This document shows positions 1 through 64,000 of a stretch of DNA of 64,000 bases, one piece after another. The position numbers and the translations under genes were made by a program. Every line of letters starts with the position of its first letter. The stretch's first letter is position 1. The notes under the pieces are model-generated. The model was not told where the DNA came from, did not search any database, and saw only the letters and a list, made by a program, of their open reading frames with translations. Origin of the DNA: an uncultured candidate division Zixibacteria bacterium (GTDB taxonomy: Bacteria; Zixibacteria; MSB-5A5; GN15; FEB-12); assembly GCA_963735035.1 (NCBI GenBank), contig CAVTJJ010000004.1, forward strand, positions 960,001-1,024,000, written 5' to 3'.

Positions 1-1041
1 GCTACCGGCTGGCTTGGATGGACGAAGCTGGCCTCGCCGGCAAGAACTTACACATTTAGCGCAAACCCTGCACCGGGAATCCCTATCACAAGTCGCACGT
101 TCATTTTTGGTGATGGTACTACTTTGAACTCGACTAGTAACCAGGTGAATCACACCTATGTCCATGGTGGGAGGTTTGAACCGTCCTTAACCATAACCAA
201 CGGTTGCGGCACGTACACGTGTGAGTCAACGGATCTGCTCTATGTTGATTGTGGATATGTCACCCCGGACGCCGACGGTGACGGAGTTGCAAACGACTGT
301 GACCGATGTCCCACGGTATCAGACCCCTTGCATCTCGATATCGACAATGATTATGTGGGCGACGTGTGCGACAATTGCCCTGCCTTGAGCAACTGGGATC
401 AGCTCGACAGCGATGGTGACGGCAAAGGTGATGTCTGCGACAATTGCCCGACGGTTTCTAACAGCAGTCAGACTGATACTGACGGCGATGGTATCGGCGA
501 CGCATGTGACAACTGTCCATCGGCCTATAATGCCAACCAACTGGATACGGACCATGACGGCAAAGGGAATTTGTGTGACAATTGCCCAACCGTTTACAAT
601 CCGAACCAACTCGACAGCGACGGTGACGGCATAGGTGATGCCTGCGACAACTGTCCCACCGTGAGCAACGCCAATCAAGCAAACAGCGACGGCGATGCTC
701 TTGGCAACGCCTGTGACAACTGCCCGCAGGACACGAACGCGAATCAGGCTGATTTCAATAGTGATGGTATCGGTGACGCCTGCTGCTGTGTCGGCAGGGT
801 AGGCGATGTCAACGGGATTGGAGGAGATGAGCCGACAATAGGTGACGTGCAGCTACTGATAGATGTCCTATTCGTTAGTTATACTTGTGAGGGATTGATA
901 GGCTGTTTCGCCGAGGCTGATATCAATCAATCCGGCGGTGCCTCACCGTCCTGCGTCGATCTTTCTATATCAGACATATCCGTTCTTATCGATTATGTCC
1001 TTATCACCGGGCCGTCAGCAATCCTGCCGAACTGTCAGTAA
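1..1041 (+). CDS. Secreted modular protein (5' partial): PKD-like domain, thrombospondin type-3 repeats, C-terminal dockerin-like domain
   Basis: Frame 1 is open from base 1 (…FIFGDGT…HTY…[12 protein letters not shown]-like). It has repeated DxDGDGxGDxCDNCP units and ends [12 protein letters not shown]…EADINQSGG…LPNCQ. Confidence 0.85.
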
Positions 1042-1058
1042 TCTCCTCTTGAACTCCC

Positions 1059-1086
1059 AGGGGGCCGGTTCTTCACCAGTCCCCTT
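1059..1086 (+). terminator. Stem-loop after the dockerin gene, possible terminator
   Basis: AGGGGGCCGGT…ACCAGTCCCCTT imperfect hairpin about 18 bp after the stop codon; weak U-tract. Confidence 0.4.
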
Positions 1087-1253
1087 CCCGTCGAATTCGG
1101 ACTTAATTAAGCCTGATTTTCTTCACGCTTAGTCAATGAACCCCTCCAAATCCGGCGATTTCTGCCGAAATAGTCCTTATCAGGCAGGCCTTGGCCTGGC
1201 CCGCGTGGCACGAGTGTATCAGCCCGGGTCGGCCCCTGCCGGGATGGCTCAAA

Positions 1254-2597
1254 ATGCGTCTGGACCAAATCATCATAAACCGCCGTCTCGCGACCGAGGA
1301 ACAGGTCTGCGAAGCTCTCGACTATCAAAAAGAGTACGGGGGCCGCCTGGAAACCCACTTGTTTCGGATGGGGTATGTCGACGAACCGGGGCTAGTCGAG
1401 GCTCTTGCCGAGCAGTTCGCTTGCCCGAAAGTGGTCCTCAAAGGTCTGGACGTTCCGCCCGAAGTGCTTCAAATGCTGCCTGCCGAGACCGCGTGGACCC
1501 GGCTGGCGTTGCCGTTTGCTTTTGATTCTTCAACCCAGACGCTCAAAATTGCCTGTGAAAGTTCCCGGCGTACCGGTTTGCAGGAAGACCTGGAAGCGGC
1601 TTGTCCCGGATCGAAAATCGAGCTGCATATCGCCCTGGGCGTGGTCCTGCAGATGGCCCTGGTGAAGTACTACCGGGAAGTCCCCAGGATAGTGGAAAAC
1701 GCACCGACAGATATTCCATCGGCGATGGATGCGGTCTCGGTGCCTATCGAATGGATGGTCTCCTATTCCGCCAAATGCGAAATCCTGGTGTACGAAGAAG
1801 AGGGGAGTGGCGCTCCGGCGATGGGCCCACTGCTGCGCCATCAGGGATTCATCGTTGGCATCGTGCACACGGCGGATGAACTTGCGACAGCGGTGCGAAA
1901 ATCCGAACCGGATGCTATTCTGTTCATCATGCCGGACGGACCGGAGAGTGTGGACAACCTTCTGGCGCAGTTATCCGACCGAGCCATCTCTATTCTGGAA
2001 TTCCCCAGCTATCTGGTAATTGCCTCCGTCGAAGATTCCGAAATTGGCGGACTTCTCCAACTCGGGTTCGAGGAAGTGATCCGCGTCCAGAACGTGCTCG
2101 ACCTGCTGATGATAAAGCTCAAGCGGCTGAAAGAACGCTTGGTCAGTCAGCGCAACCAGCGGCAGGAAATCCTTCAGGCTATGGGCACGCACGGCTCATT
2201 GCAAGACATGCACGTTGTTGATCTGCTTCAGGCCATGGGGACTATCGGCAAGACGGCCCGCATCAGCGTGACCGCTGTCGGCAAGCAGTTGACGATCTAT
2301 CTGGATCGCGGACGAATCATCTACGCCGACTGTGACGACGTTGCCGGACCGGAGGCGGTCTACGGAGCGATTGGCTGGAATCAAGGCGTCTGGAATGTCG
2401 ATCCTATCCAGCCGGAAGAACTACCCGCACCGAACATCTTTATCTCCAGCGAAGGAATCCTGCTTGAAGGGTGCCGTCGCATGGATGAAAAGACGCGCCC
2501 AGACGGTGTTAAATCCCAGGACGATTCCGGAGCCTTGCTCCTATTCGAAGCCCTCGATCGCGCTTCAAATCACGCACCTGACGCACTACCTGAATAG
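1254..2597 (+). CDS. MshEN/GspE-N-like domain, receiver-like domain and C-terminal DUF4388 (PatA_N-like) domain protein
   Basis: ATG at 1254. N-terminus RLDQIIINRRLATEEQVCEALDYQ…RLETHLFRMGYVDEPGLVEALAEQ; C-terminus GSLQDMHVVDLLQ…IYLDRGRIIYA…EGILLEGCRRMDE. Confidence 0.75.
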   Translation: MRLDQIIINRRLATEEQVCEALDYQKEYGGRLETHLFRMGYVDEPGLVEALAEQFACPKVVLKGLDVPPEVLQMLPAETAWTRLALPFAFDSSTQTLKIACESSRRTGLQEDLEAACPGSKIELHIALGVVLQMALVKYYREVPRIVENAPTDIPSAMDAVSVPIEWMVSYSAKCEILVYEEEGSGAPAMGPLLRHQGFIVGIVHTADELATAVRKSEPDAILFIMPDGPESVDNLLAQLSDRAISILEFPSYLVIASVEDSEIGGLLQLGFEEVIRVQNVLDLLMIKLKRLKERLVSQRNQRQEILQAMGTHGSLQDMHVVDLLQAMGTIGKTARISVTAVGKQLTIYLDRGRIIYADCDDVAGPEAVYGAIGWNQGVWNVDPIQPEELPAPNIFISSEGILLEGCRRMDEKTRPDGVKSQDDSGALLLFEALDRASNHAPDALPE

Positions 2598-4257
2598 GGG
2601 AGGGTGCTGCCGATGAAAATCGGTAGCCTGCTGGTATTTCCACGCAACCGCCAGCAGAGTGCCTTCGTCGAATAATCTCCCGATAAATGTCAGACTGACT
2701 GGCGAACCCTCGGCATTGAATCCATTCGGCACCACTACACAGGGATGACCGGTCAGATTGGTCAGCAGCAGGTTGTCGCCTTCGAAAGCGGGTGCCAGGT
2801 ACAAATCGACGCTGTCCATAATCTCTCGCCATGTCAGCAATCACCATCGATCTCAGCCGATTGGCCTGGATGTACTCAACCGCCGGAATGAATCGGGCAC
2901 TACGAAATACATTGGGCCATGAATCACGGGTCTGACGAGTCATGAGGCTGTCCCGACCGGTGCGCGTGAGGTCGTCGAACGCGGCGGCCGCTTCCGCCGA
3001 CAGGATTATCGACATAGGGTAGATCGGCAAACTCGGCACTTGTATCTCTATCAGGTTCGCGCCCATCTTTCGAAGGCGATTCAGTGCAAACTGATTTTGC
3101 ACCGTCAGACTGGTGTCGTTATCAAAATCCGACTTGAGATAACCAATGCGGAGCTTCTTGAAGTCTGCTTTGGAATCATAGTTGAAGGGGAGACGCACGG
3201 TTGACGGATCCTGTGGATCGGGTCCGTAAATGGCGTTGAATACCAGCGCACAATCTTCGACGGTTCGGCAGATCGGGCCAAGTTTGTCCATGGACCAGCT
3301 CAGGGCCATCGCTCCGGCACGACTGACTCGGCCGAAAGTCGGACGGAGGCCCGTGACGCCGCAGCGTGTGGACGGTGAGACTATCGATCCCCAGGTTTCC
3401 GAGCCAATGGAGAACGGCAAGAGCCCGGCAGATACCGCCGACGCCGGTCCGGCCGATGAACCGCTCGAGCCTTCTTCCAGATTCCATGGGTTACGCGTCG
3501 TATCACCGTACCAAACATCCCCCCAGGCCAGTTCACCCAGCGACAGCTTGGCTACAAGAACCGCGCCCGCATCCTGCAAGCGGGTAATTACGGCGGCATC
3601 CTTGTCGAATGTCTGATTCTTGTATGGTGTCGATCCCCAGGTGGTAGGGTATCCCTTGACAGCTAATAGGTCCTTCGCTCCATACGGAATCCCGTGGAGC
3701 GGTCCGCGATAGTTGCCGGCCGCAATTTCGCTGTCGGCCTTTGCCGCCTGACGCAAGGCCAGGTCTTCAGTCAGTGTGATTACACAATGAAGCTGGCCGT
3801 CAAACTTCTTGAGACGCTCCAGTGCCAAATTGGTAAGCTGCATCGAGGTCACCTGGCGCGTGCGGATCAATTCAGATAGCTCGCGCACCGTGAAGTAGGC
3901 GAGGTCTCCCAGGTTGGCAGGAAGTTTCACGTCCGGCGCGGGACCGAACTGAACCGGGCGCTGGACCGTATCAAATACGGTTCCAGGTGGAATCGGATCG
4001 AATACCAGGGCGGGCGCAACAGAATTGGCGATGCTTACCTGTCGCATCGAAGTATAGCAAGACAGGTTGTCTTCCAAGTCAGGCAGGAGGGAGTCTCGCT
4101 CGGAAGGGGTCAGTTTGATCCCGATCAGTTTCTCCGCGTCGGCTACGTTTCGATTTTCGATTTTGACGCTGTCGGAATCCGCACCGAGAATTGTTTCTCC
4201 CAATCCGATCACTAATCCGACAGTAACAATTATGCTGAGATTCTTGAGTAGACCCAT
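2586..4257 (-). CDS. Amidase signature family protein with an apparent +1 frameshift near 2828
   Basis: GPLHGIPYGAKD, GSSGSSAG and IGSETWGSIVSPS motifs. The normal C-terminus (LLLTNLTGHPCVVVPNG…GRLFDEGTLL) lies in the adjacent frame (ORF 2586..2840). Confidence 0.88.
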
Positions 4258-4318
4258 TGTACATCCTTTCCCTGATCAGGGGCGTTCGTACGAGCTATTT
4301 GCAAGAGTCCCATTCCCC

Positions 4319-4490
4319 GTCATTGCGAGCGTAGATGGCCCGACGCAAGGCGGGTCATCGTAGTGCGGCAATCTCAAGAACGTGGGCGGCACACTGCCTG
4401 CCCTCGACTTGATCGGGGGCCCCGTGTGTCCCTCACGGAATTGAGATCGCCACGTCTCGCCCGCGAAGCGCGGTCGAGACTCGCGATGAC
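4319..4490. repeat. Inverted dimer of the GTCATTGCGAG…GCAATCTC palindromic repeat, gene-less copy
   Basis: Left unit 4319-4375 and right inverted unit 4443-4490. Near-identical to 14292-14420 and related to the units flanking the GIY-YIG gene. Confidence 0.85.
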
Positions 4491-4680
4491 AGATACAAGG
4501 GTTTCTTCAACGCCCCGTACTCAGGAAGTATAGCGTGTTCAACGCTTTTGGGCCAGCGTTCACACATCACGAACAGTTCGTAGATAATTGCCTGACCGGT
4601 GAGAGATCCCAGAAAGTCAGACCCAGAGCGGGCTTTTAGTCTGCCCGGGGGGCTTATGGAAGCTTTCTTACGGTGCCCGC

Positions 4681-5373
4681 TCAGCCTTCAGAAATTGTCA
4701 GTCTGAAGCCAACACCGTGAATGGCGGAGATTTCTATACGTGGGTCTTCCTTGAGATACTTGCGCAATTTCGACACGAACACGTCCATGCTGCGGGCGTT
4801 GAAGTAGCTCTCTTCGCCCCAGATTTCACGAAGGGCCAGATTGCGGTCAAGTGTCTTGCCCAGGTGGGTGCACAGCAGCCTGAGTAGTTCGGCTTCCTTG
4901 GGAGTCAACCGCCGATCTTCAGGGCCAAACCGAAGCACGCGCACTACCGAATCAAATGAGTATCGTCCGATGTCGAATTTTGTCCGAGTGTCATCGGCAG
5001 TTGTTCCACCTGATCGGCGCAACACCGCCTGTATCCGCAGCAGGAGTTCCTCGACCGAAAACGGTTTGGTGATGTAATCATCGCAACCGATGCGGAAGCC
5101 TTCGATCTTGTCTTCCTTGAGCGACTTCGCTGTCAGGAATATGAGTGGCATCTCGCGATTCCGCCGTCGTACCTCACGCGCGAACGAGAAGCCGTCCATC
5201 TTGGGCATCATCACGTCCACCAAACAGAGTCGATAATGCTCGCGAGCAAATCTGGCCAACCCGGCCTCACCGTTGGGGCATAGATCGACCTCAAAGCCGT
5301 TCATTTGTAGATGTTCTTGCACGATGAGCCCCAGGTTGGGGTCGTCTTCAAGTAGTAGTACCCGCTGTGTCAA
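4681..5373 (-). CDS. OmpR/PhoB-family response regulator
   Basis: Receiver domain (LLEDD, DVMMP, FLTA, KPF) followed by a winged-helix domain (RSMDVFVSKLRKYL, HGVGFRL). Confidence 0.95.
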   Translation of the reverse strand: MTQRVLLLEDDPNLGLIVQEHLQMNGFEVDLCPNGEAGLARFAREHYRLCLVDVMMPKMDGFSFAREVRRRNREMPLIFLTAKSLKEDKIEGFRIGCDDYITKPFSVEELLLRIQAVLRRSGGTTADDTRTKFDIGRYSFDSVVRVLRFGPEDRRLTPKEAELLRLLCTHLGKTLDRNLALREIWGEESYFNARSMDVFVSKLRKYLKEDPRIEISAIHGVGFRLTISEG

Positions 5374-7058
5374 GAAATCACCTCGTCAGGTTTGTTTCCA
5401 TTTTCGCAGGATGGAAACCATAAGATCATTCTCGTTCCTTTGCTCGGTTCCGATTCGACACTGATACGACCGTTATGGGCTTTGACCATCAGGGCTACGT
5501 AACTCAGGCCGAGGCCGAAGCCCTTCACTTCGTGGATATTGCCGCGCTGAACCCGATAGTATTTGTCAAAGATTCGACGGCGCTCCTCGGGTTTGAGTCC
5601 GAGTCCGTGATCGGCCACGATGATGCGAATGCCGCCGTCCTGATCCTTGGTTGTCACTTCGATAATCGGCGGTTCCGGAGAATACTTGTTGGCGTTGTCG
5701 AGCAGGTTGAAGATCACGCCGCTCAGGTGAAGTTCATCCGCCGCTGCGACCGGATGGCTACAATTGAGGTCACAACTGATTCGACCACCCCGATGCTCGA
5801 CTTGCAGTCTGACGCTTTCGACAGCATTCTTGATTACGTCGTGAACGTTGACCGGCATCATCTGGAGCGCCCCACGCTGCTCTTCCAGAGCCGCCATTTG
5901 CAGGATCTTCTCCGTCTGATTCCGCATACGTCGGTTCTCGTCATGTATCATGGAAGCGAAACGCTTGACCCGCTGGGAATCGGCTATGACATCGGGGCGA
6001 AGTATCGCTTCGCACGCCAGTGCCACCGTGGATATCGGGGTTTTGAATTCGTGGGTCATGTTGTTGACGAACTCAACCATCTGGCGCGCGGCGCGTCTTT
6101 GTCCGAGGATAGTCTTTACGGCGTACCCGAAACCGGACACTATGACCACCATGAACAGTACGGTGGCTGCGAGCATCGGACCGATCTGTCGAAACAGGAA
6201 TGAGGCCCGATCCGGGAAATACAGTAGAAGTTCATGAGACGCCGACATGAAGTCGTTGGGAAAGAGGCGCGTTCTAAATTCAGTACGCGACAGCTCGGCG
6301 TCCAGCCCTGAACGACTCAACATGCTAAGAACTGGTTCACCTTCGGTTGCGACAGCGTAAACTGGTTCGAGAGTTATCCCGTACTGGCTGAGTGCCTGGT
6401 GGACTACCGAATCGAGCTGGGCCGGCCTTAGCCGGGTTTCTATCGGAACGCGTTCCCCTGTCGCCAGCCTCTCGATGACTCTCTGGATGACATCCACCCG
6501 GCCAGAGTCGTCCGCAGTCTGTCCAAGACCTATGGTTTTCGGCCATGGAAGGCTCGGCATCCGCTCCACGGTCGTATCTGATAATACTTTTATCATTAGC
6601 GTTGCCGGTGCACCTCCGGGGAGAAGGCACTTGCCGCTCGAATCGACAAGCGTCGACTCGTCAAAGCTGAGTGAATCACAGTACGTTCGGAAATTTGAAT
6701 GGGCGCCATCGCTCGTTCCGGGACGGATCACGCCAATGGCAAAATGGTCTGATGAATCCCGTTGGATAGTATCGAACGATACGCCGCCCGAATCACTGCT
6801 GTGCTGTAACGTGAACTCATAGTTGCTGCCGACGACGTGCAGAGTCGCAGTGACAGTCTCGGCCGTTTCAAGACTGCGTGACACTTCGGAGAGAGCCGCT
6901 TGCACGTTTTGGCGGAAGGATTGTTCTTTCAGGGCGAGGGCGCTTCTCAGCAGCGACGCCTGCAGACAGACCAGGCCGCCCAGTGCTACTATCATCACCG
7001 TAATGATGATCCAGACCATTCTTCTCGATAGACCCATAACCGCTTTAGTATACGACAT
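5370..7058 (-). CDS. Membrane sensor histidine kinase
   Basis: Two TM segments, H-box MTHEFKTPIS, N-box NLLDNANKY, G-boxes DHGLG and GFGLGL. Overlaps the regulator by 4 bp. Alternative start at 7037. Confidence 0.95.
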   Translation of the reverse strand: MSYTKAVMGLSRRMVWIIITVMIVALGGLVCLQASLLRSALALKEQSFRQNVQAALSEVSRSLETAETVTATLHVVGSNYEFTLQHSSDSGGVSFDTIQRDSSDHFAIGVIRPGTSDGAHSNFRTYCDSLSFDESTLVDSSGKCLLPGGAPATLMIKVLSDTTVERMPSLPWPKTIGLGQTADDSGRVDVIQRVIERLATGERVPIETRLRPAQLDSVVHQALSQYGITLEPVYAVATEGEPVLSMLSRSGLDAELSRTEFRTRLFPNDFMSASHELLLYFPDRASFLFRQIGPMLAATVLFMVVIVSGFGYAVKTILGQRRAARQMVEFVNNMTHEFKTPISTVALACEAILRPDVIADSQRVKRFASMIHDENRRMRNQTEKILQMAALEEQRGALQMMPVNVHDVIKNAVESVRLQVEHRGGRISCDLNCSHPVAAADELHLSGVIFNLLDNANKYSPEPPIIEVTTKDQDGGIRIIVADHGLGLKPEERRRIFDKYYRVQRGNIHEVKGFGLGLSYVALMVKAHNGRISVESEPSKGTRMILWFPSCENGNKPDEVIS

Positions 7059-7081
7059 TGATCATAGTTTCTGCACCCCTT

Positions 7082-7117
7082 TTAACATCTCTTAACAGGC
7101 CCTAACAAACGTTAACT
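7082..7117. promoter_or_regulatory. Four YTAACW direct repeats with 10-bp period, candidate OmpR-family operator
   Basis: TTAACA (7082), TTAACA (7092), CTAACA (7102), TTAACT (7112) in the divergent intergenic region. Confidence 0.6.
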
Positions 7118-7299
7118 GCCGATCCGGAAACCGGGGAAGTATCAATACCGTAGAAATTTGCAGATGCCAACATCGAAACAGACAGGAGCCATGTCGATGG
7201 CTATTTTGAGACAACGCGGCCTTTCCGCCCAGTCGGACATCTGGTGTACAGTCGATTGCTCGGTTATGGCGCTGAATATCCAGATGCTGGAGAGGTGAC

Positions 7300-8799
7300 G
7301 TGAAGTATTTTACTGCTATTGCCATTGTCATTGTTCTCGCCGTGCTAAGTGCCGGCAACCTTTGCGGCCAATCCTCGAACTTCTTCAATCAGCGCGATGA
7401 TCAGTACCGACTGCTCGGACTCAAGCGAGCCAAGGAGGCCTACGATGTCGCCCTACAGGATTTCGATAGACAGAAAGAGTTGTTCTCGCGACAACTGATT
7501 TCGGCCACCGAACTGGAGCAGGCCAGAAGAGCCTTTTCGGACGCCGAGGTCAACTACCAGCAATCGCTCCTCGCGGTGCTTTTCGAGAAACAGTACATCT
7601 CGGTCAGCAAGGCGGTAAAGTATCAGGCACCGGACGGCCGCAAGCACGTGCGCCTTACCCTGGCCAATACTTCGGGCGGATCCGAGGAATTCGCTCAGCT
7701 CGTGGGAGTCGAGGACGACTTGTTTCGATCCCTTCAGCCGAATATCACACACAACATATACGTTAGCGTCCTCAACGACGAGAACGCGATCATTAGCCAG
7801 CCCTACGAGGCCAAGATTGACGAACTGCGCTTCGGCGAACCGAAGGAACTCGATTTCACTCTCCTGCAGGACCTGGATGCCGTGACGGTGTATCTGATCT
7901 ATGCCAACGGCAGCCAGCGCAGTATGAAGATATTCCTGCAAAAGGATGCGTCGGTCAACCGCGTGATTGTGCAGTCAGAACAGTTTTCTCAGGAGATCGA
8001 TCTTGGCAGGACGGCCACTTACGACCTGAGTCTTGAGTTGTTCAGCGGTTCGGACAACACGTTCTCACTCGAAGCCGTCAATCTTCCCCAATCGGTAAAC
8101 CGGTACTTCGCCGATTCAATCGGAGCGGCCCGACTAAGCCAGGTCAGATTTACCGAGAGCGGTCGTTCCAAGCGGGCGTCGCTGAAAGTGACCTTGCCTG
8201 ATCGCGACGCCGGCAACGTGGTCATGGACAAGGCGATTCCGTTCTACGTGCTGGTGTTCCCGAGTGACAAACAGGAGACGATTACCGCCCACGGTGATCG
8301 GCCCTGGTCCGAACAGGAAGTCGAGGCGCTCAACATCGGGTACGCCAAACTGGAATTGGTGCCGCGAGGCAAGGGACAGATCCTCGTTCGTTCACCCATG
8401 CTGTTCTATTCGATCCTGGCCGATGACTCGGTGTCCATGGCGGTGGATATTGTCAACGAAGGCAGTCGCCGGCTGGACAACACCGAAATGCGCGCCGATG
8501 TGCCTCTGGGTTGGACCAAGCAGGTCTCGCCGACTACCATTCCGAGCATCGAAATCGGCGCCGAGTCACGGGTTACCTTGTCGTTCCGACCGCCGGAAGA
8601 CATAGCGCCCGGCAAGTATGAAGTACGTTTACGCACTACTGCGATGTCCAATAACCAGCCGGTCAACGCCCTCGATAAGACGGTCACCATCGAAATTCGT
8701 CCCGATTCCAATATCTTCGGTACGATTCTCATCATCCTGGGCTTGATCGGCCTGGTGGGCGGCATCGTGGTATATGGAATACGTCTGTCGAAAAGATAA
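7300..8799 (+). CDS. Exported NEW3-domain protein with a C-terminal membrane anchor (ABC transporter-associated)
   Basis: Signal peptide, N-terminal coiled coil, Ig-like NEW3 motif (NEGSRRL…VPLGW…PPEDIAPGKY), C-terminal TM followed by RLSKR. Confidence 0.75.
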   Translation: MKYFTAIAIVIVLAVLSAGNLCGQSSNFFNQRDDQYRLLGLKRAKEAYDVALQDFDRQKELFSRQLISATELEQARRAFSDAEVNYQQSLLAVLFEKQYISVSKAVKYQAPDGRKHVRLTLANTSGGSEEFAQLVGVEDDLFRSLQPNITHNIYVSVLNDENAIISQPYEAKIDELRFGEPKELDFTLLQDLDAVTVYLIYANGSQRSMKIFLQKDASVNRVIVQSEQFSQEIDLGRTATYDLSLELFSGSDNTFSLEAVNLPQSVNRYFADSIGAARLSQVRFTESGRSKRASLKVTLPDRDAGNVVMDKAIPFYVLVFPSDKQETITAHGDRPWSEQEVEALNIGYAKLELVPRGKGQILVRSPMLFYSILADDSVSMAVDIVNEGSRRLDNTEMRADVPLGWTKQVSPTTIPSIEIGAESRVTLSFRPPEDIAPGKYEVRLRTTAMSNNQPVNALDKTVTIEIRPDSNIFGTILIILGLIGLVGGIVVYGIRLSKR

Positions 8800-8827
8800 C
8801 AATCATTGAACGAGATACGAGGCCAAA

Positions 8828-9607
8828 GTGAATCAGAACCTTACATCTAACGGGCCGCGACTGGAAGCGGTCAACCTGACCAAACGGTACGAGGACGGTG
8901 TGCTGGCCCTCGACCACGTGAACTTCACCGTCATGCCGGGGCAGATTTTCGCCGTGCTCGGCGGCAACGGCGCCGGGAAGACAACCGCGATCAATCTGTT
9001 CCTGAATCTGCTCGAACCGACCGAAGGCGAAGCTCGCATTTGCGGCATCGTCTCGCATCGGGAGCCGCTCCGTGCCAAGGAACTGGTAGCCTACGTTTCG
9101 GAGAATGTGATGCTCTATCCTAATTTCACAGCGTTGCAGAATCTGGATTTCTTCGCCCGCCTCGGCGGCAAGACGAGCTATACGGCCGATGATTATCACC
9201 GCGTGCTCGATCGAGTCGGTCTGGGGCGCGAGGCGCACCGCAAACGGCTCAAAGGCTTCTCGAAGGGGATGCGCCAGAAGTGTGGCATAGCCATCGCCAT
9301 ACTGAAAGACGCTCCGGCCATTCTTCTGGACGAGCCTACGTCCGGACTCGATCCAAAAGCGGGGCATGAATTCCTGACCCTGCTCGATGAACTGCGCGCC
9401 GAAGGGAAGGCGATCTTGATGTCAACCCACGACATATTCCGCGCCCGCGAGATTTCGGATGTGGTAGCCATTATGGACAGCGGCAGAGTTATCATGCAGA
9501 AGAAGGCGGCCGAGCTGGCCGGCCATGATCTCGAAGCCTTGTACATGAAGTACATGGCGGGCGCTAACGGCGGTACCGTTGCGACGGCGGAGGCCGGTCA
9601 TGCTTAA
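8828..9607 (+). CDS. ABC transporter ATP-binding protein
   Basis: Walker A GGNGAGKT, signature FSKGMRQK, Walker B LLDEPTSGLD, H-loop STHD. Confidence 0.95.
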   Translation: MNQNLTSNGPRLEAVNLTKRYEDGVLALDHVNFTVMPGQIFAVLGGNGAGKTTAINLFLNLLEPTEGEARICGIVSHREPLRAKELVAYVSENVMLYPNFTALQNLDFFARLGGKTSYTADDYHRVLDRVGLGREAHRKRLKGFSKGMRQKCGIAIAILKDAPAILLDEPTSGLDPKAGHEFLTLLDELRAEGKAILMSTHDIFRAREISDVVAIMDSGRVIMQKKAAELAGHDLEALYMKYMAGANGGTVATAEAGHA

Positions 9608-11018
9608 GACGCTAATCGAAAAGGAAATTCGTGACCTGATTGGATCGACCAAGTTCGCAATCACGTTTGGCGCCTGCGCGGTCCTGATCATAGGCGCCTT
9701 CTATGCCGGTGGCGCCCGCTACGGTCTCTATCGCCAGCAATATGAAGCGTCCAAGGCTCAGGAGGCGCAACAGATAGGGACCAACACCGACTGGTTAGCA
9801 GTCGGCTCCGCCAAAATCTTCCTGCCGCCCGATCCGCTCGCGACACTTGTCTCAGGCGTCTCAAACGACATCGGCCTCGACGCCGTCGCGACCGGCCGCG
9901 GCGAACCGGATATCCAGGACAGTCGCTACAGTGAAGATCCGATCTATGCCGTGTTCCAGTTCCTTGACCTTGAATTTCTATTCAAAGTCATCTTGTCTCT
10001 GTTCGCCATTCTGCTTGGTTACGACGCCATTAGTGGCGAGAAGGAACAGGGGACGTTGCGACTCACCTTTGCCAACGCAGTACCGCGACATATGTACATC
10101 ATAGGAAAACTGCTGGGCGGGACGATCGTTCTCGGCATCTCGCTCCTGGTGGCTTTCGCAGTCGGGGCCCTGCTCTTTCCGGCCATGGGGGTGCCGATGT
10201 CCGGCGGTGATTGGGGGACACTCGCCCTCGTAATCTTCACGGGGTTCTTGTACTTTGGTGTGTTCCTTACTTTGTCGGTCGCCGTATCGGCTCTGACTCA
10301 GCGCCCCTCCAGTTCCTTCCTGGTACTGCTGGTTGTTTGGATTGCGACGGTACTTATCATTCCGCGCGTGGCCGTAATTACTTCCGGCCGGGCGGTCAAT
10401 GTGCCGTCGGTTGACGAAATCGCGTCGCAAAAGGCTGTCTACTCCAGTCAGTTGAACAACGAGTACTTTGATGCCCTGGGGCGTCTATCGTTTAGCATGC
10501 CTGGAGCCGGTGGGGATCCCACGACGCAGATAACCAAGGCCATGGATTCTCTTACCAACGTCAGCCAGGTCAAGTTGGATGAATTTTCCGGCCGCCTTAA
10601 CGAGCAGCGACATAACGCTCAGGAACAGCAGGTTGGACTGGCGATGTCTCTCGCACGGCTTTCGCCCACCGCGTCTTTGACTACGGCGATCTCTCAGTTG
10701 GCCGGCACTTCGCTGGCGCTCAATGATCGTTTCTATCAGGAAGCATTGGATTACAGTCGCAGTTTCGGAAATTTCAAGCAGGAAAAGACCGGCTTCAACT
10801 CCGGGGTCTCTATGCGTGTAATCAAGGTCGGCGATAGCGCCGGCCAGGAAGATCCCAAGCGAATCGACCCTGCCGAGCTGCCACCATTCGCGTACAGACG
10901 CTGGGGCATATCCCAGGCGTTGGATGGGGCTGCGGTCGACATCGGCCTGCTCGCATTCTTCAACCTGTTATTCTTTGCCGGAGCCTTCGTCGCCTTTTCC
11001 CGCTACGACCTTAGATAA
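9600..11018 (+). CDS. ABC-2 type transporter permease
   Basis: ATG at 9600 overlaps the ATPase gene end; ISGEKEQGTLRL motif; multiple TM segments; ends FSRYDLR. Confidence 0.9.
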   Translation: MLKTLIEKEIRDLIGSTKFAITFGACAVLIIGAFYAGGARYGLYRQQYEASKAQEAQQIGTNTDWLAVGSAKIFLPPDPLATLVSGVSNDIGLDAVATGRGEPDIQDSRYSEDPIYAVFQFLDLEFLFKVILSLFAILLGYDAISGEKEQGTLRLTFANAVPRHMYIIGKLLGGTIVLGISLLVAFAVGALLFPAMGVPMSGGDWGTLALVIFTGFLYFGVFLTLSVAVSALTQRPSSSFLVLLVVWIATVLIIPRVAVITSGRAVNVPSVDEIASQKAVYSSQLNNEYFDALGRLSFSMPGAGGDPTTQITKAMDSLTNVSQVKLDEFSGRLNEQRHNAQEQQVGLAMSLARLSPTASLTTAISQLAGTSLALNDRFYQEALDYSRSFGNFKQEKTGFNSGVSMRVIKVGDSAGQEDPKRIDPAELPPFAYRRWGISQALDGAAVDIGLLAFFNLLFFAGAFVAFSRYDLR

Positions 11019-11040
11019 AGTCAGGTGATGGAGAAATAAT

Positions 11041-12468
11041 ATGCTTTCAACATTGATACAAAAAGAACTCAAGGCCATCATTCAGAGTCCCAAGTTCGTC
11101 GGGTCGTTTGCGGTTTGCTCGATACTGATTCTGCTGTCGATCTTTACCGGCATTCGTGAATACAAAGCCGCCGTGAAACAGTATGACGCCGCTTCCACGC
11201 TCGTGGATGAACAACTGCGCCAGGAGAAGTCCTGGGCTCATTTTAGTACGAAGACCTATCGAGCCCCCGATCCGATGCAGGTATTCGTCTCCGGCCTGAG
11301 CTATGATATCGGTCGCTGGTCCAATATCTCTTCCAGGGATGGCGTCAAACTGCTGCACAGCGCTTATTCCGATGACCCAATCTTTGCGGTCTTCCGCATT
11401 ATCGATTTCTCATTTATCGTTATGTTCGTGCTGTCATTGATGGCCATACAGTTCACCTATGATGCGGTCAATGGAGAGCGAGAGTCCGGCACCCTAAAGC
11501 TGGTTTTCTCCAACTCCGTCCCGAGGGCAAAGTATTTGTTTGCCAAGTGTGCCGGTTCCTGGCTTGGCCTGGTTGCGCCGCTGGGAATCCCGGTCTTGAT
11601 CGCCCTCTTGATGGTAATTGGAGCGGGGGTGCCTATGACTTTCGGGCACTGGATGAAAGTCGGCGTTCTGCTCGGACTCTCGCTTCTCCTATTCACGGTC
11701 TTCATATTACTCGGAGTGTTGGTATCTACTATCACACGACGCTCCTCAGTTTCATTTCTGGTGGCGCTCCTGCTCTGGGTAGCGTTTGTGATGATCATTC
11801 CGAGATCGGGCGTCATGGCGGCGGGCGGATTGGTGGATGTGCCCCGCGCGACCGAGATCGAGGCTCAACGTGACGCCTTTGTCAACGAGAAATGGCAGGG
11901 ATACATCGGTACTGTCAATACGCGATGTCCGGTCAAAGGGACACTCGAGCACAACGCCGATAGCCGGGATACGCTCAAGGAGGCGATGGATGCCGAAATT
12001 GAAGCCTATGATACGCAATTGCGAGAAGGATTCCGCCAGCGTAAGATCCAGCAGGAGAGTGTTGCCTGGAGCCTGGCTCGACTGTCGCCCGCATCGGCGT
12101 ACCAGTTGGCGGCCATGTCCCTCGCGGGCACCGATACGGAATCCAAGGCTCGAAACGAAGATGCCATGAATCGCTATCGAAGAGAGCTAAACAAGTACAC
12201 AAGTGACAAACAGGTTGAGACCGGCCAGTCCGGCGGCATCCGCATTTCAGTATCCGTCGACGACAAGGGAGAGGCCAATCTTGCGGTCGACGCCTCTCGT
12301 GCCCGAGACGGACTCAACACGACCGATATGCCTAGATTCAAAGCCCCCGAAGTAAGCCTGGCCGAAGCGATCGGTCCGACCGTTGTAGATTTCGGCATTC
12401 TCGGATTCGACATCTTGTTCATCTTCGCGCTTGCCTTTGTGGCCTTTCTGAAATACGACCTACGATAG
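11041..12468 (+). CDS. ABC-2 type transporter permease, paralogue of the upstream gene
   Basis: VNGERESGTLKL motif, same architecture, ends FLKYDLR. Confidence 0.9.
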   Translation: MLSTLIQKELKAIIQSPKFVGSFAVCSILILLSIFTGIREYKAAVKQYDAASTLVDEQLRQEKSWAHFSTKTYRAPDPMQVFVSGLSYDIGRWSNISSRDGVKLLHSAYSDDPIFAVFRIIDFSFIVMFVLSLMAIQFTYDAVNGERESGTLKLVFSNSVPRAKYLFAKCAGSWLGLVAPLGIPVLIALLMVIGAGVPMTFGHWMKVGVLLGLSLLLFTVFILLGVLVSTITRRSSVSFLVALLLWVAFVMIIPRSGVMAAGGLVDVPRATEIEAQRDAFVNEKWQGYIGTVNTRCPVKGTLEHNADSRDTLKEAMDAEIEAYDTQLREGFRQRKIQQESVAWSLARLSPASAYQLAAMSLAGTDTESKARNEDAMNRYRRELNKYTSDKQVETGQSGGIRISVSVDDKGEANLAVDASRARDGLNTTDMPRFKAPEVSLAEAIGPTVVDFGILGFDILFIFALAFVAFLKYDLR

Positions 12469-12716
12469 TCTGCCCCCAACCGCGCACACCGGCTCGGCTT
12501 TCCAGACTTGGCTGGGCCGGTGTCGCACCCATTCCCCAAATACACCGATTGACGGTGACGCTGTCTACCTGTATATTGAAATGTGTTTACGTGGCCGGTC
12601 GGTCCGAATTCCACGCAGCCCGCTTCTCTAACTTACTGTAGGTCGTCGCACGGAGCGAAAATTCTGCGCGAGAACTGTGCCGACTCAAAGCGGCGATGAA
12701 CGCGTCAGGAGGACAT

Positions 12717-14033
12717 ATGCGAGTCAGAAATTCCTTGAGGGCGATTGTTATCTTTTGCGCCCTAATCATGTCAACCCCGTCTGTCTTGATTGCCGGCGGC
12801 GGTGAATTTCACCGTGTACCGGCCGGCCCAAAGAACGAGACTGCTATTGCTAAGAATGCCCTTGCCGGATGTGAACTCCTCCGACACTGGGTCGATGATA
12901 CCATTCTTGGTTACAGTTCCTCGTACGAGACCGGCGAGCGCACTGTTACCTATTTCGACCCGGCTGCGTGCGGATCGGGGCCATATCCGTTCAGCATCAC
13001 CGGCTTTTCGTTCACTCTGCTTGACCCTCTGAACATCTACGATTCCAGAACCTACAAATGGCCGGTGCAACTGGCGGTGGTAGTCTACGATATGTATTCG
13101 CCCGCCGACAGTTGCCTCGGGCCGGGTATGGAATTGTATCGCCTTCCGGTCTTGTGCGACTCTGCTTCGTTCGCCTATCCGGCCGTCGGCCAGGTGACAT
13201 TTCCAGCCCCGCTCTGTGTCGACCGTCCGTTCTACATAGGCATCGAATACACGGATACTTTCACTGGTTTATTGCCGTCAGTGATGTTCGATGTCAGCTC
13301 GCACCCCGGGCTTTGTCACATTTACCAGTATTTCATGAACAACTGGTACGGTTGGTATTATTTCTGGCCCGACCCAAACCACATGCCCGGCTTTCCCTTC
13401 TACTGGGTCCAGGGGGAGACGCAAGCGGTAAGCTGTCTTCCCGATGCCGACTTGGATGGCGTCCCTGATTCCGAGGACAACTGCCCGTCGGTTGCTAATC
13501 CCGATCAAGCGGACAACGACGCCGATGGTCTGGGCAATGCCTGTGATAATTGTCCGTCCATTGCAAATCTGGATCAAGTCGATAGCGACTCCGACGGTGT
13601 GGGTGACGCCTGCGACAATTGCCCCTCGGTCACCAATCCGGAACAGCATGATAACGACCATGACGGACTCGGTGATGTGTGTGACCCCGACGACGATAAT
13701 GACGGGGTGCCGGACGCCTCGGACAATTGTCCGATGGTGGCCAATCCAGCGCAGGAGGACGCGAACGCCAACGGTATCGGCGATGCCTGCGAATGTCTGG
13801 GGACTACTGGTAACGCCAACTGTGATCCGGCGGACGACGTGACAATCGGCGATATATCTATGTTGATCGACCACCTATTCATTAGTGGAGTCGATCTATG
13901 TTCGATCCCGGAAGCGGATGTCAACCAGTCGGGTGGTGTTGCGCCGACTTACGATGATATTACTATCGGTGACATCTCGATGTTGATCGATCATTTGTTT
14001 ATGTCGAATATCCCTCTGCCGAATTGCCTGTAG
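12717..14033 (+). CDS. Secreted protein with thrombospondin type-3 repeats and a C-terminal dockerin-like domain
   Basis: AGGAGG RBS before ATG 12717, signal peptide, DxDxDGVxDxxDNCP repeats, ends [11 protein letters not shown]…EADVNQSGG…LPNCL. Confidence 0.85.
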
Positions 14034-14077
14034 CCATGGGTGGTTCACCATTTAGGGTGGGGGACAAGCACCAGTCG

Positions 14078-14280
14078 GTCAGGAGCCCTTAGGCTCCTGA
14101 CAACACAGGACAATATCTCGCGATGTCGGGATGGCAAGCATCCCGACCTGCCAAGCTGTTGAAAAACTGCTCGAATGTTGTTGCGGCAGGTCTTGCGTCG
14201 CCGAAGGCGGCGTGTGACCTGCCGCGTTGCATTATTGCGCGAAGACAACATTGTCAGGAGGCTAAGGCCTCCTGATCTAC
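14078..14280. repeat. Cluster of REP-like hairpins between convergent genes
   Basis: GTCAGGAGCC…GGCTCCTGAC, GTCGGGATG…CATCCCGAC, GCGGCAGGTC…GACCTGCCGC (related copy at about 19576-19632), GTCAGGAGG…CCTCCTGATCTAC. Confidence 0.7.
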
Positions 14281-14291
14281 TCTTCCTAATC

Positions 14292-14420
14292 GTCATTGCG
14301 AGCGGAGATGGCACGCCGCCAGGCGGGACAGCGTAGCGCGGCAATCTCAAGTTGGTTGTGGTAGCGTCATTTGAGATCGCCACGTCTCGCCCGCGAGGCG
14401 CGGTCGAGACTCGCGATGAC
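14292..14420. repeat. Inverted dimer of the GTCATTGCGAG…GCAATCTC repeat, gene-less copy
   Basis: Left unit 14292-14348, right unit 14373-14420; the right unit differs from 4443-4490 at one position. Confidence 0.85.
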
Positions 14421-14441
14421 GGGATAGCACGGTCGCGCCAG

Positions 14442-14954
14442 TCAGCGCGTCGTTACCTTCGTCTTTCGCACTACCCTACTGCGGTAGCCGGTCTTGCTGT
14501 TCAATTCGAGATAGTTGTAGATGGCTATGTCCTGATCGATGAACGACACGACATTGTTGACTTCGCGGGCCACGACGGCCGCTTTGCGCAGGGTCGAGAT
14601 TTCTTCTTTGATGTTGACTTCGGCCAGAAATTCGGGGCTGCCCGTCTCCATGAAGACAATGGCTACGATGTAGCGGTCGAGATAACGGGCGTCGTGGTAG
14701 ATGTCTTCACTCCGAAGCATCTTCACGGCCTTTTCGGCTATCCGAACGAGCGGCAGGCGGTAGTCGAGGCTGACCTTGAACGTGATCAGGTAATGTCCGG
14801 ACCCAAGGTCTTTGACGCGTTCGTCGCGGGTATATTCAAACAAACCGCGGGCGGCCTGGAGGGCCTCCCGTGGTCCCGCGGCTTCGAGAAACGCGCGGCC
14901 AAAGTTCCGGCAGAACTCGACCACGCCTTCATTGAAATTTACTTTGTAAATCAT
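14442..14954 (-). CDS. Hypothetical protein
   Basis: 170-aa ORF with ATG start, co-oriented directly after the peptidase gene; no recognised motif. Confidence 0.6.
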   Translation of the reverse strand: MIYKVNFNEGVVEFCRNFGRAFLEAAGPREALQAARGLFEYTRDERVKDLGSGHYLITFKVSLDYRLPLVRIAEKAVKMLRSEDIYHDARYLDRYIVAIVFMETGSPEFLAEVNIKEEISTLRKAAVVAREVNNVVSFIDQDIAIYNYLELNSKTGYRSRVVRKTKVTTR

Positions 14955-14987
14955 GGCCTATAACGGATTATCGGCGATTGGAGGGGG

Positions 14988-15614
14988 CTACTTGACCGCG
15001 GACGTGTCGCGGTCGCCATGCCAAGACCAATGCCACGGCTCCCAGAAGCCGTCATGGTCGGGTCTTTTCGGCATGGTTTCGTAGAAGCCAAACCGGGAGG
15101 CGTTTAGTTTCAACCAGCGATATATTTTCGACGAGGCAAAAGTTATCTCGCTGGGCGCCAGATCAAGCGCCCGACCGGTATGATGTTCCGAGTATCCCGG
15201 CGGAGCCACCGACAAGAGAACCTCACGAAACGTTTTCCCGGTCGCCATTCGGTCACGGATGATCTTGCGCTGATACGAAAGCGATCGAAACCCCGAATCG
15301 GCGATCAGTTCCACCGAGTCTTTCTTAGCTGCTTCGGCCATTTTTACGAACGCGTCTCGGGTCGACGGCAGCACGGCTATAAGATAGTTATCGAAAGACA
15401 GTGACTTGGGGAGAAGGACCAGGTCACGTTGTCGCGGCAGATCGACCTTGGGGATCGCTTTGCCACACCAGTAGTCGCTGACCGGATAGGTGACCGAATC
15501 GATCTTCACCGAATCCGGGCACGGTTCGGCGAATGCATCAGCTGTAGCGAATACTAACGTAATCGCAATTACGACGGCGATTAGAAGAAGTAAATGTCTG
15601 TCTATCTTGGTCAT
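14988..15614 (-). CDS. M15B family D-Ala-D-Ala carboxypeptidase (VanY-like)
   Basis: SGFRS, APPGYSEHHTGRALD and EPWHW zinc motifs; N-terminal signal or anchor. Confidence 0.92.
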   Translation of the reverse strand: MTKIDRHLLLLIAVVIAITLVFATADAFAEPCPDSVKIDSVTYPVSDYWCGKAIPKVDLPRQRDLVLLPKSLSFDNYLIAVLPSTRDAFVKMAEAAKKDSVELIADSGFRSLSYQRKIIRDRMATGKTFREVLLSVAPPGYSEHHTGRALDLAPSEITFASSKIYRWLKLNASRFGFYETMPKRPDHDGFWEPWHWSWHGDRDTSAVK

Positions 15615-15720
15615 ATCGTCTCTCGTCGAGAGACGAACGATACTTCGAGTGAAGCCAGTTGTCAGCTATAAAGTAGGATCACTACGAAGCTCGATAATGC
15701 GCTACAGCGAGGCGGTTCGG

Positions 15721-16734
15721 CTAGTTGGCCGCACTGTCACGTACCCAGTATCGAACCTGCAGGTAGTACACGCTGCTATCCATCCTCTGTGTGATTGATG
15801 AGTAGTTGTATAGAATTGGTACCTTCACCGCCAGCGTGTCGGTCTGCTCTCTATTGGCATTCTCAAATATTCGATTGGAATTGAACGGTTCCCGTTCAGG
15901 GAAGATAATCAGCCCCTGATCAGGGCGAAATACGTCAACGCGATCGTCTAACTTCCCGTCAGGAATCTTTTCACCCTGCAGGTTATATTGGTCGAGACCG
16001 AGAATTTTGATGAAGGAGGCTTGCACGATGTTATCAACCTTTTGATAATTCAGGCAGGAGACAGTTCCCTCACTGCCAATGGGGCCTTTGAATATTTTGA
16101 GATCGATGTCTTCGCTCCTATCGAACCATGGAATTCTGTAGCAGTTGCGCCACATCAAATTCCAGGCAGGGTTCGTCGGAAAGTTGTCTTTCGGCGTGGG
16201 CTGGACGATCCGCAACGTGTCGCCTTCCGGGCCGGTGTAACCAATCGTATCGATTACTCCGGTGGGAACACCGGGCGAAGAGTAGCGCGTTATCTCCATG
16301 CTGACCCCAATGCCGTAGCGGCGCCCGTTGTAGAACACCAGAGCCACCGGGCAGTGAGCCGTGTCCTGATCGTAGAGCAACTGCCACTGGTCGCGGGTAA
16401 CTTCTATCGTAAGCACGTCTGATGCGTCGTAAGTGTCGCTGAACCCGGGTCCGATATCCATGTACGTCTTCTTGGCGTCTGGATCCCGATAGTCGGGTTG
16501 CTCTTCCCGTACCTTAACATTGACACAATCATACGGGCCGATCTCTCCTGGATAGGCAAGATCGAAAATCCGGCCGTCAGAATACAGGCCGTCTCGCACA
16601 TACTCTGTCTCCCAATGTCCGGACGGCGGATTACTCTTGGTCAGGTTGTTGTCATCCGAACAACCTAACGAACCCAGAGAACATAACAGAGCAATCCAAG
16701 TGGCAAGTCGCTTCGAAATTGTATGGTAGCCCAT
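15721..16734 (-). CDS. Lipoprotein resembling a soluble segment of the T9SS translocon SprA/Sov
   Basis: ATG 16734 with GAGG RBS and lipobox SLGC. Motifs PAWNLMWRNCY, ILGLDQYN…PDGKLD and GLIIFPEREPF recall the SprA N-terminal region. Confidence 0.6.
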   Translation of the reverse strand: MGYHTISKRLATWIALLCSLGSLGCSDDNNLTKSNPPSGHWETEYVRDGLYSDGRIFDLAYPGEIGPYDCVNVKVREEQPDYRDPDAKKTYMDIGPGFSDTYDASDVLTIEVTRDQWQLLYDQDTAHCPVALVFYNGRRYGIGVSMEITRYSSPGVPTGVIDTIGYTGPEGDTLRIVQPTPKDNFPTNPAWNLMWRNCYRIPWFDRSEDIDLKIFKGPIGSEGTVSCLNYQKVDNIVQASFIKILGLDQYNLQGEKIPDGKLDDRVDVFRPDQGLIIFPEREPFNSNRIFENANREQTDTLAVKVPILYNYSSITQRMDSSVYYLQVRYWVRDSAAN

Positions 16735-16997
16735 CACCGCCTCGCACAAGAGTATGTAGATTGTCTGGTCTAATATACATGACCGGCTGAATTTCGCCAA
16801 ATTCCTTTGAATCCAGCCTGTTGAAAAGTATGTGGAACGGCAGCGACCGCAGGCCTAAATTGATGTTGCAACCTCTTGCCGCACAATGTGATAAAGTCGT
16901 CAATCGACCCGAATTTTAGTTGCTTTGTCTTGTGACTGGGGCTACTTTTAAGGCTGTGTTAGAATAAGCTAACCTGTTACGATTTAAGGACCTGCGC

Positions 16998-19427
16998 ATG
17001 AATCTGGACCGCCAACGCATTGAGACCGTCTTCCTCGAAGAGGAGATGAAGTCCTCCTACCTCGACTACTCCATGTCGGTCATTACCAACCGCGCTCTGC
17101 CAGATATACGCGACGGCCTCAAGCCGTCGAATCGCCGCATCCTGGTAGCGATGAACGACCTCGGCCTCGCGCCCGGCAAAGCTTTCCGCAAATGCGCCAA
17201 GATCTGCGGCGATACTTCCGGTAACTACCATCCGCACGGCGAACAGGTAGTGTATCCGACCCTCGTCCGCATGGCGCAGGATTTCAACATGCGCTATCCG
17301 TTGGTGGACGGCCAGGGGAACTTCGGTTCGATCGATGGCGACGAAGCCGCCGCCATGCGATACACTGAAGCACGTTTGACACCAATCGCCATGGAGATGT
17401 TGCTCGATCTCGAAAAAGAGACGGTCGACTTCATGGACAACTACGACGGCACTCTGAAAGAGCCGATCGTGCTTCCGGGAAAATTCCCCAATCTGCTGTG
17501 TAATGGAACGACCGGTATCGCAGTCGGTATGGCGACCTCGATTCCGCCGCACAATCTTCGGGAAATCGCGAAGGCGATTATCACCGTAATCGATGATGCC
17601 GAGTGCACCAATGAAGATCTGATCGAACTGGTGCCGGGTCCGGATTTTCCGACCGGCGGTATCATCAACGGCCGCGAAGGTATCCGTCTGGCGTACACTA
17701 CCGGACGGGGGCACGTGCCTGTCCGCGCCAAGGTCCTGATCGAACACATGCGCAACGGGAAAGAAGCCATCATTGTTGCCGAGCTGCCCTTCCAGGTCAA
17801 CAAATCCAACCTGTTGGAAAAAATTGCAGACCTGGTGCGCGACAAGAAGATTGAGGGGATCTCCGATCTCCGTGATGAATCCGACCGCGATGGTATGCGA
17901 ATTGTTATTGAGCTGAAACGTGACATACAGGCTGACATCGTCCTGAACCAGCTCTACGCCCACACTACTATGCAGACAACGTTTGGCGTGATGATGTTGG
18001 GTTTGGACAAAGGCGTGCCGCGCATGATGACGCTAAAGGAGCTGATCCAGGCGTTCATTGATCACCGGCACGAAGTAGTAACGCGTCGCACCCAGTATCT
18101 CTTGCGCAAAGCGGAAGAGCGGGCGCACATCCTCGAAGGATACAAGATTGCGCTGGATAATATCGACGCCGTTATTGAGCTCATCAGGAAATCGAAAGAC
18201 ACCCCAACCGCCCGCGATGGCTTGATGAAGAAGTTCAAGCTGAGCCAGATTCAGGCCGACGCCATTCTCGATATGCGTCTGGCGCGTCTGACCGGGCTGG
18301 AACGGCAGAAGATCGAAGATGAGTATCTCGACCTGATCAAGCGGATTACCGAATACAAGGCCATTCTCGCCTCCAAGGCGCTGCGAATGCAGATCATCAA
18401 GGACGAAATCGCCGAACTCGAAAAGAACTACGGCGATGACCGTCGCACGGAGATTCAGGACACCGCTGAAGAGTTGACGGTCGAGGATTTGATCGCCGAA
18501 GAGGAAATGGTCATTACCATTTCTCATTTAGGTTATGTAAAGCGGCTTTCCGTATCGGCGTATCGACGGCAGGCGCGCGGCGGGCGCGGCGTTATCGGCA
18601 TCGAGACCAAGGAAGAGGATTTCGCCGAACATATCTTTATCGCTTCGACCCACGACTATATCCTGTTCTTCTCCGATCAGGGGCGCTGCTACTGGGTGAA
18701 GGTGCACGAAATCCCGACCGGCGGCCGTCTTACCAAGGGCAAACCGATCGTAAATATGTGCGAGATGCTCAAGGGTGAGCGCGTGGCTGGATTCGTTCGC
18801 GTGCGCGATTTCAGCGCGGACAAGTTCGTTGTTCTGGCGACCCGTCAGGGCATTATCAAGAAGACCTCGCTCGATGCCTTCTCGCATCCGCGCAAGGCGG
18901 GCGTCGCGGCCATGAACATCGGCGACAGCAAAGACGCTCTGATCGGTGCGACCGTCACCGACGGCAACTTCGAGATGGTTCTGGCCACCCGCAAGGGCAT
19001 GGCGATCCGATTCCCGGAAGAGAAAGTTCGTCCCATGGGCCGCGCCGCTTACGGCGTGAAGGGTGTTGACCTGGCCAAGGGTGACTATGTAATAGGCATG
19101 GTCGCAGTACGTCACGACAGCACCCTGCTGGTCGTGACCGAAAACGGCTATGGCAAGCGGACCTCGATCGAGGATTATCGCGTTACCAACCGGGGCGGCA
19201 AGGGTGTGATCAACGTCAAGGAGTCTGAACGCAACGGCGAGGTGGTCGCCATCAAGGAAGTAATAGACAAAGACGAGTTGATTCTGATCACAAGCAATGG
19301 CATCACCAATCGCCAGGCGGTCAGTCAGATCAAGGTCATCGGCCGCAACACCCAGGGTGTTCGCCTGATCCATCTGGACAAGGGTGATTTGGTCACCGAC
19401 GTCGCAGTCGTGATACAGGAAGAATAG
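16998..19427 (+). CDS. gyrA: DNA gyrase subunit A
   Basis: RALPDIRDGLKP, YHPHGE, AAMRYTE (catalytic Tyr), GyrA-box QARGGRG, C-terminal beta-pinwheel repeats. Confidence 0.97.
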   Translation: MNLDRQRIETVFLEEEMKSSYLDYSMSVITNRALPDIRDGLKPSNRRILVAMNDLGLAPGKAFRKCAKICGDTSGNYHPHGEQVVYPTLVRMAQDFNMRYPLVDGQGNFGSIDGDEAAAMRYTEARLTPIAMEMLLDLEKETVDFMDNYDGTLKEPIVLPGKFPNLLCNGTTGIAVGMATSIPPHNLREIAKAIITVIDDAECTNEDLIELVPGPDFPTGGIINGREGIRLAYTTGRGHVPVRAKVLIEHMRNGKEAIIVAELPFQVNKSNLLEKIADLVRDKKIEGISDLRDESDRDGMRIVIELKRDIQADIVLNQLYAHTTMQTTFGVMMLGLDKGVPRMMTLKELIQAFIDHRHEVVTRRTQYLLRKAEERAHILEGYKIALDNIDAVIELIRKSKDTPTARDGLMKKFKLSQIQADAILDMRLARLTGLERQKIEDEYLDLIKRITEYKAILASKALRMQIIKDEIAELEKNYGDDRRTEIQDTAEELTVEDLIAEEEMVITISHLGYVKRLSVSAYRRQARGGRGVIGIETKEEDFAEHIFIASTHDYILFFSDQGRCYWVKVHEIPTGGRLTKGKPIVNMCEMLKGERVAGFVRVRDFSADKFVVLATRQGIIKKTSLDAFSHPRKAGVAAMNIGDSKDALIGATVTDGNFEMVLATRKGMAIRFPEEKVRPMGRAAYGVKGVDLAKGDYVIGMVAVRHDSTLLVVTENGYGKRTSIEDYRVTNRGGKGVINVKESERNGEVVAIKEVIDKDELILITSNGITNRQAVSQIKVIGRNTQGVRLIHLDKGDLVTDVAVVIQEE

Positions 19428-19460
19428 CGGCTCTGGGAGTGTTGAAAATACTCCACGGTT

Positions 19461-19497
19461 GTCATCGCGAGCCCGCCTCGGCGGGCGTGGCGATCTC
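19461..19497 (+). repeat. Monomer of the GTCATYGCGAG…GCRATCTC repeat
   Basis: GTCATCGCGAGCCCGCCTCGGCGGGCGTGGCGATCTC downstream of gyrA, followed by other REP hairpins up to about 19632. Confidence 0.75.
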
Positions 19498-19642
19498 GTC
19501 CCCGTGTGCCCCTATTCACGGGGCAGACCGGGAGGTCTGCCGCCACAATATTTTGTGATAGAAACTCGCGACGGGTTGCGTCAGATCTTGTCCCCCGCTC
19601 GCCGTCAGCGAGCGGGGGATGTGACCTGCCGCTTCTTGCTAC

Positions 19643-21946
19643 CTAGAGAGCCACGCGAAGGCCGATCATGGGCAGGATGCCGGCGTCGTAGATCAGACCG
19701 GCTGAAGAATAGACGACAGGGTTGGCGCGGTTGGTGACGTTGACTATCGCCATCAACAACTCTACCCGTCCCATTCGATAACTACTACTGAGATTCACGT
19801 ACGCATTGGTGGAAAACCGGCGGCTGTTTTCCTCCTGCAGGGTCGCGCGATAGTATTCCCATTGGTAAAGCTTGGACTCGTCGGCCGTCCAGTCGGAGTG
19901 CAGCGGCGAGAAAGGATACCCGGACCGGATTTGTACTTCGGCTCCGAAATTCAGCTTGCGCGAGCAGCGGTAGTCGATCTGGGTCTGGAACCGATGGGGC
20001 ACGTCGAGATCATAACGTGATATGATGCCGTGGTCATAGGTGTGGGAAACCGTATAGGCGTAGGAAGCATTCAATCCGAAGCGATCTCCGAACAGACGAT
20101 TCTCCTGCACCGACATGAATATGCCTTGGAACCGCGCGCTCCCTTCGGACTGCACCATGATGAAATCATTGCCCACAGCACTATGTGATGTAGCCACTGC
20201 TCCAAAATCAGGGGAGACTATCGGCAGGTTGCGGAGCGTCTTGCGGAACACCCCGACACCAAGTCCGCGCCATGAGAATTGTACTGTCCGCAGCTCGGTA
20301 GTGATCGGTGTCAGATTCTCCAGGTTGGTGCGCACCATTACCTGATATGATTCAATAATGTTGTCCAGCGGGGCATTGGAGTAGGTTCCCCAGGCGAAAC
20401 TCAGATTCGTTTGCGAGCCCAACGCGTATCCCAGCCTGGTCCGAAAGCCGGTGAAAGCGCCATTACGGAGCGGTGTATAGTTGTCCTGCCGCACACCTAC
20501 TACCAATGTGGCGGCGCCGATCGGTAATTCGCCCGAGAGATATCCGGAGGTACGGCTCAGCCGGGCGCTGCCGGCCCTATCGCCATAGGTCTGGTTGAGG
20601 GCTTTCTGATAAACGAATGGATTGTCGGTACTGGCGAACGGGGGAAGGAAATTCCAGTTGCGCTGTTCGAGCGAGTAATCGCGATGACTATCCTGTTCCG
20701 TTTCCAGTCCCGCCTTGACTACCAAGCGCCCTGGATTGTAGTCAACCCCGGCCTGGGCAAAATCTGTTCGGTAGTCTTCACTTAAGTTTACTCTTATGCC
20801 ACCAATTGAAGCAGCATTTGTCGGTTCGGCCCTGTAGTCGCGATTCCCATAGCGGGTCGCGAGGGCCAGGTGCGTGAAGAATCGAGAATGGCGGTCTTCC
20901 AGACGGATCCCGAACTGATTCTCGTGGCTCGATTGGTACGTATTGACACTGGCAACGTCGGCGATTCTCGACGCGTTATAGCTCAAGAAATCACCGACCT
21001 CGTAATGATCGACCATCAAACGAGTCGTCTTCGACAACTTCAGGCCGAACGAACCGAAAGCGTCCTGAAAATTAGTTGGCGGCAGCGTCGCCCGGTTCGT
21101 GCGGATATCCAACTGGCGGACCAGTCGGTCGAGCAACGACTTCCTGAGAGCGCCCTGCACGTAGAATCGATCAGTCGCCAGCGAGAAAGTACCGGTCGCC
21201 TCGAGTGTCGATAAGGTCAGTTCGCCGCCGGTCGGATGACCGAACAGCTCCGCCGTACTGAACTTTACCGTTGAAGGTAGTTGTTGATCGGCGGTTGTTC
21301 CCATCGGCTGAAATTCCATCTTGTCGACAATCGACGCCGGTACGTACGAAAACATGCCGTAATGCGACGGATCAGTACCGATCGGAAGGCCGTTGAGATA
21401 GTACACGGGACTGGTTCCGTAGACTCTGATCTGTGATGAAAGATTCGAGCCGACCCGGCTCACCTGTGATCCTTTGATAGCTGCAATTGGATTGGTCATC
21501 ACCAGCGACTGCGCCGCCCGAGCCAATACGGCATCGTGCTTCATGGCCGGCTGGGTGGGGCCCGAATACTGCGGGGTGACTCTCATCCCGGAGACTTCAA
21601 CCGCAGTCTCGGATAACGACACCGTTAAGGCGCTCTGTAATTCACTCGCGGCAATGGTCTGCGTCCGGGTATTGTACCCGACCGAGGATACCCGAAGATC
21701 AAGCGATTGATGATTCGTATTGGGAAGAGGCAGATTGAAATGGCCGTTGTTGTCAGTAGCAACACCCGCGACAACTTTCCCCGAGTCCAGAACAATAACC
21801 GTGGCGCCAGGAATTGGCTGACCGTTCTCGGATCGGACCTGTCCGCTTATGCTGACCGAAGCCGACAGACCGGACGCCTGGGTCAGCAGGACCACAAGGG
21901 CCAGAAGGGACAACAACGCGATCCTATGCATTATAGTCATAATCAT
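19643..21946 (-). CDS. TonB-dependent receptor-like outer-membrane protein with an N-terminal carboxypeptidase-regulatory-like domain
   Basis: Signal peptide, ISGQV…PIPGATV…TDNNGHF…SSVGY, plug-like IRVYG…YYLNGLPI, amphipathic beta strands to the C-terminus. Confidence 0.8.
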   Translation of the reverse strand: MIMTIMHRIALLSLLALVVLLTQASGLSASVSISGQVRSENGQPIPGATVIVLDSGKVVAGVATDNNGHFNLPLPNTNHQSLDLRVSSVGYNTRTQTIAASELQSALTVSLSETAVEVSGMRVTPQYSGPTQPAMKHDAVLARAAQSLVMTNPIAAIKGSQVSRVGSNLSSQIRVYGTSPVYYLNGLPIGTDPSHYGMFSYVPASIVDKMEFQPMGTTADQQLPSTVKFSTAELFGHPTGGELTLSTLEATGTFSLATDRFYVQGALRKSLLDRLVRQLDIRTNRATLPPTNFQDAFGSFGLKLSKTTRLMVDHYEVGDFLSYNASRIADVASVNTYQSSHENQFGIRLEDRHSRFFTHLALATRYGNRDYRAEPTNAASIGGIRVNLSEDYRTDFAQAGVDYNPGRLVVKAGLETEQDSHRDYSLEQRNWNFLPPFASTDNPFVYQKALNQTYGDRAGSARLSRTSGYLSGELPIGAATLVVGVRQDNYTPLRNGAFTGFRTRLGYALGSQTNLSFAWGTYSNAPLDNIIESYQVMVRTNLENLTPITTELRTVQFSWRGLGVGVFRKTLRNLPIVSPDFGAVATSHSAVGNDFIMVQSEGSARFQGIFMSVQENRLFGDRFGLNASYAYTVSHTYDHGIISRYDLDVPHRFQTQIDYRCSRKLNFGAEVQIRSGYPFSPLHSDWTADESKLYQWEYYRATLQEENSRRFSTNAYVNLSSSYRMGRVELLMAIVNVTNRANPVVYSSAGLIYDAGILPMIGLRVAL

Positions 21947-22230
21947 ATCCTGAGAGGTCTCAGGTCAAAATGTATGCCAGTAAACGGACTTCCAGCGGGT
22001 CCGTGTATCTACGGGTATCATAACAGCTTACGGTGTGCAAGAGTTTCCCACGGGGATGCGCAGGAATGCAGCTTTGTGAAACGAGGCGGCAATTCTGCAA
22101 TCCGGAGCATACCCCTCCTCTTTTCCTGAAGGGGGTGCTGGCAGAGGCCGAGATTTGCACCTATATTGACCGCTTCTTTGGCTCCCCGGATTGGGCCAGG
22201 TTGAATGACAGGAAGCAGGCAAGCAGAAGC

Positions 22231-23181
22231 ATGAATTACAACGGAGAACTGGCCGCTCTTACCACTGCTGTGTGCTGGTCGGTGACCGCGATTTTCTTCG
22301 CCGAGGCTGGGCGGCGCATCGGCTCGTTTCGGGTTAATGCGATCCGGCTGCTCTTTGCGGTCGCAATCTACTCCGTAGTCCTGCTGCTGACTCGCGGCTA
22401 CCTGTTTCCCCCAGACTTGAACCGCATGCAGGTGTTCTACCTGGCGCTCTCCGGGCTGGTGGGACTGGTTATTGGCGACGGTGCCGGGTTCAAGGCGCTA
22501 GTGATGATTGGTCCGCGACTCAGCACGCTACTGGCAGTGACAGCCCCTGTCATGGCCACGGTCATTGCGTGGATATTTCTCGGTGAACGCCTCCAGATTG
22601 TCGATCTGTTTGGGATTGCGGTAACTATCGGTGGGGTGGGATGGGTGGTGGCCGAACGGCGCTACCAGAACCACAACCATTTTCAACTTCACGCCGACCA
22701 TCCCGACTCCGGCACTCTCGGCCGGGGGGTTCTGCTTGCGCTGGTAGCTGCCCTGGGTCAGGCCGCGGGACTGGTCTTGTCCAAACAGGCGATGCTCAAC
22801 TGCGGGTCGCCGCTCGATCCCCTTCCGGCGTCGTTTCTGCGGATGCTTACATCGGCCGTCATGATCTGGCTGTTTGCCGGCCTGCGGGGACGCCTGATCG
22901 ACACGCTCAAGGGATTTCAGCACCGCACCGGGATTCTATGTGCGGTCGGGGGCGCCATATTTGGTCCTTTCCTGGGGGTGTGGATGTCGCTCGTAGCCGT
23001 GGCGCGCATTCCCGCCGGTATTGCCGCGACCCTCAACGCCACGACCCCGGTCTGGATCATTCCGAACGTGATGTACTTCTACAAAGAAAAAATCTCGCTT
23101 CGCGCCGTTGTGGGTGCTATACTGGCCGTGGGTGGCATAGCTATCTTGTTCATGGCCGATGAAATATTTGGAGTATTCTAG
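22231..23181 (+). CDS. DMT/EamA family transporter
   Basis: About 10 TM segments in two repeats; FLGERL and YKEKISLR motifs; ATG 22231. Confidence 0.9.
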   Translation: MNYNGELAALTTAVCWSVTAIFFAEAGRRIGSFRVNAIRLLFAVAIYSVVLLLTRGYLFPPDLNRMQVFYLALSGLVGLVIGDGAGFKALVMIGPRLSTLLAVTAPVMATVIAWIFLGERLQIVDLFGIAVTIGGVGWVVAERRYQNHNHFQLHADHPDSGTLGRGVLLALVAALGQAAGLVLSKQAMLNCGSPLDPLPASFLRMLTSAVMIWLFAGLRGRLIDTLKGFQHRTGILCAVGGAIFGPFLGVWMSLVAVARIPAGIAATLNATTPVWIIPNVMYFYKEKISLRAVVGAILAVGGIAILFMADEIFGVF

Positions 23182-24115
23182 ACTACGCGCTTTTGTGGCC
23201 AGGTATTTCGCCTGTTCCAATCCGGACCGGCGGGTTGGCCGCTTAGGTATATTCGACTCGGATTATATCGATATCTTCCGCTTCTTTGGTCCGGAGGGAA
23301 TGCGACCATCCGATGTACGCGTCTTCTACCTCGACGAACCCTTTCAAATTCAGGACCCGCTCATTCGCGAATTCGCCCTGACTACGGCGCAACAAATGCG
23401 CGCCGAGGGTCGTATCTACGACGGTGGCCCGGTCATGAAACTGGCGTCGTGCACACTCGGGGCCGGTGAACCGCATATCACGGTGCAGCCGTGCGATTAT
23501 TCGTTGCAGGCCGGAACTTGCTTTGCCCTGGACCTGCCAGACGCCCGCTTTGAATCGGTGGGTGGGACGTTACGCGACTACTATCGCCGGGGGTGTATCG
23601 TCCCGACATTCGAGAACAATCCGCTGGCGATTTGCCTGGGCGTGAGCGGCATGCTGATGGTCGAAGAAGGTAGCGAGAGGTTCATCCTGCGGGCCGAAAG
23701 GGCATCGCACCTGGCGTCCCTGGAGGAGTCGAGCGGGCCGTCGGTAGCGGGTGTAGTCGATTACATTACAGGTCACCCAAATCTGGCGGAGTTGATTGTT
23801 GCGGCTATGAGCAACGAAATCCAGGAAGAGCTAGGCCTGCTTCACGGTGAATACGAAATCATCCCCCTGGCCTGGGCCACTGAGCTGTTTCGTGGCGAGC
23901 GACCGCAAATATTCTGTCTGATACGCACATTGCTTGAACGCGACGGAGTGATGGCGCGTCTCAATGCAGTCCCGAAGGAACGTCGCGAATTCGAAAGTGT
24001 CCGCTTCATGCCTTTGTATGGCGGAACCATGCTCGACCAGAAGGACCTTGATACGTTGAACTTCGAAGCGAAGATGAATTTCTATCTGGCCGAAGAGTAT
24101 CTTGGTTTGGGATAA
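23159..24115 (+). CDS. Hypothetical protein, possibly Nudix-fold
   Basis: Partial Nudix-box-like AGVVD…NEIQEELGL; overlaps the DMT gene end. Confidence 0.6.
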   Translation: MKYLEYSRLRAFVARYFACSNPDRRVGRLGIFDSDYIDIFRFFGPEGMRPSDVRVFYLDEPFQIQDPLIREFALTTAQQMRAEGRIYDGGPVMKLASCTLGAGEPHITVQPCDYSLQAGTCFALDLPDARFESVGGTLRDYYRRGCIVPTFENNPLAICLGVSGMLMVEEGSERFILRAERASHLASLEESSGPSVAGVVDYITGHPNLAELIVAAMSNEIQEELGLLHGEYEIIPLAWATELFRGERPQIFCLIRTLLERDGVMARLNAVPKERREFESVRFMPLYGGTMLDQKDLDTLNFEAKMNFYLAEEYLGLG

Positions 24116-24187
24116 GGTTTTGTTCTGGAATAAGGTTTTGTTTTGATCGGCAGGGCTCAGCCCCTGCCGCTTGGGTGGCTAACTACC

Positions 24188-24215
24188 GTGCCCGGCAGAT
24201 GTCCACATCTGCCGG
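24188..24215. repeat. REP-like hairpin family GTGCCCGGCAGATGTCCACATCTGCCGG
   Basis: Identical copies at 24188, 53914 and 61114; reversed or variant copies at about 54182-54208 and 55962-55998. Confidence 0.85.
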
Positions 24216-24340
24216 CTGACAGAGTGCCTGGTGGCCCACCTGCTTGCAGGTGGGGGATAGACAGAAGCGACGGAAAGAATGTCGAAACCGTCCGAAGCGG
24301 CCTGGTTTCGACCTACAAGACAGTGGCACAGAAAGTACAT

Positions 24341-24871
24341 ATGATAGACTCTTGTCAACAACGTCTGATGCGCTTTGAAAAGAAGAGAGATTGGAAGAAC
24401 GCCGCTGCCGCGAACAGAACCTTCATTGCTCAGTATCCTGAAAGCCACTGGTTCCTAACAAAGCAGTCAGAGTACTACTACGAACTCAAGCAGTACGGAA
24501 GAGCACTGAAACACGCGCGGAAGGCGTTGCAGTTGGCCCCCCATTGCCCGCTGGTTCTCTGGGATTATGCTGGAGCCTTGCATATGTTGGATCAGACAGA
24601 GCAGGCCAGGCTTGTTTACAGGAGGCTGCTACGCAGAGGTGTTGAACACATTGCATATGGTCAGTGTGGTGAAGGATATAGATGGGCGGAGAACCTTCTT
24701 TGCGATTGCCTCTACAAGATCGGAACGGGGTACGCTGATGAGGGTAAGACGAGACTGGCAATCCGATACCTGCGCCGTCACCTTGTCTCTAGGAGACCGG
24801 GACTTCGCAGCCTGTTTCCGGCGAAGAATGTGCGTCGGAAGTTGGCTGATCTTGAGAAGAAGACGGAGTAG
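24341..24871 (+). CDS. Tetratricopeptide-repeat protein
   Basis: Helical TPR-like pattern (YYELKQYGRALKHARKALQLAP, LWDYAGALHML). The upstream part of the track ORF reads through repeats, so the start is uncertain (24341 or 24368). Confidence 0.7.
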   Translation: MIDSCQQRLMRFEKKRDWKNAAAANRTFIAQYPESHWFLTKQSEYYYELKQYGRALKHARKALQLAPHCPLVLWDYAGALHMLDQTEQARLVYRRLLRRGVEHIAYGQCGEGYRWAENLLCDCLYKIGTGYADEGKTRLAIRYLRRHLVSRRPGLRSLFPAKNVRRKLADLEKKTE

Positions 24872-24975
24872 TTTCCGCCTGCTTGCAGGTGGGGGATAGA
24901 TGCATCATATGAGAATGTAACCACCCACAGCAAGCTGTGGGGTACCAAGCTATTTGATGAACAAACAGAGAGATT

Positions 24976-25818
24976 ATGAGCGAATCAAAAAGTAACATAA
25001 CATCAATCAAGACAGTCGGGACCTTTATCAAAGTTGGGGCATGTTCGAGTACGCTATGCAACGTCCTCAACCGCGCCTATGAACAGCCTTTGATCAACGA
25101 GGAAAGCGCCGCCATTCCTCTCGCGGGCGGTCTAATGCAGCATGGTTACCAGTGCGGCATGATCTGGGGCTCGACCCTCGCCGCCGGGGCGCAGGCATAT
25201 CGACTTCATGGCGCGGGGCCGAAGGCCGAAACCAGGGCTATTGTCGCGGCCCAAAGGGTGGTGGCATCTTTCCGTACTCTCAATAACTGCATTGACTGCT
25301 TCGATATTACCGAAATGAACGAGACTTCAACTGGATGGCAGTTGACGAAGCACTTTCTGCTAAAAGGCGGCACTATACATTGCTTCAGCATGGCCTCAAA
25401 ATATGCCCCGGTGGTATTCAATGAGATCAACGCCGCGCTCTCCGAGAACCATATCGATACATTCTCCGCGCCCGTGAGTTGTGCGGCGGTGTTGGCTCAG
25501 AAGATGGGCGCGTCCGACATGCACACAGTCATGGCGTCGGGACTTGCGGGCGGTATTGGGTTGAGTGGCGGCGGCTGTGGGGCGTTGGGGGCGGCCTTAT
25601 GGATCACCGGTTTGAACAGCCTCAAGGCGGGCAATAAGAAGATCGATTACAAAGCCCCCGAGAACTTTGCGCTGATCGACAAATTCCTGAAATGCACGAA
25701 CTACGAATTCACGTGCTCCAAGATAGTCGGGCGGAAGTTCGAGAGTGTCGGTGACCACGCCGCTTATGTGTGCAACGGCGGCTGCTCGAAGATCATTGAG
25801 GTGTTAGCGGCGAAGTGA
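24976..25818 (+). CDS. Tandem C-GCAxxG-C-C family putative redox-active protein
   Basis: Two repeats of C…LAGG…CG(M/A)xxG…F…C; Cys-rich. Confidence 0.8.
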   Translation: MSESKSNITSIKTVGTFIKVGACSSTLCNVLNRAYEQPLINEESAAIPLAGGLMQHGYQCGMIWGSTLAAGAQAYRLHGAGPKAETRAIVAAQRVVASFRTLNNCIDCFDITEMNETSTGWQLTKHFLLKGGTIHCFSMASKYAPVVFNEINAALSENHIDTFSAPVSCAAVLAQKMGASDMHTVMASGLAGGIGLSGGGCGALGAALWITGLNSLKAGNKKIDYKAPENFALIDKFLKCTNYEFTCSKIVGRKFESVGDHAAYVCNGGCSKIIEVLAAK

Positions 25819-25881
25819 TGGGAAAGATGATCGGGTAGGTGGCCCACCTAGCCATAAAGAGCAGAAGGCTAAACGTTATAC

Positions 25882-26307
25882 ATGGTTGACGAGCCATACA
25901 CAAATCGACAGCGAGAAGATATTGACGTATTGAAGCGCTCGCAGCGAAGACTCGCGGAAGCAAGTTCGTTGTTGTTGCGTTATGTGCCCACGCTCTTCTG
26001 GCTGTTTCTTAGAACACGAGTGATGCCGCTTCCATCAATTCTTGAACCGTTGCTCAATACGATGCTTTGCAGCTACATAATCTTTGCGCTCGGATTCGGA
26101 CTGATGTTCGTTTTCTTCGTGATGCAGTTAACCATTAGACTGCATAGGTTCTATATCTGGCAGAAATATGGTTCAAATGAGCTTCCGCCGTATCCAGTTG
26201 TCGACCCTGGGTACAGACAGTACTTTCGTTATGTCTTGAGAATCACCGTCGTTGTAGAAGTAATTGTGGACTCGTTCTTCGTTGTGGATCTATTTACCAC
26301 GACGTAG
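25882..26307 (+). CDS. Hypothetical membrane protein
   Basis: 141-aa ORF with 2-3 hydrophobic segments, located between REP hairpins. Confidence 0.55.
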   Translation: MVDEPYTNRQREDIDVLKRSQRRLAEASSLLLRYVPTLFWLFLRTRVMPLPSILEPLLNTMLCSYIIFALGFGLMFVFFVMQLTIRLHRFYIWQKYGSNELPPYPVVDPGYRQYFRYVLRITVVVEVIVDSFFVVDLFTTT

Positions 26308-26371
26308 ATTACGCGCTGTCACCGGGTAGCCCACAGCTCTGCTGTGGGTAAGATCGCCATGAGGCCGAGCT

Positions 26372-26830
26372 ATGATATTCAACGATTCGCTGTTGGTATT
26401 CGAAAACGAGATTCGTGAAAGAAGCCGCTGGCAGGCGTTTCTAGAAGTTCTCAAAAAGTACACGTTCGATCTGAGACCGATTCATCGATATCGCGGTCGC
26501 GTGACACTGATTGGTGATGTTCTCGGAATCGACATGCACCACGTCCACACCTCGGTCCCGCTCGTAATGAATATCCCTCTGCTGAGCATCGTTGGTCTGG
26601 ACATAGGGTACAACGACGTTCTTACCTCCCTCACGGTCCCCCGGTGGCACTGGCGGCTCGGACCCATTGGTGTGCGTTATGAAGACGAAAACGGAAAGGA
26701 TACCACGATCTACCTATTTGCAGCCTACGATCACGGATGGACTGTGAATCCGAATTGCAGGAATGACGATCTGTTCAAGGCTATGAGTAGCCGTATTATG
26801 GAGTTGAAGGCAAAGAAGAATCAGCCATGA
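26372..26830 (+). CDS. Hypothetical protein
   Basis: 152-aa ORF with a GAGG RBS, bounded by REP hairpins. Confidence 0.6.
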   Translation: MIFNDSLLVFENEIRERSRWQAFLEVLKKYTFDLRPIHRYRGRVTLIGDVLGIDMHHVHTSVPLVMNIPLLSIVGLDIGYNDVLTSLTVPRWHWRLGPIGVRYEDENGKDTTIYLFAAYDHGWTVNPNCRNDDLFKAMSSRIMELKAKKNQP

Positions 26831-26932
26831 GCTACCCAGATCGTCTAAGTAGCGTCATCGTCGGGTTGCTCGTGTCTCGCTTCGCGAGACCCTCGTGAAC
26901 CCGACCTACATGAACCTACGGCCAGTATGAAT

Positions 26933-26961
26933 GGCAGAACCACCAAGGGGTTCTGCCCTAC
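26933..26961 (-). repeat. GTAG-tagged REP GTAGGGCAGAACCCCTTGGTGGTTCTGCC
   Basis: Perfect 9-bp stem with a GTAG tag; relatives at 51491, 53952, 54223 (IS481-interrupted) and 55867. Confidence 0.85.
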
Positions 26962-27092
26962 GAACCTGCGACGATTTGTTTAATCCCACCCGCAAGTAAC
27001 TATGATACTGTTCGTGATTTGAGCCTCTGTTCGGACAAGGTATCGTATCGTGGTCTGAAGACAACGATAGATCCTTAGAACAGGAGGCTCAG

Positions 27093-28151
27093 ATGAGAAG
27101 GTACGAAGTTGGAGCGGAAGTGGGAAGTGCTGTTTTTGTTGGCGTGGATGTTCACAAGCGTCAGTGGTTTGTCACGGTGAGGACGTTAGAAGTGGAACTG
27201 TTCTGTGGCAGCATTAACGGGGATTGGGCGTCTTTGCGGTGTTTGCTGGATCGGTATGATCCTGGGTGTGTGTCCGTGGTTTACGAGGCGGGTTTTTCTG
27301 GTTTTTGGCTGCACGACTGTGTGGTAGCGTGGGGTGGTCAGTGCGTAGTAACGCCGCCGAGCTTGGTGCCGATGGCCTACGGTAATCGGGTGAAGACGGA
27401 CAAGCGGGATAGCCGGAAGCTGGCCTGGTTGCTGTCGTTAGGGTTGTTGAAGAAGGTCTGGGTTCCGGATGAGAGTCAGCGGGGTCACCGAGAGGTCTTA
27501 CGTCGTCGTCGTCAATTGGTTCAAGATCGGGTACGTCTTCAGAGTCGGATCAAATCGGAGTTGGCCTTATATGGTATTTCAGTGTGCAGTGGGACGGGTC
27601 GGTGGACCGGTCCGTTATTAGAGCGTCTGAGACAGGTGTGTTTGGCAGATGTCTGGGCTCAGGCGAGCTACGAGCGGTTGTTGGAGATGTACGATCTGGT
27701 AAGTAACCAGCTGGCGTTGCAGACACGACTGTTGCGGGAGTTGTCACGACTGCCACAGTATCGTGATCGAGTTCGGCTGTTAAGTAGCGTTCCCGGCATA
27801 GGGGTTATTACGGCGATGGCTCTGCTGTTGGAATTGCATGAGGTCGGTCGTTTTGGACGGGCTGAGCAATTGGCGGCTTATGTGGGACTGACACCTTCGC
27901 AGTATTCCAGCGGTGATCATGTCCGGATGGGTCGGATTACCGGCACGGGCAACAGCTATCTTCGGGGCTTGTTAGTGGAATCGTCCTGGATTGCCGTTCG
28001 GAAGGACCCACACTTACAACTGGTCTATAACCGGATCAAGCAACGTGCCGGCGGCAAACGAGCCATAGTGGCGGTAGCTCGACGACTGGTCTTGGCAGTC
28101 AGGCGGGTTCTGCTTGATAACGTTGCCTATGAGCCGTGTGCGGCCGCCTAA
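27093..28151 (+). CDS. IS110 family DEDD transposase/recombinase
   Basis: VFVGVDVHK, VYEAG, KTDKRDS, LSSVPGIG, YVGLTPSQYSSG, KRAIVAVARRL; AGGAGG RBS. Confidence 0.97.
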   Translation: MRRYEVGAEVGSAVFVGVDVHKRQWFVTVRTLEVELFCGSINGDWASLRCLLDRYDPGCVSVVYEAGFSGFWLHDCVVAWGGQCVVTPPSLVPMAYGNRVKTDKRDSRKLAWLLSLGLLKKVWVPDESQRGHREVLRRRRQLVQDRVRLQSRIKSELALYGISVCSGTGRWTGPLLERLRQVCLADVWAQASYERLLEMYDLVSNQLALQTRLLRELSRLPQYRDRVRLLSSVPGIGVITAMALLLELHEVGRFGRAEQLAAYVGLTPSQYSSGDHVRMGRITGTGNSYLRGLLVESSWIAVRKDPHLQLVYNRIKQRAGGKRAIVAVARRLVLAVRRVLLDNVAYEPCAAA

Positions 28152-28340
28152 GATAACCAAGGAGTCGGAACCGTACCAAGCTAACGCGAGAACAGCGACC
28201 CACCCGCTGTGGCTCGGGCCAACCGAGACCACGTCCGCAAGTCTGCTGCCTCGCCAGGTCACGAGCGGATACATTGCCTGTGGCGCTGCCAGTCAGCGAC
28301 CACGAATAGCAGACTGGTTCGAGTCCTATGCCTGAACAGA
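28152..28340 (+). ncRNA. Putative bridge/seek RNA of the IS110-family element
   Basis: About 190-nt non-coding end with two parallel loops. CCCACCCGCT and CCGCAAG match the target halves; ATAGCAG matches the donor junction. Boundaries approximate. Confidence 0.75.
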
Positions 28341-28525
28341 AAGCCCTTGACACAGTACATAGCAGCGGGTGGGCCACCCCACGTCGTTTCAGAGAATGTA
28401 ACAACCCACAGCAAGCTGTGGGGTACCCGATCCCTGCAGTCAATTTCTGTCACAAACGCAACCGCCGGGACCTTCAAAGAACCCGGCGGCGTAATTGTGT
28501 ATCGTCCGACTTGAGTGAATAGTCG

Positions 28526-28885
28526 TTACTGATCCAAACCGTCTACATCCGTATCAGGACGTGACCGCTCACTGGCAAACTCGCTGATCTCCTCCGGATC
28601 CTTGTCTTTTAGTTTCCCCTTGAACTTCTTCAACTGCACGATGATCTTCTCGGACGCCCCCGTCATCGCGGTGATCATGTCGTTGGTCTCGGCCTTCGCC
28701 GAAAGCATGTGAGCATGCACCTTCACCCGCAATTCGGCGGTGCGACGGTGCCGTTCGGCGTCGAGCACGTACTCGGCCGAAATTATCCGGTCAAAGAAGC
28801 GAGTCAGGCCGTCCATCTCCTCTTCCGCCTTGGCTCTGATTTCCGGCGTAAGGTCGAAATGACGAGCGGTTACTTTCTTCTGCAT
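28526..28885 (-). CDS. hpf: Ribosome hibernation promoting factor (HPF/RaiA)
   Basis: MQKKVTARHFDLTPEIR…QLKKFKGKL; AAGGAAG RBS; lies in the rpoN operon. Confidence 0.88.
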   Translation of the reverse strand: MQKKVTARHFDLTPEIRAKAEEEMDGLTRFFDRIISAEYVLDAERHRRTAELRVKVHAHMLSAKAETNDMITAMTGASEKIIVQLKKFKGKLKDKDPEEISEFASERSRPDTDVDGLDQ

Positions 28886-28916
28886 ACGTGACTTCCTTTC
28901 TGTGACCTCTATAAAT

Positions 28917-29903
28917 TCAATAAGTAGGATGGTCTTCAAAACAGTGTTCAGCAATAATAAAACGCCTCGTGCGCGTTCGTGATCGTATCACCAGCGAATG
29001 AGTCGTGGCCCCGTCCGGGCGGTAACAAACACCGTTCAGGACATCACCGTCGGTAATTCCGGTGGCAGCGAACATGACATTGTCGCTTCCGGCCAGGTCG
29101 TGGGTCCGGTAAACCCGCGCCAGGTCGGTGTACCCGGCCTGCCGAAGGTGGGAGCGCTCGTTCTCGTCGGTCGGAGCCAAGTGGCATTGTATCTCGCCGC
29201 CCAGGCAGCGCAGGGCCCCGGCCGCCAGCAGTCCGGCCGCCGAACTGCCCGTGCCCATGAGAATATCCACGCCGCTTCCGGGAATGGCCGTGGCGATAGC
29301 CGCCGCGACGTCGCCGTCCGGAATCAGGTGAATCCGCGCGCCGACCCGACGCACCTCGGTTATAAGGCCGGCGTGGCGTTCACGATCGAGTATTACCACG
29401 GTCAAATCCGCTACGGAGTAATGCAAAGCCTCGGCGACCCGGTATAGATTTTCTTCGATACTGCGGTTAATATCGATAGCCTGAGCCGCGGCCGGTCCGA
29501 CCGCCAGCTTATTTAAGTACTGCGATGGGGGGAGATGGAAGCTGCCCCGGGGCGCTATGGTTACTATGGCTAGCGCGTTGGAGCGCCCGAAGGCGACCGA
29601 GCGGGTGCATTCCAGGGCATCCAGGGCCAGATCGTAATCGTTGCCGCCGCCGGCACCGACTATTTCGCCGGTGTAAAGATGGGGCACCGTGCCCGGTTCA
29701 CCCTCACCCAAAGCTATTGATCCTGAGAATTCAATCCAGCCGAACGCCTTGTGCATAGCGTCGATAGCCGCCTGATCGGCTGCGATGGCATCGCCTTTGC
29801 CCATCCATCGGGAGGCGGCCAGCGCCGCGGCTTCCGTGACTCTTACCAATTCGAGGGCGAAATTGCGGTCCACCGTGATCTCATCCCGTGACCAAAGGGT
29901 CAC
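28917..29903 (-). CDS. glpX: Class II fructose-1,6-bisphosphatase (GlpX family), diverged
   Basis: ELVRVTEAAALAA, ADQAA, GEGE, LDRERH, DGDVAAAI, FAATGITDG. Confidence 0.88.
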   Translation of the reverse strand: MTLWSRDEITVDRNFALELVRVTEAAALAASRWMGKGDAIAADQAAIDAMHKAFGWIEFSGSIALGEGEPGTVPHLYTGEIVGAGGGNDYDLALDALECTRSVAFGRSNALAIVTIAPRGSFHLPPSQYLNKLAVGPAAAQAIDINRSIEENLYRVAEALHYSVADLTVVILDRERHAGLITEVRRVGARIHLIPDGDVAAAIATAIPGSGVDILMGTGSSAAGLLAAGALRCLGGEIQCHLAPTDENERSHLRQAGYTDLARVYRTHDLAGSDNVMFAATGITDGDVLNGVCYRPDGATTHSLVIRSRTRTRRFIIAEHCFEDHPTY

Positions 29904-29973
29904 TTAATGGCACCGATCTTCAGGCTTTCCGATAGCGGTCGGTGGGGCGGATTTTCGATCCGCCGGTACTGAT

Positions 29974-31371
29974 TTATACAACCGTTTTGCGGAACCGGGC
30001 CGCCTTGATACCCAATTCCTCACGATATTTTGTAACAGTCCGACGAGCCAGCTTGATCCCTTCGTCGTTCAGCAGGCGGTAGATTTCCTGGTCGGAGAGC
30101 GGATTCTCCGAATCTTCCTTTTCGATGATTTCGCTGATCCGCTGTTTCACGGATCGTTTCGACATGTCTTCGCCGTCGGACCGGGATATGCCGGTATTGA
30201 AGAAGTACTTGATCTCGTAGACACCCAGCGGTGTCTGGACATACTTCCCGTTGGCCACGCGGCTGATGGTCGCGACATTCATGCCGACTTTCTGCGCGAT
30301 ATCTTCCATGATGAGCGGCTTCAGGAAGGCTGGGCCCTTATCAAAGAATTCGCTCTGCTCTTCGACGATTGCGTTCATCACGCGAATCATGGTCGTGCGG
30401 CGCTGGTTGAGGGCGTTGAGCAACCAACGCGCCTGCTCGAGCTTGGAGCGAACATATGCTTTGGTATCCTGCGACGTAGTCGAGCCGCGACGAATCAGTT
30501 GCTTGTATCCGGAATTTATCCGTAAGCGCGGCACGTTACGGTCGTTCAGGAAGACTTCGTACTCGTCGCCGACCTTGTCGACCACGAGGTCAGGCGCAAC
30601 CGGCATCGCTCCGGAATCAAACCGACCCTGCGCCGGCGTCGGCGAGAGGCTCTTGATGATCTCCATCGCCTTCTGAGTCCGCTCGAACGGGACATTCATC
30701 ATCCGGGAGATCTGAAGCGTCGACTTGCGTTCGAGTTCCTGAATGTGTTCGTCGACTATTCGGTACGCCAGCGAGTTTGCCATGCCCTTTTCGTTCAATT
30801 GGGCGAGAAGAGATTCGCGCAGGTCGCGGGAGCCGACCCCGATCGGATCAAAAGTTCTTATCTTCTGGAGAACTTCGTTTATCGGCGCTTCATCCATTTC
30901 GAGTTCGGCCGCCATCTCGGCTACCGAAATGGTCAAGTAACCATGGGTGTCGATGTTGCCTATGACGTATTCACCGATCAGGTGTTCTTCCTGAGTCAGC
31001 TTGAGAAAACTCAATTGCTCTAACAGGTGATCGTAAAGTGATTCGACATGGGTCGCCGAGCTTTCGAACGTGGATTCTTCCCCTTCGCGTTGTTCGCGGA
31101 CTTTGTACCCTTCGTCGTCGTCGGAGAGAAACTGATCCCAGTCGACATCTTCCTTTTCGGTTTCCTTGGCTTCCGCCAGATCAACCTCGGTGTCAGTCGT
31201 TTCGGTAGTATCCGGTTCGAGTTCCTCGATCTCCTCCAGCATCGGATTGGTCGACAACTCCATTCGGAGCATCTGTTCCAGCTTGAGAATGGGCGCCTGC
31301 ACCATCTTCAATGACTGGATAAGCTGGGGAGCCAGAGTCTGCTTGAGTCTGAGTTGAAGGCCGAGTTTCAT
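29974..31371 (-). CDS. rpoN: RNA polymerase sigma-54 factor
   Basis: Q/L-rich region I, ATISRVANGKY helix-turn-helix, RpoN box ARRTVTKYRE. Confidence 0.98.
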   Translation of the reverse strand: MKLGLQLRLKQTLAPQLIQSLKMVQAPILKLEQMLRMELSTNPMLEEIEELEPDTTETTDTEVDLAEAKETEKEDVDWDQFLSDDDEGYKVREQREGEESTFESSATHVESLYDHLLEQLSFLKLTQEEHLIGEYVIGNIDTHGYLTISVAEMAAELEMDEAPINEVLQKIRTFDPIGVGSRDLRESLLAQLNEKGMANSLAYRIVDEHIQELERKSTLQISRMMNVPFERTQKAMEIIKSLSPTPAQGRFDSGAMPVAPDLVVDKVGDEYEVFLNDRNVPRLRINSGYKQLIRRGSTTSQDTKAYVRSKLEQARWLLNALNQRRTTMIRVMNAIVEEQSEFFDKGPAFLKPLIMEDIAQKVGMNVATISRVANGKYVQTPLGVYEIKYFFNTGISRSDGEDMSKRSVKQRISEIIEKEDSENPLSDQEIYRLLNDEGIKLARRTVTKYREELGIKAARFRKTVV

Positions 31372-31495
31372 GACAATAACCGCTTCCTGAAGCTGTTTTT
31401 ATTCTCCTATCTATCGGTATCGGACCCGAAAAGGAACGGATTGACCGGATGCCGCGAGGTAGTTCATTTATTCAACAGCCGTCTCAAACTTCCTG

Positions 31496-32221
31496 TCAAT
31501 TCAGCCGGAACTTCTCTCCCAGATATATTTTTCGCGCCTCCGGATCATCCGCGAGAAATTCCGACGTCCCTGATTTCAGAATCTTGCCATCGCACATAAT
31601 GTAGGCCCGGTTGCAGATCGATAACGTCTCGCGAACGTTGTGGTCGGTGATCAAAACGCCGAGTCCCCGCTGGACCAGACGCCGGATGATGTTCTGGATG
31701 TCTTCGACCGCGATCGGGTCGATCCCGGCGAACGGTTCATCCAACAGGATGAACTGCGGTTCATTCACCAGGGCCCGGGTGATTTCCACGCGACGACGTT
31801 CGCCGCCGGAGAGCGTATACGCCTTGTGCTTTCTCAAGTGATCGATGTCGAGTTCTTTCAGGAGATATTCGAGTCTGGCGCGACGGTCCTTGCGGCTCAT
31901 CCTGCGGTACTGCAGAATGGCCATGATGTTGTCTTCGACCGTCATTTTGCGAAAGACTGACGCTTCCTGTGCGAGATACCCGATACCCTTTTTGGCGCGG
32001 CGATACATTGGCCAGCGCGAAATGTTATCCTCGCCGAAAAAGACCTTACCCCGGTCGGGCCTGATAAAACCTATGATCATGTAGAAAGTCGTGGTCTTAC
32101 CGGCCCCGTTAGGGCCAAGTAACCCAACAACTTCGCCAGGCTGGACCTGGATCGAAACGTCGTTAGCAACTGCTCTCTTCCGGTAGAACTTGAAGAGTCC
32201 CTGTGATTCTATCGCTGCCAT
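31496..32221 (-). CDS. lptB: LPS export ABC transporter ATPase
   Basis: [49 protein letters not shown]; upstream of rpoN. Confidence 0.97.
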
Positions 32222-32415
32222 ACTACTAATATACGCCCGACATGAGGCGATGCCACATAAAAAGCTCTATTGTCAGCACATTATTTGCTGTCGGCCATAA
32301 CATTATTTAATATAACAGCTTAGCGCAATGAGATGGTTCCGGACAGGACGGAGGCCTGTTATCTTGTTGCAAATCTGAAGGTTTCTCGGTAATATATGAA
32401 GATAGACAGGTGGGC

Positions 32416-33138
32416 ATGACTAATCAGGAATACACTAATCTGACTGCGGTAGTTCTGGCTGGCGGCAAAGGAAGCCGTCTGATGCCTCACACGGCGGAAA
32501 CTCCCAAGCCGCTGGTAGAGGTGGGCGGGCGACCGGTGGTCGAATATCTCCTGGCTCAGTTGAAGAAGGGCGGGGTACGGCGGGTCGTCATGGCGGTAAA
32601 TCATATGGCTGATCAGATTGAAAACCGTCTTGGCGATGGGTCTCGGTATGGACTTGAAATTAGCTATTCGCGCGAGCCAAAACCGCTTTCGACCATTGGG
32701 CCATTGTCTCTGATCTCTGACCTGCCGGAAAACTTCATCGTGGCCAACGGCGATATCCTGACCGACCTCGATCTCAGCGCGTTGTATCGTGCGCACGTGG
32801 AACGCGAGGCCGAACTGACAGTCGCTACTTATGAGGGGACTGAGAAGATCGACTACGGGGTTTTGGAGATCGACCCGGAGAGCCGGGTGGTGGCGTTCTC
32901 GGAGAAACCGGATTATTCGTTTATCGTCTCGATGGGGATTTATGTCTTCAACCGCTCGGTGCTGGAACTGGTGCCGCCGGACAGCGCGTACGGATTCGAT
33001 CGGTTGATGTTCGACATGCTGCGCCTGCAGCGAGGGGTGTTCGCTTATCCTTACGACGGCTACTGGCTGGATGTCGGCCGTCCTGCCGACTATGAGCGCG
33101 CGCAGGCGGATACGGAGATGCTGGCGCGGTTGTTGTGA
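32416..33138 (+). CDS. Sugar-phosphate nucleotidyltransferase
   Basis: LAGGKGSRL…PKPL, NGDILTD, FSEKP, YWLDVGRP. Confidence 0.92.
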   Translation: MTNQEYTNLTAVVLAGGKGSRLMPHTAETPKPLVEVGGRPVVEYLLAQLKKGGVRRVVMAVNHMADQIENRLGDGSRYGLEISYSREPKPLSTIGPLSLISDLPENFIVANGDILTDLDLSALYRAHVEREAELTVATYEGTEKIDYGVLEIDPESRVVAFSEKPDYSFIVSMGIYVFNRSVLELVPPDSAYGFDRLMFDMLRLQRGVFAYPYDGYWLDVGRPADYERAQADTEMLARLL

Positions 33139-33217
33139 GTGCGTAACGAACCGTTGACTTCTGACATGTCATCTACAGACTCGTCTCAACGTAACTGAAA
33201 ACGAGAGTCGTGTTCCT

Positions 33218-33623
33218 GTCATTGCGAGCGGAGATGACTCGCCGTCAGGCGGGACATCGTAGCGCGGCAATCTCATGTCGATCATGAAGAAATGTCTTGG
33301 GAGAGGTCGAGCCACTCGGGGTTCACGGAGTCAATAAGATCTATCTTCTTCCGTCGTGAGCCCGCCTTGATTTGTTTCTCACGTTCTATGGCCGAACGTA
33401 TACTTCCCGCAATCTCGTAGTAGACAAGCTTTGTCGCGTTGTACTTTGCTGTGAACCCAGGCTTAGTTCCACTCTTGTGTTCGTCAATCCGCCGGATTAG
33501 ATCGCTGGTCACACCAGTGTAGAGAACCGAGTTTGACTTGTTCGTAAGGATGTAGACGTAACCGTTCTTGGACACGATTCCTCCGAGATTTCCACGGCCG
33601 CCAAAGGCGGCCTCGCAATGACG
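33218..33623. mobile_element. GIY-YIG gene enclosed by inverted GTCATTGCGAG repeats, candidate mobile cassette
   Basis: Left unit 33218-33274 ends 7 bp from the stop codon; right inverted unit 33585-33622 abuts the GGAGG RBS. Confidence 0.6.
33282..33575 (-). CDS. Small GIY-YIG nuclease family protein (97 aa)
   Basis: GTG start 33575 with GGAGG RBS; GYVYIL…LYTGVTSDLIRRIDEH…LVYYE…AIEREKQIK…NPEWLDL. Confidence 0.93.
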   Translation of the reverse strand: MSKNGYVYILTNKSNSVLYTGVTSDLIRRIDEHKSGTKPGFTAKYNATKLVYYEIAGSIRSAIEREKQIKAGSRRKKIDLIDSVNPEWLDLSQDISS

Positions 33624-33726
33624 TTGGGTGCAGGCTGCATAATAATGGCAGCTTTCTGTTAGTTCATAAATCAAGGTGCGGGTCGGTCTAGTTGTCTATC
33701 ACATTTGCGTTGGACCCACGCGATGT

Positions 33727-33845
33727 GAGATTGCCACGGCCGCCAAGGGCGGCCTCGCAATGACAGTATGGGCGGGCGGCCTCGCAATGACAGTATGGGC
33801 GGGCGGCCTCGCAATGACAGTATGGGCGGGCGGCCTCGCAATGAC
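33727..33845. repeat. Repeat unit followed by a 27-bp tandem array (GGGCGGCCTCGCAATGACAGTATGGGC x3.7)
   Basis: Units start at 33747, 33774, 33801 and 33828; the linkers are identical. Confidence 0.95.
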
Positions 33846-34072
33846 GGAGCGAAAGTCGTTCAGGGCAGTGTCGCAATAACTTTACGAGAAACGCCTGCGG
33901 TTGGAGCGTCAAGAATTCATCGAACTACCCCCCTCGCTTCAAACCTTGACTTGAAACTGGCGTACCCCTATGTATGCCTACCCGGTCGGTGAGGGCGAGC
34001 CGATACGATTAATCGCCGTTGTTGTCCGGGTCATATAAGGCGTGACATGAATAACCGCAAAGGAGAATTGAT

Positions 34073-34669
34073 ATGAAATGGATTCTGATCACCGCCCTGT
34101 CTCTCACCCTGCTTGGTTGCGGAGGTGGGGGCAAACAAGTAACCCGTCTCGACGCTAACAGCCAGACCGATCTCAGCGGCAAATGGAACGACACCGATTC
34201 GCGCCTGGTCGCTCAAGAGATGATAAGCGACTGCCTCTCTCGTCCCTGGTTGACCGATTTCAATCGCACCAAGGGTGCGAAGCCGGTGGTAACGGTCGGC
34301 ACGATCGACAACCTCAGCCATGAACACATTGCCACCGAGACGTTCATCGCCGATTTCGAGCGCGAGCTGGTAAACTCATCGCAGGTTCGATTCGTGGCCG
34401 CGTCCAACTGGCGGGCCGAAATTCGCAAGGAACGTCAGGAACAGCAGGAATTCGCTTCGCCTGAGACTATGAAGAAGATGCGCAACGAGCTCGGCGCCGA
34501 TTTCATGCTTCAGGGAACGATCAATTCCATCGTCGATCAGGAAGAAGGCAAGCAGGTCGTCTTCTATCAGACCGATCTGACGCTAGTCAACATCGAGACC
34601 ATGGAGAAAGTCTGGCTCGGACAGAAGAAGATCAAGAAGGGAATCTCACAGGGTAAGACCTCCTGGTAG
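34073..34669 (+). CDS. lpoB: Penicillin-binding protein activator LpoB family lipoprotein
   Basis: Lipobox LLGC; DLSGKWNDTD, NLSHEHI, GADFMLQGTI, YQTDLTLVNIET…VW. Confidence 0.85.
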   Translation: MKWILITALSLTLLGCGGGGKQVTRLDANSQTDLSGKWNDTDSRLVAQEMISDCLSRPWLTDFNRTKGAKPVVTVGTIDNLSHEHIATETFIADFERELVNSSQVRFVAASNWRAEIRKERQEQQEFASPETMKKMRNELGADFMLQGTINSIVDQEEGKQVVFYQTDLTLVNIETMEKVWLGQKKIKKGISQGKTSW

Positions 34670-34672
34670 CCA

Positions 34673-36076
34673 ATGTCTGACCAGCTTCGATTCTTCATTC
34701 GCTCCGGTTTGATCTTGCTCGCGACCTTGTCGCTTTCGGGCTGCGGCTCCATGGCCACCCGGGTCAGCTTCTACGAGCCGATAACAGCATCGGCCCGCCT
34801 GGGGCAGTATGATTCCGCGGCGGTCTATCTGGAGAAGGCCAAGGCGAAAGGCAAGTATGACACGAAAGACCGGGTCGTGTATTATGTCGATGCCGGTCTT
34901 GCGTACCACTATGCCCGGCAGTTTGATTCGAGCAATGTCCGCCTGACTGCCGCCGAGAACGCCGCCGAAGAACTATACACCAAGAGCATCTCCAAGGCGG
35001 CGATGTCGCTCGTGCTCAACGACAATGCTCTCGACTACGCCGGGGAAGATTACGAAGTTCTCTACACCAATCTGATCAAAGCGCTCAACTATCTCGGCGA
35101 GGACAATTTCGAGGATGCCTTTGTCGAAATCCGTCGCGCCAATCTCAAGTTGGACTTGCTGGATCAGAAGTACGCCGATGCTGCCCAGGAATTTCAGCGA
35201 GAAGAAGAGTCGGATTCCAACTCTGTGAAGATCAACTACGACGTCAAGCCGGTTCGATTCTACAATTCCGCGCTGGCCCGTTATCTATCGATGCACATGT
35301 ATGCGGCGTCGGGGAAAGACTTCGACGCCGATCTCGATTTTACGTTTCTCGGCCATGCGTTTGAGACTCAGCCCCACATCTACAATTTCGCGCCGCCGAG
35401 GGTGTCATACCGCTCCGATTCAGGCGGGGTGTTGTCGGTGGTGGCGCTGGCTGGCATGGCTCCGGTTAAGCAGGCGATGAACCTCCGTATTCGCACCGAC
35501 AAAGACCTCAACCTGGTGCAGGTGCTGTACACCGATCCGAAAACCGGTGAGTCAGAGTACGGTAACTTCCCGATTCCGGTCAGCGAGGATTACTATTTCG
35601 ATTTTTCAATTCCTAATCTGATCGATCGGCCGTCGCGGATTGCCCGAATCGAAGTCTACGCCGACAGCAACCTTGTCGGTGAGCTGTCACTGCTCGAAGA
35701 TGTTTCATCGGTGGCGCGCGAGACCTTCGAAGCCAAGAAGACCCTGATCTACATCCGGACCGTCGCGCGCGCGGTTGCCAAGGGGCTGATTGCGCATCGT
35801 CAGAAAGAGAAAGCCGATACCGGTGGCCTGGGGGGATGGCTAAAGAAGGCGGCGATTGATGCCGTCAGCGACATCTCCGAGAGCGCCGACCTTCGTTGTG
35901 CGCGTTTACTCCCGGGGAAAGTGTATGTCGGTGATTTTGTCATGCCGCCGGGGAAATACAACGTGACGGTCGAATACCTGGATCAAACGGGGGCGCGCAT
36001 CGCAGGTCAGTCATATCCCGATTATGAAGTCACTCCCGGCCGGTTCAACCTGGTCGAGGCTGTCTCGCTGCAGTAG
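34673..36076 (+). CDS. COG3014-like helical lipoprotein, commonly paired with lpoB
   Basis: Lipobox LSGC; YAGEDYE…NLIKALNY and ADLRCARLLP motifs. Confidence 0.75.
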   Translation: MSDQLRFFIRSGLILLATLSLSGCGSMATRVSFYEPITASARLGQYDSAAVYLEKAKAKGKYDTKDRVVYYVDAGLAYHYARQFDSSNVRLTAAENAAEELYTKSISKAAMSLVLNDNALDYAGEDYEVLYTNLIKALNYLGEDNFEDAFVEIRRANLKLDLLDQKYADAAQEFQREEESDSNSVKINYDVKPVRFYNSALARYLSMHMYAASGKDFDADLDFTFLGHAFETQPHIYNFAPPRVSYRSDSGGVLSVVALAGMAPVKQAMNLRIRTDKDLNLVQVLYTDPKTGESEYGNFPIPVSEDYYFDFSIPNLIDRPSRIARIEVYADSNLVGELSLLEDVSSVARETFEAKKTLIYIRTVARAVAKGLIAHRQKEKADTGGLGGWLKKAAIDAVSDISESADLRCARLLPGKVYVGDFVMPPGKYNVTVEYLDQTGARIAGQSYPDYEVTPGRFNLVEAVSLQ

Positions 36077-36078
36077 GC

Positions 36079-36107
36079 TTGACGTTATAGCCCAATCTTC
36101 TTAAATT
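36079..36107 (+). promoter_or_regulatory. Candidate sigma70 promoter
   Basis: TTGACG-17bp-TAAATT, 30 bp upstream of the next ORF. Confidence 0.45.
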
Positions 36108-36137
36108 CATTCAGTACAACCTTGCTAAAGGGGTCTT

Positions 36138-36878
36138 GTGATGAATCTGCGTGCGCTGTCAGTCCTCATTCTTGGAACTCTCCTGCTTGCTTTGAGCACC
36201 AGTGTCGGTATTTGTCAGACGCTTTCATCTCAGGCTAGCAACGAAGAGACATGTGACACACGCCCAATAAGCTGGGGCTGGGCGCTGACGGTCGGGGGGC
36301 ATTATACCACTTCGTTAGGCACATACTATACCAAGGTCGAACCAGGTATCGGAATGGACGCACGTCTTTCGCGAGCCATCTCACAACACGTAGCATTGCG
36401 CGCGTCCTATTGCCACTATGGTTTGCATATCAATCGCCCAACCGAGTTCTTGATCGGTAGGGACGTGTACGGTTCGGTAGTAGGACGTCGTCTCACTGAC
36501 GAAGTATATACTCTTACCGTCGGAGTGGAGTATCAGCGGTGGATTGATCGATCCGGACGCAATCGCATCAAAGCATATCTCTCCCTGGACATCGGTGTCG
36601 CCCGACACACTACCACGGGTGACGTCACTGTTCGGGATAACGGAGCAGTCATTAATTGGGTAACCACCTATCCCGGTGCTGAGGATTATTATCATGGCAT
36701 GCTATCTACAGGTAGCGGGCTCATACTTCCGGTGGGCAGCAAGTTCCAGGTTTATACCGGTGCAAACGTTGACCTACTCTGGGTGAAGGAGGACAGCGGC
36801 AGAGATTTTCGACAATATGTCTCCGGGAACATGAGATATGTCTTCAGGCTGACCGCCGGCCTGACCTTTACGCTCTAA
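36138..36878 (+). CDS. Small outer-membrane beta-barrel protein
   Basis: Signal peptide, alternating beta strands, terminal strand FRLTAGLTFTL. Confidence 0.7.
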   Translation: MMNLRALSVLILGTLLLALSTSVGICQTLSSQASNEETCDTRPISWGWALTVGGHYTTSLGTYYTKVEPGIGMDARLSRAISQHVALRASYCHYGLHINRPTEFLIGRDVYGSVVGRRLTDEVYTLTVGVEYQRWIDRSGRNRIKAYLSLDIGVARHTTTGDVTVRDNGAVINWVTTYPGAEDYYHGMLSTGSGLILPVGSKFQVYTGANVDLLWVKEDSGRDFRQYVSGNMRYVFRLTAGLTFTL

Positions 36879-37032
36879 GCCTATGTATCAAGAGGACAAG
36901 CCCCCTGGCCTTCAGCTTGCATAATCCCTAATTTCAAGTATATTCCCATTCTAAGGTACCCCGTTCAGGTCCCGCGACCGTACTGCCGAAACACTAAGTA
37001 ATGCTCTACAGATAGCACCGATTGAACAAAAC

Positions 37033-39750
37033 ATGACATCAAACCGCTTTACCCCCCTCGCCATTCTTGCAGCTGCCATCATAGTATTGACCGGTTTATC
37101 GGTTTCAAAGGCGCGAGCCGATTGATCCGTCCGGACCTTACGGAAAGAACTCAAGCGGATGGTATGTCGGCGGTACTTCCGGACGCTCCGGGATCGACTC
37201 CTTGCGCGGATACATCGATTCGATTTTCTACGCCAAGGCGGCTCAATCGATGGGGGGCGAGACAATCGCCGGTCCGCAGAGGGTTATATACGGCGACGAT
37301 GACCGTCGCGACATCTACACTCTATCCGATCCCAATTTGCTAAAGCTCGCTCAGGCGACCTGTGTCGTGGTCGAATCGTATGAGATCACCAACAACGGCA
37401 ACGGAACCTTCACGCTGCATACCACTCCCTGGACTACCCAGAGCGGCTACCCGCTTTGTGCCGGAGAACGTTTTGTCGGTCAGCGTCAGATCGGTTTCTG
37501 TTCCGGTTTTCTGGTTGGCTCGGACATCGTAGTCACGGCCGGGCATTGCGTGGACGCCTGTACCGGAGTCGCGTTCGTATTCGGATTCCGAGCAGGTCGA
37601 TTCACTTGACACCGCCGGTAACTGTCGTTTCTGCGGACAACGTCTACTTCTGTTCCCAGGTTATGGACCGGCAACTTCAGGGTGATTACGATCATTCGGT
37701 CGTTCGTCTGGATCGCGCGGTGGTCGGACGTACCCCTATTCCGATCCGTCGCGACGGTCTCGTGGACAATGGCTCGCCTCTTGTGCTTGTAGGGCATCCA
37801 AACGTCCTGCCCATGAAAGCGGCGGCGGGGGCCGAAGTGAAAAATAACCGGGGGACTACGCCCTGGTTCGAAGCGAACACCGACTCCTACGGCGGCAATT
37901 CCGGCTCGATGGTGGTAAACACCAATACCTGGAAGATCGAAGGGATTCTGGTGCGTGGTGAGCAGGACTTTGTGGTACAGGGTAGCTGCATCAAGTCCAA
38001 TGTCTTACCCAACTCCGGCAGTGGTTCTGGATTCGAAGAAATCAGCAAGATCACGACCGTGGCGCATCTGATCCCCGAGCTTCTCAGCAACGTGGGAGAA
38101 TTGGCTTTCGACGCGGCCTCCTATCGCTGCAGCGGCATCATTGCGATTGAGCTGCGTGATCAGGACCTGGCCGGTATTGGTAGTATGTCGCTGCCGATTG
38201 CGACTTCGGCCGCCGATTCTGAGATGGTGACGCTCACTGAATCAACGACGTCTCCGGGGATATTTACCGGGACAATCTCGGTCGCTGCCGGGGGAATAGT
38301 GAAGTGGGATGGCCTGCTTCAGGTATCCGACGCTGATATCATTACGTCCACTTACAACGACGCTGATCACGGCGGCGGTATTCCCGCGACCGTGACCGCT
38401 TCGGCTACGGTCGATTGCTCTGCTCCGTTGATTTCCAATGTCACTATCACTCAGATCGGAGTAACGTGGGTCAGGGTGACATTCAATACCGACGAACCAG
38501 CGACCGGTCAAGTCAGAGCAGGCTCAATCTGCGGTTCGTACACGACTTCCGGTGCGAGTGCAGCCGGCCTCAGCCATGACGTCACAGTAAGCGGCCTCTC
38601 TCCGGCGACCGGATACCGCTTTGAGATCGAAGCTTCAGACGCTGCGGGCAATGTGTCAATTGATGACAATGCCGGAACCTGCTATGAATTCACTACCAAT
38701 GCGGCCGCCAATTTCTTCACGGAGCAGTTTGTATCCGGATTCGATCTGGCAGGGAAGACTCTGGCGCTGATTCCGGACGTCTCCGCGGATTTCTACCGCG
38801 CCTGTCTGTATGATTCGCCGACTTTTCCGGCAGTCCTGCCGGGAGAAACGAATCTAAGTGTGACTGATGACGATTCTAAAGCCGTTGCAATCACGGGCGG
38901 CCAGAGTGTCTCGCTCTACGGCACGGCTTACAATCAAGTTTATGTAGGCTCCAACGGATTTGTGACATTTGGTGCGAGTAGTACCGACTGGTCTGAGACT
39001 CTGGAAGAGCATTTCGCCGCTCCGCCGCGCGTTGCGATTTTTTGGGACGATCTCGATCCGACCGAAGGGGGTACGATCGGCTACCAGCAGTTTGACAACC
39101 GTCTGCTGGTCACCTGGAGGAGCGTTCACGCTCATCTGTCAACACACGAGATCAGTGCTCAGCTCGCGTTGTATTTCGACGGCACCATTACGATAACTTA
39201 CGGGGTCGTGCAGGAGGAAGATTGTATCGTCGGTCTCTCACGTGGCACCGGGATGCCGGCCGATTTCATTCCGTCCGATCTGAGCACATACGGTGCATGC
39301 CAACTAGTCGTGTGCTATGCCGATGCCGACAGTGATACCTTCGGAGCAAACAATGATCCTGGTTCATCACAGTTTACCGGTCAGTGCCCGCCCGGCTACG
39401 TGGATAATTCGTTGGACTGCGACGACACGAATCCCGACATACATCCCGGTGTGTCCGATATCCCCGACGATACCATCGATCAGGATTGCGACGGTCGGGA
39501 CGCTTCGTGCTGCCAGGTCAGAGTAGGTGATGTCAACGGGGTAGGGGGAGACGAACCGACCATCGGCGACATTTCAATGCTGATCGATCATCTGTTCGTG
39601 TCGGGTCTGACGCTGAACTGCCTGCAGGAGGCCGATGTCAATCAGTCGGGTGGACGGTATCCAACCCTCGACGACATCACGATCGGTGATATCTCGACTC
39701 TCATAGACCATCTCTTCATTAGCCAAACAGCTTTGAACGATTGTCTCTGA
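37033..39750 (+). CDS. Secreted trypsin-like serine protease with FN3-like, nidogen-like, MopE-like and dockerin-like domains; three apparent +1 frameshifts
   Basis: Signal peptide from ATG 37033; VIYGDDDR, CSGFLV…TAGHC, D in DHSVVRLD, GGNSGS; DCDD…IHPG…DQDCDG; C-terminal dockerin. Frame breaks near 37113, 37589 and 37605. Confidence 0.8.
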
Positions 39751-39857
39751 ATGCTATCGACCGAGTTTCTTGAAAGCGAATAGTCTCACTAACGCAGCCG
39801 GAATCACCCCGAACAATACGGGCAGGCCGAAAGCGTTGCCTTCCTATTTAATCTAGT

Positions 39858-40241
39858 TCAGCGGAGGAGTAACGCGATCAGGACGACTGCGACCAAAAGG
39901 AGTCCGATCAGGAGTGCCAGTTTCGACCCCATGATATTGGAATTGGGCGAAGTGCGGTACGGGTCGATTCGTGCAGAGTTATCTCCAGAGCGGTGTTCTA
40001 TCCGCCGCTTGAACCTGAGGCGGTACTGGTCGAACTTCTCCAGAAGTTCCCAGCCGCTTTCAGCTTCTTCGCGACAGACCTGCTGAACCTCTTCCAATTT
40101 ACTGAAGCGTCCAAAGTTGGAGCGAATGATTTTGAATTCCCAACCGCTCAGGTCGTTTCCACTGTAGGTTGTCATCTGTTCTTCCTCTTTGGCGCGTTGT
40201 GCTGCAATCACAGCTGCGGTTATGGCGGCATGCGGAAACAT
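39858..40241 (-). CDS. Hypothetical membrane-anchored protein (DUF4177-like)
   Basis: GWEFKII…EEAESGWEL…FKR plus a C-terminal TM segment; AAGGAG RBS. Confidence 0.7.
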   Translation of the reverse strand: MFPHAAITAAVIAAQRAKEEEQMTTYSGNDLSGWEFKIIRSNFGRFSKLEEVQQVCREEAESGWELLEKFDQYRLRFKRRIEHRSGDNSARIDPYRTSPNSNIMGSKLALLIGLLLVAVVLIALLLR

Positions 40242-40418
40242 AGGGTGCTTTCTCCTTTGAGTACTACGAGAATACTCAAAGCAGGTTACAATATTCAGTG
40301 AGAAATCAGACTTACACCCTTACGACTTCACGCCACGAAACCTCCGGCGCACTTTTCGGACTGACGACTTACCTCCGGGACGACCAAATGTTGGCAGTCA
40401 CCTTACGGTTCTCGGTTC

Positions 40419-40535
40419 CTACTTTGGGGTGCTCTTCGGCTGCTTGTCCTGCTTCGCTTTCTGCTCCTGGTTGTGTTTGCTCTGTTGCTGCTTCTTGCTC
40501 TTGTCCTTGTCCTTTTTTCCGCCTTTGTCACCCAT
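40419..40535 (-). CDS. Small Lys/Gln-rich protein (38 aa)
   Basis: MGDKGGKKDKDKSKKQQQSKHNQEQKAKQDKQPKSTPK with GAAAGGAAG RBS; below the ORF-track cutoff. Confidence 0.65.
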   Translation of the reverse strand: MGDKGGKKDKDKSKKQQQSKHNQEQKAKQDKQPKSTPK

Positions 40536-40573
40536 GAGGCACTTCCTTTCCGAGTAATTCTTTCAGTTTGCTA

Positions 40574-42304
40574 CTACTTAGGTAATGGTATAACCACGAC
40601 CTGGGGAACATAGTTTGTCATGTCGTTGGTCAATTTGGACAACTCTTTCGAATTGCAGGTGTACAGGATCACGAGATGGGAGCGGTCCCGGTCAAAGTAC
40701 TGTGTCAGCACTCTGGCGCCGTAGCAGAAATTGTCCTTGTCATATTGCGGCGATCCCTCGACCAGCTCGGGACATTCATAGAGTGTCTGTCGGTCCGACC
40801 AGGGTCCGGTAATCTCTTTGGCCGTACGATAATAGATAACCTTCCCGCCGAAATGCGGCCCATACACCATGAACCATCGTCTCGAATCCGGATGATACAC
40901 GATTCTGCTTACCAGTCGATCCTCGACTACGGTACGGGCGTCAGCCGAGTCCGTGCCTGGTTTCCACTTCCCATCGTTCGCAAAATATTCAAGATGGCCG
41001 TCTGGTGATTCAATGTAATCAAGCGGTACGCGCACGACGTAATTCTTCGAGTCCGCTTTCACCAGCAAGAGATAGATGTACCTGCCGTCTTTGGCAAAGC
41101 CGCCGTCGTATGAGACACCGTCGAAGATTGGCGACAACGGGAAGAGATCGATCTTCCATTGATCGGGTGGTGTTGATCCCGGGTCGATCACCCTCGCCAA
41201 AGAATATCCGGGGGCGGTCCAATTGAAGATATCGTCCGGGGACGCCCCCGGCTTCCCACCGACCTTGCCAAGTAAGACGTAGAGCTTATTGCGATACATG
41301 AAACCGTCAAAGGGCCAGAACTTATATCTATCGGTGTGGGTCTGAAAGAAATGGTCCGGGTGATCCGTGTACATGTTACGCCAGTAATACTGCATGTCCA
41401 TGGTACCGTCGGTTCGGCAGGTTGACACGCCGATAGTTGTCACCATGCCCGCGCCTGAGCGGGTTGTTTGATCTTTTCTGCCCACGTAGGTATCACCGAA
41501 GAGCCAGAGCATCTTCGAAGAGTCCAAAGGCACCGCCAGAGCGCCGTCGCCCCCGAGCCAGCCGTCTTTGATCGGGAAGCTGGGCATACAGTCCTGCCGG
41601 TGGAGAGAGGGCTTGGACTTCTCAGCCGACGGCACAGGATTCTTCGCCGGGGGTTGACCTTCTTCGTTCCGACTCTGCTGCGGTGTCACTATTCGTCGCA
41701 ATCCGACGTAGTCTTTGGGGAAGACGGGTTCGTTCTCGGGCTTGGCCAAGAAGTCTCGAAGCTCTTCAGTCGGTAAGGTCAGGATTACCCTCGAATCGGA
41801 CAAGAGATAGCTCCCGGAAGTATCTTTCGCTATAACACTATCATAGAACCAGCGGTATTTCAGAACGCCGATATACAGAGAATCTTCTTCAAGTCTCAAC
41901 GGAATACAGGAATGAACTTGCAGAAGATGTCTCCTGAAATCCGAGCCGCCCAGGTCGCTCGTCAAGACGGGTAGAAGATCAAGCAGAATGCGATCGCCGA
42001 GGCGTGTGAATACTCCTTCGTAGCGAAAAGCGGGTCCCTCCGAGCTAATTCGAACCTCATAGAAGTTGTCACCGGTCTTTTCGAATGATATCGTGTCGCC
42101 GCCGAATTCTGTTATCTCCCAGGAGCCTTCCATCTCCGGCAGCAAGATAGCCTCGCGCTCGGTAAATAACGGATGGAAAGAGAATACGTCCTGGGCCGGG
42201 GAAGAGGGGGGGGCGGCAAACATCAATACCGAAATTATCTCAAGTCTCTTCAGTATCTGCATACTTGAAGTCTCCATCGACTGACGACGAGGTCGCGATA
42301 CCAA
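40574..42304 (-). CDS. Two-domain exported protein with a DUF4185/DUF5005-like beta-propeller C-terminal domain
   Basis: GWLGGDG…LWLFGDT, A-x-x-ITGPWS and YGAR motifs. Start uncertain (42277 and 42262 are alternatives). Confidence 0.7.
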   Translation of the reverse strand: MVSRPRRQSMETSSMQILKRLEIISVLMFAAPPSSPAQDVFSFHPLFTEREAILLPEMEGSWEITEFGGDTISFEKTGDNFYEVRISSEGPAFRYEGVFTRLGDRILLDLLPVLTSDLGGSDFRRHLLQVHSCIPLRLEEDSLYIGVLKYRWFYDSVIAKDTSGSYLLSDSRVILTLPTEELRDFLAKPENEPVFPKDYVGLRRIVTPQQSRNEEGQPPAKNPVPSAEKSKPSLHRQDCMPSFPIKDGWLGGDGALAVPLDSSKMLWLFGDTYVGRKDQTTRSGAGMVTTIGVSTCRTDGTMDMQYYWRNMYTDHPDHFFQTHTDRYKFWPFDGFMYRNKLYVLLGKVGGKPGASPDDIFNWTAPGYSLARVIDPGSTPPDQWKIDLFPLSPIFDGVSYDGGFAKDGRYIYLLLVKADSKNYVVRVPLDYIESPDGHLEYFANDGKWKPGTDSADARTVVEDRLVSRIVYHPDSRRWFMVYGPHFGGKVIYYRTAKEITGPWSDRQTLYECPELVEGSPQYDKDNFCYGARVLTQYFDRDRSHLVILYTCNSKELSKLTNDMTNYVPQVVVIPLPK

Positions 42305-42358
42305 TAAGCACAGGTACCGCTACACGTTGTCCGATTTCGATACCGGCGGTTCAAAACT

Positions 42359-42784
42359 TCAAAGAACCTCGAAGGAAGTGAGCCGATTGTCGCGGAGATT
42401 GGCGACGAAACTTAGCCTCTTTGTGAAGACGAAAAATCCACGCGAAGCAAGGCAGGTTAGTTCTATGTCGCTGTCGGCGCTCTCCTTGTTGACGTTAATG
42501 AAGATCACACTGACTGGCACATTCATCCATTTCTCGCCCTGGCGGGCTTCCGGGCTGGCGAGATACGAATGGTATTTCTCTTTCAGCGTATTGTAGACGC
42601 TTCCAAAGGCCTCACAAAGAGAGTGATACCGATCGATCTGAATCGGGGTTGGCCCTGTCTCGCCCGCCGAGAAGAACAGTTCGTAGGATTGTTCTCCGAT
42701 AGAATCATCACCGCCCCAGAAATCGCCGATATCAGAGTCTTTGATAAACACAAGACCCTTTTCAGTTATGAAATCCTGCGTCAT
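42359..42784 (-). CDS. Hypothetical protein
   Basis: ATG 42784 with GGAG RBS; the upstream extension in the ORF track overlaps the tRNA. Confidence 0.6.
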   Translation of the reverse strand: MTQDFITEKGLVFIKDSDIGDFWGGDDSIGEQSYELFFSAGETGPTPIQIDRYHSLCEAFGSVYNTLKEKYHSYLASPEARQGEKWMNVPVSVIFINVNKESADSDIELTCLASRGFFVFTKRLSFVANLRDNRLTSFEVL

Positions 42785-42881
42785 GGCCTTCTCCACTATA
42801 ACAGTTCGAAAGCGTCGGGGTCGCCCGATGATGTATGGAATTGAATTAACGGGGTAAGCGGTCCTGACAACCAACAAAAAA

Positions 42882-42955
<74 letters not shown>

Positions 42956-43036
42956 ATTACCCTCAAATACAGGCAGCCGGAATTACGTTATCAGGTCACC
43001 GGTTGTCAACACTTTTGAGCCCGCACCGCCGGGGGA

Positions 43037-44035
43037 TCATTTTCCGGGAAGAAACCAGATTATCAGGACGACTACCGCCAGGAACGCCAGGACAAGGCTC
43101 AAGAGCACATATTTGCTGGTCCCCGACCCGGAAGCAGAACCGTTCGGCCGGGTTTCGACCTCAGCGTCGGACAATCTGACCAACCATTTGTTCTCTGCTT
43201 CGCCCGTTTCGGACGATTCTTCCTCAAGCGTGCAGACTTCCAGTTCCGGCAAAGGTGAAGCCTCGACTTGACCGACTTCCAAAGCGACCACCGTTACATT
43301 GTCCGAGCCACCCCGATCGTTGGCCAACTGGATGAGGGAGTCTACCAGTTTCGGCAAATCTTTTCGATGATGCCGGGCCACGTCGAAGATTTCAATATCG
43401 TCGGCGAAACCGCAGAGGCCGTCTGAGCACAGCAGGAATTGATCTCCGGGGTGGACCTTGACGGTTCGAAAGTCAATCTCAACGGTGTTCCGTACACCTA
43501 GAGCGCGGGTGATGACGTTTCGGCCGACCACCGACGATGCTTCTTTCTCCGACATGTTGTGAGCAGTCTGGATCTCGGCCATCCAGGAGTGGTCCCGGGT
43601 CAGCGGCTCCAGACCCTCGTCGGTGATACGATAGGCGCGGCTGTCGCCCACGTGGGCGACCGTCATGATATCGGCTTCGAAGGCTGTCGCTACGATGGTA
43701 GTCCCCATGCCCGTGAGTTCCGGGTCCCCCAGGGCCCTTACATAAATGGCCCGGTTGGCCAGGCGAATCGCTCGAAGGAGAATATCGCCGTTCGGTAGCA
43801 GCGATTGGCCTGTCGAAAGCAGGGAGTTATTTGCCAGTTCATCGTGGAAATGCTTGAATGATTTGGAGAGAATCTCGGAAGCCGTCAAAGACGCTACTTC
43901 GCCGGCCTGATGCCCCCCCATGCCGTCGCATACGGCGTAGACGTGGTTCTTTTCGTCGAGATGCAGGCAATCCTCGTTGCCCGAACGCACCAACCCGATA
44001 TCGCTTCGGCCTGCAACCGCTATTTGAAGAGCCAC
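43037..44035 (-). CDS. PP2C-type Ser/Thr phosphatase (Stp1 family) with a C-terminal TM segment
   Basis: SDIGLVRSGNED, VCDGMGGHQAGEVAS, MGTT, HVGDSRAY, LLCSDGL, GGSDNVT. Confidence 0.93.
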   Translation of the reverse strand: MALQIAVAGRSDIGLVRSGNEDCLHLDEKNHVYAVCDGMGGHQAGEVASLTASEILSKSFKHFHDELANNSLLSTGQSLLPNGDILLRAIRLANRAIYVRALGDPELTGMGTTIVATAFEADIMTVAHVGDSRAYRITDEGLEPLTRDHSWMAEIQTAHNMSEKEASSVVGRNVITRALGVRNTVEIDFRTVKVHPGDQFLLCSDGLCGFADDIEIFDVARHHRKDLPKLVDSLIQLANDRGGSDNVTVVALEVGQVEASPLPELEVCTLEEESSETGEAENKWLVRLSDAEVETRPNGSASGSGTSKYVLLSLVLAFLAVVVLIIWFLPGK

Positions 44036-44139
44036 CTGTAAATCCCGAGGGTATCGTCCTAAGTCGCCGATGATCCGCCATGGGGTGATCTCGGCTCGTT
44101 TCGGGTCAAAATATACCCCGTTCACACGGTCGGGAAACT

Positions 44140-44176
44140 AAAAAAAGACCCCTCGGCGCGAAGCCGAGGGGTCTTT
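44140..44176 (-). terminator. Rho-independent terminator
   Basis: AAAGACCCCTCGGC…GCCGAGGGGTCTTT stem followed by a T7 tract on the minus strand, just after the T9SS cargo gene. Confidence 0.85.
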
Positions 44177-44201
44177 GCCCGGTCGATGATGTGGGCTGAT
44201 A

Positions 44202-45257
44202 CTACTTGAGGAGTATCATTTTTCTTGTCTTGGCGAAAGTCTCGGTCGACAGGCGGTAGAAATAGACGCCGCTGGCCAGATCGGAGCCATCGAATTTCAG
44301 CATACCTTCACCGGCTGATAACCAGCCCAGGTCGCGGCTCTCAACAACCCGTCCCAGCACGTCGTAGACGTCCAGTTGCGCCCGTGAACCGGTCGGCAAC
44401 TGGTAAGCAATATTCGTAGTTGGATTGAACGGGTTGGGGTAATTCTGGTACAGGGCAAATGAGCCCGGCATGACCACGCCGTCTTCGTCGATATCGGTCA
44501 GCGACATAATCATATTAAACGACCCGGTCACGGTTACAGTCGTATCAACCTCTGAGAAGACGGTATAAGAAACCGTGTTGATAGTGTCATCAGGGGTGCT
44601 GACAAAGATCGGGGCACGGGCGGAGAAATAGACCGAAACGGTCTGGCCAACCCCGGCGTAAATCACACTGTCCGGCGGGAAAGACTCCCAGTCAAAATTG
44701 GTCGTGCCGCTCGTATGCGACATCGACATTTTCACGCCGTAGAAGTCAGTTCCGTTGCCGTCATTCCGAACTTCTACGTGAAACCTGCCGGTGTCACCCG
44801 GCATCACGAGAGTGTCGGCGGGGTAGCTGATCCCAGTCATGGCAATAGTCGCAGTGGCAGACAAAGTAACTGATTTTAGAGATTTGTCAGTCCAGGTAGC
44901 GTCGCCATGAGTGACCGTTGCGGTGCGGCCGTTGATCTTGAAAGTGATGGTTTCACCGGCCGAAGCTCCCTCGTCAAGCAGCGTCCCCGGGTCGTCACCG
45001 TAGACCGAGAAGTAGCCGAAGATCGCGTGGCCACCGCTCAGACGGACGGTGTCGGTCCCGCAATAAATGCCGGACGGATCGTAAGCCTGAATGACAGTGC
45101 CTACTGCCAGCAACTGGCCGTTATAAGTCGATGCGATCAGGGTGTCGGTAAACGACGTAAAATACGGCGTTGGAGTAATCGTCTGTGCGGAAACGCCGAT
45201 TCCAAGACCTGCGGTCAGGACAATCGCGAATGCCAGTTTCAACAAGTACCTTTTCAC
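44202..45257 (-). CDS. T9SS type A sorting-domain protein
   Basis: Signal peptide; C-terminus LYQNYPNPFNPTT…YDVLGR…LASGVYFYRL…TRKMILLK. Confidence 0.9.
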   Translation of the reverse strand: MKRYLLKLAFAIVLTAGLGIGVSAQTITPTPYFTSFTDTLIASTYNGQLLAVGTVIQAYDPSGIYCGTDTVRLSGGHAIFGYFSVYGDDPGTLLDEGASAGETITFKINGRTATVTHGDATWTDKSLKSVTLSATATIAMTGISYPADTLVMPGDTGRFHVEVRNDGNGTDFYGVKMSMSHTSGTTNFDWESFPPDSVIYAGVGQTVSVYFSARAPIFVSTPDDTINTVSYTVFSEVDTTVTVTGSFNMIMSLTDIDEDGVVMPGSFALYQNYPNPFNPTTNIAYQLPTGSRAQLDVYDVLGRVVESRDLGWLSAGEGMLKFDGSDLASGVYFYRLSTETFAKTRKMILLK

Positions 45258-45336
45258 TTTGTCACCATTCTGCTGTGACCCGGCCGAGTCACAAACTCGG
45301 CCGGATCAATAGTTGCGTATTCTTGAACCGACGCTT

Positions 45337-48300
45337 CTACTTGAGAAGCATCATCTTCCGGGTCTCGGTGTAGTTATCGGCAGTCAGACGGTAGAAGTAA
45401 ACGCCGGAGGCGGTGGCATTGCCGTCAGAATCGCGGCCATCCCACACCACGCGATGTTCACCCGCTACAGCCGGGCCGTCGAATATTACTGCCACGGAAG
45501 CTCCGAGAACGTTGAAGATTTCAAGTCTGGCATGACCGTTGACCGGCATGCTGAACTTCATCTCCGTGCTCGGATTGAACGGGTTCGGGTAATTCTGTGA
45601 CAGCGCATAGCTGTTCGGAACTACCGTATTGTTCGAATTAGCCGTCGCCAGTTCGGTAACCTCGATGCGGTCGCCGTTGGCGTTCCAGGTCAGGACTTCG
45701 GACGTCATGACATCATCAACCTTCAAATAGAACTGATCACCGGCCCTCAGACCGACCACGTTCTCACCAGCGCCATCAGCGTAAACCGGCATGAAGCCGA
45801 ACTGACCGGCGGTGGACATCGTAAAGCTGCCCACTTGATGATCGCCCGCTACGGAGTAGGCCGTGATATGAGCGCCCGAAGCTACCTGCTTGCCGTCAAG
45901 CAGCAGATCGCGCGAGTACAGGTTGATCCAGTTGGTCGTGGCGATTGTGCCGTCACCGCCGAGAGCCACTTCCGGGGTCTGAGGACGAATCTGAAGCGGG
46001 GCCGTGGGGACGTCTTCATAAACCAGGGTGCCCGGAGCGTTCGTCTTGATCCAGTAGCCGTTGCATGGATCCATGGTTTCGAGTTGGTTGAACTGGCCGC
46101 CCGGTTGCCAGACTTCAATCTGACCGTTCGGGAAGCCATAAGCAAACATCGTGATGCCGGAAACCGTAGAAAGAGCCTGTTCGACCGACCAGCTCGATTC
46201 TGGCAGATAGCTGACCAGGTTCCAGCCGGTCGTCAACGGAATCTGCGTCGATTCCACCACCGGGAGGCCCGTGATGGTCAGATTGATCTCGCTGACACCT
46301 TCGATCTTCACCCAGTAACCGCTGAGGTGATCGACATCGTGCAGGGTCGAGAACATCTGAAGATCCGGATCAAATGTCAATCCGCCGCGCTCGAAACCGA
46401 GGACGACGTCGACATTGTTCATGATCGGTGCCAGGACGTCCAGGATATTGTCGCTGTCGGTGTTGACGTTCCAGCTGATCAGATTCCAGCCTTCCATCAA
46501 GGTGCAGACCTTCTCAACCGTACCGCGAACTTCGAGACAGACCTCGACTTTGAAGTACTCGGCCGGATAGAAAACGTTGCCGGACGTAACAGCGTCCATG
46601 CCATTGATAGTGAAGTGAAGCCGGTCGCCGGTGCGGGCGCCTGGGTCACCGAATTCATCCGAAGCCCGGTAGACGGGCATGAACCCGTACTTGCCGCGTT
46701 CGGTCACCATGACCTGGCCGACCAGCAAATTGGCCTGCGTGTAAGCTTCGACCACGGCCCCTACCGGCACCGGGGCGCCGAGGAACCAGTTGGACACTTC
46801 CGGACTTTCCGGACAGAAGTAATCCACCCACTGGCTGGTCGGAGTGACAATTTCCGGCAGGGGCTGAAGCACGATTTTGATGCCCTTGGCACCGAAGTTA
46901 ATGTCTTCTACTTTGCCGGGATAATAACCGGCTTTGTAAGCATAGAGGTCGAATGGAATGACATTGATACCGTCGAATGCAAAGCCGCCGATACTCGACG
47001 ACGTGGTAAACATCAGGGGTTCGGTGAGCGGGTAATCAGCCCACAGTTCGACATTGGCGCCTTCGATCTCGTTGTCGTCCGGGTCAACTACGTAACCGCA
47101 GACAAAATTCGAGGCGTTGCCGACTATGACTGCGCCCGGGATGTATTCAGGGAACTCCGTCTGGATACCATCGCCACAATTGCGATAGAAGTAGACGTCG
47201 CCCGGAGTCAGCGGCGGATAGGCGCCGAGCGCCAGGCCGTGCGTACCGGCTTCGATTTCCGGCCGTAGAGCGAAATACAGCGTAGCCAATAATTGCTGAG
47301 AACCGATCGGCACTTCCGCCTGGCTGCCGACCGCCATGGTAATCGTTACGTCACCAAGATCATTGTTTATGGCTGCGTTCTTGTCGTCGATATTGGCCAG
47401 CTGCGACCCGACGAATGACACCGAATCAAGGTGCAATCCGGTGGTGGTCCAATTGAGCGACAGGCCCAGGCCGGTCAACTGACAACTGTTGCTGAAGAGT
47501 ACCGGGACGGCTACGCGCATGCCGGGCACGGCCGGCGTGTTCACCACGATAACCGTATCCGCGCTAGGCGCGCGGTTGACCGTCACGTTGACGATAACCA
47601 GCAATTGGGTCGGACACTGCAGGCCTGACTGACCGTAATTGTCAACTATACGGGCGGTATCAGAATAGACGCCCTGCGCGCTAAACGGTCTTACATAGCT
47701 TACATTCACGTGCCCGGAGGTTTCCGTGTTGCCGGAGATCGGGTCAAACGAAAAATACTCGGCCGGGACTACCGCCCACGGGATTGAGGCGCCGGTGCTG
47801 CCAATGTTGAAACGACTCACTGACGATCGCCGTCTCGCCCGCGAAAGTCTGGACGTTGTAGACAACGGCAGTCGTGAGGAAAGTCGGGCACGCCGTCACC
47901 ATGAAGCGCACATACACTTTCAACGGTGAGTTGACCGCGGCCGCAGATGTCACCATGATAGAGTCAAAGTAGTTGCCCGGAGCGAGTTCAGTGCTGAACG
48001 TTACCTGGACATCGCCCGAAGTTGTACCCGACATTGGGTTCATGGTAAACCAGGTCGCACCTGAAGAAACCGCGAAAGCGATGGCACCGCCGCCCGCTTC
48101 GGAGACGGTAAACGACGAAGTGGCCGCCGCTGGAGCCCCTTCGGACTGAACCATGTCAATCTCGGTCTCGGAGACGACCAGTTCGTTGCCGATCGTCAGA
48201 TTCACCTCTACCGTAACCGGGGGGTACGCCGCGGGCGAACCTTGCGGCGTCGTGGGAATATTATCCATTATCTGGATGGACCCGTGGTAGACTCCCGCCG

Positions 48301-49948
48301 CGAGGTCAGCGATGTTCACGCCGACCGCTATATCGGCCGGAGTTGTAGCCGGCGCCGGATCGAGCACGATCCAGCTATCGGAGGTAGTGGCAACAAACGA
48401 AGCCTGGGAGCCGTCACCGATAGTTACGTGGACTGTTTGCGGAGCCGGATTGGTACCGTGGAAACGCCCCGAGAAATTCAACGTCATCGGATTGACTACG
48501 AACCCGTCCATATCGAGCACTTCGACTGTGACGAATTCGCTGTCCGCCAGACTGCCGTCGGAGACAATCACCCAGAAAGTGTGCATGCCGGCGTCGGTGT
48601 TGTTCGGCGTCCAACTAAAAGTAGCCGTGCCGTCGCCGTGGTCCGTAAACGTGGCGGTGGACGGTATGCCCGGGGCGCTAAGTGTTAGCGCTGTTTCGTC
48701 CGGATCGGTGCCCGATGCAACAAAAGTGAGATTCGCACCTTCGTTTACCATCTGCGGACCGATTCCCGCCAGTACCGGCGGACGGTTCACGTCCATTACG
48801 GTAATTGTTATGGCTTCGAAATCGGTCAGGCTTCCGTCGGAAGCCGTGAAGGTAACAGGGTATGACCCGGCGGCATTAAATCCCGGTATCCAGGAAAAGG
48901 TCCCGGTGCCGTTACCATGGTCGACGAAACCGGCGCCAAAAGGCAGAGCCGAAGTAGTCAGTAGCGGTGTCGCTCCATCCGGATCGGTCGCCGTTACATC
49001 AAACTGCAACAGGCTGTTTTCATTGACCTGCCGGTTGCCTATAGAAGCCAGAACCGGCGGTTGGTTGGGCAGGGCCAAGTGGAGATTTATCGCGACCGTA
49101 TCCGCATTGGTGGCCTCGGCGGAGGTTACAATCACTCTACCCTGGTAGTCGCCCGCGGTCAGACCGGTCATATTGATGCCCACGCCAACCGTGCCGGGAG
49201 TCGTGCCGCTTGCATTGGTCAACGTTATCCAGCTAGTTGACGCGGCTGCCGTAAAAGGGATGTTGTCACCCACGGCTTCAGATACATCGAATGATTGATT
49301 TGGTGGAGCTGAACTTCCCGCCACCCCGGTGAAACTCAAATTGTTAGTATTCGTCTGCAGTACGCCGGTGATGTGTGGCCTGTTGGCGTCGTAGATCACC
49401 AAGCGGGACTTCCAGATAGGCCGGTATTCCGTATTACTGAAATCCACAAATGTAAATGTGGCCCCCAACACCTGCATGCTATCAAATACGATCGAATCAA
49501 GTACCGACCAGCTAGAAAGAACGAAGTTGTAGGTGGCTACATGTTTGGCGGTCATGCTTGCTACCAAACCCGGCGATTCACCGCCACGGGCCCCTGTACA
49601 TTGAAAAGCACGGTATTTGTTAGTGCTGTCAATCCTGCCGTTGCGATAGACCATGTGCATCATATCAAAGATCACGAGGCCGTCGGGCGTAAAAGCCCCA
49701 CTTGTCATGCGCAGGTTGTTGTTCAACCATCCGAAGCCAAGAGCTATGGAGTTGAGGCTTTGAACATCGTTGAATAAGTACAGATTCATCGAAACGTTCA
49801 ACTGGTTGGTATTGGCGTCCGGTACCACGGTAAAATCCATGCGCACCGTGTCCGCGACACCCTGATCCAGCGGATCCTGCTGGGCCATAGCGGTGACCCC
49901 AAACAGGCTAAACAGGACAAGTAGTCCCGCAATTAGTTTGAAGTTCAT
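45337..49948 (-). CDS. Large (about 1530 aa) T9SS-secreted modular protein with cohesin-like, BACON-like and cadherin/Ig-like domains; apparent frameshift near 47810
   Basis: ORF 47744..49948 carries the signal peptide and ORF 45337..47865 carries the QNYPNPFNP…RKMMLLK domain. Removing one T in TCGTTTCAAC (minus strand) fuses them. Confidence 0.8.
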
Positions 49949-50283
49949 ATCTTTACAATCCTCCTCAAGTATTGATTATAACTACACTTACATATTTGCA
50001 TCTAGTCGGGCGGGGATGGGCACAATTCAAAAACCGGTGCGCTGAATGAGGCTCACCGTTGATTTTGACCCATACTTACAAGTTTACTAACATCACAGGT
50101 CGAAAGACATCCGTCTATCTAAACCCAGTCCTGTTAGACCAATTTGAAGTAACTGAAAGGAGTAACTGCAGCGGTATTGCAGGGTAACCCCTTACCATCA
50201 TCGACCGCTCGGAATATATGTGAAAAGCCCCGGATGTCAAGGGATTATGGCCATTTTCGATGTTCAAAATTGGAGCAGAATGG

Positions 50284-50664
50284 TTACGCCGGGAGCCGTT
50301 TTCGGCCGCGAAGATACCCTGCCACTGCCAGTACTACCAGGCCGCCGCTCAGGTCGGCCGCATAGTCCCAGATATCAGCCGTCCGACCGGGGATAAACGC
50401 CTGCAGGACTTCGTCTACGAGCCCAAAAACCACGAGGTAGGAGAGGCTCATCAGGAAGATTACGCGGTTGCTGGCCGGTTCCTTCAGATGAGTCAGAGAC
50501 CGGTAGACGAGAAACGCAAATATTGCGTATTCAAGGAAATGCGCGATTTTGTCGGTGGCGAGAATCCGGATTGCCTGAGTCCGAAAACTGGTCAATGAGG
50601 GAAGGACCAGGATCGCCACGGCGTAGACCATAGCCGGCAGATGGTATTTGAAAAATGCTTTCAT
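50284..50664 (-). CDS. VanZ family membrane protein
   Basis: DKIAHFLEYAIFA, DEVLQAFIPGRTADIWDYAAD. Confidence 0.9.
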   Translation of the reverse strand: MKAFFKYHLPAMVYAVAILVLPSLTSFRTQAIRILATDKIAHFLEYAIFAFLVYRSLTHLKEPASNRVIFLMSLSYLVVFGLVDEVLQAFIPGRTADIWDYAADLSGGLVVLAVAGYLRGRKRLPA

Positions 50665-50787
50665 ACGTAGTTTGCTTTGCGACTACAGTCTAAACGTTCC
50701 GGCCGAGTCCGGTCAACCAATGTTCTCCCGATAATCGGCTCCGGCCGCAATTTCTGTATTCCTTGTGTCGAGACCAAATCTGGGCTG

Positions 50788-51624
50788 GGGTGGCCCATCC
50801 GCCTGCGGGTGGGTTTATAGCATCACGCGCTCACCTTGTGACCCCCTCTCCGCCCCCACTCTGTCATGCCACGGCCGCTCCCGCTACGTCATGCCCCGGC
50901 TTGACCGGGGCACCAAGGGTGGTAGGTCAGGCCTACTCGGGTTGACGTAGAGTGCCCGGCCCGACGCGGCGGGCCCACATCTGGCGGGTTCTTATTGACT
51001 GTCTTAGGAGGAGACGGGTCGTAGACCCGTCATTCTGGCGGAAGCCAGAACCCAGTTGTGTTGGTAAGTGCACTGAAGCTAATGTCAGAACCTCCGTGCG
51101 AACGGGGGTTTCGAATCATGACCGAAATAATTCTGCAATCATAACTGGGCACCGGTTTTCACCGGTGTGACGGCCTGGTGGCCGTTTCAATTTCACTAGG
51201 CAGAACCCCTTGCGGGTGGGTTACAAGGGATTTGAGAACGAACGATTTGAACGCCTTCGTCCGCAGAACCACTCGCGGAAGCGTCGAGGGTTCTGCGCTA
51301 CGCGTTTGCTGTGCCCCCGCACGCCGACAGGGGTCACGATGTAGCTCTTCGTTTGTGAACTTAGGGGGCATCCAAGGGCTGTAGGTCAGGCCTACTCGGG
51401 TTGACGTAGAGTGCCCGGCCCGACGCGGCGGGCCACATCTGCCGGACTTTGGCGGGTTCGAAGCGGACCCGCCCTACCGGTTCAGAGTAAGTAGGGCAGA
51501 ACCAATGTACTCCTGCCATCAATGTCAGGCGTCGAGTCCGCCTGACCTACGATTTGCGAACGAACGATTTGAACGCCTTCGTCCGCAGAACCGCTCGCCG
51601 AAGCGTCGAGGGTTCTGCGCTACG
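50788..51624. repeat. Mosaic REP-like cluster with no credible ORF
   Basis: About 65-bp direct repeat at 50922-50987 and 51381-51445; a second 65-bp unit at 51238, 51560 and 54041; CGTC-tagged hairpins at 50887 and 51028. Confidence 0.85.
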
Positions 51625-51644
51625 CCAATGATGCCGTGGAATTG

Positions 51645-51674
51645 AAAAGGGCGCCGCGTGAATCGCGGCGCCCT
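51645..51674 (-). terminator. Rho-independent terminator
   Basis: AGGGCGCCGCG…CGCGGCGCCCT stem plus TTTT on the minus strand, after the SBBP gene. Confidence 0.75.
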
Positions 51675-51714
51675 GAACAAAGAAAGTTAGTGATTCTATT
51701 GGACCAATTCGCGA

Positions 51715-53835
51715 CTACAGACAGTTCGGCAGGCCAAGTTCCGGACCGGTAATGAACAGGTAGTCGATGAGATATGAGACGTCACCCATTGTTATGTCAC
51801 TTTGGGCAGGGTTACCTCCCCCAGATTGGTTGACATCGGCTTCGGACATACAATGGATAACGCTCCAATCCAAGCTGATGAACAGTACATCAATTAGAAT
51901 ATTAACGTCACTAATGGTCGGCTCGTCACCACCCGATTGATCGGCGTCCCCTGTTCGGCCAACGCAGCAACTTGCCGCCTCGATCTTGGTGATGAAGGCA
52001 TCGATGTTCTGATACGTGCCCTGGTAGGCATTGACTATGGGAAAATCGCTTGACCAAGTAGTACCGGTAATGTATACACCCCCAGACGCGTCAACCGCGA
52101 TGGCGTTACCACCATCTGAGCCGCTTCCGCCCAAGTACGAACTGTAGGCCAAGGAACCGCCTTCGCTTGAAAGCCGGGCAACAAAAGCATCAACGTCACC
52201 TTGATCCGTCTGGAATTCGTTGACAGTCGGGAAGTTGTTGGATTGAGTTGAGCCTGTCACATAGACTGCTCCAGACCCATCCACCGCAATGCCATTGGCA
52301 TTGTCGCGCCAATCGCTCCCCCCCAGGTAAGTGCTGAAAACAAGACTACTGCCATTGACTGAAAGTTTGGTCACAAATGCGTCGTCGGATCCTTGAAATG
52401 TCTGGTACGGATTGACAGTGGGGAAATTGGTTGAGGTTGTCCAGCCCGTCACATACATATTTCCTGAAGCGTCCACCGTGATGTCACGGCATACTTCCGC
52501 GCTGTCCCCCCCCAAATAGGTGCTGTAGAGCAGGTTGTTGCCTGTGCTTGAGAGTTGAGCTACAAAGCCGTCTTCACCTGCCTGATTTCCCTGGTAGGGT
52601 GAGACGGTGGGAAAATTAGACGAAACAGTCGAGCCTGCCACATAAGCCACTCCCGACGGATTCACAAAGATACCCTCGGCTCCTTCGCTTAAGGATCCGC
52701 CAATATGGGTACTATAAGCCAGGCTGTTGCCTCCGGTCGAGAGTTTTGTAACAAACACGTCACAGGCTCCCTGGTTCGTCGATTGGTACGCATTGAGTGT
52801 CGGGAAATTCGAAGACCAGGTCCAGCCTGTCACATACGCAGCTCCAGACACTACAGCGATGTCCGCGCCGATCTCAGAGTCACTCCCGCCGAGGAATGTG
52901 CTGTAGGAGAGACTACCGCTGCTTGAGAGTTTTGTGACAAACACGTCAATGACTCCCTGGAACGTCGATTGGTACGCGTTGAGTGTCGGGAAGTCGCTGG
53001 AGTAAGTGCTGCCCGTCACGTAAACAGCTCCAGAAGCATCCAATGCAATGCCGTAGCCAAAGTCCCAACTGCTTCCGGCAAGGGTGGTACTGTAGACCAA
53101 GCTATCGCCGCTGCTTGACAACTTTGTGACGAATATATCAGTGTATTCCGGAGTTATCCCCTGACCATTCTTCTGTCCCGGATCAATAATAGGGAAGCTG
53201 CCAGGAGCCTTATCACCCATCACATATACGCATCCTGACGAGTCCAGAGCGATGTCGTAGCCTTTTTGAGAGCCATTTCCCCCCAGATACGTGCTGTACA
53301 CCAATTCCGGATCGATAGTCACCGGCTGAGTACGATCATATTCCTTGCCGAGCTGGAATCCGAACGTATTGTCATCCTGAACCGTGAACTCGGATGTCAC
53401 CGCCCGCCGTTCGCCGTTTACGTTCTGGTACACCACCGGGGCCAGTTCTTTGATCTCGCCCCAGGCCGTAGTGACCGTCAGCGAACCATCGGTAGCTACC
53501 GCAACCGACTCAGCGCCATCGTACTTGACCTGTATCTTGGAGTAATCGGCACCCGGACTGACTACAAAATCATACTCCATCCGTTGACCGTTGCCATAGT
53601 ATGTAAGATCGATCCCAGGATAGACCTCCTCCAATACGACCGCTTTGTAGCTGGGAACATCGGTCCGCCATTGAGATTGATCGTTGCCGACGAAATAGTT
53701 GCACTTATAACTCATCAGGTCGTTGCCGCGCGAAGCGAAATTAGCATTCGCGCCGACTAATACCGCTTTGACAATCATTGTTTCGATACTGTCATTCGCA
53801 GCGTCCCGGCGAGAGTCCATCCCCTCGGACGTCAT
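51715..53835 (-). CDS. SBBP beta-propeller repeat protein with a C-terminal dockerin-like domain; 5' end apparently missing
   Basis: NYFVGND…YPGIDL…EYDFVVSPGAD…IDP, then seven YSTYLGG…IAVD.SG.VYVTG.T.S.NFP repeats and a dockerin. No signal peptide; the upstream frame runs through REPs. Confidence 0.8.
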   Translation of the reverse strand: MTSEGMDSRRDAANDSIETMIVKAVLVGANANFASRGNDLMSYKCNYFVGNDQSQWRTDVPSYKAVVLEEVYPGIDLTYYGNGQRMEYDFVVSPGADYSKIQVKYDGAESVAVATDGSLTVTTAWGEIKELAPVVYQNVNGERRAVTSEFTVQDDNTFGFQLGKEYDRTQPVTIDPELVYSTYLGGNGSQKGYDIALDSSGCVYVMGDKAPGSFPIIDPGQKNGQGITPEYTDIFVTKLSSSGDSLVYSTTLAGSSWDFGYGIALDASGAVYVTGSTYSSDFPTLNAYQSTFQGVIDVFVTKLSSSGSLSYSTFLGGSDSEIGADIAVVSGAAYVTGWTWSSNFPTLNAYQSTNQGACDVFVTKLSTGGNSLAYSTHIGGSLSEGAEGIFVNPSGVAYVAGSTVSSNFPTVSPYQGNQAGEDGFVAQLSSTGNNLLYSTYLGGDSAEVCRDITVDASGNMYVTGWTTSTNFPTVNPYQTFQGSDDAFVTKLSVNGSSLVFSTYLGGSDWRDNANGIAVDGSGAVYVTGSTQSNNFPTVNEFQTDQGDVDAFVARLSSEGGSLAYSSYLGGSGSDGGNAIAVDASGGVYITGTTWSSDFPIVNAYQGTYQNIDAFITKIEAASCCVGRTGDADQSGGDEPTISDVNILIDVLFISLDWSVIHCMSEADVNQSGGGNPAQSDITMGDVSYLIDYLFITGPELGLPNCL

Positions 53836-53889
53836 GCCGGATTGCCCGGCCACATCAATCCTGTATAGCAGAACCTCATGGCCTGCTCG

Positions 53890-54243
53890 CTGTGGCGAGG
53901 TTCTGCCATTAGAGTGCCCGGCAGATGTCCACATCTGCCGGTTTGAGTCCAGTAGGGCAGAACCCCTTGGGGCTGCTCGCAGTGCCGAGGTTCTGCCATT
54001 AACGTCAGGCGTCGAGTCCACCCTGACCTACGATTCGAGGACGAACGATTTGAACGCCTTCGCCCGCAGAACCACTCGCCGAAGCGTCGAGGGTTCTGCG
54101 CTACGGATTAGCTGTGCCCTGACTGCCGTCAGTGGGTACGAATTATGGTGACGATTTCAATTCGGCGGCATTAAAACGAGTCGGCAGATGTGGGCATCTG
54201 CCGGGCACGGTTGGGAAGTCTTGTAGGGCAGAACCCCTTGTGG
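53890..54243. repeat. REP-like cluster upstream of the SBBP gene
   Basis: Copies of the GTGCCCGGCAGATG, GTAGGGCAGAACC and 65-bp GTAGCGCAGAACC units. Confidence 0.8.
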
Positions 54244-55532
54244 TGTATAGTATCATGACATCCGTTACAGGTTGTGTCAAGACATGCGTTACAGTTTGAC
54301 GGTATTATACCTTCTTAGCGAAGGAGGCGGATATGCCGTGGAAGGCGCAGAGTGTAATGGATGAGCGGATACGATTTGTGATGGAGGCGGACCGGTGCCA
54401 AGAGTCGATGTCAGGCCTGTGTCGGGAGTTTGGGATTAGTCGGCCTACCGGGTACCGGTGGTTATCGAGGTACCGGGAGACCGGGCGGGTGAGTGATCTT
54501 CGGGAACGATCTCGTCGGCCAAGTTGCAGCCCGCTACGGTCGGCAGAGGAGATCGTTGATCGAGTAGTGAGTTTACGGTTGGCGTACGACTGGGGAGCTC
54601 GTAAGCTGCAGGTTCTGTTGCGGGATGCCGGGGTCAAGGTAAGTGAGAGCACGATCAACCGTATTTTGAAGCGTCAGGGTTTGCAGCGTGAGCCGGAGGT
54701 TACCGGCCAGGCGACGACACGATTTGAGCGGCAGACCCCTAATGAATTATGGCAGATGGACTTTAAGGGACTCAGCCAAGCGGTTGTAGGGCGGTGTTGT
54801 CCCTTGTCGATTATCGATGACCACAGCCGGTATGCGGTTGGCCTGTATGCCCTCGGCGACCAATTGGGTGTGTCGGTTCACCAGTCGCTGGTGCAAACCT
54901 TCGAACGCTATGGAGTGCCACAGTCGGTGTTGATCGACCACGGAGTTCCGTGGTACAGTCCCAACGGTCACGGCCTGACATGGCTGGGGGTCGCGTTGAT
55001 CAAGCAAGGCGTCCGGCTGCGCTTTAGCGGCCTGCGTCACCCCCAGACACAGGGGAAGGTGGAACGGTTCCACCGCACCTTGGGTGACCGGCTGCGCCAT
55101 CGGGGCTATCCGTCGCTTCTGGCTGACTGGCAACAGACCTTCGATGATTTTGCCAAAGAGTATAACCATGTCCGGCCACATGAATCGCTCGACATGGCGG
55201 TACCCGCCTCTCGTTACCAACCCAGCTCCCGACAGTATCAACCACAGCCGCCAGCCTGGGATTATCCCGCCGGTGCCATAGTCAGGCGACTCAATGTGAG
55301 AGGTCTGCTGTCATGGAAGAGCCGGTATTACTTTGTCAGCGAAGCTTTGGCCAAAGAAGACGTCGAGATCAACCCCTGTGCCGACACCCTGCTGATTCGC
55401 TACCGACACATGTGGATTAGAGAAATTGACCTCAAAACAGGTCGTTCAGAGACTCTGATCGACAAAACCAGAAACCCTTATGTGTAACGGATGTCCTGAC
55501 ACACACTGTAACTCAAGTGTTGACACTGTACA
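54244..55532 (+). mobile_element. IS481-family insertion sequence with a 10-bp target duplication
   Basis: Ends TGTATAGTATCATGACATCCGTTACA and (reverse complement) TGTACAGTGTCAACACTTGAGTTACA; CCCCTTGTGG at 54234-54243 and 55533-55542. Confidence 0.92.
54333..55487 (+). CDS. IS481 family DDE transposase
   Basis: MPWK start, HTH (LCREFGISRPTGYRW), WQMDFKG, IDHG, PQTQGKVERFHRT, YNHVRPHESL; AGGAGG RBS. Confidence 0.96.
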   Translation: MPWKAQSVMDERIRFVMEADRCQESMSGLCREFGISRPTGYRWLSRYRETGRVSDLRERSRRPSCSPLRSAEEIVDRVVSLRLAYDWGARKLQVLLRDAGVKVSESTINRILKRQGLQREPEVTGQATTRFERQTPNELWQMDFKGLSQAVVGRCCPLSIIDDHSRYAVGLYALGDQLGVSVHQSLVQTFERYGVPQSVLIDHGVPWYSPNGHGLTWLGVALIKQGVRLRFSGLRHPQTQGKVERFHRTLGDRLRHRGYPSLLADWQQTFDDFAKEYNHVRPHESLDMAVPASRYQPSSRQYQPQPPAWDYPAGAIVRRLNVRGLLSWKSRYYFVSEALAKEDVEINPCADTLLIRYRHMWIREIDLKTGRSETLIDKTRNPYV

Positions 55533-56092
55533 CCCCTTGTGGTTCTGCCATCGGGAGTGTCGAAACCACGGGGGTTTCGATCTACAAAAATTGAAAGTCT
55601 TCGTAGGTCGGGTTCACGAGTGTCGAGCGGAGCGAGACGCGAGAAAACCCGACATCTCACAAACGGCCGACAGGCCGTCATTCCTGCGAGGGCAGGAACC
55701 CAGTCAAGCACGATCCCGAAACAGTCATGGTTTTCCAATCGTCCGATGGCAGAAGGCTCTGCAAACTTCGACACTCATGTTTGGGCGACCTTGTCTGGGT
55801 ACCCGCCTCCGCGGGTATGACGTGACTGGCGTCCCGTTTCTATATCGCAACTCAAGCGGCATAATTGTAGCAGAACCCCTTGAGGTTCTGCCGTGAACTA
55901 ATCGCCGTCAGGCGGGTGCGACGTAGCTCGGCAACTTCGAATTGGTGGCATTAGAACAAGTCGGCAGATGTCGGCATCTGCCGGCATCTGCCGGGCACCT
56001 GCAGGATACTCCGTAACGGATCGCCCACCATGAGTAAATCTCCACGGTCCCGATCAAGTCGGTCAGGTGGCCCTCGCGATTGCCGGTGGGTT
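55533..56092. repeat. REP-like cluster downstream of IS481
   Basis: GTAGGTCGGGTT…AACCCGAC (reverse relative at about 26860-26909), inverted CGTCAT…CCCAG / CTGGG…ATGACG pair (55676-55822), GTAGCAGAACC unit, GGCAGATG unit. Confidence 0.75.
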
Positions 56093-56277
56093 TACAAGCG
56101 TTGTTAGCTCGGATTCAATGAGTTGCGGGGGGCAGGCGGGTGTCGAGATTCTCCTTGCCGCGCTCTTTCAAGCGAAGTATCTTAAAAAGCTATAAGTGAA
56201 ACTCGCAATGAACTCATTGTACAGCAATCTGGTCCGCTGGATACGGGGTTCGGCATAACTGGAGCAAGTTTAAGGAC

Positions 56278-58554
56278 ATGACCGAGAAAAATTCTGGACT
56301 TATAACCCTGTTGATGCTCACCGGCGCGATTCTGGGCGGCCTGTGTGGGTACTTTCTACCTCAATACGCCTTCGCGGTAGGTTTCCTGGGACAATGGTTT
56401 CTGGGCGCCCTGAAGATTCTCATTATTCCCGTACTCGCAGCCGGAGTGATTACCGGCATTACCTCTTTTGGAGAACTCCGTCGCGCCGGCGGACTCATGA
56501 AGACCCTCGTCTGGTATTTCCTCGGTACGACAGTTGTCGCAATCGTAATTGCGTCCGTGGTCGGCTGGATTTTTGCCCCGGGGGCCCAGGCCGGTGTCTT
56601 CATAGGCACGTCCGGCGGGACCCTGTCGACCGCCTGGCAGTCGCTTTCTCAGGCGCTCAGTTCACTTGTTCCGGGCAATTTGTTTCAGGCCGCGGTGGAA
56701 GGAAAATACATCGGTCTTGTTCTCTTGACCGTTCTGCTAGGCGGCACGCTGGCTTCGATCGGTCTACACGGCCGAACCATCGTGACATTCTTCCGGGGGC
56801 TCAGTGACGGTCTTCATCGGGTTGTCGACCTGGTTCTCTACGCGGCGCCGGTGGGCATCTTCGCGCTGGTAGCTTCGGCCGTGGCGGGCAGCACCCGTAT
56901 GCCGGCCAACTGGTCTGACGTAGCCACTTCGTACTTGTCAGCTTCGTTGATTGCGCTCGGAATCTATGGACTGGTCGTTCTTCCTATGGCCATGAAGCTA
57001 TTTGGCGGCCGTTCGGTATTCAGTTTCTTCTCCGACTTGTCACCCGCTTTCTTGACCGCGTTCGGGACATCGTCCAAGACGGCTGCTTTTCCGGTGACCA
57101 TGCGCTGTCTCACCGATCGCACGCGGATGGATAATCGGTCGGTCACTACGGCTTTGCCGATTAGCACTGTCCTGGGCTTCGACGGTACCATCGTTCTTCC
57201 TATCGTAGCCACTATTATCGCAGCCTCAGCATGTGGGGCGCCGGTCGGTCTCGTGCAGATGATTGTCATCGGTCTACTGGCAGCGATTGCTTCACTCGGG
57301 ACGGCCGGGATGCCGCTGGCTTCGTTGCTTGCCGCCCCATACTTATTCTCAGCAGTAGGACTGACCTCAGAACAAATCGGTTTTGCTCTGGCGGCTCTAG
57401 TTTCAGTCGAATGGATAGTGGACCGGGTAAGAGCGGTAGTGAATACGGGCAGCGATGCCGTTGCTTGCGCCCTGGTAGCCGGAGCGAGTGATGCGCGCGG
57501 CCCGATAGCGCGGCCGTCGCGTGGTCGCCGTCCGGAACGGTTCGAGCGAGACTCCGAAGAGTCAGGTCGCGAAAGATTTGGTGGACGGGGTGAAGGCTTT
57601 GGCGATACACGCCGTCGTGGTGGACCGGCCGGCCGTCCCCAGCGCGGACGACGCGAAGAAGTTGGTGGACGGTTCACGCCTCCGGGAGCAGGACCGGGAG
57701 CCGGACCAAGACCGCGCCCGGACCTGGCGGATCGCTCTCCATTTCAAATGAAAGCGGGGCGCACTCCCGCCCTGGGTATCGATGCCGATAAGCCCGCAGT
57801 CGCCCCGGATCGCCCCGCAAGAGAGATCGAAAGACCGGTGCGCGAAACTGAGCGCCCTCAGCGCGACACTGAACGTCCGCAGAGGGATCGAGATGACCGC
57901 CGTGAACCCCGTCGGCCAGGCTCGCGTTTTGGCGAAGGTCGTGGTCCTCGCGGACGTCACCGCGGCGGTCCCGAGAGAGTGCCGGAATCGGCAGGACGGT
58001 TGGGAGCTGAAGAGCCGACCGAAGAGTCAGAGTCGCCCAAAATGGAAACACCGCGAATCAACCCTGAAGTTGTAGCGAGAGATCTGTCACGGGTCTCCGC
58101 CCAGTTGCGTGAACCGCAGCCGATCGAACCGCGCGAGCCGGAGCATATACAGCCGGTCGAACCGGACTTGTCGAATGGCTCGGAAGACGATGTCTTTGAG
58201 ACGGGACGTCGCTATGTCGACGATGAACTTCCGGAATTCGATTCCGATATGTCCGACAACCAGGAAGACGCCGTCGACGGCACCAGTGGGGAAGAAGCGC
58301 CTTCCGAAGCTGAACGGCCGATTCGTGACGAGGAACCGTCTGGAGCCGATGAAAACGAACCTTCCGAATCACGCGAAGCGTCATTTGGGCGGGGACGGCA
58401 TTTCCGTGGATCGGCGTTCCGAAAGTCCGAGACTCCTGAAACCGAAGCGCCTGAAGCTGGCACGCCCAAAGAGCCGGATACTGATTCGGGGACAGGTGGC
58501 TTCTCAAACGAGGATGCTTCTTTCGGTCGGATGAAAAGAAAGCGGACTCGTTAG
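56278..58554 (+). CDS. Dicarboxylate/amino acid:cation symporter (DAACS) family protein with a long disordered C-terminal tail
   Basis: About 400-aa TM domain (GQWFLGALK, VPGNLFQA, AFGTSS, DGT, DRVRAVVN) followed by an R/G/E/P-rich tail of about 350 aa. Confidence 0.88.
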   Translation: MTEKNSGLITLLMLTGAILGGLCGYFLPQYAFAVGFLGQWFLGALKILIIPVLAAGVITGITSFGELRRAGGLMKTLVWYFLGTTVVAIVIASVVGWIFAPGAQAGVFIGTSGGTLSTAWQSLSQALSSLVPGNLFQAAVEGKYIGLVLLTVLLGGTLASIGLHGRTIVTFFRGLSDGLHRVVDLVLYAAPVGIFALVASAVAGSTRMPANWSDVATSYLSASLIALGIYGLVVLPMAMKLFGGRSVFSFFSDLSPAFLTAFGTSSKTAAFPVTMRCLTDRTRMDNRSVTTALPISTVLGFDGTIVLPIVATIIAASACGAPVGLVQMIVIGLLAAIASLGTAGMPLASLLAAPYLFSAVGLTSEQIGFALAALVSVEWIVDRVRAVVNTGSDAVACALVAGASDARGPIARPSRGRRPERFERDSEESGRERFGGRGEGFGDTRRRGGPAGRPQRGRREEVGGRFTPPGAGPGAGPRPRPDLADRSPFQMKAGRTPALGIDADKPAVAPDRPAREIERPVRETERPQRDTERPQRDRDDRREPRRPGSRFGEGRGPRGRHRGGPERVPESAGRLGAEEPTEESESPKMETPRINPEVVARDLSRVSAQLREPQPIEPREPEHIQPVEPDLSNGSEDDVFETGRRYVDDELPEFDSDMSDNQEDAVDGTSGEEAPSEAERPIRDEEPSGADENEPSESREASFGRGRHFRGSAFRKSETPETEAPEAGTPKEPDTDSGTGGFSNEDASFGRMKRKRTR

Positions 58555-58742
58555 TCGATCCAGGTGGCTGTCGCGCAATAGGTTGAATGGTTCCGCCAGT
58601 TCCCGGTCGCGATGATCGGGAACTTCGCTCGTAATTCTACGATATATTCATTGGCGGGCGCGACTAACAGCCAACCGGGTGACTAAAATTGTTGATCCGT
58701 GGGTCGCCTCGTCGTATCGGTTCGGCCGAAGGATACTGAAAA

Positions 58743-59603
58743 ATGAATACGATTAAAGTTACGATGATGATGCTGGTTCTGATGGCCCTGTTTGTGGCCG
58801 TCGGATATATGGTTGGTGGCGAAGGCGGCATGGTGATGGCGTTTGTCCTGGCCGCCGTCGTGAATTTTATCTCCTACTGGTTTTCGGACAAGATGGTCCT
58901 GTCGATGTACAAAGCCCGCGAGGTAAAGGAAGCTGATCATCCGCGTCTTTTCCGGGTAGTAAGTCGGGTAGCGGCTCAGGCCATGTTGCCCACCTCGCCG
59001 AAAGTGTACATCGTTCCTACTCGGGCTCCCAACGCCTTTGCTACCGGTCGCGATGCCGATCACGCTGCGATAGCGGTGTCTGAAGGATTGCTCGAACTGC
59101 TCACTGAAGATGAACTTGAGGGCGTGATCGGTCACGAAATCTCTCACGTAACCAACCGGGATATTTTGGTCGGCATGATTGCGGCCACCTTCGCAAGCGC
59201 GATTGGTACGCTTGCTTTTATGGCTCGGATGGGGGCCATATTCGGCGGCATGTCGAACCGCGACAATGACCGGGGTGGCGTGATTGGAATGCTGGTCGCG
59301 GCGATTGTCGCGCCGCTCGTGGCCATGATCATACAGACCGCCATTTCCCGCCAGCGCGAGTACAAAGCCGACGCCGAAGGTGGGCGCATTACCGGAAAAT
59401 ATCTGTCGCTGGCCTCAGCTCTCGATAAACTGCACCGCTCGCCGATTCGAATGAATCTCGATGATCGTCCCGCGACCGCGCATCTGATGATCGCCAATCC
59501 GCTTTCGGGGCGGAGCTTCACTAATCTTTTTTCAACCCATCCGCCGGTGCAGGAGCGGATCAAACGGCTGCGCGAAATGGCGCAGATGCCGCCTCATGGA
59601 TGA
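58743..59603 (+). CDS. htpX: Zinc metalloprotease HtpX
   Basis: PNAFATGR, HEISH, ISRQREYKAD, FSTHPP. Confidence 0.95.
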   Translation: MNTIKVTMMMLVLMALFVAVGYMVGGEGGMVMAFVLAAVVNFISYWFSDKMVLSMYKAREVKEADHPRLFRVVSRVAAQAMLPTSPKVYIVPTRAPNAFATGRDADHAAIAVSEGLLELLTEDELEGVIGHEISHVTNRDILVGMIAATFASAIGTLAFMARMGAIFGGMSNRDNDRGGVIGMLVAAIVAPLVAMIIQTAISRQREYKADAEGGRITGKYLSLASALDKLHRSPIRMNLDDRPATAHLMIANPLSGRSFTNLFSTHPPVQERIKRLREMAQMPPHG

Positions 59604-59665
59604 GCCGGGTGACACCAGGCCAGGCGACCTTGTTCGACAACCATCAATGACGCCGGGGTCGTGAC

Positions 59666-60979
59666 ATGGATCGCGACCTATTTGTCGAACTCCTGGCGAT
59701 CTTTCTCCTGATTCTGGCCAACGGTCTGTTTGTGCTGGCGGAATTTGCGATTATTTCCAGTCGAAGCAGCAGGTTGGCTCAGAAGTCATACGAAAGGAAG
59801 TGGGGTGCGCTGAAAGCCCGCTGGCTCCGCTCCGACATGGATCGGTTCCTGGCGTCGATGCAGGTCGGCATCACTCTGGTCACCGCTTTGTTAGGAGTCT
59901 TTTCCGGAGCTACCGTGGTTGACCGAGTGCAGGCCCTGTTGGCACAGTCGCCCATTGGACTGATTTCGAGATCAGCACCGTCCATAGCTGTCGGCCTGGT
60001 TGTCGTGGGGATCACGATCTTGTCGGTATTGCTCGGCGAATTGGTGCCGAAGTACATTGCCCTGACCTACCCGGAACGGTATGCCCGATATGTGTCAGGC
60101 CCGGTCGGCCTCTTCGTCACCCTGACCTCGCCGTTTGCGCGCGTGTTCAGTTGGGTCGCCAATCGGATCGTTCGATTGCTCGGGTTGAAGAAGGTCGAGC
60201 ATCAAGTGACGGAAGAAGAAATCAACCACATGGTTCTGGAGGGCCTGCACGGCGGGATTTTTGATCATACCGAGCACGAGTTTGTTCGTTCGGTGTTCGA
60301 TTTCGCTGATTCGACGGCCCGTCGCGCCATGACTCCGAGGCCCGATGTTATCGCGCTGGAACGGTCGCTCGATTCCAACGAGATCCTTCGAATCGTCCGC
60401 GAACAGGAATACAGCCGGTACCCTGTCTGCGAGGATACGATCGACCACGTGGTGGGCATCATCCACACCAAGGATTTGCTTGAACCACAGGTCGATCTGA
60501 ACCGGATCGATCTGGGAACGCTCGTTCGTCCTGCCCTCTTTGTTCCTGATTCGATGCCGTTGCCGAAGCTGCTCAAGGAGTTCCAGCGCGGCCGGAATCA
60601 CATGGCGATTGTTCTGGATGAATATGGCGGCACCGCCGGAATTATCACGATTGAAGATATTCTGGAAGAGCTGGTCGGCGAGATTCAGGACGAGTACGAT
60701 ACCGAACCTGCGCCGCTGGTGAGACAATCCGACACTATTCTGTTCGCCGATGGCGACGTTTGGCCGGGCGACGCCAACGAAGTCATTGACTGCCATCTGC
60801 CCGAAGACGAACACGACACGCTGGCCGGGCTGATCATGAAAACTCTCGGGCGGCTGCCCGACAAGTACGAATCGGTTGATATAGCCGACACCCGGTTGAC
60901 CGTCCTCGCCAAGAGCGAAAACCGCATTATCCGAATCAAAGTGCAGAAAGTAGTTCACGAGAGCCGCGAAGACGCCTGA
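59666..60979 (+). CDS. CNNM/CorC (hemolysin-family) CBS-domain membrane protein
   Basis: NGLFVLAEFA, QVGIT, GELVPK, MTPR, YSRYPV, LDEYGGTAG, EDILEELVGEIQDEYD. Confidence 0.93.
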   Translation: MDRDLFVELLAIFLLILANGLFVLAEFAIISSRSSRLAQKSYERKWGALKARWLRSDMDRFLASMQVGITLVTALLGVFSGATVVDRVQALLAQSPIGLISRSAPSIAVGLVVVGITILSVLLGELVPKYIALTYPERYARYVSGPVGLFVTLTSPFARVFSWVANRIVRLLGLKKVEHQVTEEEINHMVLEGLHGGIFDHTEHEFVRSVFDFADSTARRAMTPRPDVIALERSLDSNEILRIVREQEYSRYPVCEDTIDHVVGIIHTKDLLEPQVDLNRIDLGTLVRPALFVPDSMPLPKLLKEFQRGRNHMAIVLDEYGGTAGIITIEDILEELVGEIQDEYDTEPAPLVRQSDTILFADGDVWPGDANEVIDCHLPEDEHDTLAGLIMKTLGRLPDKYESVDIADTRLTVLAKSENRIIRIKVQKVVHESREDA

Positions 60980-61163
60980 GCCTACCAGGCTACGTCGCGA
61001 TCTCAGTGGGCGGCAGACGTCCTCGTCTGCCCCTTGACGCGGGGTACACGAGGATCCGCCGCGGCGGGCCGCTCTCTAAATGGATCCGCAGCTTAGATGC
61101 CCATTTCATAATAGTGCCCGGCAGATGTCCACATCTGCCGGCTCGTATTAAGTCCGCCGAATT

Positions 61164-61220
61164 GAGATTGCCACGCTACGATGTCTCCCCAAACGACGGG
61201 CCATCTACACTCGCAATAAC
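61164..61220 (-). repeat. Degenerate monomer of the GTCATTGCGAG…GCAATCTC repeat
   Basis: GAGATTGCCACGCTACGATG…CATCTACACTCGCAATAAC is the reverse complement of the 4319/33218-type unit. Confidence 0.7.
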
Positions 61221-61300
61221 GCTGAAAAAGGGCCCCCAGCAGGTCAGCTATCATAAATTCGGACTACGCATCGAGTCTCAGTTTTTCGTACCTTTAATAT

Positions 61301-62215
61301 ATGACGAATGGACATCACCACCCGGTTTCCGGCCAGCGCCTGTTTTGGACAATTGTCCTCAACGCGATAATCACGCTGGCTGAATTCGTTGCTGGATTGA
61401 TGTCGGGTTACCTCGCACTTACGGCCGATGCTGTCCACAATCTTTCCGATGTCGCCGCGCTCGTTCTGGCCTGGCTGGGAGTAAAGGGTTCGCAACGGCC
61501 CGCTACTAAGCGGTCTACCTATGGCTATAAGCGCGTAGAGGTTATGACAGCGTTTGTATCGGCGGTGGCGCTGGTAGTAATCGCTCTGTTTATCATCTGG
61601 TCAGCATACCATCGATTTCTCCAGCCTCAGGCGGTTGAAATGCCGGTGCTATTTATGACGGTCGCCGCGATTGGTCTTCTGGGAAATTTGGCGTCAGTTG
61701 GCCTGCTTCTTCGCGAGAAAGACAAGTCGCTCAATCTCAAGACAGCTTTTTTGCACATGGCCTACGATACTCTGTCGTCGGTAGTAGTGCTCTTAGGCGG
61801 GGTAGTGATTCTACTCACGGGCTGGACCCTGATCGATCCGATTCTCTCGGTCGCTATCGCAGTGATGATCTTCTGGTCATCCTATCTGGTCATCAAAGAG
61901 GCAATGCTGATCCTGATGGAGGCCGTGCCGCCGGGAATCGATTTCGACGAAGTCCACCGAGCCATCGAGAAGGTGGATGGCGTGTGCGACGTCCACCATC
62001 TCCACATTTGGTCGCTCTCGTCTTACGAAATCGCACTCTCTTGTCACGTCGCCGTGTCCGAGGAAAGCTTCACGGGAACGACACGCATCACCGCTGAAAT
62101 TGATCGTCTCATGCACGATCGGTTCGGTATCGGTCATTCGACCATTCAAATTGAACATCAGGAATGTGGCCGGCCGGGTTTGCTGTGTGATCCCGATCAT
62201 CGTCACGCCGACTAA
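61301..62215 (+). CDS. Cation diffusion facilitator (CzcD/ZitB-like Zn/Co/Cd exporter)
   Basis: ADAVHNLSD, TYGYKRVE, AFLHMAYD, HHLHIWSL, HSTIQIE. Confidence 0.95.
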   Translation: MTNGHHHPVSGQRLFWTIVLNAIITLAEFVAGLMSGYLALTADAVHNLSDVAALVLAWLGVKGSQRPATKRSTYGYKRVEVMTAFVSAVALVVIALFIIWSAYHRFLQPQAVEMPVLFMTVAAIGLLGNLASVGLLLREKDKSLNLKTAFLHMAYDTLSSVVVLLGGVVILLTGWTLIDPILSVAIAVMIFWSSYLVIKEAMLILMEAVPPGIDFDEVHRAIEKVDGVCDVHHLHIWSLSSYEIALSCHVAVSEESFTGTTRITAEIDRLMHDRFGIGHSTIQIEHQECGRPGLLCDPDHRHAD

Positions 62216-63570
62216 TGCAGGAAAAACAACTTCATCAACTCATCATCGAAGATCTCGCCTTTGACGGCAAGGCGGTGGCGCATCTGGACGGGAAAGTCGT
62301 CTTCCTCGACGCCGGTCTGCCCGGTGAAACCGTACTGGCCGAGATAACGCTCTCGCGACCGCGCTACAGTCAAGGGCTGGTGAGGGATATAGTTACGCGT
62401 TCACCGCGACGCATCGACGCGGCCTGCACCCATTTTGGAGTTTGTGGCGGCTGTTCTTGGCAGGACCTGGATTACTCCGAGCAGTTGGCGTTCAAGAAAC
62501 GACACGTCGTCGAATGCATCGCCCGTATCGGCGCCATCAAGGACGCGGTCGTTCACGACGTTATCCCGTCGGAGAATGTCTTCGCCTACCGCAACAAGAT
62601 GGAGTTTTCGTTTCACGCCCTGGGCGATGACCGTTTCCACCTGGGATTGCACCGACGCGGGCGGTTCGATGACATCTTCGATCTCGAAGCCTGTCTGCTT
62701 CAGGATGAGACCGCCAATCGGATAGTCTCGTACGTGCGAGAGTTCGTGAAGCGCGAACATCTGCCGATCTATGACGTCACTCTGCACACCGGCTACATGC
62801 GTTTTCTCGTAATCCGCCGGGGCGTTCGTACTGGACAGGTGATGGTTTTCGTGGTGACCAACCGGGGAGATTTTACCGCGTCAGATAAGCTGGTGTCCGA
62901 ATTGCACGAGGCGTTTCCGCAGGTGGCGACGATTGTCCACGGGCAGACCGGAAGCAAATCGAATATCGCCGTCGCCGAGGTTGAGACGGTGCTCTACGGT
63001 CCTGGCTATATTGAAGAGATGCTCCTCGGCATGACGTTCCGCATTCGGGCCAGTTCGTTCTTTCAAACGAACACGGTGCAGGCGGAGCGTTTGTATGAGG
63101 CCGGATTCGATCTCCTTCAGCCTCAACCGACTGACCGTCTGCTGGACCTCTACTGCGGGACCGGGGCGATCGGGCTGTTGCTGGCTCCTAAAGTGGCGCA
63201 GGTAGTCGGGGTGGAACTGGTTCCTGATGCCGTGGTGGCGGCCGGCCAGAACGCGACTCTCAATAGTGTCCAGAACATTACGTTCATAGAGGCCAACGTC
63301 ACCGATTTTCTGCGAAGCGGCGTCCCCGAAGTGACCGATTGCACTGCGGTGATTCTCGATCCCCCGAGGGCCGGCCTGCATCCGAAAGTACTGAAACGCT
63401 TAATAGCTGCGCCCCCTGCGAAGTTGCTGCATTTCTCCTGCAACCCGGCCACTTTTGCCCGCGACGCTCAGGCGTTGATCGGCTCCGGCTATAGGATGTC
63501 CGAAGTGCGCCCGGTTGATATGTTTCCCCACACCCGGCATATTGAACTGGCCGCGCTGTTCACACGCTGA
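62215..63570 (+). CDS. rlmD: 23S rRNA (uracil-1939-C5)-methyltransferase
   Basis: TRAM domain, C-x5-CGGC Fe-S motif, YRNKMEF, FFQTN, DLYCGTG, DPPRAG, SCNPAT, DMFPHTRHIE. Confidence 0.93.
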   Translation: MQEKQLHQLIIEDLAFDGKAVAHLDGKVVFLDAGLPGETVLAEITLSRPRYSQGLVRDIVTRSPRRIDAACTHFGVCGGCSWQDLDYSEQLAFKKRHVVECIARIGAIKDAVVHDVIPSENVFAYRNKMEFSFHALGDDRFHLGLHRRGRFDDIFDLEACLLQDETANRIVSYVREFVKREHLPIYDVTLHTGYMRFLVIRRGVRTGQVMVFVVTNRGDFTASDKLVSELHEAFPQVATIVHGQTGSKSNIAVAEVETVLYGPGYIEEMLLGMTFRIRASSFFQTNTVQAERLYEAGFDLLQPQPTDRLLDLYCGTGAIGLLLAPKVAQVVGVELVPDAVVAAGQNATLNSVQNITFIEANVTDFLRSGVPEVTDCTAVILDPPRAGLHPKVLKRLIAAPPAKLLHFSCNPATFARDAQALIGSGYRMSEVRPVDMFPHTRHIELAALFTR

Positions 63571-63632
63571 TTCATTTGTTGCGCCCACCGTCATGAACTC
63601 GGTAAATTAGCCGTCTTAACAATGGAGGTTTG

Positions 63633-64000
63633 ATGGTCCGCTGGATTTTGACAACGCTGAGTACGCTGGCTTTGGTGATTACAACCGCGGGGGATATCTC
63701 CGCCGCCCGGACCAAAGAATCTTACGACAAGTTGACCACGGAAATTCTGGAAACGCTTCAGGCCTACTACCCGGTTCAGGCCACCGAAAAAGGCATCCAT
63801 GCCTACGATCACAGTCTGGCCGATTTTTCGTCAGGTGCGGTAAAGCAGATGCGCAGCAAGCTGACCAATTTCAGTGAAAGGCTGTACCAGTACCGTAACT
63901 TCGCGTTTGATACTGCCGACGCCATCGATTTCAAGTTGATCCGCTCCAATGTAGAGACCGCTCTGCTCGACCTGAAAGAAATCAAGTGGCACGAACGGTC
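63633..64000 (+). CDS. DUF885-like exported protein (3' partial)
   Basis: GGAGG RBS and ATG 63633, signal peptide, YPVQATEKGIHAYDHSLADFS motif; frame open to the window end. Confidence 0.65.
   Translation, partial: MVRWILTTLSTLALVITTAGDISAARTKESYDKLTTEILETLQAYYPVQATEKGIHAYDHSLADFSSGAVKQMRSKLTNFSERLYQYRNFAFDTADAIDFKLIRSNVETALLDLKEIKWHER

Follow-up and report, generated by a model that had tools for sequence, protein, structure and literature searches.

Positions 26997 to 28365 of the window, the 64,000-nucleotide stretch of DNA analyzed here, hold what we consider, with a probability of about 0.9, to be an intact IS110-family insertion sequence of IS1111-type layout, which carries its own guide RNA specifying the palindrome in which it sits. 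The evidence consists of the anatomy of the element, the identical targets of its copies, the covariation of the RNA helices, and, among the relatives, the covariation of the guides with both the flanks and the element's right end. An earlier note on this DNA had proposed an intact RNA-guided recombinase with an AG core; the open gene and the covarying guides and helices are consistent with this proposal, and the coordinates and strings given in the note are all present and agree base for base with the window sequence. Publications from 2024 and 2025 (PMC11187229, PMC12288879) already describe the mechanism, the targeting of REPs, the AG core, and the downstream guide RNA. We regard the element as a clear instance of the mechanism reported in 2024, one that does not change what is known, and as a clean natural case of RNA-guided recombination whose guide rules are directly legible in genome sequences. 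Comparisons with published systems draw on excerpts of PMC11187229, PMC11208160, and PMC12288879.

Recombinase, genomic copies, and target sites

The recombinase gene (27093 to 28151; this and all other features are on the + strand) is open and intact and encodes 352 amino acids, leaving 96 noncoding bases ahead of the ATG and 214 past the stop codon. Both IS110 domains, DEDD_Tnp_IS110 and Transposase_20, were found, with matches to PF01548 (1.4e−12; 48.1 bits, cut-off 29) and PF02371 (2.4e−25; 89.2 bits, cut-off 21.3). The NCBIfam model NF033542, "IS110 family RNA-guided transposase," scored 226.7 bits against a cut-off of 140, and a protein atlas labels the protein "IS110 family." The family named in the earlier note is supported by the Pfam and NCBIfam models, and the layout is of the IS1111 type. 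D19, E65, D103, D106, S273, and G274 are invariant in six relatives; by analogy, the four acidic residues belong to the RuvC-like domain and are, like S273, of the catalytic type. The stretch GLTPSQYSSG aligns with GLTPRRYESG of ISCro4; the serine motif is given as G(L)-P----SG in PMC11187229. The C-terminal domain aligns with the IS621 and ISCro4 transposases at an E-value of about 1e−11, and the best annotated plasmid relatives, such as an ISEc45-family transposase, share about 33 to 36% identity. A GlpX gene neighbors the recombinase locus.

The element (1,369 bp) is preceded by the left target half CCCACCCGCA and the core AG (26995 to 26996), together CCCACCCGCAAG (26985 to 26996; 12 bases), and followed by the right target half CGGGTGGGCCACC (28366 to 28378; 13 bases), which reads CGGGTGGGCCACCC from 28366. 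A second core AG forms the right end of the element (28364 to 28365). The restored target, CCCACCCGCA-AG-CGGGTGGG, is a near-perfect palindrome. Five full copies are present in the genome, four of which are 100% identical over 1,369 bp and have open recombinase reading frames; the other, of 1,371 bp, carries two 1-base insertions, one of them in the outer stem of the RNA. A search of the genome also returned a sixth, partial copy at a contig end, which is probably an assembly overlap. The identity of the four copies and their open reading frames point to very recent movement. All five full copies are flanked by the 12 bases CCCACCCGCAAG on the left and the 13 bases CGGGTGGGCCACC on the right, and AG is present at both joints of each as a shared core dinucleotide with no other duplication. 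The AG core and the palindromic target described earlier are thus the same in every full copy, and the search for other copies, which the earlier note had suggested, placed none of the five in unrelated sequence.

The genome contains no uninterrupted perfect 20-mer target. Five filled perfect sites stand beside eight distinct single-mismatch sites, all of them empty and uninterrupted, whose mismatches affect either the core or right-half position 15, 16 (three sites), 19 (two sites), or 20. As every perfect target is occupied, the element may have run out of places to move in its own genome. Among public sequencing data (20 runs available as contigs, the best containing 0.46 of the sampled words), the contigs of four runs held pieces of the element, none of which bridged an emptied site or a circle joint. 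One joint in these public contigs that skips the element was discounted, as it contains 12 foreign letters, has a side of only 31 bases, and originates in a run in which few of the sampled words occur.

Is the target palindrome a REP? The earlier note called it so and pointed to related hairpins near 24230 and 50789, both of which are present. REPs are short imperfect palindromes that are repeated many times, mostly between genes, and the target corresponds to this description. Its 13-base right half occurs 78 times in the genome with at most one mismatch, 42 matches (both strands counted) lie within three changes of the 20-mer, and the copy in the window is located between two convergent open reading frames. 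REPs are also associated with REP-associated Y1 transposases (RAYTs) flanked by the same repeat. The genome has six Y1-transposase loci (matches to PF01797), and a motif scan found no target-type palindrome within 1.5 kb of any of them. The term is apt for a repeated short palindrome and is used here for a resemblance.

Anatomy and covariation of the guide RNA

The earlier note had located the guide RNA downstream of the recombinase gene, where our covariance model matches positions 28189 to 28326 with 99.8 bits. The target-binding module (28186 to 28254) consists of an outer stem (28186 to 28196 with 28245 to 28254), an internal loop with both target guides, and an inner hairpin. The 5′ target guide, CCCACCCGCT (28199 to 28208), has eight bases plus CT and is the reverse complement of AG plus CGGGTGGG, the top-strand sequence to the right of the core. 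It is followed by inner hairpin 1 (28209 to 28232; GTGGCTCGG, loop GCCAA, CCGAGACCAC, with a bulged A) and by the 3′ target guide CCGCAAG (28235 to 28241), five bases plus the core AG, which has the same sense as the left target half and is identical to the last seven bases of CCCACCCGCAAG. The guide rules of this clade are compact, with 8 + 2 bases for one strand and 5 + 2 for the other. The second module comprises a 5′ donor segment, TTGCCT (28274 to 28279; TTRC-N-T in the family), which is a candidate discontiguous guide for the core AG and the TAA of the left end, inner hairpin 2 (28280 to 28303; GTGGCGCTG, loop CCAGT, CAGCGACCAC, with a bulged A), and the 3′ donor guide ATAGCAG (28306 to 28312), which equals the last seven bases of the element (28359 to 28365).

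Each target guide word is found at a single place in the element. Among 20,000 shuffles of the 214-nucleotide noncoding end that preserved its dinucleotides, 19 contained the 10-mer, 759 contained the 7-mer, and none contained both. No Rfam family matched positions 26500 to 29000 at E-values up to 1. Folding the region, as the earlier note had recommended, gave a mixed outcome: the single-sequence fold of 28152 to 28365 is not significant (z-score of −1.22; 27 of 200 shuffles fold equally well), and the covariance model supports the structure. The RNA structure therefore rests on comparative data.

We collected relatives at 50 to 90% protein identity and built the covariance model from the RNA downstream of the gene; the clade comprises 484 relatives in metagenomes. 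RNAalifold, run unguided on a plain MAFFT alignment, recovered hairpin 2 only. Because the loop length of hairpin 1 varies, this hairpin was missed, and the structure was therefore set by hand and then verified by pair counts. Across 39 relatives, 90.4% of the cells of the three helices are paired, compared to 34 to 55% with slid partners, and 17 of 21 helix pairs are altered on both sides; none of 500 shuffles reached the observed values. The outer stem is 95% paired, with eight of nine pairs altered on both sides in the same 39 relatives. The corresponding values are 79.7% of cells and three of four pairs for the basal pairs of hairpin 1, and 92.3% and six of eight pairs for hairpin 2. In 78 of 88 sources the model detects a single copy, immediately behind the gene, and in the element's own genome it matches only the five copies; it matched none of three annotated plasmid elements (ISEc45-family, Citrobacter, and Mycetohabitans).

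The guides follow the insertion sites. Of the 8 positions of the 5′ target guide, 5.58 agree with the element's own right flank, compared to 2.40 with non-self flanks (n = 60), and this signal drops to background at position +9. For the 3′ target guide and its own left flank the agreement is 4.375 of 5, compared to 1.63 (n = 48), and the signal drops at position −6. Neither agreement was reached in 10,000 permutations. The covariation of guides with flanks that the earlier note had wished to see is hence present across about 60 distinct relatives. Because the target is a palindrome, CCCACCCGC is ambiguous within this element, where it could be complementary to the right half or duplicate the left half, and only relatives with nonpalindromic targets decide between these two readings. 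The top-strand guide lies 5′ of the bottom-strand guide in our element and in all 78 aligned relatives.

Close relatives (59 to 90% identity) all reside in GC-rich palindromes with a CAAG loop, and within this subclade the target guides are one to three bases apart, each fitting the variant of the CAAG-loop palindrome of its own host. Relative L103, at 90% protein identity, has the guide CCCCACCGCT and is located in ACCCACCGCAAG | CGGTGGGGCACC; it has been retargeted naturally via two base changes. Relative G107 has the guide CCCACAGCT and is located in CCCACAGCAAG | CTGTGGGG. Distant relatives with the same RNA scaffold are found in nonpalindromic AT-rich sites, and their guides still match; one example has the guide ACGTACAGCT and the flanks TGGCAAG | CTGTACGT. 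The fit is incomplete for the one copy in G051, whose left flank matches five of the seven bases of the 3′ guide (core included) and whose right flank shows a 3-base offset and one mismatch; the 5′ guide of this copy does fit the repeat family of its genome. For G033, whose element fills its contig, the predicted target yielded near matches only, in a different repeat family.

Element ends, donor loop, and proposed transposition cycle

Subterminal inverted repeats are located at 27000 to 27011 (CTATGATACTGT, 3 bases inside the left end) and at 28352 to 28362 (ACAGTACATAG). Aligned as CTATG(A)TACTGT and CTATGTACTGT, they match at 11 bases, with a single additional A in the left repeat. At their seven variable bases, the left and right repeats of the same relative agree at 6.18 of 7 positions, compared to 4.0 of 7 between elements. 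Outside the repeats, the terminal extensions are TAA (3 bp) on the left and CAG (3 bp) on the right if the core is counted right, or 5 and 1 bp if it is counted left; the asymmetric extensions of the IS1111 rule (7 or 6 bp left, 3 bp right) are not seen in this element.

The ends also suggest how expression might be controlled. TTGACA (28347 to 28352) and TATGAT (27001 to 27006, within the left inverted repeat) are the −35 and −10 elements of a predicted junction promoter, with a spacing of 17 bases that arises only once the right end joins the left end. The same spacing is present in 49 of the 56 distinct relatives having both ends, and the linear element yielded no sigma-70-like promoter. 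In addition, the leader of the recombinase mRNA is predicted to form a hairpin (27015 to 27096), in which 27021 to 27033 pairs with 27079 to 27092 and which would sequester AGGAGG (27082 to 27087) and the ATG. This fold has a predicted energy of −38.1 kcal/mol and a z-score of −5.40, equaled in none of 200 shuffles, and both arms were seen by eye in the leaders of L063, L098, L099, and L101.

On the donor side, the 3′ donor guide and the right end each have one variable base, and these two bases are identical in 62 of the 63 relatives readable at both. A contiguous complement of the left end is absent from the donor loop. The earlier note had cautioned that the second donor guide matches only the core, which is a fair description and probably not a defect: the 5′ donor segment probably pairs with the core and the first three left-end bases by six pairs with one bulged base, and discontiguous pairing of the right donor guide is described for IS621 (PMC11208160). 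In 71 elements, the combinations of TTRC and the first three left-end bases are TTAC/TAA (43), TTGC/TAA (18), TTGC/CAA (5), and others (5), and the proposed pairing fails in three elements whose left end starts with TCA. As the left end hardly varies, the bulged pairing is our interpretation of these combinations.

We propose that the element encodes a DEDD/serine recombinase and, downstream, a guide RNA of about 140 nucleotides (a bridge RNA or seekRNA) with two internal loops. In the target loop, CCCACCCGCU would pair with the top strand on the right side of AG, CCGCAAG would pair with the bottom strand on the left side of AG, and together the two guides would specify one variant of the repeated palindrome. 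In the donor loop, AUAGCAG would match the right end, and UUGCCU would probably pair discontiguously with the core and three left-end bases. Recombination at the two AGs would release the element in circular form, giving the joint ...CATAGCAG followed by TAACTATG..., and this joint would create the TTGACA-17-TATGAT promoter driving the recombinase and the RNA. A complex of recombinase and RNA would then bridge the circle joint and a free target, and the recombinase would exchange the strands at AG. We infer the production of the RNA, excision and insertion, and the firing of the junction promoter from these sequence features.

Alternative readings and known systems

Could the guide matches mean something else? 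With lengths of 10 and 7 bases in GC-rich sequence, the matches are short, and one might attribute them to chance; we reject this explanation, the least probable of those considered here, because no shuffle contained both words and no permutation reached the family-wide agreement. It is also very unlikely that the recombinase reads the hairpin shape of the palindromic DNA and that the guide-like words are a captured repeat fragment without a role. The near-perfect palindrome, owing to which CCCACCCGC also copies the left repeat half, and the restriction of the close relatives to GC-rich CAAG-loop palindromes would fit such shape recognition. However, the distant relatives combine the same scaffold with nonpalindromic AT-rich sites that their guides match, the guide words occupy fixed places in a covarying scaffold, and the guides track the flanks position by position, ending at +8 and −5.

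An unlikely, though less remote, alternative accepts the identity of the element and holds that it is spent or silent in this genome, its five copies being relics of one recent burst. The lack of free perfect sites next to eight empty near-perfect ones, the lack of a sigma-70-like promoter in the linear element, the hairpin over the ribosome site, and the copy with two 1-base insertions are consistent with this view. The four identical copies with open frames argue against it through their very recent movement, and a circle-only promoter and a closed leader are described as the usual control in this family rather than as decay (PMC12288879). We therefore favor an intact element guided by its own RNA. 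We tentatively speculate, and consider it rather doubtful, that such elements coevolve with the REP families of their hosts through point mutations in the guide, occupying the perfect sites that one variant offers before escaping to the next, and that the left end is recognized by the bulged six-pair match or by the inverted repeats and not by a contiguous guide. If this is true, left-end recognition without a contiguous guide would be a mode of donor recognition not yet described for the IS1111 type. The readable guide rules, the filled and empty sites, and the natural retargeting of L103 make the element (352 amino acids, RNA of about 140 nucleotides, covariance model ready) a convenient small orthologue to test beside IS621-type tools.

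The core of IS621 is CT, compared to AG here. IS621 is reported to insert into REPs as well (Choi et al. 2003). Its bridge RNA (IS110 group, E. coli; Durrant et al. 2024, PMC11208160; structures 8wt6 to 8wt9) likewise has a target loop and a donor loop, each with one guide per strand that includes the core, and its discontiguous right donor guide parallels the weak 5′ donor segment of our element. In IS621, however, the RNA is located upstream in the left end with the left guide before the right, whereas in our element it is downstream with the reversed order, and only residues 219 to 346 of our recombinase align with the IS621 transposase (E-value of 1.5e−11).

According to PMC11187229, IS1111-type elements encode the RNA downstream of the gene, with the top-strand match preceding the bottom-strand match, and have subterminal inverted repeats of usually 11 to 13 bp (7 to 17 bp in PMC11208160), and terminal extensions of 7 bp left and 3 bp right, or sometimes 6 and 3 bp; some IS110-type clades also have a downstream noncoding region. 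The subterminal repeats, the downstream RNA, and the guide order of our element correspond to this layout, by which the group was assigned. A close parallel in layout, as distinct from protein sequence, is ISPa11 (IS1111 family, Pseudomonas aeruginosa; Siddiquee et al. 2024, PMC11187229), which likewise has a DEDD recombinase, a long downstream noncoding region, a seekRNA with the top-strand match 5′ of the bottom-strand match, subterminal inverted repeats, and a repeated extragenic palindrome as its target. The extensions in that paper are 7 (6) and 3 bp, compared to 3 and 3 bp here, and the function of ISPa11 was shown experimentally, while ours is deduced by comparison.

ISPpu9 and ISPpu10 of Pseudomonas putida KT2440 (PMC12288879) also have several copies at one REP position and recombine at an invariant AG at both ends. 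They form circular intermediates, which we infer for our element, and have a structured leader limiting translation, comparable to the leader hairpin predicted here. In the excerpts of the same paper, ISPpu9 belongs to the IS110 group and is described as having no inverted repeats and an upstream RNA, in contrast to the repeats and the downstream RNA of our element; the ISPpu9 circles are described as having no junction promoter, whereas a consensus-like one is predicted here.

Identity, relatives, and copies of the element

The element occupies 26997-28365, between a left target half, CCCACCCGCAAG (26985-26996), and a right target half, CGGGTGGGCCACCC (from 28366), as read directly from the sequence. 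Its anatomy and our comparative tests fit an RNA-guided IS110-family recombinase element with the IS1111-type layout. The sole long open frame (27093-28151) encodes 352 amino acids and contains both PF01548 and PF02371, a domain pair common to the whole IS110 family; the protein scores 226.7 bits (cut-off, 140) against the NCBI equivalog model NF033542, "IS110 family RNA-guided transposase." The earlier note had called the element IS110/IS1111, and the domain pair, inverted repeats, downstream RNA, and guide order all agree with features of the IS1111 group. In IS1111 elements the top-strand match comes first (PMC11187229), the order shared by the RNA described here. The terminal extensions differ, being 3 and 3 compared with the 7 and 3 given for IS1111 (PMC11187229).

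A search for relatives of the recombinase in one genome per species returned distant relatives alone (27 to 52% identity over the best segment, mostly 33 to 39%), and within the genome's own order relatives with an E value of 1e-70 or better, 50 to 66% identical, are present in 8 of 160 genomes, its own included. With six of the order-level proteins, aligned, as the query, a scan of metagenomes found 484 relatives, of which we retained the best 80 (53 to 90% identity). Among solved structures, only the distant relatives IS621 and ISCro4 were found, to which the C-terminal domain aligns with an E value of about 1e-11.

The genome assembly containing the window comprises 3.61 Mb in 6 contigs. 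A DNA search of it found four identical copies over 1,369 bp, one copy of 1,371 bp, and a 670-base fragment at the edge of a contig. The last part of contig 3 (C3:988514-989190) repeats the start of contig 4 (C4:3581-4418) with 98% identity, and the repeated stretch takes in the left part of the element. Hence, the partial sixth copy is most likely one locus assembled twice, an overlap with lower-quality sequence, and the copy number is five rather than six. The 1,371-bp copy (C4:851859-853229) carries a single-base insertion just before the ATG and another on the 3' strand of the RNA's outer stem (equivalent to about 28246 in the window), and its RNA scores 91 bits against our covariance model, versus 99.8; the two insertions reflect either errors in sequencing or a copy that has begun to decay. 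Mapping of the copies, which the earlier note had proposed, placed all five full copies in the same target, with 12 identical bases on the left, 13 on the right, one orientation, and AG at both joints. We found no informative joint for the element in public contigs.

The predicted guide RNA and its agreement with flanking DNA

The coordinates and strings of the earlier note were all found in place when we read 26800-28560. Module 1 of the predicted RNA consists of the 5' target guide CCCACCCGCT (28199-28208), hairpin 1 (GTGGCTCGG/CCGAGACCAC, 28209-28232), and the 3' target guide CCGCAAG (28235-28241), and module 2 contains hairpin 2 (GTGGCGCTG/CAGCGACCAC, 28280-28303) and the 3' donor word ATAGCAG (28306-28312). 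Across the element, every expected guide word is found a single time. When the 214-base noncoding end was shuffled 20,000 times with dinucleotide counts preserved, 19 shuffles contained the 10-mer, 759 the 7-mer, and none contained both.

We aligned 39 noncoding ends. Without guidance, RNAalifold recovered hairpin 2 alone, because hairpin 1 has a loop of variable length, and we therefore wrote the structure ourselves: an outer stem closing module 1, the basal part of hairpin 1, and hairpin 2. On this structure 90.4% of cells are paired, versus 34 to 55% after the 3' partners have been shifted by 1 to 3 columns; 17 of the 21 pairs show changes on both sides, and none of 500 shuffles reached the observed values. 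From the alignment and the written structure we built a covariance model; of 88 sources, 78 gave one match to it directly 3' of the recombinase gene. In the genome carrying the window its matches were confined to the five copies, among the 150 candidates scored out of 472. At about 35 to 39% protein identity the region is detected weakly (28.5 bits in source L061; E value of 0.01 or better in L014, L010, L025, L018, and L031), and three annotated plasmid elements gave no match. One source, L176, has a second, partial match (1964-2062, 41.6 bits) that covers the donor-loop half alone, lies directly after the right end of the complete element, and may be a remnant of an earlier tandem copy.

The covariation of guides and flanks that the earlier note had proposed as a test is present on both sides of the target. 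Each element contributed two words from the model alignment, one immediately 5' of hairpin 1 and one immediately 3' of it that runs to the conserved AG, and we located the left end by the conserved ACTATG and the right end by the element's own donor word. The reverse complement of the 5' guide agrees with its own right flank at 5.58 of 8 positions and with those of other elements at 2.40 (right flank in 62 of 78 rows, 60 nonredundant), and the 3' guide agrees with its own left flank at 4.375 of 5 positions and with others at 1.63 (left flank in 67 rows, 48 nonredundant); neither value was reached in 10,000 permutations. Agreement of the 5' guide is 0.80 to 0.63 at positions +1 to +7, 0.45 at +8, 0.18 at +9, and 0.08 at +10, and that of the 3' guide is 1.0 to 0.75 at -1 to -5 and 0.17 at -6. 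By these profiles, the guide lengths first read from this single element, 8 + 2 and 5 + 2, hold for the family. Many relatives have nonpalindromic targets, such as TGGCAAG on the left and CTGTACGT on the right with the guide ACGTACAGCT, which settles that the 5' guide complements the right side rather than copying the left.

Donor words, ends, and leader

The 3' donor word has the form ATAG-N-AG, with one variable base. In 62 of the 63 relatives whose right end was located without this base, it is identical to the variable base of the right end. In the 5' donor segment the conserved form is TTRC-N-T. When its first four bases were tallied against the first three of the left end in 71 elements, TTAC occurred with TAA in 43, TTGC with TAA in 18 and with CAA in 5, TTAA with TAA in 2, GTAC with TCA in 2, and TAAC with TCA in 1. 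A possible six-pair match can be drawn from these sequences, in which T would pair with the core A, N would be bulged, C would pair with the core G, and R-T-T would pair with bases 1 to 3 of the left end. Such a match is feasible in 66 of 71 elements, the exceptions being the two with TTAA/TAA and the three with a TCA left end; a left end beginning with C faces G in 5 of 5, and the match in the window element includes one G-T wobble. As the left end barely varies, the bulged pairing is a suggestion and not a demonstration. For IS621, discontiguous pairing is reported on the same side, where nine bases of the RNA pair with seven of the donor (PMC11208160).

Subterminal inverted repeats, CTATG(A)TACTGT and its partner, lie three bases in from the ends, and the variable portion of these repeats covaries among relatives (6.18 of 7, versus 4.0). 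Joining the right end to the left places TTGACA (28347-28352) 17 bases from TATGAT (27001-27006) as a predicted junction promoter, and this exact spacing between the right-end -35 and left-end -10 is shared by 49 of the 56 distinct relatives for which both ends were available. A simple scan found no promoter in the linear copy. Junction promoters of this kind are described for the family but not for ISPpu9 (PMC12288879). The leader (27015-27096) is predicted to fold into a hairpin (-38.1 kcal/mol, z of -5.4) in which 27021-27033 pairs with 27079-27092, burying the ribosome site AGGAGG and the ATG start codon. Four relatives show both arms in their leaders as well, and the predicted hairpin is probably a translational brake.

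Target specificity and natural retargeting

The restored 20-mer target has no uninterrupted occurrence anywhere in the genome. Single-base variants of it occur at eight distinct sites, all uninterrupted, with the mismatch in the core (A to T) or at position 15, 16 (three sites), 19 (two sites), or 20 in the right half. Thus, the perfect sites are all filled and the near-perfect ones are not. This occupancy agrees with a strict reading of the right half to the eighth base; the empty sites alone are no proof. The palindrome family has tens of members, the right half being matched 78 times with at most one mismatch, and the related hairpins noticed earlier near 24230 and 50789 are real.

Relatives illustrate how targets change with guides. 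L103, whose protein is 90% identical, has the guide CCCCACCGCT instead of CCCACCCGCT and is inserted between ACCCACCGCAAG and CGGTGGGGCACC, and four others (G107, G133, L122, and L109) have the guide CCCACAGCT and lie in or beside palindromes of the type CACAGCAAG followed by CTGTGGG. In G051 the guide CCCCACGGCT agrees with a repeat of that genome, CCCACGGCAAGCCGTGGGGCACC, and the flanks of its single copy agree poorly with its guides; this copy is one case that counts against the simple guide-target reading.

IS621 reportedly targets repetitive extragenic palindromes (REPs). REP targeting is also on record for ISPa11 (PMC11187229) and ISPpu9/10 (PMC12288879), an AG core for ISPpu9 (PMC12288879), and natural retargeting between close relatives for ISEc11/ISXne4 and ISEc21/ISMch6 (PMC11187229). 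The main traits of the element are thus already published, and it is of modest interest as a small, well-documented case with unusually clear guide rules.

Matches to Y1 transposases resembling the REP-associated type (RAYT) occur at six loci of the genome (e.g., C4:1466644-1466970 and C6:22391-22699). The target palindrome type is absent within 1.5 kb of all six, and we found no tie to a RAYT gene. Another palindrome, GGTGGCCCACCATTTATGGTGGG, is found repeatedly in the genome, with one occurrence about 2 kb from the C6 locus. Forty bases to the right of the element lies a second REP-like palindrome, CCCACAGCAAGCTGTGGGGTACC (28406-28428), which is the target type of the related elements with the guide CCCACAGCT in other genomes; no element with that guide is present in this one. 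To the left, at 26860-26910, is an inverted repeat, GTCGGGTT...AACCCGAC. In a freshwater-sediment run many contigs match 26860-26910 alone and then diverge, which marks it as a separate dispersed repeat.
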